A DNA stretch of 64,000 nt from Eledone cirrhosa. Lineage: Eukaryota. This document shows, piece after piece, positions 1 through 64,000 of this stretch; the stretch's first letter is position 1, and every line of letters begins with the position of its first letter. A program made the translations under genes and the position numbers. The stretch lies in assembly GCA_964016885.1 (NCBI GenBank), contig OZ024756.1, forward strand, positions 930,001 to 994,000, written 5' to 3'. A model generated the notes under the pieces. That model worked only from the letters and a program-made list of their open reading frames with translations. It made no database searches and had not been told where the DNA came from.

Positions 1-3000
1 GTCTTGTTGTGAGAGTTGTAGGGGGGGTCTAGTGTGACATAGGGGCAGTGTGGTGGAGTGGTGGTAGGTAGTATAACGGTAGAGAGAGGGGGGGAGAGGT
101 CTAGTGTGACATAGTGACAGTGTGGTGGAGTGGTGGTAGGTAGTATAACGGTAGAGAGGGGGGAGGTCTAGCGTGACATAGTGACAGTGTGGTGGAGTGG
201 TGGTAGGTAGTATAACGGTAGAGAGCGGGGGGGGGGGAGGTCTAGAGTGACATAGTGACAGTGTGGTGGAGTGGTGGTAGGTAGTATAACGGTAGAGAGA
301 GGGGGGGGGGGAGGTCTAGTGTGACATAGTGACAGTGTGGTGGAGTGGTGGTAGGTAGTATAACGGTAGAGAGCGGGGGGGGGGAGGTCTAGAGTGACAT
401 AGTGACAGTGTGGTGGAGTGGTGGTAGGTAGTATAACGGTAGAGATAGGGGGGGGGGGAGGTCTAGTGTGACATAGTGGCAGTGTGGTGGAGTGGTGGTA
501 GGTAGTATAACGGTAGAGAGAGGGGGGGAGGTCTAGTGTGACATAGTGACAGTGGTGGAGTGGTGGTAGGTAGTATAACGGTAGAGAGAGGGGGGGAGGT
601 CTAGTGTGACATAGTGACAGTGTGGTGGAGTGGTGGTAGGTAGTATAACGGTAGAGAGAGGGGGGGAGAGGTCTAGAGTGACATAGTGACAGTGTGGTGG
701 AGTGGTGGTAGGTAGTATAACGGTAGAGAGAGGGGGGGGAGGTCTAGTGTGACATAGTGACAGTGTGGTGGAGTGGTGGTAGGTAGTATAACGGTAGAGA
801 TAGGGGGGGGGGGAGGTCTAGTGTGACATAGTGGCAGTGTGGTGGAGTGGTGGTAGGTAGTATAACGGTAGAGAGAGAGAGGGAGAGGTCTAGTGTGACA
901 TAGTGACAGTGTGGTGGAGTGGTGGTAGGTAGTATAACGGTAGAGAGAGGGGGGGGGAGGTCTAGTGTGACATAGTGACAGTGTGGTGGAGTGGTGGTAG
1001 GTAGTATAACGGTAGAGAGAGGGGGGGGAGGTCTAGTGTGACATAGTGACAGTGTGGTGGAGTGGTGGTAGGTAGTATAACGGTAGAGAGAGGGGGGGGG
1101 GAGGTCTAGTGTGACATAGTGACAGTGTGGTGGAGTGGTGGTAGGTAGTATAACGGTAGAGAGAGGGGGGGAGGTCTAGTGTGACATAGTGGCAGTGTGG
1201 TGGAGTGGTGGTAGGTAGTATAACGGTAGAGAGAGGGGGGGAGGTCTAGTGTGACATAGTGGCAGTGTGGTGGAGTGGTGGTAGGTAGTATAACGGTAGA
1301 GAGAGGGGGGGAGGTCTAGTGTGACATAGTGGCAGTGTGGTGGAGTGGTGGTAGGGTAGTATAACGGTAGAGAGAGAGGGGGAGAGGTCTAGTGTGACAG
1401 AGTGGCAGTGTGGTGGGGTGGTGGTAGGTAGTATAACGGTAGAGAGAGGGGGGAGGTCTAGTGTGACATAGTGACAGTGTGGTGGAGTGGTGGTAGGTAG
1501 TATAACGGTAGAGAGAGGGGGGAGAGGTCTAGTGTGACATAGTGGCAGTGTGGTGGAGTGGTGGTAGGTAGTATAACGGTAGAGAGAGGGGGGAGAGGTC
1601 TAGTGTGACATAGTGGCAGTGTGGTGGAGTGGTGGTAGGTAGTATAACGGGAGAGAGAGGGGGGAGAGGTCTAGTGTGACATAGTGGCAGTGTGGTGGAG
1701 TGGTGGTAGGTAGTATAACGGTAGAGAGAGAGGGGGAGAGGTCTAGTGTGACAGAGTGGCAGTGTGGTGGGGTGGTGGTAGGTAGTATAACGGTAGAGAG
1801 AGGGGGGGAGAGGTCTAGAGTGACATAGTGGCAGTGTGGTGGAGTGGTGGTAGGTAGTATAACGGTAGAGAGAGAGGGGGAGAGGTCTAGTGTGACAGAG
1901 TGGCAGTGTGGTGGGGGTGGTGGTAGGTAGTATAACGGTAGAGAGAGAGGGGGGAGGTCTAGTGTGACATAGTGGCAGTGTGGGGGAGTGGTGGTAGGTA
2001 GTATAACGGTAGAGAGAGAGGGGGGGAGGTCTAGTGTGACATAGTGGCAGTGTGGGGGAGTGGTGGTAGGTAGTATAACGGTAGAGAGAGAGGGGGGGGG
2101 AGGTCTAGTGTGACATAGTGGCAGTGTGGGGGAGTGGTGGTAGGTAGTATAACGGTAGAGAGAGGGGGGGAGAGGTCTAGAGTGACATAGTGGCAGTGTG
2201 GTGGAGTGGTGGTAGGTAGTATAACGGTGTAGAGAGAGAGAGGGAGAGGTCTAGAGTGACATAGTGCAGTGTTGTGGAGTGGTGGTAGGTAGTATAACGG
2301 TAGAGAGAGGAGGGAGAGGTCTAGAGTGACATAGTGGCAGTGTGGTGGAGTGGTGGTAGGTAGTATAACGGTAGAGAGAGAGAGGGGAGGTCTAGAGTGA
2401 CATAGTGGCAGTGTGGTGGAGTGGTGGTAGGTAGTATAACGGTAGAGAGAGAGAGGGAGAGGTCTAGAGTGACATAGTGGCAGTGTGGTGGAGTGGTGGT
2501 AGGTAGTATAACGGTAGAGAGAGAGAGGGAGAGGTCTAGAGTGACATAGTGGCAGTGTGGGGGAGTGGTGGTAGGTAGTATAACGGTAGAGAGAGGGGGG
2601 AGGTCTAGAGTGACATAGTGGCAGTGTGGTGGAGTGGTGGTAGGTAGTATAACGGTAGAGAGAGGGAGAGGTCTAGTGTGACATAGTGGCAGTGTGGTGG
2701 AGTGGTGGTAGGTAGTATAACGGTAGAGAGAGAGAGGGAGAGGTCTAGAGTGACATAGTGACAGTGTGGTGGAGTGGTGGTAGGTAGTATAACGGTAGAG
2801 AGAGAGAGGGAGAGGTCTAGTGTGACATAGTGGAAGTGTGGTGGAGTGGTGGTAGGTAGTATAACGGTAGAGAGAGAGAGGGAGAGGTCTAGTGTGACAT
2901 AGTGGCAGTGTGGTGGAGTGGTGGTAGGTAGTATAACGGTAGAGAGAGAGGGGGAGAGGTCTAGCGTGACATAGTGGCAGTGTGGTGGAGTGGTGGTAGG

Positions 3001-4834
3001 TAGTATAACGGTAGAGAGAGGGGGAGAGGTCTAGCGTGACATAGTGGCAGTGTGGTGGAGTGGTGGTAGGTAGTATAACGGTAGAGAGAGAGAGGGAGAG
3101 GTCTAGTGTGACATAGTGGCAGTGTGGTGGAGTGGTGGTAGGTAGTATAACGGTAGAGAGAGGGGGAGAGGTCTAGAGTGACATAGTGACAGTGTGGTGG
3201 GGTGGTGGTAGGTAGTATAACGGTAGAGAGAGAGGGGGAGAGGTCTAGAGTGACATAGTGGCAGTGTGGTGGAGTGGTGGTAGGTAGTATAACGGTAGAG
3301 AGAGGGGGAGAGGTCTAGAGTGACATAGTGGCAGTGTGGTGGAGTGGTGGTAGGTAGTATAACGGTAGAGAGAGGGGGAGAGGTCTAGAGTGACATAGTG
3401 GCAGTGTGGTGGAGTGGTGGTAGGTAGTATAACGGTAGAGAGAGGGGGAGAGGTCTAGAGTGACATAGTGGCAGTGTGGTGGAGTGGTGGTAGGTAGTAT
3501 AACGGTAGAGAGAGGGGGAGAGGTCTAGAGTGACATAGTGGCAGTGTGGTGGAGTGGTGGTAGGTAGTATAACGGTAGAGAGAGGGGGAGAGGTCTAGAG
3601 TGACATAGTGGCAGTGTGGTGGAGTGGTGGTAGGTAGTATAACGGTAGAGAGAGGGGGAGAGGTCTAGAGTGACATAGTGGCAGTGTGGTGGAGTGGTGG
3701 TAGGTAGTATAACGGTAGAGAGAGGGGGAGAGGTCTAGAGTGACATAGTGACAGTGTGGTGGAGTGGTGGTAGGTAGTATAACGGTAGAGAGAGGGGGAG
3801 AGGTCTAGAGTGACATAGTGGCAGTGTGGGGGAGTGGTGGTAGGTAGTATAACGGTAGAGAGAGGGAGAGGTCTAGAGTGACATAGTGACAGTGTGGTGG
3901 AGTGGTGGTAGGTAGTATAACGGTAGAGAGAGGGGGAGAGGTCTAGAGTGACATAGTGGCAGTGTGGGGGAGTGGTGGTAGGTAGTATAACGGTAGAGAG
4001 AGGGAGGAGAGGTCTAGAGTGACGGTGACTGTGTGGTGGAGTGGTGGTAGGTAGTATAACGGTAGAGAGAGGGGGGAGGTCTAGTGTGACATAGTGGCAG
4101 TGTGGTGGGGTGGTGGTAGGTAGTATAACGGTAGAGAGAGGGAGGAGAGGTCTAGAGTGACGGTGACTGTGTGGTGGAGTGGTGGTAGGTAGTATAACGG
4201 TAGAGAGAGGGGGGAGGTCTAGTGTGACATAGTGGCAGTGTGGTGGGGTGGTGGTAGGTAGTATAACGGTAGAGAGAGGGAGAGGTCTAGAGTGACATAG
4301 TGGCAGTGTGGTGGAGTGGTGGTAGGTAGTATAACGGTAGAGAGAGAGGGGGAGAGGTCTAGCGTGACATAGTGACAGTGTGGTGGAGTGGTGGTAGGTA
4401 GTATAACGGTAGAGAGAGGGGTGGTGGTCTAGTGTGACATAGTGGCAGTGTGGTGGGGTGGTGGTAGGTAGTATAACGGTAGAGAGAGGGAGGAGAGGTC
4501 TAGAGTGACGGTGACTGTGTGGTGGAGTGGTGGTAGGTAGTATAACGGTAGAGAGAGGGGGGAGAGGTCTAGTGTGAGATAGTGAGAGTGTGGTGGGGTG
4601 GTGGTAGGTAGTATAACGGTAGAGAGAGGGGGGGGGAGAATCCTAGAGTGACAGAGTGACAGTGTGGTGGAGTGGTGGTAGGTAGTATAACGTTAGAGAG
4701 AGGGGGAGGGAGGGGGATGGGGGGGGGGAGGTCTAGAGTGACAGAGTGACAGTGTGGTGGAGTGGTCGTAGCTGATATAACGATAGAGAGAGAGAGAGAG
4801 TGGGAGAGAGCGGAGAGTGGTCTAAAGTGACATA
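1..4834. repeat. 70-bp G-rich tandem minisatellite (about 68 copies, runs off the window start)
   Basis: Unit GGTCTAGWGTGACATAGTGRCAGTGTGGTGGAGTGGTGGTAGGTAGTATAACGGTAGAGAGAGGGGGAGA repeats with exact 70-bp period around 3301-3790. The purine tract varies in length and the array degenerates after ~4680. Confidence 0.97.
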
Positions 4835-4954
4835 TTTGTTTCTACTTTTGGCACAAGGACAGCAATTAACCAGTGTATTACTGGTACTTTATTTTATCGA
4901 CCCCGTAAGGATGAAAGGCAAAGTTAACCTCGGCGGGATTTGAACTCAGAATGG
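4835..4954 (-). mobile_element. 5'-truncated tRNA-derived SINE (Nin/Deu-like core) with 13-bp TSD
   Basis: Reverse complement of the SINE core seen at 5589-5774. CTAAAGTGACATA is duplicated at 4822-4834 and 4955-4967. Confidence 0.88.
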
Positions 4955-5192
4955 CTAAAGTGACATAATGACAGTATGATGGAGTGATAGTGCCTGATAT
5001 AACGATAGAGTGAAATAAGAGATGATAGGGAGAGAGAGAGAGAGAGAAGTGAGAGAGAGAGAGAGAACGAAGGAGAGAGAGAGAGCGAAGGAGAGAGAGA
5101 AGTGAGAGAGAGAGAGAGAGAAAACGCAAGAAAGATATAAAGTAAAGAGAGAGAGAGATGATACACACACACACATATATATATTAACAATG

Positions 5193-5405
5193 TTGGATTG
5201 GCAGTATCGGTAGAGGGTCAGACACCATGCTTTGCAACATAGAGTTATGACCCTTTACGTTCTGAGTTCAAATCCCCCGCTGTGGTTAATTTTGCCTTTC
5301 ATCCTTACGGGGTCGATAAAATAAAGCACCAGTAATGCACTGGTGTCGATTTAATCGACTTCCCCCTTCCGCCAAATTAGTCTTGTGCCTAAATGAGAAA
5401 CCAAT
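5193..5405 (+). mobile_element. tRNA-derived SINE (Nin/Deu-like core)
   Basis: A box TGGCAGTATCGG, B box GAGTTCAAATCC, core GCCTTTCATCCTTACGGGGTCGATAAAATAAAG. Confidence 0.85.
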
Positions 5406-5443
5406 ATTAATAAATGGAAAATATCTTTATAATACCATATTTA

Positions 5444-5499
5444 TTTTATTATACGTATTTCAAGGACACACAATTTTAGTGTGCTTTCATCAGATAAAA
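5444..5499 (-). ncRNA. Minimal type I hammerhead ribozyme
   Basis: Minus strand reads TTTTAT CTGATGA AAGCACAC-loop-GTGTCCTT GAAA T ACGT A TA ATAAAA. Stem I, core, stem II and a palindromic stem III loop are present. Confidence 0.8.
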
Positions 5500-5588
5500 T
5501 ATAATATTTGGTGTTAAGATATCAAACTGCCGTTAGCGAGCTTATACTATTAAGTCCACACTAAGCTATGTCAATATCTTAACACCAA

Positions 5589-5774
5589 GTGGATTGGCAG
5601 TATCGGTAGAGGGTCGGACGCCATGCTTTAACGCATAGAGTTACGGCCCTTGCCATTCTGAGTTCAAATCCCGCCGAGGTTAACTTTGATTTTCATCCTT
5701 ATGGGGTCGATAAAATAAAGTACCAGTAATGCACTGGGTAATTGCTGGCCTTGTGCCAAAAGTAGAAACAATTA
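5589..5774 (+). mobile_element. Full-length tRNA-derived SINE inserted in a hammerhead palindrome
   Basis: A/B boxes, Nin-like core and 3' end GTAGAAACAATT. It interrupts the inverted repeat 5403-5872. Confidence 0.88.
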
Positions 5775-5776
5775 TA

Positions 5777-5832
5777 TTTTATCTGATGAAAGCAAACTAA
5801 AATTTTGTGTCCTTGAAATACGTATAATAAAA
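5777..5832 (+). ncRNA. Minimal type I hammerhead ribozyme (inverted partner of 5444-5499)
   Basis: TTTTAT CTGATGA AAGCAAACTAAAATTTTGTGTCCTT GAAA TACGTA TA ATAAAA. Confidence 0.78.
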
Positions 5833-6070
5833 TAAATATGGTATTATAAAGATATTTTCCATTTATTAATATTGTTAATATTAATAATACTCCAGATAAA
5901 GCTTGTAGAGTACTTCAAATCTGTTATAAAGTTAACTTTGTTGAATGATAATCAACAAACCATATAACTCATTGTTTATATATATATAAGTTTATCCCGG
6001 GTTCAATCGGGGTTAACCACAGTAAGTAAGGTACTCAATACATAGCAGTATAAATATTTACTATAAAAAT

Positions 6071-6121
6071 GGCTTCTACAGGACTAGAACTGTTTCATTC
6101 GGGAGAAATCATCAGGAAGCC
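6071..6121 (-). ncRNA. Type I hammerhead ribozyme with adjacent partial inverted copy (6121-6160)
   Basis: Minus strand reads GGCTTC CTGATGA TTTC TCCC GAAT GAAA CAG TTCTAGTC CTG TA GAAGCC, giving a perfect 6-bp stem I and a stem III. Confidence 0.8.
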
Positions 6122-6487
6122 CTGATGATTTCTCCCGAATGAAACAATGAAGCCATTTCTATATTAAATATATATATAATCCAGACTTCCCCCTGGAAGA
6201 AACAATTGTCAGCAAATAAATGTATTAAACTAAGATTTGATTGTTTTAATATTTTGTATCTAGGCTCTGTAATACACTTGATAATTTACATTGAGCCTTT
6301 TATCCTACCAGTAACTGGCTAGTACTTTGTACTACCCTCCATATTTAAAATTGTATATTAAACATATATAAGTATAAATATTATTATTACTATATATATA
6401 TATATATATATATATTTATGTATTGTCTTCCTTCGGTTGCAACGGTTTTCGAAATCTTTACTTCTGCGTTCACAGATTGATTTTTTT

Positions 6488-6538
6488 AGTTTCAGAAGAT
6501 CCCGTTAAAGGTGAAAGCAGCGATTCTTTGCTTAAGCT
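6488..6538 (+). ncRNA. Hammerhead-like motif with variant core CAGAAGA
   Basis: AGTTT CAGAAGA TCCC GTTAA AGGT GAAA GCA-loop-TGC TT AAGCT. The same repeat family recurs at 30085-30305. Confidence 0.55.
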
Positions 6539-6648
6539 TTAATCTCTTATTTTTATAAATATTTGCTCTACGGTTCTTATCTATTTGATATATATTTATC
6601 CTTATCGCGCCCTCTTTGGATTTTAGTCTTCAAATTTATTATTATTAC

Positions 6649-6711
<63 letters not shown>

Positions 6712-6750
6712 AGAGGTAAACAGAAATAATAACACAAACGGGACAGTATA

Positions 6751-6782
<32 letters not shown>

Positions 6783-6784
6783 AC

Positions 6785-7076
6785 GGAAAAAATGAAACGA
6801 TATTTCATTTCCCACTCTTAGTACGGCTGTTACTTAAATATAAGTATGTACACGTACATACATATATGTATACAGACGTACAGTAGTATGTATATATATA
6901 TACATACATGCATACATATATATATGCACGTATGGATTCACCGAACATTTATTATAATGCTCGGTGTGTTTGTAAACAAACATCCCGTATTAAGCCGTAG
7001 TGTCTAGCAACCACCGTTGCTCGTTTGTTCAACACTGACAAAGGAACGCTGTACTAGTTTCAAGCTTGTTAGCTTA
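6785..7076 (-). mobile_element. Truncated copy of the hammerhead-bearing repeat at 46292-46763
   Basis: Colinear similarity to 46300-46593. It ends in (TA)n before the CTGACGA core. Confidence 0.7.
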
Positions 7077-7099
7077 TATATATATATATCTAGGGCGGG

Positions 7100-7440
7100 T
7101 AAAATTCCCGAGATCCATGGACGAGTTCTCTCCAGCGGACTCTGTCTCTCATCATCGCTGCCATGTCCTGCGTCTCCAAGAGACCTGTGTCTGTCCTTAG
7201 GGCATCAACGTATGTCAATCAACCTTGGTTTCCCTCTTTTAGTGTGTCCGTGTAGGGGCTCCCATAGGAGTACTGAGTGCAGTGTCAACTCTGATTGTTG
7301 GTGAACATGTCCAACTAACCCCTAGTCTCCTATGTGTTACTTTCGAGCTGACTTTTGGGAGGTTCCCATACAGCTCTGAGTTCTTCACTAAATAGTGAAT
7401 CTGGTTACTCTGGAGTTTCGCCTCAGTAACAAGACTCACT
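7100..7440 (-). mobile_element. Decayed RTE-like LINE 3' fragment
   Basis: Frameshifted translation NSELYGNLPKVSSKVTHRRL...GHTKRGKPRL...MRDRVRWR resembles the C-terminus of RTE-clade ORFs. Confidence 0.6.
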
Positions 7441-7698
7441 ATTGAGTTTTAATAAAATTAATATTTAAACTCTACTTTGGTATTGAGTACTCTTTTCTCA
7501 AAGATTGTGTCCCATAGGGCGACCCTACTGGTCCTGTAGAAAGCACAAATCTCTTCTGTGACCCGTGTTGTAAACCGTGCAGATCTACAGCTGGTCTACA
7601 AAGTCATCTAGGATATCACGGGGATGGACTTATTCTCGATGTAAAACCTGCCACTCGATCGCAGCCAAAGGTGTTGATCTGTTCATTTTCTGGGTACC

Positions 7699-7980
7699 TG
7701 TCACCATTGTTCAGAGACTGGGCTTGGTCCAGTGTAAGGCCTTTCTTGTCACCATTGTTCAGAGACTGGGCTTGGTCCAGTGTAAGGCCTTTCTTGTCAC
7801 CATTGTTCAGAGACTGGGCTTGGTCCAGTGTAAGGCCTTTCTTGTCACCATTGTTCAGAGACTGGGCTTGGTCCAGTGTAAGGCCTTTCTTGTCACCATT
7901 GTTCAGAGACTGGGCTTGGTCTAGTGTAAGGCCTTTCTTGTCACCATTGTTCAGAGACTGGGCTTGGTCCAGAGCAAGGC
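7699..7980 (+). repeat. 48-bp tandem repeat (about 6 copies) inside an RTE-derived unit
   Basis: TGTCACCATTGTTCAGAGACTGGGCTTGGTCCAGTGTAAGGCCTTTCT repeated almost perfectly. Confidence 0.95.
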
Positions 7981-8051
7981 CACCTATGCATCAGAAAAAA
8001 AATCAGGGGATGGCAATTCTCAAAACTGAGATGCAGTCATTATGTATGTAT

Positions 8052-8240
8052 GGGCGGTGAATTGGCAGTATCGGTAGAGGGTTGGACGCCATGCTTTCTA
8101 GCATAGTTACGTCCCTTTACAGTCTGAGTTCAAATCCCGCCGAGGTTAACTTTGCCTTTCATCCTTACGGGGTCGATGAAATAAAGTACCAGTAATGTAC
8201 TGGGTAATTGCTGGCCTTGTGCCTAAAGTAGAAACAATTA
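8052..8240 (+). mobile_element. tRNA-derived SINE (Nin/Deu-like core)
   Basis: A/B boxes and core, followed by (TATG)n. Confidence 0.88.
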
Positions 8241-10854
8241 TGTATGTATGTATGTATGTATGTATGTATGTATGTATGTATGTTGGTGTTAATGGTAACA
8301 TGTATCCCAGTACAACCTGTCTCATGGTCGGGTCGTTGGTGACTAAACTGGTAACTCCACCAACTTTCTTGGTGAGGAGGGTGACTTTGGACATCCTGCA
8401 GGACTAAAAACAAAACCTGTCAAAGGGCAAAGGAGCTCTTAAGAGTCAATGGCCATCCAAAATCACCGGGAGAGATGACCCCTTAGCTTTTGTCAAGGCA
8501 GAATTCTAGGAGACGGAAAACTCTGATATAACACCTGCAACCCTGATGGTATCCAATGATGTTGACTTGTTCTTCTTTTTGGTAAATATCATCTTGGTTA
8601 AGAGAGTGGGACTGGCTTTGTGCAGTGCCTTTGCTCACTATAAAAGCTTCACGGCACAGGCATTGCTTTATATCTGAGATCTCTCTGCACTTGTCATCAC
8701 ATGGTACCATGGGCCTAGCACTATGTGCCAATAATTGTCACAAGTGCAGTGTTTGTACCAGAGTTTTCAAGTCGCTGGCTGGACTAAAAAGTCACACTCG
8801 TTCAGCGCATCGGTGGGGGTTCTCCTTCATGGATATGAAGTAGTGGCCGTACTCGAAAACGAGTTGGCAGCCACCATGTATGTATGTATGTATGTATGTA
8901 TGTATGTATGTATGTATGTATGTATGTATGTATGTATGTATGTATGTATGTATGTATGTCAGGTCACTCTTGAGTGCTGCTGGTAACATGTAACCCAGTA
9001 CAACCTGTCACATGGTCGGGTCTTCAGCGAATAAACCGGCAACCCCACCAAGTTTAATTGGTGAGGAGGGTGATTTTGGACACCCTGCAGGTCAAAAAAC
9101 AAAACTTGACAAACGGCGGAAGAACTCATAAGAGTCAACGGCCATCCAAAATGTGTAAATATATATATACTTATGTATACATGTATGTATATATGGATAT
9201 GTGTGTATATATGCGCGGGGACATAAATAATCGGGCTGGAAACCCGATCGCGTGGTTAAACCGCTGGGAGTGAAGGACCTCTAGCCTTTGTCAGGGCATT
9301 CTTCTAGGAGAAGGCAACTCAGGAAACTGGGATAACTCCAATATAAAACCTGTGGCTCAGTAGTTACCGATGTCGATCTTTTCTTCTTTTCGGGTTATAG
9401 CTACTGTCGCTCAGAGAGTGGGATTGGCTCAGTGCACAGTCTTTCCTCACTTAAAAAAAATCTTCACGCACAGGCATTGCACGATAGCATTAATTGACAA
9501 TTATTGGTAATGTAATATCGTGCAATGGCCATACTCGATAACGAGGGGGCAGCCATCATATATATATATGTATGTGTGTATGTATGTATTTATGTATGTA
9601 TGTATAAAGGGCAAAGGAGCTCTTAAGAGTCAATGGCCATCCAAAATCACCGGAAGAGATGACCCCTTAGCCTTTGACAAGGTAGAATTCTAGGAGAAGG
9701 AAAACTCTGATATAACACCTGCAACCCTGATGGTATCCAATGATGTTGACTTGTTCTTCTTTTTGGTAAATATCATCTTGGTTAAGGGAGTGGGACTGGC
9801 TTTGTGCAGTGCCTTTGCTCACTATAAAAGCTTCACGGCACAGGCATTGCTTTATATCTGGAGATCTCTCTGCACTTGTCGTCACATGGTACCATGGGCC
9901 CAGCACTATGTGTCAATAATTGTCACAAGTGTAGTGTTTGTACCAGAGTTTTCAAGTCGCTGGCTGGACTAAAAAGTCACACTCGTTCAGCGCATTGGTA
10001 GGGGTTCTCCTACATGGATATAAAGTAGTGGCCCTACTCGAAAACGATTTGGCAGCCACCATGTAAATATGTATGTATGTATGTATTTATGTATGTATAT
10101 ATGTATGTGTGTATGTATGTATTTATGCATGTATGTATGTATATATGTATGTTATGTCAGGTCGCCCTTTAGCGCTATTTGTAACATGTAATCCAGTACA
10201 ACCTGTGCATGGTCGGGCCGTCGGCAACTAAATTGGCAACCCCACCAAGCTTGTTTGGTAAGGAGGGTGATTTTGGACACCCTGCGGGATGAAAAGCAAG
10301 GCCCGTCAAAGGGCGGAGGAACTCAGGGGAGTCAACGGCCATCTAATAAAATATTCTTCTTTTGGTAAAGCGAGCGACTCCTAGTCTTCATTAAGACATC
10401 TCCCTAAGAGAAGGTCACTCTGATATAAAACCTGCGACTTCATTTGTATCCAATGATGAAGACCAGTTCTTCTTTTTGGGTAAATGTATTCAATGTTCAG
10501 GGAGTGTGATTGGCCCCGTGTAAAGCCTTCCTTCACTTAAAAAGCTTCAAACAGAGGCATCCCTTGATATGTGACATTTTCTGCGATGCCTGGTATTGCT
10601 GGCCATAGACAAGTCCTTAGCAGTACTAAAAAGACACGCGCGTGATGCTCATACTTAAGTATCAAGCGATGGCATTTCTCGAAATCGAGTTGCAGCCATC
10701 ATTATGTATGTAGTTATGTATGTACGTACGCATGTATGTATGTATGTATGTATGTATGTACGTACGCATGTATGTATGTATGTAGGTACGTACGTACTTA
10801 TGTATGTATGTATGTATGTATGCATGTATGTATGTATGTATGTATGTATGTATG

Positions 10855-12122
10855 TGAGATTTCACTGTCAAGGTTGCTGTATCGATTGACAGTGCTTCCC
10901 AGGTAGACAAACTGATCAACCACTCCAAGTCGTTTGCCATACACATAGATGTTTGGTTCAGTGTACTGCTTACCAGGGGCAGGTTGGTACATGACGACGG
11001 TTTTCTTGAGACTGACAGTCACTTAGGATTAGGAAAGCAAGTGATGCTTTCGGAAAGCTAGAAAGGCGACTCTGGGGTCGGCGAGACATATGCAGGAGGA
11101 CAAAGGTAAAGGTGTACAGGGCATGTGTGCTCTCTTGTCTTCTTTATGCCTGCGAGACCTGGGTCACATATCGACACCACCTTAAGCAATTGGAGCGTTT
11201 CCATCAGATGTGTCTCAGACGGATCCATGGCGTTCACTGGAGGGACCACATAAGTGATGTCGAGATTTTGGAAAGCTCTATGTGTGACAGTATAGAAGCT
11301 CTTGTGCTTAAGCAACGACTCAGTTGGAGTGGTCACCTTGCCAGGATGAAGGATTCTAGAATAGCAAAACAACTCTTTTATGGAGAGTTGGTTAAAGGAA
11401 AACGACCGTCACATAAACCAAAAAAGAGGTATAAGGACTCCTTGAAAGCCTCTCTGAAAGACGCTAACATCTCTGCTGATACATGGGAAAATATTGCTGC
11501 TGATCGTAATAAATGGAGAAAGACTGTATATGAGGGAAAAGTTGCCTATGAGGCATCTCGAATCGCACACGAGAAAGTAAAGCGGGATGTGAGGAAGGGC
11601 ATTGCTGTTGCACTTCCAGACGGCGAGGGTCCTCCTATGGTGCTGACATGCAGCGTCTGTGCGAGACTCTGCCTAAGCAAAGCTGGACTCGAAAGTCATC
11701 TTCGCAGTCATAAAGTAAGACCAGTGGTTGACTACCAGGCTGCTATTGGAGATGCTACTCATCATGCTTGCCAAACATGTGGTAGAGAACGTAAATCAGC
11801 AGGAAGGCTCAAGCGACATGCAAAAGTACACGAACTCCAACCACAGCCGACTATTCCCAGTGAATGTTTTGGTTGCCGACTCTGTGCAAGACATTTTAGA
11901 TCATTGGCTGGGCTAAAAAGCCACATTCGATCGCAGCACTGTTAGTTGCTATCGTGTGTGTGTGTGTATAGATATGTTTATGTGTGTGCGTGTATGTGTA
12001 TATATATATGTATATTATTATTGTTGTTGTCGTTATTATTATTGTTGTTATTATTATTATTATTGTTATTAATGTATGTGTGTGTGTATATATATGTGTG
12101 TATATATATGTGTGTGTGTATA

Positions 12123-12159
<37 letters not shown>

Positions 12160-12255
12160 TTCTTTTTTTTAAATTTTATTTTCTATTTTATTTATTTATT
12201 AATTTTTTTTTCTCGTGCAATGGCCATACTCGATAACGAGAGGGCAGCTATCATC
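10855..12255 (+). mobile_element. 5'-truncated, 5'-inverted RTE-clade LINE (RT C-terminus plus three C2H2 zinc fingers)
   Basis: The + ORF to 11945 reads TKVKVYRACVLSCLLYACETW...LERFHQMCLRRI...WSGHLARM...QLFYGEL followed by CxxC..H motifs. Segment 10855-11020 encodes the immediately upstream RT sequence (KKTVVM...FVYLGSTV...DSEIS) on the minus strand. Confidence 0.9.
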
Positions 12256-12871
12256 ATGTATGTATGTATGTATGTATGTATGTATGTATGTATGTATGTA
12301 TGTATGTATGTATGTATGTAGGTTAACATGTAACCCAGTACAACCTGTCGCATGGTCGGGTCGTCGGCGACTAAACCGGCAACCCCACCAAGTTTACTTG
12401 GTGAGGAGGGTGATTTTGGACACCCTGCAGGACAAAAAACAAAACCTGACAAAGGGCGGTAGAACTCATAAGAGTCAACGGCCATCCAAAAGTGTGTAAA
12501 TATGTATACACACATGTACATATGTATGTATATGTATATGTGTATATGCATGGGTGCATGTGTATGTATATGCGCGGGGACATAGAAATAATCGGGCTGG
12601 ACACCCGATCGCGCGGTTAAACCACTGGGAGTGAATGACCCCTAGCCTTTGTCAGGGCATTCTTCTAGGAGAAGGTAACTCAGGAGACTGGGATAACTCC
12701 GATATAAAACCTGTGGCTCAGTAGTTACCGATGATGTTGATCTTTTCTTCTTTTCCGGTTATAGCTAGTGTCACTCAGAGAGTGGGATTGGCTCAGTGCA
12801 CAGTCTTTCCTCACTTTAAAACATCTTCACGCACAGGCATTGCACGATAGAATTAATTGATAATTATTGAT

Positions 12872-13128
12872 GGTTGTTTCTGCGTTGGGCACAGGGCCGG
12901 TGGTTGCCCAGTGCATTGCTGGTGCTTTGTTTTGTCGACCCCGTGGATTGGCAGTATCGGTAGAGGGTCGGACGCCATGCTTTGACGCATGGAGTTACGG
13001 CCCTTGCCATTCTGAGTTCAAATCCCGCCGAGGTTAACTTTGCCTTTCATCCTTGCGGGGTCGATGGGGTGGAGTGCCGGTGGTGCGCTGGGTGGTTGCT
13101 GGCCTTGTGCCGGGGGTAGAAACAATTA
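12872..13128 (+). mobile_element. SINE with an inverted copy of its 3' end upstream, A-to-G hypermutated
   Basis: SINE at 12943-13128 plus an inverted 3' arm at 12872-12942. AATTATTGAT is duplicated at both flanks. Confidence 0.88.
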
Positions 13129-13765
13129 TTGATGATGGTATATCGTGCAATGGCCATACTCGATAACGAGGGGGCAGCCATCATCATATATGTAGGTACG
13201 TACGTACTTATGTATGTATGTATGTATGTATGTATGTATGTATGTATGTATGTATGTATATATGTTTGTATGTACGTACGCATGTATGTATGTAGGTACG
13301 TACGTACTTATGTATGTATGTATATATGTATACATGTATGTATGTATACACTTAATTATTGTAAATGTAATGCTATTTGCAATAGTCCGTACTAATAAAA
13401 GAGAATGAGTTGGTTGTAAGAGAGTTTTCTTTTTGTTTAGACTAAAAATGAACTGATAAATATTTTTTCACAGAAGTAAATGAAAGTGTGTATATATTAT
13501 ATGCAAATTTCGGTTGCAGTTTACAAAACCTACAACCTTAAACATCATTATTTAACAAACAACCCCCCACCAAAAAAAAAAAAAAACAAAAGAGCTTTGC
13601 TTTAAGATAAGTTAGCCATCTTAAGAGACTCGTTATACAAACAAGAAACTATTTCTAAAAAGACATTCATGAAAATACTTCCGCAACGCCAGGGCTTTAG
13701 GAAGCCACACATCAAAGGATAGTTTACGACTGCACATCTACTGCATTAATCTATCTGGTTTATGA

Positions 13766-13990
13766 GGGGAGGGTGTGAGGATTGTTATATGAAGCCAGGG
13801 GTTCTGTAACTTCCTCAAGAACTACCAAATAATAAAAGGGGAGGGTGTGTGTGGGGAGGTTGTTAGATGGAAGCCAGGGGACTCTGTCCCTTCCTCAAGA
13901 ACTACGAAATAATAAAAGGGGAGGGTGTGAGGGTTGTTATATGAAGCCAGGGGGCTCTATCCCTTCCTCAAGAACTACCAAATAATAAAA
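13766..13990. repeat. ~70-bp tandem repeat, 3 copies
   Basis: GGGAGGGTGTG...GAAGCCAGGG...CTTCCTCAAGAACTACSAAATAATAAAA occurs three times. Confidence 0.85.
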
Positions 13991-14645
13991 ACAAAATACA
14001 ATCCTCCCCCCCCCCCCACACACACACACAATCTACAGAATGGTGGTGAAGATGTCAGATTCTTTGAGAATTTTTATTCATTACGTTAAAGCGTTGGATA
14101 GAACGTCTTGCGGCTTTTGTTAGGGGTTAGGGCAATCTGTTAGTGCAATCTGTTAGGGCAATCTGTTCATCCAGGGTCTGAATAAGAGACTTAAGCAATC
14201 AGGACACCAGAACAACAGTGGGATAAAACAACAACAAAGCAACAACAACAATCAAAAACCAACAAACATGTAAAACAAAACGTAAAGAAAATATCTAAAA
14301 AAAAAGCCTTCATATGATGAGAAGAAAAATAAGGAGTTCTTTGTTTTCCTCAGTGTCAAATAGCCTAACTTCTGGAAGGTTCTCCAAGAATCACGCCATG
14401 AGACCTCACTCTGATATCCAATTCTTCGTCAGAGATGTAAAAATGCCAAAGAATCAAAAATTATTGTCCACGTAGCAATATTTTGGCGAATATAGTTTTT
14501 TTGACATCCGCAATATATATTGAGATTAATTTTTACATATGTTGCTTGTGTTATCCAATCGCCTTCCACTATAATGGAGATCTGTTGTGTGTCGGCAGTC
14601 TTCCGGTTAGATTTGATGTAATTCGGAACAATATATGTAATACAT

Positions 14646-16031
<1,386 letters not shown>

Positions 16032-16109
16032 TTCAATTTTTTTAATGTTACATTTCATTTTAAGTTTGTTTCTCTTTTATGTTGATTTTCTTGTATTTCG
16101 ATTGTGTAG

Positions 16110-16777
16110 GGTGGTCTTCCCCTTATAAAACATTCACAGCTATTTGGGTGGTCTTTCCCTTATAAAACACCCGAGCTATATGGGTGGTTTCCCCCTTACA
16201 AAACACCCTCAGCTATATAGGTTGTCTTCCCTGATAAAACACCCACAACTACATCAGTCATGTCCCCTTGACAACTATATGGGTGGTCTCCCCCTGATAA
16301 AACACCCACAGCAATATGGGTGGTCGGCCCCTATAATTCATGCCAGAGCTATTTGGGTGGTCTCCCCCTATATTTGATAACACAGTTATATAGGTGGTCG
16401 CCCCTATATTTCAAGACAGTCCTATATGGGTGGTCTACCCCTATATTTCATGACACAACTATATGGGTGGTCTCCCCCTGATAAAACACCCACAGCAATA
16501 TGGGTGGTCGGCCCCTATAATTCATGCCAGAGCTATATGGGTGGTCTCCCCCTATATTTGATAACACAGTTATATAGTTGGTCGCCCCTATATTTCAAGA
16601 CAGTCCTATATGGGTGGTCTACCCCTATATTTCATGACACAACTCTATGGGTGGTCTGCCCCTATATTTCAAGACAGTCCTATATGGATAATCTCCCCTT
16701 ATATTTTATGACACAACTATATGGGTGATCTCCCCTATATTTGAAGACAGTGCCACTATATGTCTGATCTCCCCTTT

Positions 16778-16785
<8 letters not shown>
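16110..16785. repeat. ~33-bp-based diverged minisatellite
   Basis: Recurrent TATATGGGTGGTCTCCCCTATATTTCAWGACA units. Confidence 0.85.
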
Positions 16786-16829
<44 letters not shown>

Positions 16830-16833
<4 letters not shown>

Positions 16834-17320
16834 ACCACCTCCATACCACCACCATACAACCACCACACCACCTCTATACCAATCCACCATACCAACACAC
16901 TACCTCCGTACCACCACCACAACACCTCTATACCACCACCATACCACCACACCACCTCCATACCACCATCACACCACCACCATACCACCACACCACCTCC
17001 ATACAACCACCATACCACCACCACACCACCTCCATACGAACTCTATACCACCACACCACCACACAACCTCCATACCCCCCCACACCTCCATGCCACCTCT
17101 ATACCACAAGACCACCACCATGCCACCACCATACCACCACCACACCACCACCATGCCACCACCATACCAGCACCACACCACCTCCATACCACCACCACAC
17201 CACCTCCATACCACCTCCATACCACCACATCACCTCTACACCACCTCCATACCACCTCCATAACACCACCACACCACCTCCATACCACCACCACACCGCC
17301 TCCTCCCACCACCACCACTC
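16830..17320. repeat. ACC/CAC-rich low-complexity repeat
   Basis: Direct inspection. Confidence 0.9.
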
Positions 17321-17469
17321 CCTCATTGCTACCCACTCTTCTATCCTTTTCTTTCTCTTCTATTACTGTTTTTCTCTTTCTTCTTTATCTCCCCCTCCCC
17401 CATTTCCCCTTCTAGCTCACACCCTCCTCCCCCCTATCTCTTACCTCTTCCATCTGGTGTAATCAAATT

Positions 17470-17850
17470 ATCAGTCTCTTTACAGCCACAAGCCCCTCCC
17501 ATCTAGAGTAATTCACCCATCAGTCTCTTTACAGCCACAAGCCCCTCCCATCTACAGTAATTCACCTATCAGTCTCTTTACAGCCACAAGCCCCTCCCAT
17601 CTACAGTAATTCACCTATCAGTCTCTTTACAGCCACAAGCCCCTCCCATCTACAGTAATTCACCTATCAGTCTCTTTACAGCCACAAGCCCCTCCCATCT
17701 AGAGTAATTCACCTATCAGTCTCTTTACAGCCACAAGCCCCTCCCATCTACAGTAATCCACCAATCAGTCTGTCAACAGGCACTAGTTCCTCCCATCTAT
17801 AGTAATCCACCAATCAATCTGTCAACAGCCACTAGCCCCTCCCAGTAATC
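17470..17850. repeat. 49-bp tandem repeat (about 7 copies)
   Basis: CAGTCTCTTTACAGCCACAAGCCCCTCCCATCTASAGTAATTCACCTAT. Confidence 0.93.
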
Positions 17851-18014
17851 AAAATATCCATTTCTCACTATTCAGACACTAGCCCCGCCTCTTTCAATCC
17901 TTATTGGTTCCACTGATGTGTACAATCTGACATTTTTTGTAAGTCTAATGGAACTCCTCCTTGAGAGATGGGGAGGGGCTTCATGGAGTTACATATTTGC
18001 AACTTGATGAAGGC

Positions 18015-21000
18015 GGGGTCTCGGAGTTAATAATAGATATCTTAGAGGTAGGTGATGTCTCGGAGTTAAGAATAAATATCTTAGAGGTAGGTGATGTCTC
18101 GGAGTTAAGAATAGATATCTTGGAGGAAGGTGATGTCTCGGAGTTAAGAATATATATCTTGGAGGAAGGTGATGTCTCGGAGTTAAGAATAGATATCTTG
18201 GAGGAAGGTGATGTCTCGGAGTTAAGAATAAATATCTTGGAGGAAGGTGATATCTCGGAGTTAAGAATAAATATCTTGGAGGAAGGTGATATCTCGGAGT
18301 TAAGAATAAATATCTTGGAGGAAGGTGATGTCTCGGAGTTAAGAATAGATATCTTGGAGGAAGGTGATATCTCGGAGTTAAGAATATATATCTTGGAGGA
18401 AGGTGATATCTCGGAGTTAAGAATATATATCTTGGAGGAAGGTAATGTCTCGCAGTTAAGAATAGATATCTTGGAGGAAGGGGATATCCCGGAGTTAAGA
18501 ATAAATATCTTGGAGGAAGGTAATGTCTCGGAGTTAAGAATAGATATCTTGGAGGTAGGTGATATCTCGGAGTTAAGAATAAATATCTTGGAGGAAGGTG
18601 ATGTCTCGGAGTTAAGAATATATATCTTGGAGGAAGGGGATATCCCGGAGTTAAGAATAAATATCTTGGAGGAAGGTAATGTCTCGGAGTTAAGAATAGA
18701 TATCTTGGAGGAAGGTGATATCTCGGAGTTAAGAATATATATCTTGGAGGAAGGTGATATCTCGGAGTTAAGAATAGATATCTTGGAGGTAGGTGATATC
18801 TCGGAGTTAAGAATAAATATCTTGGAGGAAGGTGATGTCTCGGAGTTAAGAATAAATATCTTGGAGGAAGGTGATGTCTCGGAGTTAAGAATATATATCT
18901 TGGAGGAAGGTGATATCTCGGAGTTAAGAATATATATCTTGGAGGTAGGTGATATCTCGGAGTTAAGAATAAATATCTTGGAGGAAGGTGATGTCTCGCA
19001 GTTAAGAATATATATCTTGGAGGAAGGTGATATCTCGGAGTTAAGAATAGATATCTTGGAGGAAGGTGATATCTCGGAGTTAAGAATAGATATCTTGGAG
19101 GAAGGTGATATCTCGGAGTTAAGAATAGATATCTTGGAGGAAGGTGATGTCTCGGAGTTAAGAATAAATATCTTGGAGGAAGGTGATGTCTCGGAGTAAG
19201 AATATATATCTTGGAGGAAGGTGATATCTCGGAGTTAAGAATATATATCTTGGAGGAAGGTGATATCTCGGAGTTAAGAATATATATCTTGGAGGTAGGT
19301 GATATCTCGGAGTTAAGAATAAATATCTTGGAGGAAGGTGATGTCTCGCAGTTAAGAATATATATCTTGGAGGAAGGTGATATCTCGGAGTTAAGAATAG
19401 ATATCTTGGAGGAAGGTGATATCTCGGAGTTAAGAATAGATATCTTGGAGGAAGGTGATATCTCGGAGTTAAGAATAGATATCTTGGAGGAAGGTGATGT
19501 CTCGGAGTTAAGAATAAATATCTTGGAGGTAGGTGATATCTCGGAGTTAAGAATAGATATCTTGGAGGAAGGTGATGTCTCGGAGTTAAGAATATATATC
19601 TTGGAGGTAGGTGATATCTCGGAGTTAAGAATAAATATCTTGGAGGAAGGTGATATCTCGGAGTTAAGAATAAATATCTTGGAGGAAGGTGATGTCTCGG
19701 AGTTAAGAATAAATATCTTGGAGGAAGGTGATGTCTCGGAGTTAAGAATAGATATCTTGGAGGAAGGTGATATCTCGGAGTTAAGAATAAATATCTTGGA
19801 GGTAGGTGATATCTCGGAGTTAAGAATAGATATCTTGGAGGTAGGTGATATCTCGGAGTTAAGAATAAATATCTTGGAGGAAGGTAATGTCTCGCAGTTA
19901 AGAATTGATATCTTGGAGGAAGGTGATGTCTCGGAGTTAAGAATAAATATCTTGGAGGAAGGTGATGTCTCGCAGTTAAGAATTGATATCTTGGAGGTAG
20001 GTGATATCTCGGAGTTAAGAATAAATATCTTGGAGGAAGGTAATGTCTCGCAGTTAAGAATTGATATCTTGGAGGAAGGTGATGTCTCGGAGTTAAGAAT
20101 AAATATCTTGGAGGAAGGTGATGTCTCGCAGTTAAGAATAGATATCTTGGAGGTAGGTGATATCTCGGAGTTAAGAATAAATATCTTGGAGGAAGGTAAT
20201 GTCTCGCAGTTAAGAATTGATATCTTGGAGGAAGGTGATGTCTCGGAGTTAAGAATAAATATCTTGGAGGAAGGTGATGTCTCGCAGTTAAGAATTGATA
20301 TCTTGGAGGAAGGTGATGTCTCGCAGTTAAGAATATATATCTTGGAGGAAGGTGATATCTCGGAGTTAAGAATAGATATCTTGGAGGAAGGTGATATCTC
20401 GGAGTTAAGAATAGATATCTTGGAGGAAGGTGATATCTCGGAGTTAAGAATAGATATCTTGGAGGAAGGTGATGTCTCGGAGTTAAGAATAAATATCTTG
20501 GAGGAAGGTGATGTCTCGGAGTAAGAATATATATCTTGGAGGAAGGTGATATCTCGGAGTTAAGAATATATATCTTGGAGGAAGGTGATATCTCGGAGTT
20601 AAGAATATATATCTTGGAGGTAGGTGATATCTCGGAGTTAAGAATAAATATCTTGGAGGAAGGTGATGTCTCGCAGTTAAGAATATATATCTTGGAGGAA
20701 GGTGATATCTCGGAGTTAAGAATAGATATCTTGGAGGAAGGTGATATCTCGGAGTTAAGAATAGATATCTTGGAGGAAGGTGATATCTCGGAGTTAAGAA
20801 TAGATATCTTGGAGGAAGGTGATGTCTCGGAGTTAAGAATAAATATCTTGGAGGTAGGTGATATCTCGGAGTTAAGAATAGATATCTTGGAGGAAGGTGA
20901 TGTCTCGGAGTTAAGAATATATATCTTGGAGGTAGGTGATATCTCGGAGTTAAGAATAAATATCTTGGAGGAAGGTGATATCTCGGAGTTAAGAATAAAT

Positions 21001-23820
21001 ATCTTGGAGGAAGGTGATGTCTCGGAGTTAAGAATAAATATCTTGGAGGAAGGTGATGTCTCGGAGTTAAGAATAGATATCTTGGAGGAAGGTGATATCT
21101 CGGAGTTAAGAATAAATATCTTGGAGGTAGGTGATATCTCGGAGTTAAGAATAGATATCTTGGAGGTAGGTGATATCTCGGAGTTAAGAATAAATATCTT
21201 GGAGGAAGGTAATGTCTCGCAGTTAAGAATTGATATCTTGGAGGAAGGTGATGTCTCGGAGTTAAGAATAAATATCTTGGAGGAAGGTGATGTCTCGCAG
21301 TTAAGAATTGATATCTTGGAGGTAGGTGATATCTCGGAGTTAAGAATAAATATCTTGGAGGAAGGTAATGTCTCGCAGTTAAGAATTGATATCTTGGAGG
21401 AAGGTGATGTCTCGGAGTTAAGAATAAATATCTTGGAGGAAGGTGATGTCTCGCAGTTAAGAATAGATATCTTGGAGGTAGGTGATATCTCGGAGTTAAG
21501 AATAAATATCTTGGAGGAAGGTAATGTCTCGCAGTTAAGAATTGATATCTTGGAGGAAGGTGATGTCTCGGAGTTAAGAATAAATATCTTGGAGGAAGGT
21601 GATGTCTCGCAGTTAAGAATTGATATCTTGGAGGAAGGTGATATCTCGGAGCTAAGAATAGATATCTTGGAGGTAGGTGATGTCTCGGAGTTAAGAATAG
21701 ATATCTTGGAGGTAGGTGATATCTCGGAGTTAAGAATAAATATCTTGGAGGAAGGTGATGTCTCGGAGTTAAGAATAAATATCTTGGAGGAAGGTGATGT
21801 CTCGCAGTTAAGAATTGATATCTTGGAGGAAGGTGATATCTCGGAGCTAAGAATAGATATCTTGGAGGTAGGTGATGTCTCGGAGTTAAGAATAGATATC
21901 TTGGAGGTAGGTGATATCTCGGAGTTAAGAATAGATATCTTGGAGGAAGGTGATATCTCGGAGTTAAGAATAGATATCTTGGAGGAAGGTGATATCTCGG
22001 AGTTAAGAATAAATATCTTGGAGGTAGGTGATATCTCGGAGTTAAGAATAAATATCTTGGAGGAAGGTGATATCTCGGAGTTAAGAATTGATATCTTGGA
22101 GGTAGGTGATATCTCGGAGTTAAGAATATATATCTTGGAGGAAGGTGATATCTCGGAGTTAAGAATTGATATCTTGGAGGTAGGTGATATCTCGGAGTTA
22201 AGAATAGATATCTTGGAGGAAGGTGATATCTCGGAGTTAAGAATAGATATCTTGGAGGTAGGTGATATCTCGGAGTTAAGAATAGATATCTTGGAGGAAG
22301 GTGATGTCTCGGAGTTAAGAATATATATCTTGGAGGTAGGTGATATCTCGGAGTTAAGAATTGATATCTTGGAGGTAGGTGATATCTCGGAGTTAAGAAT
22401 AGATATCTTGGAGGAAGGTGATGTCTCGGAGTTAAGAATAAATATCTTGGAGGAAGGTGATATCTCGGAGTTAAGAATAAATATCTTGGAGGAAGGTGAT
22501 ATCTCGGAGTTAAGAATAAATATCTTGGAGGAAGGTGATATCTCGGAGTTAAGAATTGATATCTTGGAGGAAGGTGATATCTCGCAGTTAAGAATAAATA
22601 TCTTGGAGGAAGGTGATATCTCGGAGTTAAGAATAAATATCTTGGAGGAAGGTGATATCTCGGAGTTAAGAATAAATATCTTTGGAGGAAGGTAATGTCT
22701 CGGAGTTAAGAATAAATATCTTTGGAGGAAGGTGATGTCTCGGAGTTAAGAATAAATATCTTTGGAGGTAGGTGATATCTCGGAGTTAAGAATAGATATC
22801 TTGGAGGAAGGTAATGTCTCGCAGTTAAGAATAAATATCTTGGAGGTAGGTGATGTCTCGCAGTTAAGAATAAATATCTTGGAGGAAGGTGATATCTCGG
22901 AGTTAAGAATATATATCTTGGAGGAAGGTGATGTCTCGGAGTTAAGAATATATATCTTGGAGGAAGGTGATATCTCGGAGTTAAGAATATATATCTTGGA
23001 GGAAGGTGATGTCTCGCAGTTAAGAATAAATATCTTGGAGGAAGGTGATATCTCGGAGTTAAGAATATATATCTTGGAGGAAGGTGATATCTCGGAGTTA
23101 AGAATTGATATCTTGGAGGTAGGTGATATCTCGGAGTTAAGAATATATATCTTGGAGGAAGGTGATATCTCGGAGTTAAGAATTGATATCTTGGAGGTAG
23201 GTGATATCTCGGAGTTAAGAATAGATATCTTGGAGGAAGGTGATATCTCGGAGTTAAGAATAGATATCTTGGAGGTAGGTGATATCTCGGAGTTAAGAAT
23301 AGATATCTTGGAGGAAGGTGATGTCTCGGAGTTAAGAATATATATCTTGGAGGTAGGTGATATCTCGGAGTTAAGAATTGATATCTTGGAGGTAGGTGAT
23401 ATCTCGGAGTTAAGAATATATATCTTGGAGGAAGGTGATATCTCGGAGTTAAGAATTGATATCTTGGAGGTAGGTGATATCTCGGAGTTAAGAATATATA
23501 TCTTGGAGGAAGGTGATATCTCGGAGTTAAGAATTGATATCTTGGAGGTAGGTGATATCTCGGAGTTAAGAATAGATATCTTGGAGGAAGGTGATATCTC
23601 GGAGTTAAGAATAGATATCTTGGAGGTAGGTGATATCTCGGAGTTAAGAATAGATATCTTGGAGGTAGGTGATATCTCGGAGTTAAGAATAGATATCTTG
23701 GAGGTAGGTGATATCTCGGAGTTAAGAATAGATATCTTGGAGGAAGGTGATATCTCGGAGTTAAGAATATATATCTTGGAGAAAGGTGATATCTCGGAGT
23801 TAAGAATAGATATCCTGGAA
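18015..23820. repeat. 33-bp tandem minisatellite (about 175 copies)
   Basis: ATATCTTGGAGGWAGGTGATRTCTCGSAGTTAAGAATADAT family. Its stop-free frame produces the ILEEGDISELR pseudo-ORFs. Confidence 0.97.
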
Positions 23821-25525
23821 GGAATAGCGACCGCGATTTAAATACAAACGGAGAGACCTTGCTAGACTTCTGTTCTAACAATGGAATCTCTATTATGAAC
23901 ACCTTCTGCAACAGCATAGAGGCATCCATAAATATACTTGGTATGGAGGAATCAGGGACAGAAATCAATAATTGATTTTGTAATTGTCTCTGATCTCTTT
24001 CGTTCTGTGCTGGATGTACATGTTAAGCGAGGGGCTGAGCTGTCAACTGATCACCATCTAGTTATCTGCAGCTTGAAACTACCTAACGCCAAAGAGGCCC
24101 ACAAAACTGGCAAGTCCAGAGCGACCTACAAGGATAAAGTGGGAAGCATTGGTGGATAAGGAAGTCAGGACCAGGTTTTCAACTCCTATTGCATCCAAAT
24201 TCAGAGAACTCCCTGGGCAAACTGAGGATGTTGAGACAGAGTGGAGATTGTTCAGTACAGCAGTTTCTGCTTCAGCTGTTAAATGCTGTGGGTGAAAGAG
24301 GCTTGGTATGGGGAGGAATTGCAGGAGGACTACTTGGTTCAATTAAGAGTTAAAAAAATGCCATCCTTGCAAAGAGGGAGGCTAACAAAGCTTGGCTTGG
24401 AAATAAGTCCTTCTTCTTGCACTTACGGTACAAGCAGGCACGAAATATCGCAGAAGCGCCCAAAGTTAAGACATGGGAGGATTTTGGGGTTAAGCTGGAA
24501 TCTGACTTCAGATCAGCAAATAAAGTGTTCTGGCAGGTCATCCGCCGACTTCGTAATAAGAAGCCCTCCTCCACAGATTCTATCAAGAACGCGCCCTGGG
24601 TTTCTCCTCTCTTTAGAGGGGTGCTTTCTCCAGAGGTGGAGAGAATAATTTGCTGATCTCCTAAACCGGATCACAACAGCATCTTTGGATGTACACGAGG
24701 TGTATCTGGGAGTGGTGAATAATCTGTCAGAGGCTGAGGTCGCAAGAGCAGTTAAAAAGCGCATATGTGGCAAAGCCGCTAAGGAAGATGAAATCCGGCC
24801 CGAGATGTTAAAAGCCTTAAATAGAGAAGGTATTCTCTGGCTGACTCGTGTGTACCGGGTGGCCTGGAAGGGTACCTAAGCAATGGCAATCAGGATTAAT
24901 AATCTCAATTTTCAAAAAGGGAGTTCAGAGAGATTGTTCCAATTACAAAGGGACCTTATTGTTAAGGCTCCCTGGTAAAGTCTATGCTAAGTGTCTAGCA
25001 AAGAGCCGCAGGTAGATTGTCGAGTCCATGCTAGCTGATGAACAGTGCGTTTTCGCCCCGAACACAGCACAGCCAACCAAATATTCACACTGCGGCAGGT
25101 ATTCGAGAAATCGTGGGAGTATTGCCAAGAAGTTTATTCTTGTTTTGTTGACCTTGAGAAGACATGACCGCGCTCCTCGGGACCTACTGTGGAAGGTTCT
25201 GCAAGAGTATGGGGTTGATGGTCAGCTTCTTGCTGCCCTAATGTCTCTATACAAATGCCAGAGTATTTGTTTTTGGATAAATGCTGCTAAATCGAAACCA
25301 TTCAATGTGGGAGTTGAACTCCACCAAGGGCGTGTACTGTCACCTCTCTGTTCATTATTTACATGAACAGGATTGGCATACGGAGCTCGGTTGGAAGTGG
25401 CATCATGAATGGCGGGTGTAAAATCAGTCAGTCGGCTGGAATTTTCAGACGACATGGTGTTACTTAACTCAACAGAAAGTTATCTTCGACTTACACTTGA
25501 TAGGTTTGATGCCGAGTGCTGCAGG
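23816..25525 (+). mobile_element. Decayed RTE-clade LINE (APE endonuclease C-terminus plus RT)
   Basis: Frameshifted fragments NTNGETLLDFCSNNGISIMNTF, HKYTW, IIDFVIVS...STDHHLV (APE); DEIRPEMLKAL, GVELHQGRVLSPL, LEFSDDMVLL (RT). Confidence 0.88.
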
Positions 25526-25834
25526 GGTCTGTCGGTTCTGAAGACGATAAACAGAAACACTCAACGACCTGTATGAATGGTGCAAACTGGAGCATTATAT
25601 ATTATTAAAAGATTATAGCCCCCGAGGACGCGCGTTTCAACCCGTGTATTGCTGCGGTGGAACTAGTTCTCTCTCTCTGTGCATATATATATATATATAT
25701 AAATATAATCTGAGTTTTTCGAATATTAATAATAACATTCAATTCGTTTGCAATTATGCAAACAAGCCTCAATTTTATAGCCATGTGAGTAGAATGAACA
25801 CTTCATTCTTGCTCTTGTGTTGGCATGCGAACAG

Positions 25835-25882
25835 AACTGCAGACACTAATGTTTCTGGGTATCACCCTTCATCAGTACAGCT
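25835..25882 (-). ncRNA. Type I hammerhead ribozyme in repeat family 25705-26155 (decayed copy at 29215-29690)
   Basis: Minus strand reads AGCTGTA CTGATGA AGGGT GAT ACCCA GAAA CAT TA GTG TC TGCAGTT, with a GUC cleavage triplet. Confidence 0.78.
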
Positions 25883-26184
25883 CACTGTTCACCTGCCAAA
25901 CTGTCAGAGCTAGTGAAAACATATGCTATTTTCAAAAGTACACAGTGACTGATCGGCGTGATTTGCATATTAGCTGGCTGGCTGATCAGTCAGATCTGCA
26001 TATTAGCAGATTCACTGATCAACCAGATTTGCATATCAGCAGACTGGCCAGTCAGTTTCCTGTATATGAGCGATAAATGGCCGGCTTTGCCAAATTCAAA
26101 TAAAAAAGAAAATTTCGCTCTACATGGCTGAATACAATAAATGTAATCTGAGTTTTTCTTTTTCTTTTTTCTATTTTATATATA

Positions 26185-27021
26185 TCTATATATATAAAAG
26201 CAAGTCGGTCTGTATGTCTGTGTGTCTGTCTGTCTGTGTACAAATAGTAGGCTCCTTTTAACTTTTGAAGTACTAGGCCGATTTCAACCAAATTTGGCAC
26301 ACATGTTGCTTATATGCCAGAGCAGGTTTTGGACAAAAACAAATTTGAAAAAACAAAATCGATATTGGGGCCGAAAAATCGATTTTGTGTGTGTATCTGT
26401 CTGTGTACAAATACTAGGCTCCTTTTAACTTTTGAAGTACTAGGCCGATTTGGCACGTGCTATTGAGGCGACCTCTCATTGGCTAATTGTGTACCTAAAA
26501 GTTTGACTCGCTATGGCCCCTAACCTAGCAGTTTGACTCGCTATGGCCTCTGAAAATCGTGCAGCAGCATTCTCGGCAACAGTGTCTTCGTTTTGATTAA
26601 CTTAACCTTTTTGCTCATTCTCATCGTGTATTCAGGCGTTGAGGGGGAGGGGGGGGGATAGTTGCTTCAAGGAATGATATTTCTATGTCCAGTGGATGGT
26701 CAACGTGGTAGTGGCAGCGCCATCTTACGCATAGGGTTTAGTCTACTGAAGGACAGACGGTGCGTCTATTCCATCTTTATCCCCTTACTCATACCTACTA
26801 CAGCAAGGCCGGACCTGAATTCATTTACGTCAATTAACTCAAGCTACCCCATGAATTGTTTTTATGTTGCCGTTTATTTCACTCAATCATGTCACTGTAC
26901 ACCCATTTTGTTAAACTTTTTTTTACAATTACATTTCAATTCTTTGCTCAACCTTTGGCTCTCTTTATACGGACAAACAGGCTGTCATTCATTTCCCGAG
27001 CAACGCCGGGTACATCTGCTA

Positions 27022-27022
<1 letters not shown>
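26185..27022 (+). mobile_element. Non-autonomous Helitron
   Basis: 5' A|TCTATATATATAAAA, an internal duplicated CCGATTT...TTTGGCAC block, and a 3' hairpin CCCGAGCAACGCCGGG followed by CTAG|T. No TSD. Confidence 0.8.
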
Positions 27023-27064
<42 letters not shown>

Positions 27065-27068
<4 letters not shown>

Positions 27069-27240
27069 AAAAGAGTCAGAACCCTGACGGCTGAGCTCCA
27101 GCCGTTTCGACAACTAGATCCGAACTGGAGCTCAGCCGACGGGGTCCTGACTCTTTTCCTATTACTCACTCTACCTCAAGTATTGAGAACTCTGGCGCGT
27201 TATGGTCCACCTGGTATCTTACCACACCCTCTTTGTTATA
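27065..27240 (+). mobile_element. Short palindromic element containing hammerhead 3' halves, embedded in (TA)n
   Basis: Inverted arms 27066-27161 carry GAAACGGCTG-GAGCT-CAGCCGTC. The same family lies at 40095-40316 in the opposite orientation. Confidence 0.65.
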
Positions 27241-27689
27241 TATATATATAACTCTCTGTATCTTTCTCTCTCTGTATATATATATATATCCAAGAATGGT
27301 AGTCTCTGTGAGTTTAACAATATATATCATAGAGAAGGGCGGTGTCGCTAAATGTCACTTGCTGTAAACTGAAGAGGTCGTGTATTTTCTCCTCAACGAA
27401 AAACAACAGCAAATGATTGCGGATGTCAGCAAAGAATTAGAATTATTTTTAATGTACCAAACTATCGTTGCTTCTTGGAACTGTGAGTTAAAACCCCTCA
27501 CTTGTCATATTTCACACTCCTAGAACAACCGCCCACCACATGTCTCTATTATTACCACCACACGAAGCCATCACATGTCCATTATTGATCTACTATAGGC
27601 ACAAGGCCATCAATATTGGGGCATGGGGAAGTCGATTAAATCGACCCCAGTCCATTACTGGTACTTTATTTTATCGACTGTACAAGGAT

Positions 27690-27975
27690 GTCTATTATTA
27701 CCACCACACGAGGCCACCACATGAGGCCACCACATGTGTCTATCATTACCACCACATGAGGCCACCACATGAGGCCACCACATGTCTATTATTATCACCA
27801 CATGAAGCCACTACACGAAGCCACCACATGTGTCTATCATTGCCACCACACGAGGCCACTACATGAGGCCACCACATGTGTCTATCATTACCACCACATG
27901 AGGCCACCACATGTTTATTATTACCACCACACGAGGCCACCGCATGTGTCTATCATTGCCACCACACGAGGCCAA
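27690..27975. repeat. Diverged minisatellite (GAGGCCACCACATGTGTCTATCATTACCACCACA)
   Basis: Direct inspection. Confidence 0.85.
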
Positions 27976-28143
27976 ATAGTCAGTAAAACGGGAGTGAACC
28001 AGCAGTAGTGTAGCTAAAGGCGGGAATCACGACATGAATTATGTGTGTAATTGGTGTTATAGGATTGATGACAACACTGAGGCCATGGAGACTGTTTTGC
28101 AGATTACATTCAATACTTTTAAATTAATATTTTTTACAATCTT

Positions 28144-28238
<95 letters not shown>

Positions 28239-28344
28239 CTGACTATAAAGGAGCGATGGAATCTTGCATGCATTAATTTCATCACCATCTTGTGTGTTGT
28301 GTGTTGTGTGTTGTGTGTAAATACACAACACACAATACACAAGA

Positions 28345-28595
28345 TGGTGTTGGCTAGAACAAAGGATTGACACAAAATAAAAACCTAGTCACCGAGGAGG
28401 TCACAGAATGTGTGACGAAAGAGCTTTGATAATATATAAACAACCACCCGGTTATCGAACTAACTGGAAATTTATAATAGATTGAAGAGGTGCGTGTGAT
28501 TTTATTGGCAGCATGACCCTCCCAAAGTATAACAATATCTGTTTCAACACACGTTTTCAGATAAGAAATCTTACAAAACAAATTCAAAAACGAAA
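28345..28595 (+). mobile_element. Solo Penelope-like pLTR relic with variant hammerhead and ORF start
   Basis: TAGTCA CCGAGGA GGTCAC-loop-GTGAC GAAA GAGC TT TGATAA at 28386-28432. MTLPKYNNICFNTRF at 28513 matches the N-terminus of the PLE ORF at 51872. Confidence 0.78.
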
Positions 28596-28597
28596 TA

Positions 28598-28633
<36 letters not shown>

Positions 28634-28669
28634 TGTATGTATGTATGTATGTATGTATGTATGTATGTA

Positions 28670-28736
<67 letters not shown>

Positions 28737-28960
28737 GTGTGTGTGTGTCTGTGTGTGTGTGTGTGTGTGTTCCGAAGTGATTGTTTTGGTAAAAACAGGA
28801 GCAAACAGGAGAAAGCTCTCAACATTCGTAGTTTGTAGTTACGGTGGAGATTCAGTATAATAATATATATAATATATATATACTGTATATATATATATAC
28901 TGTATATATATATATTCAAAATGTTAACAAATAAAAATATTCGCATAATCAAAATATATA

Positions 28961-29019
28961 CTTTATTATATATATGTCAAAGGTACTATGTTGTTTCAGT
29001 ACGTCCTCATCAGACAAAA
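28961..29019 (-). ncRNA. Decayed hammerhead (GACA in place of GAAA)
   Basis: TTTTGT CTGATGA GGACGTAC...GTACCTTT GACA TATATA TA ATAAAA, homologous to 42030-42091. Confidence 0.55.
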
Positions 29020-29690
29020 TATATGATTTGATATATGACATACCGCTACGATCTTGATTATTCAATTCCAGTATTGGCATTGAATAATATTAAAAACTCC
29101 AGGAAAACTTTTCGTTGAGTGCTTCTAATCTATTGTAAAATTGTATTCGTTGAGTAATCAACGAAACATACTAATCTTTGGTTATATATATATATATATA
29201 TATATATATAAGAAATATAAATCTGAGATTTTCGAATATCAATAATAATATTCGATTCGTTTGCAATTATACAAACAGCCATGTCAGTAGAATGACGTCG
29301 TCATTCTTGCTTTTGTGTTGGCATGGAAACAGAACGGAAAACACTAATCAGAAACCCTTCATCAGTACAGTTCACTGTTCACCTGCTAACTGTCAGAGCT
29401 AGTGAAAATATATATCTTCTGGAATATACAGTGACTGATCGGCCTGATTTACATATTAGCAGACTGCTGATCAGTCAGATCTGCATATTAGCAGCAGATC
29501 CACTGATCAGCCAGATTTGCATATCAGCAGACTGACCAGTCAGTTTTATGTATACGAACGATTAATGACTGGTACATGGCTTCAGAGGCTGTTTGCATAA
29601 ATTAAAACGAATCGAATATTATTATTAATATTCGAAAAATTCAGATTTACATTTTTTGTATTCAGCCATGTAGAGCGATAAAACTATTTG

Positions 29691-29750
<60 letters not shown>

Positions 29751-29807
29751 CTTGAACCGTTAAGGTCTCATTCCTGGATATGTCAATATTTATAAAACAA
29801 ATCTGTA

Positions 29808-29862
29808 TTTTATCTGATGAGTGCGTACCAAAGTTTTGGTACCCTTGAAATATATAATAGAA
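29808..29862 (+). ncRNA. Minimal type I hammerhead ribozyme
   Basis: TTTTAT CTGATGA GTGCGTACCAAAGTTTTGGTACCCTT GAAA TATA TA ATAGAA. Confidence 0.7.
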
Positions 29863-29901
29863 TAAATATGGTTTTATAAATATAGTTTCCATTTATTAAT
29901 A

Positions 29902-29973
<72 letters not shown>

Positions 29974-30046
29974 CGAAGGAAATGTGGTAAGGAACCAGGT
30001 GGACCATAACACACCAAAGTACTCAAACATGTGTGTGTATGTGTGT

Positions 30047-30082
<36 letters not shown>

Positions 30083-30099
30083 TGAGATAACAGATTAAA

Positions 30100-30148
30100 G
30101 TTTAAGCAAAGAATCGCTGCTTTCACCCTTAACGGGATCTTCTGAAAC
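30100..30148 (-). ncRNA. Hammerhead-like motif with CAGAAGA core, inside palindrome 30087-30205
   Basis: Minus strand reads GTTT CAGAAGA TCCC GTTAA GGGT GAAA GCA-loop-TGC TT AAAC. Confidence 0.55.
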
Positions 30149-30368
30149 AGAAGATCCCGTTAAGGGTGAAAGCAGCGATTCTTTGCTTAAACTTTAATCT
30201 GTTATTTTAATAAATATTTGCTCTACGGTTCTTATATATTTGATATATATTTATCCTTATCGAGCCCTCTTTGGATTTTAGTCTTCAAATTTATTATTAT
30301 TACTATGTATATATATATATTCCAATTTCACCCTGCGCGTCCCTTCAATCGTTCAAATTTCTTATTCT

Positions 30369-30405
30369 TTCTTCTGATGAAGGACTAGCGTCCGAAACGT
30401 TAAGA
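30369..30405 (+). ncRNA. Minimal type I hammerhead ribozyme
   Basis: TCTT CTGATGA AGGAC TAGC GTCC GAAA CG TT AAGA. Confidence 0.8.
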
Positions 30406-30470
30406 CCCCCTTCCTGCTATTTCAACCGTTAACCTATACCGATTGTCTTGTTATTACTGTTTACCTTTTA

Positions 30471-30577
<107 letters not shown>

Positions 30578-31099
30578 GCGAACGCACGCACACACGCACG
30601 CACGCACGCACACACACATGTAAGTGCGTGTGTGTGTGTATGTCTGTTTGTCTCTGTGTGCGTTTGTATGAGTGTCATTGTGTGTGTGTCCTTGAGCAGG
30701 ACGCTAGCAAGATGAGTGGTATCTGTAAATAAATGTATCAGCCTCGTCACACACCGCCGTGCTGAATCTCCCTGAGAATTACATCTATGGAATGCTCAGC
30801 CACTTCCATTGCAATGTCATGAGCTGTTCGGTTGATTAAACAACTGGAAAATTTATCGTCGGAACCAATGTAGGTACAATATATGACCCCCCTCTCCCTA
30901 CATGACCCCCCCCCCCTCCATCAACACCCCCTCTCGCTCCCCCCCCACTTCTCCCCCTCTCCCCCCATCACCACCCACTTCTCCCCCCTCTCCCCCTCTC
31001 GCTCCACCCCCACCACCTCCCTGTTGGTGTAGTTTGAAATACTTTGATCTTAAGTGTGACTAATCAGGGTTGGTCGGATACTAAATAAACACAAGACAA

Positions 31100-31865
31100 G
31101 CTACTGTAAGTTGTTATAGTAGTAGTAGACACCACTACCACCATACCACTACTACCACTACTACCACTACTACCACTACAACCACTAACACCACTAACAC
31201 CACCACTACTACTACTACAACCACCATCACTACAGTAGCAGTTGCTATAGTAGTAGTAGACACTGGAGACATAACTAACATCACTACTACTACCACCATA
31301 TTCCACCACCACCACCACTACTACCACTACCACTTCACTACCACCCACCACTACTACCACCGAACCACCACCACCAATAGCTCTACCTGCACCACCACCA
31401 CCAATAGCTCCACCTCCCCCACCACGACCACTAGTCCCTCTACCAGCACAACCACCACCACCACTACTATCACCACTACCATTACCACCACCACTACCAC
31501 CACCATAACCATGACGACGACGACGACCACCACCACCACCACCACCACTATGACCACAACGTCCACGACGACGACGACGACCACCACCACCACCACTGCC
31601 ACCACCACCATCACTACAACCACCACTACAACTACCACCACCACCACCACCACCACCACCACCACTACAACCACCAACACCACCACTACAACCACCAACA
31701 CCACCACTACAACCACCAACACCACCACCACCATTACAACCACCACCACTACAACCACCAACACCACCACCACTACTACCACCAACACCACCACCACTAT
31801 TACAACCACCACCACTACAACCACCAACACCACCACTACAACCACCAACACCACCACCACCATCA
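31100..31865. repeat. (ACC/ACT/ACA)n triplet microsatellite
   Basis: Direct inspection. Confidence 0.9.
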
Positions 31866-32501
31866 GACCACACACGTCGCCATGGCGAAGACATCATTAC
31901 AAGCTTCGTTTCTTTCACTGCTTGACTCTTAACACACACATATATATACACACACACACACACACACATACACACACATATGCACACACACACTTTCTAT
32001 TTTTTAACACATAAATAATGACACAATTGTACATACACATACACATACATATACTTATACACACACTCATATACATACACATACACATACATATACACAC
32101 ACTCATATACGTACAATACTACACATTAATACACACATACATATTGAAAGACACACTCACTCACACACTCATGTACATTGACAAATGCACACAATTAGAC
32201 AACACATAAGATCGGTGTTTATTGGAGATAGTCCTGGGGTGCTTGGTGTGGTGTCGATTGGATCAACCGAGTGTATTACTGGTACCTATTTTATCGACTC
32301 CTGAGCGATGACAGTAAAGGTGGAGTTTATTGGGATTCTTCCCAAAACTGTTGGCCTGGCCTTGCGCCTTAATCAGAAGCTAGTAATAATAATAAAGATG
32401 ATGATAGTCGTCTAAAACATATGGTGTTATGAGGCTGTTAGCTTGCAAACGAAGTGAATATTAATAATATTATTATTAGATAGCATTATTTAAATATGAT
32501 A

Positions 32502-32612
32502 TTCAAATCCCGCCGAGGTTAACTTTGCCTTTCATCCCTACGGAGTCGATAAAATAAAGTACCAGTAATGTACTGGGTAATTGCTGGCCTTGTGCCAAAA
32601 GTAGAAACAATT
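32502..32612 (+). mobile_element. 5'-truncated SINE (Nin/Deu-like) with ~19-bp TSD
   Basis: Core sequence present. ATTATTTAAATATGATATT occurs at 32485-32503 and 32610-32628. Confidence 0.88.
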
Positions 32613-32689
32613 ATTTAAATATGATATTAAATAATATTTAATCGGCTTTTCAATGATATTTACCTTCCATTTAAATCTCAATTTAGACA

Positions 32690-33200
32690 TGTGTAGTTGT
32701 TATACACGAGTCCCAAGATAGACTTATAACCAAAGTTATTATACACGAGTCCCAAGATAGACTTATAACCACAGTTGTTATACACGAGTCCCAAGATAGA
32801 CATGAATTATAACCAATGTTGTTATACATGAGTTCCAAGATAGACTTATAACCAAAGTTGTTATACACGAATTCCATGATAAACTTATAACTAAAGTTGT
32901 TATACACGAGTTCCATGATATACTTATAACCAAAGTTGTTATACACGAGTTCCACGATAGACTTATAACCAAAGTAGTTATACATGAGTCCTAAGACAGA
33001 CATACAACCAAAGTAGTTATACACGAGTTCCATGATAGACTTATAATCAAATATATTATACATGAGTTCCAAGACAGCCAAAATCTGACTCATAACCAAA
33101 GTTGTTATACACGAGTCCCAAGACAGCCACGATCTGATTCATAACTAAAGTCCCAAGATAGACATGGCTTATAACCAAAGTTATTATACACGAGTCTCAG
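32690..33200. repeat. 39-bp tandem repeat (about 13 copies)
   Basis: TTATACACGAGTYCCAAGATAGACTTATAACCAAAGTTG. Confidence 0.92.
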
Positions 33201-34069
33201 CAAAACCTAGCAAGGTTACCCGCCTTTGAGATCCACATGACTTCAACATTGTTGTGTATCTCGTACTTATGAAGTTCGACGAGAACTGTCGTTGTTCTTT
33301 ACATATCAAAACCTTCTAGAAAAGTAGCCGGCCTCTCATCTCTTGTTTTGTAGTTTTCTTACCAGACTTCAACATTGCTCTGTCAATAACCTGGGACTTC
33401 TCTATTTCATATTCTGTCAACTAACTTATGTCTTAGAATTTCAGTTTCACCCTCTTTTCTATTGGTCCTTTCTTATTGTCCCTTCCAAACATGGCCTCCC
33501 AGAGAAATGCTGCAAGGTAACACAAAATACTTGTCGTGACACCAGGTGTGAGGAAGCTTCTTCTTCTTCTTCTTCTTCTTCTTCTTCTTCTTCTTCTTCT
33601 TCTTCTTCTTCTTCTTCTTCTTCTTCTTCTTCTTCTTCTTCTTCTTCTTCTTCCTGAGATGGTCGTGGGGGTGAGAGTAAGTCCTTGAGGTGTGGGAGGA
33701 AACTTATTTCAAAACCAATGATGGTTGAGGGTATGATATTTTAGTGGACTGGAAGGTCTCTAGATATCCATACGTTCTTCCATGACTCTCCGGGCCACGA
33801 ACAGATGTATCAGCTTCCAATAACACAACTTATTCTTTTTATGGATTTCACATTAAAATTCACGTTAACGTCTCGTTCAGAAGAGTTATCTACACCTCAA
33901 ACTAGACTGACAATAATAGTTTCTATCCAAAGATGGAGCCTATACGTGGTCTCTTGATCTGCTAGAAATTATAAGCAAATTGCCCTCGAAGTTCAACTGG
34001 AGCTAAACAACAACAGCAGCAACATGTCCTCCTGATGTAGGGTGCTCCATCACTATCAATATAACTGCC

Positions 34070-34928
34070 ACCTACCATCACCACCACTACCATCACCACC
34101 ACCACCACCACTACCACTACACCAGCACCACCACCACTACACCACCACCACCACCAGCACCAGCACCAGCACCAGCACCAGCACCACTACACCTCCACCA
34201 GCACCCGCACCACCACACCACCACCACCACCACCACCACCACTACACCACCACCAACACCACCACCAACAACACCACCACCACCACTACCACCTCACCAC
34301 CACCACCACCACACCACCACTACCACCACTCCACCACCACCACCACCACCACACCACCACCACCACCACTACACCACCACCACCACCACCACCACCACCA
34401 CCACCTCACCACCACCACCACCACCACCACCACCACCACCTCACCACCACCACCAACACCACCACCAACAACACCACCACCACCACTACCACCTCACCAC
34501 CACCACCACCACCACCACCACCTCACCACCACCACCAACACCACCACCAACAACACCACCACCACCACTACCACCTCACCACCACCACCACCACCACCAC
34601 CACCACCACACCACCACCACCACCACACCACCACCACCACCACCACCACCACCACCACCATCACCACCACCACCACACCACACCACACCACCACACCACA
34701 CCACCACCACCACCACCACCACCACCACCACCACCACCACCACCACCACCACCACACCACACCACCACCACCACCACACCACCACCACCACCACCACCAC
34801 CACCACCACCACCACCACCACCACCACCACCACCACACCACCACCACCACCACCACACCACCACCACCACCACCACCACCACACCACCACCACCACCACC
34901 ACACCACCACCACCACCACCACCACTAC
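34070..34928. repeat. (CAC)n microsatellite
   Basis: Direct inspection. Confidence 0.95.
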
Positions 34929-35400
34929 ACTCTCTCCTTGCTGTATTATTTTGTCTGTGACAAATGTTTGATAAACAATTCTGCGACAGAATTTAATTAT
35001 TTTCCTTCTTGAAGTTCCACAACCAACTGGAGTGGTCCCTAAAGTAGCAGGGAGTATGTTAGTGTACACACACACAGACACACACACACACACACCGCAC
35101 ACAGACACACACACACACTAAACACATCATACACACACACACACACACGCACGCACACATGTATATGTATATACATCTTTATATACATATGTAAATATAT
35201 ATATGTAATATGTATATCTATAATATAAATATATATTATATATATAGTTACATGTATATACATAATTATATATGTATATTTATATGTATATATATTTATG
35301 CGTATATATACGTGTATATATATATATATATGTTTCTACCCCCCCCCCCACGCATATACGCATATGTATATATAAATATGTATATATAGATAGATACATA

Positions 35401-35460
<60 letters not shown>

Positions 35461-35515
35461 ATATATATATATATATATATAAACCATAAATCTGTCCTCA
35501 AGTACCGTCCGCACC

Positions 35516-35560
<45 letters not shown>

Positions 35561-35563
<3 letters not shown>

Positions 35564-35812
35564 GGTGCGGACGGTACTTGAGGACAGATTTATGGTTTAA
35601 AAAAGCGCTTATATAATAACAGGAAAAAACTGTATTCTTATAAAAATAACATAAACATAAAGCTAAATTTCAATTTAATAATTTTCTTCAATAAAACCAC
35701 CAAAAGCAACTGCCTCCACGTGTGGTTGAAATCGTTTACAAGATTGGATTAAGCGGTCCATGTTCATATCGGACTTGACTCGAATTATGGCGGCTTTCAA
35801 AGAATCTTTGGT
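35561..35812 (-). mobile_element. Tc1/mariner-superfamily transposon 3' end fragment
   Basis: Terminus TA|CAGGGTG. The minus strand encodes TKDSLKAAIIRVKSDMNMDRLIQSCKRFQPHVEAVAFGGFIEENY*, resembling Tc1/maT transposase C-termini. Confidence 0.7.
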
Positions 35813-35894
35813 GGACACTGGTTCAGAAATTTACGTCACTGCAGGGAAGACGCAATTTAAATAGTTTCGCTCCTGCCACACACACACACACACA

Positions 35895-35967
<73 letters not shown>

Positions 35968-36337
35968 GTATATATATGTATATATATATTATAGATAGAT
36001 ATGAATGTATGTATAGTATATTTAGCAATATACCGTATGTTTAATTAAAAACATTTAGAAGACCATACGCTATCGGTTTTAAAGTAGTGACTATGTCACT
36101 TACTTCTTTTCGGCGAAAGAAGGGAGAGAAGCTCACAGTCTGTTTCACGCTGGCTGGCATCAGAGCCATGTACTCCCTTGCTTTCACCGAAAATTATAGA
36201 AGCTGGATTCTTATAGAATTCCAGTAATAATCAGGAACTGATTATACAGAGTGATTGCTGGTCCAGCAAAAATTAGGTATTAGGATTGGTGCTCTGAAAT
36301 AGCGATGTATACATGTATGTATTATAGTATATTGGCA

Positions 36338-36516
36338 GTGGATTGGCAGTATCGGTAGAGGGTCGGACGTCATGCTTTCCAGCATAGTTACATCCCTTTA
36401 CGATCTGAGTTCAAATCCCGCTGAGGTTGACTTTGCCTTTCATCCTTACAAGGCCAGCAATTACCCAGTAATGCACTGGGTAATTGCTGACCTTGTGCCT
36501 AAAGTAGAAACAATTA
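36338..36516 (+). mobile_element. tRNA-derived SINE with internal inversion
   Basis: A/B boxes present. Part of the core is replaced by an inverted copy of the 3' region. Confidence 0.82.
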
Positions 36517-36518
36517 TA

Positions 36519-36558
<40 letters not shown>

Positions 36559-36599
36559 GCACACATATATATATATATATATATATACATATATATACT

Positions 36600-36965
36600 A
36601 ACTTTAATAAATTTGATAGTTTTCGGCCAGTATTGGCCCAGGCCATGTCTAACTTAATAACACCATTCGCCGAAATCTTTCAAATTAGGATTTGGACAAC
36701 ATGGCCCACTCAAGTAGAAAGTTATTGTTTACAGAGACATATCCGGGTGAAGGATGTATATCCAGGAATTCTTGAAGGAATTTCTTCAAATACTTCTTGA
36801 ACTTGATGGGGTCTGTTTCCGTTTTAATGTGTTTTGGTGTAATATTAAAGAGAGCGGGGCCAATTGAGGTGAAATAATTGTGCCGTATTGTTGTGATGAA
36901 TTGCGAGTGAGATTTTTGTCGTGGGTGGATAGTACGGGGCCCAAACCTTGGGTGTACCTTAAAAG
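36600..36965 (-). mobile_element. LINE 3' fragment (CR1/L2/Jockey group-like C-terminus)
   Basis: HNYFTSIGPALFNITPKHIK...FKKYLKKFLQEFLD.P. Confidence 0.65.
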
Positions 36966-37024
36966 TGATGCACACACACACATATATATAAATATATACA
37001 TATACAAATACACACACACACACA

Positions 37025-37107
<83 letters not shown>

Positions 37108-37283
37108 CTGTGTTTGTGTGTTGACATGGAGCAAGCCGTTACAGCTATATAGACATTATTTTATAAACTAACTTGTCTAATGATATACACTTGCACATAT
37201 GGTGTTTGTGTTATATATATATATATAATATATATGTATGTATATATAGATATATATATATATATATACATATTTATATGTAT

Positions 37284-37362
<79 letters not shown>

Positions 37363-37429
37363 TAAATATGTACATGTATATATATATACATATATATATA
37401 TATATACATGTATATATATATACATACAT

Positions 37430-37460
<31 letters not shown>

Positions 37461-37690
37461 GCCGATCCGTGTTATTCCTCACTACTATATATATATACAT
37501 ATATACATATATGTATATATATGTTTGTGTGTTTATATAATATACCACACATATTTGTGAGTGTATGTATATATAAATATATATACACATATATATACTC
37601 ATATATATATGTAGATATATATATCAATATATCAATTTAAGTATTGTATAATATACCACAGACACATGCATATATCTATCTATCTATCTA

Positions 37691-37736
<46 letters not shown>

Positions 37737-37795
37737 TATATATATGTATATATATATGTATATATATATAAATATATATATATATATCTATATAT

Positions 37796-37842
<47 letters not shown>

Positions 37843-37926
37843 TATATATATAAATACATACATATATATATATATGTATATATATATGTATATATATACA
37901 TATATATATATATGTATATATGTATG

Positions 37927-37973
<47 letters not shown>

Positions 37974-38014
37974 GTATATATATATGAATATATATATATA
38001 TGTATGTATGTATG

Positions 38015-38091
<77 letters not shown>

Positions 38092-38100
38092 GTGTGTGTG

Positions 38101-38151
<51 letters not shown>

Positions 38152-38507
38152 CAATTTAAGTATTTTATAAATGTTTAGGCTCAAATTGAAACATTTAATC
38201 AGATAAGATCAACGATTGGCGGATAGTGATGCTGAACAGGAAGTGACAGTGTTATACACCGGAAATGATTACGTTTGCACAAGTCGAAGTGACTGAGTGT
38301 CAGCTATAGAACACACACGATATTAGTGTGTAGTGCTATGTGTGATTCGTGTTAGCCCGTCGTTTTGTTTATATATATTTATAGACACACGCACATATAA
38401 ATACGTTTATATATGTATACACACACACACTTATACGTTTGTATACTCACACACACAAATATATATCACTCTTTCATTATTTCTCTCTACCTATCTATTA
38501 TATATAG

Positions 38508-38599
<92 letters not shown>

Positions 38600-39156
38600 G
38601 AGACGTATAGAGATTGTTTTAGCAAGAAGCTAACGGCATTCTATAACATATATGCGACTATAACGTCAAGATGGGAAAAGTAGTTAACGAAAGATTTAGG
38701 AAAAATAACTCAAACTCATCTCAAAAGAGAATCAGGATACAAATTCATCCACAGAATTTAATAAAATCCATGGAAAAATCTATAGACCTTTAACTCATGA
38801 TAAAACAAAGTCTGAAACACTTATCCTTCAATTTGGAATAACATCAAATGCTCTGTATAGTCTTAAAAGACTATTTCATGAAAACTTTCAGTGGAGATGG
38901 TCACGGTTGGAATATCATTCATCAGCAGAGCTCAACAGAAAACCAGGGCTCTCACAGTAATATAGTCCGAAAAAGGGAATTCTAAAACTGGCTAGTTCGC
39001 CTTCATGTGTATTTATGAAAAAGCACATGAGGAAAAAACGGGGCTAGTGACGTCAGGATGGAAGTGAATGTTTATTTACAAGAAATAGCAGTCAAATACA
39101 TTCTGAAAAAAACTCTACAAGGAGTTCAGCAAAATAGCAATAATTATCACAGTTTT

Positions 39157-39196
<40 letters not shown>

Positions 39197-39402
39197 TACA
39201 TACATACATTGACATATGTATATATACAATACATATATACATACATATACATGTATATACATACATATGTACATATATACATACATATATACATATATAT
39301 ATATTTATATATATAAATATATATAGTCGTAAGAAACTCTCAGGAGAGCTGGGCAACAGGTTTTTGCGGAAGAAACACCACCCAAACAAGTGTTTCGTAC
39401 CT

Positions 39403-39472
<70 letters not shown>

Positions 39473-39621
39473 CGTGTGTGTGTACGTATATATAAATATA
39501 CACACACTCACACACATACACACACACACACATATATATATATATATTTATATATATAAATATATGTATATATATATGTGTGTGTGTGTACGTGTATATA
39601 AATACATACACACACACACAC

Positions 39622-39678
<57 letters not shown>

Positions 39679-39731
39679 TATATACATATATACCACAGAC
39701 CAAGTTGACACCATCTATTTCACATATACGA

Positions 39732-39776
<45 letters not shown>

Positions 39777-40048
39777 TGAATCTTCGTATCTATGTATACA
39801 TACATAAATATAATGCATATATATAAACGCACAGACAGACTGACAAACAGGCAGACAGGCTGCCAAAGAGACAGACTGACACAAGAGTATATAAAATAAA
39901 TGACATTAGAGGTGTTAAACGATGTTTGTGATACGTCTTAGAATGACTGGTGACATGGCGAATGATAAGATCAGACGTCTTCTGGGAATTCCTGATAATT
40001 GATTGAGTAACATGAAGGGTATATCGGCTGATCTGGTTATATATTGGT

Positions 40049-40094
<46 letters not shown>

Positions 40095-40098
<4 letters not shown>

Positions 40099-40311
40099 CG
40101 AAGGAAATGTGGTAAGGAACCAGGTGGACCATAACGCACCAAAATAGTCAATACTTAGGGTAGTAGAGTGGGTAATAGGAACGAGTAGGACCCCGACGGC
40201 TGAGCTCAAGCCGTTTCGACGGCTAATTCATGTACCAGGATAAAAATGTTCATTTAGTCCAGAATTAGCCGTCGAAACGGCTTGAGCTCAGCCGTCGGGG
40301 TCCTACTCGTT

Positions 40312-40316
<5 letters not shown>
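40095..40316 (-). mobile_element. Short palindromic element with hammerhead 3' halves, in (TA)n
   Basis: Perfect inverted arms of about 55 bp at 40176-40229 and 40262-40315. The tail GAAGGAAATGTGGTAAGGAACCAGGTGGAC is shared with 29971 and 41522. Confidence 0.7.
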
Positions 40317-40369
<53 letters not shown>

Positions 40370-40471
40370 GGAAGTGTAAGGCGGAGTTACTGTAGGTTCA
40401 CCCGGGTGACCACTCGATGTTTAGGTTCATGTCAGTATCGAGGTGTTGAACTAGTCAGAGTGAAATATGAT

Positions 40472-40660
40472 AATTATTTCTACTTTTGGCGCAAGGCCAG
40501 CAATTACCCAGTGCATTACTGGTACTTTATTTTATCAACCCCGTAAGGATGAAAGGTAAAGTTAACCCCGGCGGGATTTTAACTCAGACTATAAAGGGCC
40601 GTAACTCTTTGCTGGAAAGCATGGCGTCCGACCCTCTACCGATATTGCCAATCTACCGCC
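40472..40660 (-). mobile_element. tRNA-derived SINE (Nin/Deu-like)
   Basis: Full reverse complement of the 8052-8240 type. Confidence 0.87.
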
Positions 40661-40816
40661 CTATAATATAATAATACAGGGACGATTGGTTACTCCTTCA
40701 TTTCGTTTATTGGTTGGCGACGCGCGTTTCGCTACTGATCAGCTCGAGGTTCGATCTGGCCCGACTCTGGAATCAAAAGCTCGTCGGACCTCTGTAGTAG
40801 TAATGACAGAATGAAT

Positions 40817-40845
<29 letters not shown>

Positions 40846-40847
<2 letters not shown>

Positions 40848-41133
40848 AAGTCTAAAGTCTGTCCTAAGCCAGAGGGCTCATTTGGCCGGTGCTTATCTCG
40901 GTTTCATGGCGTGAAGCAACTGAGAGTAGAAGACGCCCCCCTGCCCCTGGACAGGACGCCAGTCCACCGCAGGGTTAAACCCCCAGCTATTGCTGGTACT
41001 CATTTTCAACTGAGTATACTGGAGCAACGTGAAATGAATTGTTTTGCTCAAGAACACAACACGCAATCCAGGTATCGAACCCACGACATTATGATCGTAA
41101 TTCCAACACCCTTACCACTGGGCCACGTGCCTC

Positions 41134-41134
<1 letters not shown>
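40846..41134 (-). mobile_element. Second tRNA-derived SINE family (V/Meta-like central domain)
   Basis: Minus strand has TGGCCCAGTGG (A box), GGTTCGATACC (B box), GTGTTGTGTTCTTGAGCAA and GGACTGGCGTCCTGTCCAGGGG, then a short-repeat tail. Confidence 0.8.
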
Positions 41135-41169
<35 letters not shown>

Positions 41170-41368
41170 CATATATGTATATGTACATACATATATGTGT
41201 GTGTGTGCGTGTGCGTGTGTAACATCCGAACCGCGGTGCCAAGCGGTTTCGGCTTGTGTGTTTAGCAAGTGTTTCCGGGGGTGTGGACATATCTTTATAC
41301 CCACTCTACATCTCCCCACGGATCGAGTACTCGCATGATTTGTAGCCTCGTTTGTTCTCAGCACGGCA

Positions 41369-41448
<80 letters not shown>

Positions 41449-41459
41449 GTGTTTGTGTC

Positions 41460-41494
<35 letters not shown>

Positions 41495-41562
41495 TATATA
41501 TGTATATATATATATATATATATAACGAAGGAAATGTGGTAAGGAACCAGGTGGACGATAAC

Positions 41563-41618
41563 GCACCAAAGTACTCAATACTTCTTTCGTTGCACATCTG
41601 CAACATCATCAGTGGTAC
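41563..41618 (-). ncRNA. Type I hammerhead of the Penelope-like pLTR family
   Basis: GTACCA CTGATGA TGTTGC AGATGT GCAAC GAAA G...C TT TGGTGC. Confidence 0.78.
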
Positions 41619-41659
41619 TATTATGTTCCTCCTGTTGTATTGTATATCTACGCCATTTT

Positions 41660-41860
41660 TTTTACCGTTGGTCAGTCAATGATAAACATTGAAGACCAAA
41701 TGAATTAACTATGGAGATATAAAAGATACAGAAGTGAAAACCAACCAAACAGTGAGTGTGTTCTGTTATTATTTCTGGCAATATTATTACAACAATATGA
41801 CCCTCCCCAAGTATAACAATATTGTTTCGACACTCGATTTCATATCAAAAACCTCGCAAA
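41660..41860 (+). mobile_element. Penelope-like pLTR fragment including ORF start
   Basis: MTLPKYNNI at 41798; similar to 53255-53402. Confidence 0.8.
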
Positions 41861-41983
41861 ATAATATACATATATATATATATATAACCAAAAATTTAAC
41901 AAGGTTCATTGATTAATCAATGAATAAAGTTTTACAATAGATTAGAAGCACTCAACAGTGAGGTTTTCTGGAGTTATTAATAT

Positions 41984-42290
41984 TACTTCAAAATATTAAT
42001 AAATATAGATATTCATGTGATCAAATATATTTTATTATACATATTTCAGAGGTACTGAGCTATTTCATCAGTACGTCCTCATCAGATAAAATAAATTGAT
42101 GTCTGACATACTTCAACTGTGCGGTGCCTGCCAAGACTGGAATTGAAACATCAGCACAGTTGAGGTATGCCAGACATCAATTTATTTTATCTGATGAGGA
42201 TGTACTGATGAAATAGCTCAGTACCTCTGAAATATGTATAATAAAATATATTTGATCACATGAATATCTATATTTATTAATATTTTGAAG

Positions 42291-42293
<3 letters not shown>
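41984..42293. mobile_element. Palindromic module with two opposed hammerheads (42030-42091 minus, 42185-42246 plus)
   Basis: TTTTAT CTGATGA GGAYGTACTGA..TCAGTACCTCT GAAA TATGTA TA ATAAAA lies on both arms of ~135 bp. Confidence 0.85.
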
Positions 42294-42361
<68 letters not shown>

Positions 42362-42492
42362 GATACAGAGACAGAGAGAGAATTTTATTTCTCTCCCTAT
42401 ATATATACACACATACATATATGTGTCTGTGTGTATATATATGTATATATCATCCGAGGTTTTCTCAAATCTCTCTCTCCCTCTCCCTCTCC

Positions 42493-42612
<120 letters not shown>

Positions 42613-42619
42613 ATATATA

Positions 42620-43017
42620 TGTAGGAGGTGAGTTTTATTGTAGTACAATAAAGCAATGCAGATATCGGATAAGAAGCACTCTACAGTTTGTAGGACTGGA
42701 GTATACATAATATATAGGATCAAAAGATGGTTAAAAGAGTTCCATGTATTTTATTATGCGCATTTCAAAAACAAATATCATCATTCAATAACATTTGTGT
42801 TTTCATCAGATAAAATAGGAAGACATGATATGAAGGTTAAAAAACACTTGCGAATAGTGCAGCTGATTTAAAACTGCACTATTCACAAGTGTTTTTTAAC
42901 CTTCATATCATGTCTTCCTATTTTATCTGATGGAAACACAAATGTTATTGAATGATGATATTTGTTTTTGAAATGCGCATAATAAAATACATGGAACTCT
43001 TTTAACCATCTTTTGAT
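42620..43017. mobile_element. Palindromic module with two opposed hammerheads (42749-42815 minus, 42921-42987 plus)
   Basis: TTTTAT CTGATGA AAACACAAAT...ATTTGTTTTT GAAA TGCGCA TA ATAAAA. The + copy has CTGATGG. Flanked by (TA)n. Confidence 0.85.
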
Positions 43018-43019
43018 TT

Positions 43020-43093
<74 letters not shown>

Positions 43094-43140
43094 TTAACGA
43101 GCCCTCTTCAGATTTTAGTCTTCACATTTATTATTACTAT

Positions 43141-43180
<40 letters not shown>

Positions 43181-43531
43181 TTGCTTTGCGAGGTTTTTGA
43201 TATGAAATCGAGTGTCGAAACAATATTGTTATACTTGGGGAGGGTCATATTGTTGTAATAATATTGCCAGAAATAATAACAGAACACACTCACTGTTTGG
43301 TTGGTTTTCACTTCTGTATCTTTTATATCTCCATAGTTAATTCATTTGGTCTCCAATGTTTATCATTGACTGACCAACGGTAAAAAAAATGGCGTAGATA
43401 TACAATACAACAGGAGGAACATAATAGTACCACTGATGATGTTGTAGATGTGCAACGAAAGAATTTTGTTAGACTATATATATGTGTTTATATCTATATT
43501 ATATCTGTATTTTGACCGTTGGTCAGTCAAT
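43181..43531. mobile_element. Head-to-head Penelope-like pLTR fragments with hammerhead core at 43427-43470
   Basis: Near-identical reverse complement of 41583-41860, including the inversion junction. Confidence 0.8.
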
Positions 43532-43564
43532 CAAGATAGATAGATAGATAGATAGAGTGATAGA

Positions 43565-44010
43565 TATATTTCTTTATTCGCCACAAGGGCGCACAAGAAA
43601 AGGGGACAATACAAAGACACATTCCGGAGATTTTACATACAATCGTGTATAAATATGGAAACAAACCAATTAAACAATCAAAATCCCCAATAGGGGGGAA
43701 GCGCCACAAATTGGTTGTTTAATACCCCGTCGATAGAACAACCCTCAACTTCAGGAGCGTGTTGTGCAATTGCTCCTTTCCTCCTTTTGCTCTCTTCTTC
43801 AAGCTACAGGTTTATATACAGAGAAGGCCCAATCACTCGGGCCATTTTTGCCACATTCACCCAGCTTTCAGTACTCCACTTCAGGAGCGTGTTGTGCAAG
43901 TGCTCCCTTCCTCCTTGATATTTTTTCCACATTCACCCACCTTTCAGTAAATTTACTGGGGTGCAGTACCTTTCTCCCCACTCTGATTTTTCTTCTAATA
44001 GATATATTAC
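43565..44010 (-). mobile_element. Probable LINE 3' end (possibly L1/Tx1-like), rearranged
   Basis: Minus strand ERKVLHPSKFTERWVNV...; ends in AATAAAGAAATA next to a (GATA)n tract; internal duplications present. Confidence 0.4.
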
Positions 44011-44149
44011 AGGAGAGAGAGGAAGGGATGTAACTTAAACAGATGAAGAAATAGAAGTTACAGTTTGATAAATTGTATAAAAAACAACATCAACAACAAC
44101 AAATAAAATGGCAAAGTGAGATGTCAGGGAAAAAGCAGATATCAGCTAA

Positions 44150-46214
<2,065 letters not shown>

Positions 46215-46244
46215 GAGTATCGCTATTAGCTTTCTCCGATTATG

Positions 46245-46291
<47 letters not shown>

Positions 46292-46296
<5 letters not shown>

Positions 46297-46758
46297 GGAA
46301 TAGAATGAAACGAAATTTCATTTCTCACTCTTAGTAAGTATGTATGTATGTATACGTACATACATATATGTATACAGACGTACAGTAGTATGTATATATA
46401 TATATATATATACACACATGCACACATATATATAAGCACGTATCGGTTTACCGAACATTTATTATAATGCTCTGTTTGTTTGTTTGTAAACAAACAAACA
46501 GGCGAATTACGCCGTACAGTGTTTAGGCAACCACGTCACCTTTTTGTTCAACACTGACACAGGAACGATGTACTAGTTTCAAGCTTATTAGTTATCGTCA
46601 GCATCGTATACCTTCCTGCCAGATGGTTGAACGTCTGAAAGTATATACTTTCCTTATGCATATTAACGGCTGAGCAGCCTAATTTGCATATCGAGTGAGT
46701 TCAGTCGGCCGGGCACACCGAAAACGATAAATGGAATAGAATGAAACGAAATTTCATT

Positions 46759-46763
<5 letters not shown>
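46292..46763 (-). mobile_element. Retrozyme/pLTR-like monomer with 35-bp terminal direct repeat and hammerhead at 46566-46606
   Basis: AAATGGAATAGAATGAAACGAAATTTCATTT(T)CTCA occurs at both ends. The minus strand reads CGATG CTGACGA TAACTAATAAGCTT GAAA CTAG TA CATCG. Confidence 0.75.
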
Positions 46764-46831
<68 letters not shown>

Positions 46832-46867
46832 GAAGTTATAGTTCACTTGAAGCATTGTGTAATGAGG

Positions 46868-47125
46868 TATAAACGTTTGTATTTGTAAAGCCAAAACAAT
46901 GCAGGTATGGATATAGAATATAAATGCAAATGCAAAAGATATTGTTGACAATTAGTCTTTTACCTTAAATTTATTTAAATATCCTTAATTTTCGAGATAA
47001 TATCTCGAAAATTAAGGATATTTAAATAAATTTAAAGTAAAAGACTAATTGTCAACAATATCTTTTGCATTTGCATTTATATTCTATATCCATACCTGCA
47101 TTGTTTTGGCTTTACAAATACAAAC

Positions 47126-47132
<7 letters not shown>
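46868..47132. repeat. Near-perfect ~265-bp AT-rich palindrome
   Basis: Arms centred on CGAGATAATATCTCG at ~47000. The two ORF-track entries beginning MSTISFAFAF on opposite strands confirm the symmetry. Confidence 0.9.
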
Positions 47133-47196
<64 letters not shown>

Positions 47197-47199
<3 letters not shown>

Positions 47200-47605
47200 T
47201 TCAAAATATTAATAAATATAGACATTCATGTGATCAAATATATTTTATTATGCATATTTCAGAGGTACTGAGCTATTTCATCAGTACATCCTCATCAGAT
47301 AAAATAAATTGATGTCTGACATACCTCAACTGTGCTGATGTTTCAATTCCAGTCTTGGCAGGCACCGCACAGTTGAAGTATGTCAGACATCAATTTATTT
47401 TATCTGATGAGGACGTACTGATGAAATAGCTCAGTACCTCTGAAATATGTATAATAAAATATATTTGATCACATGAATATCTATATTTATTAATATTTTG
47501 AAGTAATATTAATAACTCCAGAAAACCTCACTGTTGAGTGCTTCTAATCTATTGTAAAACTTTATTCATTGATTAATCAATGAACCTTGTTAAATTTTTG
47601 GTTAT
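47197..47605. mobile_element. Palindromic hammerhead module (47243-47304 minus, 47398-47459 plus), inverted copy of 41885-42293
   Basis: Near-identical reverse complement of 41885-42293. Confidence 0.87.
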
Positions 47606-47629
47606 ATATATATATATATATGTATATTA

Positions 47630-50600
47630 GTTTTGCGAGGTTTTTGATATGAAATCGTGTGTCGAAACAAATATTGTTATACTTGGGGAGGGTCATATTT
47701 GTGTAATATTGCCAGAATTAATAACAGAACACACCCACTGTTTGGTTGGTTTTCGCTTTTCGCTTCTGTGTCTTTTATATCGGTTAATTTAATTTATTCG
47801 GTCCTCAATGTTGCCATTGACTGACCAACGGTCAAAAATACAGATACAATATAGACACAAACACATATATATAGTTTATCAACGTTCTTTCGTTGCACAT
47901 CTGCAACATCGTCAGTGGTGCTATTGTTTCCTCCCGTTGCATTGTATTTTCTACGCCATCTTTATTTAGTCTGTTTATATATTTATTTATTTGTTTATTT
48001 TTATTTTTATTTTTTCTTTGTCTTCTTTGCGCATGCGTTTGCGTGTGTGTATAGTGTTTTGTTTGATGTGTGTTCGTGATTGGGTGACTGTGTATTGGTT
48101 AATGTATTCTATCTTTACTAGTGTGTGTTTATATGTGTTTGTTGTTATTGTGCTTGTGTATGTATTTATTTATTTATCTATTTATTTATTTATTTATACT
48201 TCTCTTAGGTCAGTGTTGTTTGTTTGGGTGTTGTTGTTTTTCCATTCATTTTTTCTGTTTAGCCTTCGCCTTCTAAGTTCTATTTCACTGGCCTCTCTGA
48301 TTTGCCTATTTGATATTATTCTAATTTCTATGTTGTCTATGTTACGGTCGTGTTGTTGTCTGGCATGTTCGTATAGTACTGAACCGTTTTATCGTCCTTT
48401 TAGTTCCCCCCAGTGTTGGTCTATCCTTTCACCTATGCTACGAGCTGTCTCGCTTATGTATGTTGTTATCATGTTTCTGCAAGTACCCCCTGTACATCTT
48501 ATGCTATAGACTACGTTTCTAGTTTTACAGTTTATCCGGGGGTTTACCTTACATATGATACATTTCCTATTAGTACAGTGGGTTTTATTAAAAGGCTAGG
48601 TTTTGCTGATCAGGGATTTCATGGTGGTTCCTGGATTTTCTACCACCTTAATCTTTAAGTGGGTCTTTCTCAGGGCCTTTCTACACTGGTTAGCTAATTT
48701 CCCTCCAGGGGTGGCGTCCACAAACATGACACTCTGGTATCTCTGGTTGTCGTACCATGAGGTGGCTTTCCCTATCTTATGTCTAGTCCTATCTAAGCTA
48801 TTCCATGATTTGCTCCTGTATAATGGGCAAATTCCTTTCATGTCCAGTTCTATGAGGGTCTTATACTTCTCCGTGGCTCCTTCGTATACTCTGATTCTGT
48901 CTCTTTGGTTGTAGCCAGAGAACTGCATGCGGTTGATGAAGTGTTGGATGTGTCTTTCCATTTCTGTTGGGTCGCACATGCGGGACACATTCTTCATCAC
49001 TCGTACCAAGTCTGCTATCAGAATATTAAACGTAGCACTACTGGACATTGCTGAATTTTTGAGTATCAGGTATTTGGAGGCCATGGGTTTTGCATAGTGT
49101 GAGTGGAGAATTTGGGCTCTCTCGTCTATAGCGTTAATCCAGAGTTCCGTGTCTAATACAGGTAGTCTATTGTTAGGGTGTTTGGAAGGGTAGTCGATAG
49201 TTACAGTTATACTCTGGTGTATGGAATTAGCTATCTGCTGGATGCTTTCCATTGTGCTACGCTCTAAATCCAACTTGTTAGTGCTCTCTTGTGGGGATGT
49301 TCTTATAACTATATTGATATCGTCTACGTAACGAGAGTACATGAGGTCTATGGAGCTCTCATCAAGGAGATCTTTAAGTCTCCTTTCCCACCATACCATA
49401 AAAAGGTTGGCAACGTCACCAGCTATGCTGACGCCAATGGCTGCTCCCTCATTTTGGGTGTAGATCTTCTCGTTGATCTTGAATATGTGGCCCTTTAGGG
49501 CAGTTTTGATACTAGCCCCTATTGCATGTGCGACAATTTTTCTTACCTGATCATTGTTTTGGGGGGTCCGTATAGCTTTGGTCCACCCAATCCACCTTAC
49601 CATGGGAGTCTTTTTAGCTATTAAGGTTATGGTGGGGGTCTACCTCTTATGGGTATACTGGGGCAGAAACGTCTAAGGTCATGGCTGTCTAGGTAGTCAG
49701 TGTCGTAGGTAAGTCTAAGTAGGAGGCCCAGTTCGTCTGTGTCGACGTCGCAGAACTCCACCTCACTCTCAATGATCATCTCCACACATTTTTCCACAGC
49801 AAAATCAATGTTAATGGATGGGTACAGTGATACCACATCCATGCTGCCTATTATGCAGTAGGATAGGTTCCTGTTTTTGTTGCACTCACTGATTCTGCTG
49901 AGGAGGTCCTCTTTACTGTCACAATCATCTGGGGACATCTTGATTATGGGGCGTATAACCATTGAGGGGAAGTAGGAGATCCTGTAGTTGCTAGCTATAT
50001 TTGCTCCGCATACGGGTCTTGTTGGTGGTCCTTTTGTCGGGTCGTCGACTGTCTTGTGGTCTTTGCGGAGCCCATACAAGGGTCGTATGCCATTGTTAGA
50101 CGCCTGGAAGTTTTTGGCAGCGCGTCTGCTTGGCTTTAGGATGTCGCTCCACATCATCATGTGAGCGTTGAGGATTTTCTCTCTCCCATCATGTATTTGC
50201 TGTGCAATTTCGCTCGTGTTGGTGATGTGGGGTTGCATAGCCTTGATGTAGTTCGGCATGCTGTCTATTGACATCCTACCAGACTTATCCGTGGGTAAAC
50301 ATACTACCTCACCATCCCTTGTGCGCTGCTTGAGGCTAACCAAGGTTTCCTCCCAAATTGTTGGACCTCTGGTCTGCTCTGTCTCTTAGTATACCGGTCT
50401 ACTATTTGTCTAATCTTATTTCTAGCTATGGTGAACTGTGCCTCTATCTCGTCATCTATTTGTTGTGGTATGCACATTCTTTTATTAAAGGGTAACCTCG
50501 TAGAATAGATATTACCCATCCTATATGTTTTGTCAGCTGGGTTGAAGAATAGTTTCTCTAAGGGGTTGTCATTTTATCTATCGTCATAGTTGTGTGTGTT

Positions 50601-52094
50601 GCTATTATTGTTATTATGGTGGTTGTTGTTGTTCCTATCATTAGCATTATTATTATTGTTATGATTGCTACATGTATTGTTGTTATGATTGCTAGATGTA
50701 TTTTTGCTGTGATTGTTAGATGTATTGTTGTTGTTTTCTCCACCGTTATTGTTGTTGTTACTGTTATTTCTATCATTGTGGTTGTTACTTTTATTATGTT
50801 TCTTGTTTTTGTTGTGTCTATCATTAATGTTGCTACATGTATTATTTCTATTATTACCACTGTGGTTGTTGTTGTTATTCGTATTGTTACCGTTATTACT
50901 ACTGTGGTCGCTGCTGCTGTGTCTGTAGTTAATGTTTCTATTATTATTATTATTGTGGTTGTTGTTGTTGTTCTGTCTATCGTTAATATTATTACCATTA
51001 TTACTATTTCTCACTCTCCTGCTATTGTTATTGTTATGACTATTACTATTATAGCTGTTATTTCTATATTCAGAGTTATTGTTTATATTACTACTACCGT
51101 TATTATTGTTGTTGTTGTTGTTGTTGTTGTTTACTTTTGCATTCCAACGTATTTTTGTGAAACACTTTTCCAGCTCCGTTTTGCACTCCATAGGGTTAAT
51201 CTTTTTGTAGATGGCAAATTTTGGTGGTAGCTGCAGGATTTGTTGTTCTTGTTCACTGATTAAAGTGTTCCCATAAATATTTACTGTGTGGTCATTGGTA
51301 AATTCTTCCGGTAGTTTTACATCAGTCATACGGATATTGTTGATGTCATCTGGGTATTTTTGAGAATATTCTATTTTTCTTTCTTCTAGTTTTTTCTTAT
51401 TCATCCATTCTAATTTCTTATTGAAATGCCTATTGCATTCGTTTCGGGCGTATTTCGTTTCACGTCGGATGACGCTCATGAAGTCATCCCTTTCGTTTGG
51501 TGTGGTGAGATTTCGGACATCCTTACCGTTAATGCGTTTCTGTCTGTAAAGTTCGTTGACTTTTGTGTATGTTGTTCTTTTCATATTAACTGTTATTGTG
51601 TGTTTTAGTCGTTCAGCTTCTGTTTTGCTCAATAATGAATTATTTACTTGTTTTGATATGTTTGTTGTGTATATTTTGGAGGAAACACAGTGGTTTAAGA
51701 AGCGGATTTGTTCTGTTGTTATTGTAGTTTTTATATAACAGAAAACAGTGTCTTTCAATAACCTTTCAGCTTGGCACAAGCTAATGCCATAGCGGCGATG
51801 AATTAGGTTTGCGAGGTTTTTGATATGAAATCGTGTGTCGAAACAAATATTGTTATACTTGGGGAGGGTCATATTTGTGTAATATTGCCAGAATTAATAA
51901 CAGAACACACTCACTGTTTGGTTGGTTTTCGCTTTTCGCTTCTGTGTCTTTTATATCGGTTAATTTAATTTATTCGGTCCTCAATGTTGCCATTAACTGA
52001 CCAACGGTCAAAAATACAGATACAATATAGACACAAACACATATATATAGTTTATCAAAGTTCTTTCGTTGCACATCTGCAACATCGTCAGTGG
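47630..52094 (-). mobile_element. Decayed near-full-length Penelope-like element (RT + GIY-YIG) with direct pLTRs
   Basis: ORF runs from 51872 with stops and frameshifts: LPPKFAI..KIRW, LPTDKSG, LYGLRKDHK, TRPVCGA, GSMDVVSLYPSI, GAAIG..AGDVANLFM, YSRYVDD, then a GIY-YIG region to ~48240. Direct repeats 47630-47917 and 51808-52094 each carry a hammerhead core CTGACGA..GAAA. Confidence 0.92.
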
Positions 52095-53400
52095 AAGAAC
52101 GTGTCCCGCATGTGCGACCCAACAGAAATGGAAAGACACATCCGACACCAGTTCTCTGGCTACAACCAAAGAGACAGAGTCAGAGTATACGAAGGAGCCA
52201 CGGAGAAGTATAAGGCCCTCATAGAACTGGACATGAAAGGAATTTGCCCATTATACAGGAGCAAATCATGGAATAGCTTAGATAGGGCTAGACATAAGAT
52301 AGGGAAAGCCACCTCATGGTACGACAACCAGAGATACTAGAGTGTCATGTTTGTGGACGCCACCCCTGGAGGGAAATTAGCTAAACAGTGTAGAAAGGCC
52401 CTGAGAAAGACCCACTTAAAGATTAAGGTGGTAGAAAATCCAGGAACCACCATGAAATCCCTGATCAGCAAAACCTACCCTTTTAAGAAAACCCACTGTA
52501 CTAATAGGACATGTATCATATGTAAGGTAAACCCCCGGATAAACTGTAAAACTAGAAACATAGTCTATAGCATAAGATGTACAGAGGGTACTTGCAGAAA
52601 CATGATAACAACATACATAGGCGAGACAGCTCGTAGAATAGGTGAAAGGATAGACCAACAATGGGGGGAACTAAAAGGACGAAAAAACGGTTCAGTACTA
52701 TACGAACATGCCAGACAGCAACACGACGGTAACATAGACAACATAGAAATTAGAATAATATCTAAAGATAGAAATGACCCAGCAGATAGGCAAATCAGAG
52801 AGGCCAGTGAAATAGAACTTAGAAGGCCAAGGATAAACAGAAAAAAATTAATGGAATAATAACAACACCGAAACAAACAACACTGACCTAAGAGAAGTAT
52901 AAATAAATAAATAAATAGATAAATAAATAAATACATACACAAGCACAATAACAACAAACACATATAAACACACAGTAGTAAAGATAGAATACATTAACCA
53001 ATACACAGTCACCCAATCACGAACACATATACATATACACACACGCAAACGCATGCGCAAAGAAGACAAAGAAAAAATAAAAATAAAAATAAACAAATAA
53101 ATAAATATATAAACGGACTAAATAAAGATGGCGTAGAAAATACGATGCAACGGGAGGAAACAATAGCACCACTGACGATGTTGCAGATGTGCAACGAAAG
53201 AACTTTGATAAACTATATATATGTGTTTGTGTCTATATTGTATCTGTATTTTTGACAGTTGGTCAGTCAATGGCAACATTGAGGACCGAATAAATTAAAT
53301 TAACCGATATAAAAGACACAGAAGCGAAAAGCGAAAACCAACCAAACAGTGAGTGTGTTCTGTTATTAATTCTGGCAATGTTACACACATATGACCCTCC

Positions 53401-53402
<2 letters not shown>
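52095..53402 (+). mobile_element. Inverted 3' copy of the Penelope-like element (RT thumb, Cys linker, GIY-YIG, pLTR)
   Basis: CTNRTCIIC linker (Neptune-type), NIVYSIRC...TYIGETAR...RQIREASEI...IN. Hammerhead core at 53166-53210. Ends at ATGACCCTCCCC followed by (AT)n. Confidence 0.92.
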
Positions 53403-53462
<60 letters not shown>

Positions 53463-53649
53463 CAAGTTGACAGGACTAGCATGGGTTTCACTGCTAGTAC
53501 CGGTTACATCTCAGCATACTCAATAGGTAATGTTGAGTAAACTCCCAGAGTAGACACATAGTTATTTGCTTCAATACACATGTAAATGGGTACCTTCAAT
53601 CTATACGCGAACTCTAGTTTCTGCCACACTTAATGCAGCAATAGAGTAC

Positions 53650-53821
53650 ACACCATCATCGTCTAGCAGGCTGCCAGCAGTAACCACCCAGTTCCAGTTA
53701 CTATCACTTGTCACACAATCTCGGCAACAGCGTCAGACACGAGAATAACGTGTAAAGCCAGCTGTTAGCCAACTGGCAGACGACACTTTTGACGGCTGGG
53801 AACAAAATAATGAACCTATGT

Positions 53822-53901
<80 letters not shown>

Positions 53902-53978
53902 ACAGACACACAGACACACACCGGCGCACACAGACACAGACACAGACACAGACACACACACACACAGACACAGACACA

Positions 53979-54015
<37 letters not shown>

Positions 54016-54174
54016 ACACACACACACAGAAACATACACACAGACACACACACAGACACATATACACAGACACATACACACAGACACACACACACAGACA
54101 CACACGCACACACACTCTCAGACACCCCCCACCACACACACACACTCACAGACACACACACACTCACAGTCACA

Positions 54175-54238
<64 letters not shown>

Positions 54239-54380
54239 CAAAAGTGTCGTCTGCCAGTTGGCTAACAGCTGGCTTTACACGTTATTCTCGTGTCTGACGC
54301 TGTTGCCGAGATTGTGTGTCAGGTAATGGTAACTCGAACTGGGTGGTTACTGTTAGCAGCCTCGTAGACGGTGATGGTGG
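53650..54380. repeat. ~140-bp inverted repeat flanking a (CA)n tract
   Basis: 53650-53790 is the reverse complement of 54240-54380; the inner ~75 bp are identical. Confidence 0.85.
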
Positions 54381-54387
54381 CTGATAG

Positions 54388-54452
<65 letters not shown>

Positions 54453-54503
54453 ATTAAGTCAAATATGTAAAATTTGGCTTCGTTTATTATAAATTATAGA
54501 TAT

Positions 54504-54558
54504 ACTGCTATATATATTTCGGTGACAGCCATCATTGGCTGTGACCTCTTCAGGCAGT
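54504..54558 (-). ncRNA. Minimal type I hammerhead ribozyme
   Basis: Minus strand reads ACTGC CTGAAGA GGTCACAGCCA ATGA TGGCTGTCACC GAAA TATATA TA GCAGT. Upstream KR..AEAAH...AINK may be a GIY-YIG C-terminal remnant. Confidence 0.85.
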
Positions 54559-55011
54559 CCGAATTGGTGTGGGAAAGACAGGTACACATGTTGTTGAAGT
54601 GTGTTTTACTCCGTCAATACATCGATATGTCCAGCTCCTGGTAGTCTTGTTATTTCTCTGAGGAACTGCAAAGCATCGTTGAAGGTGGCTGCAGGAGAGG
54701 ATCCCAACAAAGAATGGACGTACATGACGACACCAGATTTGTTGATGGCGGATGTTGATAGACTATTTTGAGTGTGTGCTGCTTCTGCAGTAGGATCTCG
54801 CTTTCCCCCATTACAGAAGTCTAGGGGTTGATGCTGATGATTATGATATATGTATATATGAAAGTGTGCGCATATATATATATTCGTATGTATGTGTATA
54901 TATGTATATATTTGTGTATGTATATACATATGTCTATGTGTATATATTCATATATTTGTGTGTGTGAGTGTGTGTGTGTGAGTATGTGTGTGTGAGTGTG
55001 TGTGTGTGTGT

Positions 55012-55255
55012 GTGTGGTTAGTGGTTAAGGTGTTCACCTCACAATCGTAAAGCCTTGTGTTCAATTCTCAGATCAGACGATTCGTTGTGTCCGTCAGAAA
55101 GACACTTTACTTCACATTGGTCCAATCCACTCATCTGGCAAAAATAACTTGCATCTGTAATATCAAAGGGTCAGCCTTGTCACACACTGTGTTACGCTGA
55201 ATCTCCCTGAGAACTAGGTGAAGGCTAGACGTGCCTGTGGAATAGTCAGCCACTT
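55012..55255 (+). mobile_element. Diverged tRNA-derived SINE (related fragment at 30683-30870)
   Basis: TGGTTAGTGG A box, TGTTCAATTC B-like box, and a GCTGAATCTCCCTGAGAA block shared with 30770. Confidence 0.65.
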
Positions 55256-55274
55256 TTTCTTATCTTTTTATGTA

Positions 55275-55441
55275 CCGTATTTCCCGGCGTCGAAGACGCT
55301 ACCTTTTCCCTAAAATAAGTCTCAAAACTCTACCATACGTTCTGGAGGCCGAAGGTTGTTTATTATTTTTCTTCAAATTTTTGGTTGTCAAATTAGGGTA
55401 TGTCCTCGAGGACGAAGCGTCTTCGGCGCCGGGAAATATGG
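55275..55441. mobile_element. pogo-like MITE
   Basis: TIRs CCGTATTTCCCGGCGTCGAAGACGCT / AGCGTCTTCGGCGCCGGGAAATATGG, with TA on the left. Confidence 0.78.
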
Positions 55442-55949
55442 AAAGTCCCCCCCAAAAGGCGGGAATTCACTTAGTGTAAGGGGGGGGACCTAAGAAGAAG
55501 GAAAATTAAGACGAAAAGAATGAATTTACTTTAAACTTGAAAGAGTTCAGGTTATAAGAAGGAGGAAAACATTGAGATGGAAGAGAGTTTCAAAGTCTGG
55601 CAGTTTGAAGAGAAGGTTACGACCATAGAAAGACTTCCTTATTTGTGGAACAACAACAGTATCTGGATGAAGATGATGTGGGTTTAAAGTTGGAGGAAAT
55701 GACGCAAAGTGATCTGGGCAGAAAAGAGAAAGTTCCGTTGGTTGAATGAAATGGAGTACACATCGTCGATAACGACGGAGATCCAATAATAAACACACAC
55801 GTGTCTATGGAATGTTCAACCATTTTACACGTTTATCTGACGAACAAATAGTTTTGTTGATTGAAACAACTGGAGTATTCATCGTCGGAAACGACAGAGG
55901 CCCAACAACGACAACAATGCCACTCCTCCATTACATCCATCACTTTCAT

Positions 55950-58210
55950 CCTCACCATCACCACCACCAGCACCACAAACACCATCACCGCCACCAGCAC
56001 CATCATCACCATCACCACCACCACCACCATAACCACTACCACCTACATTATCACCACCAGCACCACAACCACCACCAGCACCACAACCACCACCACTACC
56101 ACCACCACCACCACTACCACCACCACAAACACCACCACCAGCACCACTACCACCACCACCACCACAACCACAAACACCACAAATGCCACCACCAGCACCA
56201 TCATCACCATCACCACCACCACCACCATAACCACTACCACCTACATTATCACCACCACCACCACTACTACTACCACCACCACCACCACCAACACAACCCA
56301 CATTACACCGCCACCAGCACCACCATCACCACCACCACCACCAACACCACCACTACCACCACCATCACCACCACCATCACCGCCACCACCACCACCACCA
56401 CCACTACTATCACCAGCACCACCATCACCATCACCGCCACCATCACCGCCACCATCACCACCACCACCACTACTATCACCAGCGCCACCATCACCATCAC
56501 CGCCACCACCACCACCACCACAACCACCACCACAACCACAAACACCACAAACATCACCGCCACCACAACCACCACCACCAACACCACCACCAACACCACC
56601 ACCACCACCACCATCACCACCACCATCACCGCCACCACCACCACCACCACCACTACTATCACCAGCACCACCATCACCATCACCGCTACCACCACAACCA
56701 CCATCACCACCACCACCACCACAACCACCACCACAACCACAAACACCACAAACATCACCGCTACCACCACCACCACCACAACCACCACCACCAACACCAC
56801 CACCACCACCATCACCACCACCATCACCGCCACCACCACCACCACCAGCACCACCACCACCACACCACCACCACCACAACCACCACCACCAACACCGTCA
56901 ATACCACCACCACCAGCACCACCACCACCACACCACCACCACCACAACCACCACCACCAACACCGTCAATACCACCACCACCAGCACCACCACCATCATC
57001 ACCACCACCACAACCACCACCATTGTCTTACCAATGTCAATCTACAGATGCCAACCATTTTCCAATATGGACACCCCAGAGCGTAACAATTGTGACACGC
57101 CGTGTCAGAGCTCTTCCACCCTCACCCTCACCACCACCACCACCATTACCATCAACATCAACACCACGCCATCACCATCACCACCAACAACATTACCACC
57201 ACTACCACCACCACTACCATCAGTACGACGACGACGACGACGACGACCACCACCACCACCAACACCAACATCAACACCAACACCACACCATCACCACCAA
57301 CACCATCACAATCACCACACCAACACCAACACCACACCATATACCACCAACACCATCACAATCACCACACCAACACCAACACCAACACCACACCACACCA
57401 TATACCACCAACACCATCACAATCACCACACCAACACCAACACCACACCACACCATATACCACCAACACCATCACAATCACCACACCAACATCAACACCA
57501 CACCATCACAATCACCACACCAACACCAACACCAACACCACACCACACCATATACCACCATCACCACACAATCACCACACCAACACCAACACCACACCAT
57601 ATACCACCATCACCACACAATCACCACACCAACACCAACACCACACCATATACCACCATCACCACACAATCACCACACCAACACCAACACCACACCATAT
57701 ACTACCAACACCACCACAATCACCACACCAACACCAACACCACACCATATACCACCATCACCACACTATCACCACACCAACACCACACCATATACCACCA
57801 TCACCACACAATCACCACACCAACATCAACACCACACCATATACTACCAACACCACCACAATCACCACACCAACACCAACACCACACCATATACCACCAT
57901 CACCACACTATCACCACACCAACACCACACCATATACCACCAACACCATCACAATCACCACACCAACACCACACCAACACCACACCACACCATATACCAC
58001 CATCACCACACAATCACCACACCAACATCAACACCATATACCACCATCACCACACTATCACCACACCAACACCACACCATATACCACCAACACCATCACA
58101 ATCACCACACCAACACCAACACCACACCATATACCACCAACACCATCACAATCACCACACCAACACCAACACCACACCATATACCACCAACACCATCACA
58201 ATCACCATAC
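55950..58210. repeat. CAC/ACC-rich microsatellite and minisatellite block
   Basis: Direct inspection. Confidence 0.92.
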
Positions 58211-59149
58211 AAATTCTAGTTTATTTTCGAAATATTTCCTTACCCCGGTCGGTGACCTCAGACGTCCTCGAACCCTATATAGCAGCCGAGCTTCTCTGTA
58301 AAATCGTAGCGACAGCAGCCCGTCTGAGTAAGGAGTCACACGAGATGTGAGTGGCCGATGCAGCGGGTGTCGCTGGTCATTGTCCGCAGAAATGCCTTTG
58401 CCTTTTTGTCCACAGGACGCAGCCGAAACTCCACTCTGACCAAGGTGTAGGGTGTGTCAACCTCTGCCCTCGCCTCCCTTTCTTCTATTGCCTAATAGCC
58501 CTTGCTCTTGCCCTTCTTTTCCTTTCATAGCTTTTATAGTCCTTTCCTCTACATACCTCTACAGCCAGATCAGCCCTTCTTTACCCCTTTCCCTTGTTTT
58601 TCATTACTTCATTTTGTTTTAATCCTTTTTTTAAATAATATCCAACATTGTATAATCTTTTTCAATTATTTTATAAAGTTCAGGGTTTCGTTGAAGAGGA
58701 AACCCTAAACTTTTCTAAATTATTTGAATATCACAGACCTAGAAATATAACAAGGCAAGGGTTAAAAGTGAAGGTTTTCTCACTGGTCGTGTGTGTTTGT
58801 ATTAGCGGAGTTTATAAACGTACGGCTAAGCTGCCAGCAACTCTATTTATTTAGGGGGTCTTTATCTACTTTTAAAAGGGGAATTCACGTTTAAAAGTAA
58901 GGAGATGCCAACGGGTAAAAAGAAACAAAAAACAACAACAACACGGGGTCCCTGTTGACCCTGAAAAAACAAAACTAACAAAAAACAAAACAAAACAAAA
59001 CAAACATAAAATAACAACAATAACCCCTCCCCCCTAATAAAGATGGAAAGACAGAGAGATATGTAGTGGGACCTCACAGCGTTGCAGATTCTACATTGAT
59101 TTCAAAGGTATTGCTAACCACACGGAACGTTCCTGTTATGTATGATAGC

Positions 59150-60660
<1,511 letters not shown>

Positions 60661-60814
60661 TATACACTCTAGCCAGTATTAAACGTTAGAGAGAACATTC
60701 TAGTGTTTGATTGTCAATTGTGTTTTCTTTAGATTTCCAGAATGTTGGAATGTCCTCAAAAAACCAACATGGCGTCTTTCACCTATTATTATGGCGGTCT
60801 AATCTCGTCTATAT

Positions 60815-61337
60815 CTTTGTTGTTGCTGTTGTTGTTGGTGTTGTTGTTGGTGCTGTTATTGTTGTTATTGTTGTTGGTGTTGTTATTGTTGTTGGTGTTG
60901 CTGTTGTTGGTGTTGTTGTTATTGTTGTTGGTGTTGTTGTTGTTGTTATTGTTGCTGTTGTTGCTGTTGTTGTTGTTGTTGGTGTTGTTGATGTTATTGT
61001 TGTTGGTGTTGTTGTTATTGTTGTTGGTGTTGTTGTTGTTATTGTTGCTGTTGTTGTTGGTGCTGTTATTGCTGCTGTTGTTGTTGGTGTTGTTGTTGGT
61101 GTTGTTGTTATTGTTGTTGGTGTTGTTGTTGTTGGTGTTGTTATTGTCGTTATTGTTGCTGTTATTGTTGGTGTTGTTATTGTTGTTGGTGTTGTTGTTG
61201 TTGTTATTGTTGCTGTTGTTGTTGGTGTTGTTATTGTTGTTGGTGTTGTTGTTGCTGTTATTGCTGCTGTTGTTGTTATTGCTGCTGTTGTTGTTGGTGC
61301 TGTTATTGGTGTTGGTGATGGTGTTGTTGTTGTTGTT

Positions 61338-61379
<42 letters not shown>

Positions 61380-61571
61380 GGTGCTGCTGTTGTTGTTGTT
61401 GTTATTGCTGCTGTTATTGTTGTTGGTGTTGGTGTTGTTGTTGTTACTGTTGTTGCTGCTGTTGTTGTTGGTGTTATTTTTGTTGTTGCTGTTATTGCTG
61501 CTGTTGTTGTTATTGCTGCTGTTGTTGTTGGTGCTGTTATTGGTGTTGGTGATGGTGTTGTTGTTGTTGTT

Positions 61572-61604
<33 letters not shown>

Positions 61605-61985
61605 GGTGCTGCTGTTGTTGTTGTTGTTGTTGTTATTGGTGTTGTTGTTGTTATTGGTGTTGTTGCTGTTGTTGTTGGTGCTGTTGTTGGTGTTGTTGTT
61701 GTTGGTGTTGTTATTGGTGTTGTTGTTGTTATTGGTGTTGTTGCTGTTGTTGTTGGTGCTGTTGTTGGTGTTGGTGTTGTTGTTATTGTTATTGGTGTTG
61801 CTGATGTTGGTGTTATTGTTGTTGTTGGTGTTATTGCTGCTGTTGTTGTTGGTGTTATTGTTGTTGCTGTTATTGTTGTTGTCTTTATTGTTGTTGCTGT
61901 TATTGTTGTTATTGCTGTTGCTGACGACGTTATTGCTGTTATTGTTGTTGTCTTTATTGTTGTTGTAATGGTAGTGATATTGTTG
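60815..61985. repeat. (GTT/GGT/GCT/ATT)n triplet microsatellite
   Basis: Direct inspection. Confidence 0.95.
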
Positions 61986-62635
61986 CTGGTTGAATGAGGA
62001 GTTGTGACTGTGCTGATAGTATCTTCTCAGTCGATGATACTTACGTTGTTGTTGTTGTTTAACCCCAGGTCTACACTGATCGAGCAGACACCTGTTCAAA
62101 GACATTCTAGTCATGACCACCCCATCCTGTTAGGTGTAAGGACAACATTGTTTAATCTGTCTTGTCCTGATATAAGTGAGTTAGGTGTGATTGAGGGAGA
62201 CTTGGCTGCTATGTTTAGTAGGTCAAGTGACTGCCTTGAAGCTACTGTGTCGGCTTGGTATGTGTGTGAGGTCGTGGGGCGATCTACAAATGTTGCTGTT
62301 GTTGCTGTTGTTACAAACAGTTTTAAGGATGTAAATAAACAACATTTCGAAAATATGGGAGGCTTTGGTAGACTTGAAATTCTTTAGAAAATCTAGAAAT
62401 CCCAAATATAGAAAATAGCAGTAACCAGAGTCGATTTCTATAAATAATAGTTTAGAATACCGGCTAAAATACCCTTAGAGACGGAAATAAACGTACAATA
62501 GCAGCTACGTAGTATGGAACTCCATACCTCTCGAATTCTGGTGGACCGCTACAAAATATTGAGCTAAACGACTTCTGATAGCTTTCTATTTAAGACGTAA
62601 GTTGCTAAGCGAACCGCTTGGATACAACATTTATA

Positions 62636-62784
62636 CAGGTAAAATCCGTTATAACGAATACCATTATAACGAATATTTTCAATTCCCGGTAACACGCTCG
62701 ATGTGTTATGTCGATCTCGTTGTAAAGAATTTTTCGTTACAATAAATTTTTTATACCCCGTGAATTTCGTTATACCGGAATTTT

Positions 62785-62788
<4 letters not shown>
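62636..62788. mobile_element. Tigger/pogo-like MITE
   Basis: Imperfect TIRs CAGGTAAAATCCGTTATAACGAA / TTCGTTATACCGGAATTTTCCTA, flanked by TA. Confidence 0.62.
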
Positions 62789-62833
<45 letters not shown>

Positions 62834-62841
<8 letters not shown>

Positions 62842-63261
62842 AGATCAAAAGATGGTTAAAGGAGTTCCATATATTTTATTATGCGCATTTCAAAAACAAA
62901 CATCATCAAGCAATAATATTTGTGTTTTCATCAGATAAAACAGGAGAACATGATATGAAGGCTAAAAAACACTTGTTGATAGTGCAGTTTTAAATCAACA
63001 TATGATATGTTGATTTAAAACTGCACTATCAACAAGTGTTTTTTAGCCTTCATATCATGTTCTCCTGTTTTATCTGATGAAAACACAAATATTATTGCTT
63101 GATGATGTTTGTTTTTGAAATGCGCATAATAAAATATATGGAACTCCTTTAACCATCTTTTGATCTTATATTATGCATACTCCAGTCCCACAAACTGTAG
63201 AGTGCTTCTTATCCGATATCTGCATTGCTTTATTGTACTACAATAAAACTCACCTCCTACA
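62834..63261. mobile_element. ~340-bp palindrome with two opposed hammerheads (62874-62940 minus, 63068-63134 plus) and 3' extension
   Basis: Same family as 42620-43017. The arms appear identical to each other. Flanked by (TA)n. Confidence 0.88.
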
Positions 63262-63413
63262 TATATATATATATATATGGTTGAAACATACGAAAACTAC
63301 ACACATCTAAAGAGAGAGAGAGAGATAGAGATAGATAGATAGAGAGGGAGAGACAGAAAGAGAGAGAGATAGACCGTTATACAGAGAGAGATACAGTTCA
63401 AGTTTTAGATATT

Positions 63414-63459
<46 letters not shown>

Positions 63460-63979
63460 AAGAGAGAGAGAGGGAGAGAGAGAGTAACGTCCTACGAAAG
63501 TCTAGAAACGGCTTAAACTATAGATCCTTTGATCTATAGGAAGGTTTAACAATATTGCGTTCGCTTTTATACAGTCGTTTTACAACCTTTGATTTTACAG
63601 ACCAAAGGAAAAGTGATACTATTTAAAATTAATCTACCCTCCAGCTTTTATCCATATACTACTTACAGTCCGTAATAACGAAGCTAAACACTTCAGAAGC
63701 AATGTTATGTGGTATATTGCTGTGTTTCAGATGACGTCCTTTGAAGCTGAAAAAGATCATACTGACTATGGTTATTTTACAACATTTAAAATCCAAGGCC
63801 AATCATACCATTTAATCGGCAGTTTATTCCCCCAGCCTAATAAGGAAGTTGTATGATTGGTTTTTTTTCATGTCTCTCTTACACACACTCACATTCACAC
63901 ACACATTATGGTCTAACCTTATACCAGACAACACATCCAATACAGTCGTTTTCTCTTTTATCCATCTTTTCTTAACTAT

Positions 63980-64000
63980 TTTCCCGGGCGAAGCCGGGTA
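63980..64000 (+). mobile_element. Probable Helitron 3' hairpin cut by the window end
   Basis: TTTCCCGGGCGAAGCCGGGTA parallels TTTCCCGAGCAACGCCGGGTA at 26992-27012. Confidence 0.5.

Follow-up and report, generated by a model that had tools for sequence, protein, structure and literature searches.

How does a single retroelement copy come to carry a dense run of A-to-G changes confined to one strand and to the arms of a potential hairpin? This question arises from a SINE hairpin in the genome of Eledone cirrhosa, located in the 64,000-nucleotide stretch of DNA analysed here (C17:930001-994000, hereafter the window), with searches extending to 3.0 Gb of genome sequence. The original prediction held that a + strand transcript, probably of an RTE-derived host, folded into the hairpin, was hyper-edited by ADAR, and was then retrotransposed, which would have written RNA edits into DNA.

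The hairpin and its host element

The hairpin resides in a non-autonomous RTE-type element (unit U; 12321..13190, + strand) that is slightly 5′-truncated, sits in a (GTAT)n tract, and has 39 other scored copies with 90-96% identity. The left arm (12858..12942, +) comprises a target-site flank and an inverted SINE 3′ half, and lacks 19 nt at its inner end relative to four sibling copies described below. The loop (12943..13039, +) is the 5′ half of a forward SINE and is essentially unedited, and the right arm (13040..13136, +) consists of the 3′ half of that SINE and a target-site flank. The full-length forward SINE spans 12946..13129 (+), and the RTE-type 3′ tail of U (13136..13190, +) runs into the (GTAT)n microsatellite. 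We take + as the RNA sense strand because of the position of this tail, and the siblings are truncated at the other end.

The proposed RTE descent of the host was borne out through a related unit, U2, which shares the 5′ part and tail of U and preserves the final codons of an RTE-like ORF, with a zinc finger. This ORF end is 41% identical (E=1e-6) to the 3′ part of an RTE-like LINE ORF located outside the hairpin element (11016..11945, +), which we presume from its motifs to belong to the RTE clade. An autonomous RTE partner of U was not found; the 5′ end of U gave no match to an autonomous element, and its tail is linked to RTE via U2. Copies of U that are empty carry a palindromic AT-rich site into which the SINE inserts in either direction. 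Elsewhere in the window, U and U2 units are nested by insertion into each other's microsatellite tails (8239-10800), a 39-nt minisatellite with copies about 95% alike extends over 17872-24000, and a 617-nt inverted repeat (97%) surrounds RT-like and GIY-YIG-like ORFs at 48309-52990, presumably marking a Penelope-like element.

The SINE family is abundant, with at least 71,483 unedited exact matches to its 35-nt core in the genome. The SINE label rests on size, copy number, and target duplications, and searches for a tRNA-like head with ARAGORN and Rfam gave no match. The family is also rich in subfamily alleles, and 33 polymorphic columns were masked in the context analysis described below.

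A-to-G changes in the window hairpin and its siblings

The reference for calling changes combined an unedited sister element with the 25 closest copies of the SINE. An unedited sister SINE at 5589..5775 (+) served as comparison copy, and others are found at 8057-8241 and 32502-32615. The right arm has A-to-G changes at 20 of its 32 A nucleotides and no other substitutions. These include all 18 forward-arm changes originally reported, which fall within 13055-13115 without any other type of change, and two more at 13131 and 13134. In the left arm, 15 of 25 A nucleotides are changed, 13 of them within 12872-12934, in agreement with the 12-13 claimed. About two further substitutions had been reported for this arm, of which a single C-to-T remains, directly 5′ of an edited base in an edit-created CpG, while another proved to be a subfamily allele. 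The stem thus carries 35 A-to-G changes at 57 A nucleotides and one other substitution. The A-to-G changes all read on the + strand, as originally noted, with no T-to-C.

The loop differs sharply from the stem (35/57 versus 1/20, Fisher p=1e-5), and its one changed A is ambiguous, being located at the 19-nt deletion junction, such that the loop has no certain edit. Two loop changes that had been counted as edits are ordinary SINE subfamily alleles. Among 28 host-element copies, the A-to-G background is about 1.0% per A, against which the excess in the window has a binomial p of about 4e-55. The edited fraction depends on the 5′ neighbour in the order T>A>C>G (T 18/22, A 12/21, C 5/11, G 0/3), where the G-preceded class comprises only three sites. 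Taken together, these sequence features support the assignment of the cluster as an ADAR-type hyper-editing footprint, which is of one change type, on one strand, limited to the duplex, and depleted at sites with a 5′ G. The edits had been thought to disrupt the hairpin; the edited RNA is instead predicted to fold at -162.6 kcal/mol (z=-11.4) compared to -202.5 kcal/mol for an unedited model, indicating that the structure is weakened and not destroyed. Because the edited RNA still folds, a transcript of the hairpin could be edited again.

The window hairpin is one of five dispersed copies, with the other four on C1, C2, C3, and C6. The five copies, on five contigs, have the same tail, and each has its own 5′ end and flanks. 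A target-site duplication can be read in one of the five (L032), and the others sit in microsatellites. The four siblings carry 27, 24, 22, and 19 A-to-G changes at 65 stem A nucleotides, for a range of 19-35 over the five copies. At the 57 sites comparable over all five, 18 are never edited, 11 are always edited, and 28 are variable, and nine are edited in the window copy only. In two copies, CpGs created by editing have since decayed, and one sibling contains a later, unedited SINE insertion with its own target duplication (L035:1310-1493).

The presence of 11 common and 28 differing sites indicates that editing occurred more than once, and rules out one event followed by copying. The single editing episode originally envisaged is likewise contradicted by the non-nested edit sets of the five copies. 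A fully edited founder followed by reversion was rejected, since it needs 60 reversions among 160 site-copies at a non-CpG background of 1.6%, as were single-gain trees, the best of which (of 105) still needs seven reversions (p=0.0016). Each copy would represent a different edited RNA molecule. Somewhat favoured is a scenario in which the five copies derive from five transcripts of one unedited source that has been lost. A nearly even chance is given to a core-edited founder whose G-U-paired hairpin was re-edited in later rounds. The same SINE positions are edited again in unrelated hosts, and site preference can therefore explain the shared core.

The proposed search for siblings and an unedited parent yielded the four siblings and did not yield the parent. 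A junction pattern allowing one mismatch gave six matches without the parent, corresponding to the four siblings, one unrelated SINE, and one independent, unedited hairpin. The parent was also absent among the tail-junction matches (30 examined of 33 found), and in this same set, copies of U with a forward SINE at the hairpin site are edited only in the five siblings. Hairpins at three further loci in U (L179, L187/188, and L196) and at one elsewhere (L068) are unedited, which argues that hairpin DNA alone does not mutate in this A-to-G fashion. As a separate observation, SINE hairpins of the same shape, with an inverted 3′ part and a forward copy, arise repeatedly at palindromic AT-rich targets (L068:1423-1924; L179, L187/188, L196).

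Edited copies elsewhere in the genome

Retrotransposition of edited RNA was part of the original prediction, and two independent pairs of source and retrocopy elsewhere in the genome display the same process. In the first pair, the retrocopy (L146, the same region as L117) is a 3.2-kb copy of C18:5,802,961-5,806,499, a region with six paralogues. It starts inside a repeat, stops exactly at a U2 RTE-type tail, and lies in a TA-rich microsatellite on C2. Over the first 2,054 alignment columns, it differs from its source by 78 A-to-G and six other changes. These edits are concentrated in three places, with 22/52 in an antisense SINE, 11/33 in an older antisense SINE piece, and 40/100 in a (CTA)n tract, whereas the unique parts between the clusters are nearly unchanged (0/69, 0/31, 1/108, and 1/264). 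The source locus is still present, and its SINE is unedited. One feature runs against our reading: a (TAG)n stretch in L146 is unedited despite its potential to pair with the edited (CTA)n tract. Simple repeats at L146:1196-1452 and 2700-3310, (CTA)n and (TA)n, also look A-to-G edited, with an unreliable alignment for (TA)n. Such repeats suggest that editing can remodel microsatellites.

The second retrocopy (L124/L201) is a 2.8-kb copy of C2:20,464,065-20,466,735 and carries an inversion of its 5′ part, of the kind seen in twin priming. In the inverted part, A-to-G changes are found at 19 of 43 A nucleotides in the SINE, compared to 4 of 178 beyond it. The 3′ part has 82 A-to-G among 150 changes, including 59 at the 133 A nucleotides of a 94% palindrome. 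The two sets of edits lie on opposite chromosome strands and on one RNA strand. The polarity follows the RNA across the inversion, which puts editing ahead of reverse transcription. As in the first pair, the source locus persists with an unedited SINE, from which it follows that editing came after SINE insertion in both cases. In this unselected set, edits fall on 17/36 A nucleotides after T, 28/43 after A, 18/34 after C, and 6/40 after G; the fraction after C is no lower than that after T, which counts against our reading. At about G000:C2:20,464,080-20,464,450 (L207/L208), we also note a 370-nt near-perfect palindrome of no named family that is heavily edited in the retrocopy.

Four narrow pattern searches with one SINE family were used to find further cases, and their number is thus a lower bound. 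An antisense pattern gave 25 matches, which correspond to the five siblings, a single-ORF LINE (19 matches spread over 18 copies), and one further locus. The 18 LINE copies have an RLE-type end and encode a reverse transcriptase on the edited strand, with Pfam RVT_1 detected in both of the two RT-region ORFs scanned. We take this single-ORF RLE-type LINE to belong to the R4/Dong clade. Its 5′ UTR contains antisense SINE pieces with A-to-G changes: about seven shared edits in one insert, 4-15 (a core and private ones) in a second, and 12 in a private insert. No sense SINE complementary to the antisense insert was found inside these elements, and the missing duplex partner argues against our reading there. 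The SINE inserts in the (TAA)n tract of this 5′ UTR (L098-L116) are all antisense to the LINE, which suggests that this element keeps gaining potential duplex partners of SINE RNA. Another locus (L115) has 11 A-to-G changes upstream of an RTE-like reverse transcriptase on the same strand. Hence, the A-to-G strand is the RT-coding strand in 18 RLE-type LINE loci and one RTE-like locus.

Two further patterns gave five and six matches, with five new loci (L117, L120, L123, L124, and L126). L120, presumably in a Penelope-like repeat, adjoins a GIY-YIG ORF. Its six edits recur on the opposite strand in an inverted duplicate, the arms of which are only 89% alike. At L123, there are 13, 10, and 6 A-to-G changes in one antisense and two sense SINE pieces within 1.6 kb. 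These pieces lie in apparently single-copy sequence (L132/L133; G000:C2:367,005,870-367,007,445), where no retroelement tail was found nearby; a genome search found no source copy, a result that does not by itself prove rarity, and both absences count against our reading. The weakest of the five is L126, with seven A-to-G and four other changes. Two loci with 3-4 A-to-G changes (L042 and L054) were left out, as best matches to a G-rich query favour such copies, and what looked like a strand bias near L117, within an inverted repeat of 1.35 kb, was attributed to microsatellite noise. Altogether, the separate inserts or copies with edits number at least ten. Matches to adenosine-deaminase (editase) domains lie at four loci of this genome (C6:13.64 Mb, C1:146.45 Mb, C1:320.73 Mb, and C25:17.35 Mb), with ADAR-type deaminase genes on C6, C1, and C25.

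Neighbour preferences were also assessed for a pooled set of 13 edited pieces, obtained from 15 selected pieces after two duplicates were dropped. The edited fractions are 0.62 for T, 0.39 for A, 0.19 for C, and 0.10 for G, of which those for T and A are inflated, as each locus had to match up to three sites fixed by the search patterns; unedited copies are flat at 0.9-1.7%. The sparing of G-preceded A nucleotides that had been noticed in the window holds in this larger set, in which 5 of 52 such sites are edited compared to 118 of 279 others (p=3e-6).

Origin of the edits and relation to known systems

On the basis of these sequence comparisons, we consider it very probable that ADAR hyper-edited the transcripts of retroelements and that non-LTR reverse transcriptases wrote the edits into germline DNA. 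Specifically, a SINE inserted at the palindromic site of an RTE-type element as an inverted 3′ half and a full forward copy, and the element's transcript is predicted to form a stem of about 100 bp. ADAR would then have deaminated 30-60% of the stem adenosines in both arms, sparing the loop and most G-preceded A nucleotides. Copies are found inserted at five germline loci, for which an RTE reverse transcriptase presumably read inosine as G. The strand, the duplex restriction, the neighbour bias, and the existence of five dispersed copies all agree with the prediction that a + strand transcript was edited and then retrotransposed. The same route probably ran many times in this genome, through RTE-mobilised transductions and in RLE-type LINE, RTE-like, and Penelope-like hosts.

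Among the alternatives, the one that survives best is still very unlikely. In this view, the substrate of ADAR, or of some other adenosine deaminase, was DNA, either the cDNA strand of the RNA:DNA hybrid in target-primed reverse transcription or extruded hairpin DNA. In vitro, ADARs can edit DNA in hybrids (PMC12925331), and where SINEs sit antisense in LINE 5′ UTRs, the strand with the edits coincides with the cDNA strand of the SINE itself. However, edits on the host cDNA strand would read as T-to-C on the host sense strand, where A-to-G is observed. The explanation is contradicted for both retrocopy pairs, given the RNA-tracking polarity of L201 and the unedited source SINEs, and the four other hairpin loci are unedited.

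An assembly or polishing artefact is less probable again. The G alleles were read from the assembly, but such an error would have to account for five loci that have 11 common sites yet differ elsewhere, for the decay of created CpGs in two copies, for the later SINE with its own duplication inside one sibling, and for the L120 edits repeated in both divergent arms. We give equally little credence to error-prone reverse transcription, in which a dNTP imbalance would generate runs of A-to-G without ADAR. Every edited copy of known structure did pass through reverse transcription, but within a single copy the changes stop where the duplex ends (unique parts of L146, 0-1 per 30-260 A; loop, 1/20), and the upstream-G depletion fits ADAR and is missing from background A-to-G changes. 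Least credible of all are GC-biased gene conversion, reversed CpG decay, or a SINE subfamily that is G-rich. This SINE does have many subfamily alleles, but relative to the SINE the arms are altered with opposite polarity, on one genomic strand and without T-to-C, and all G-rich patterns have 2-25 matches compared to 71,483 unedited cores. The original prediction had named a common G-rich subfamily without an inverted partner as one finding that would refute it, and the G-rich forward-arm patterns match only hairpin copies (2/2 and 4/4). APOBEC-type G-to-A change on the sense strand was also dismissed, as the SINE consensus and the source loci polarise the change as A-to-G.

Returning to the hyper-editing of retroelement transcripts, the edited copies most likely arose as a side effect of the heavy editing of repeats and not as a selected function. 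It is improbable, although worth stating, that edited RNA also overwrites its own locus through cDNA gene conversion and that SINE RNA guides trans editing of LINE transcripts with antisense SINEs. Candidate examples would be L123 and the partnerless inserts of the RLE-type LINE. If locus overwriting were true, RNA editing would be a strand-biased germline mutagen that turns an edited A into a genomic G at native genes.

The edited copies could act as fossils of individual edited RNA molecules in the germline, where ADAR action on retroelements is otherwise hard to see. Genome scans could address whether deamination blocks or merely marks retrotransposition, the extent to which editing shapes repeats in heavily editing animals, and whether genomic A-to-G changes at edited sites are RNA-templated. 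Previous work has put down genomic G at edited sites to selection and not templating (PMC7186786), and the accessible portion of another study describes no case of RNA-templated genomic G (PMC5974252). In addition, G-rich repeat copies can mislead both repeat dating and editing calls.

Several known systems resemble parts of this route. Octopus has an exceptionally high editing rate (PMC4365171, PMC5625713, PMC9068888), and SINEs dominate its repeats (Albertin 2022, PMC9068888). Transcriptome hyper-editing of inverted repeats shares with our case the inverted SINE substrate, the clustering, and the upstream-G depletion (PMC4365171, PMC5625713, PMC9068888), the last being a published ADAR motif (Porath 2014, PMC4365171; 2017, PMC5625713). 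However, those edits are RNA-versus-genome mismatches, whereas the edits described here sit in the genome. Against our reading, L1 RNA was reported not to be edited by ADAR1 in human cells (PMC5224506). The bipartite non-autonomous RTE LINEs (Kojima 2018, PMC5786205) are like U, whose body is short and internally deleted and whose RTE-type tail runs out in a microsatellite. U differs from them in bearing a SINE hairpin. In plant organelles, C-to-U edited RNA returns to DNA via reverse transcription, a retroprocessing that differs from our case in its enzyme and compartment, its site-specific edits, and its mostly in-place replacement.

The closest precedent is the A-to-G hypermutation of avian retroviruses, including Rous-associated virus and the LTR and inverted repeat of avian leukosis virus (1994-95 work cited in PMC12925331). 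As in the hairpin, ADAR-type duplex hyper-editing affected about half of the adenosines and was kept by reverse transcription (PMC12925331). Those are exogenous viruses in cells, whereas the edits described here reside in the assembled genome of an animal, with non-LTR elements and transduced genomic RNA as hosts. Our literature search, which covered few subscription journals and no supplements, found no report of A-to-G hyper-edited germline non-LTR copies.

APOBEC-edited endogenous retroelements are similar in showing clustered, strand-biased, single-type hypermutation fixed in the genome, with unedited sources (Knisbacher and Levanon 2016, PMC4866542; Zaranek 2010, PMC2873906). In that system, G-to-A changes result from cytidine deamination of cDNA, mainly in vertebrate LTR elements, whereas the changes described here are A-to-G, made at the RNA level, and restricted to duplexes. 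As described in the accessible text, the large 2016 screen was filtered for G-to-A and not A-to-G, with invertebrates as the negative control (PMC4866542), and thus passed over the class found here. A-to-I edits can probably become heritable DNA via non-LTR retrotransposition, as a mirror image of the G-to-A changes made by APOBEC enzymes.
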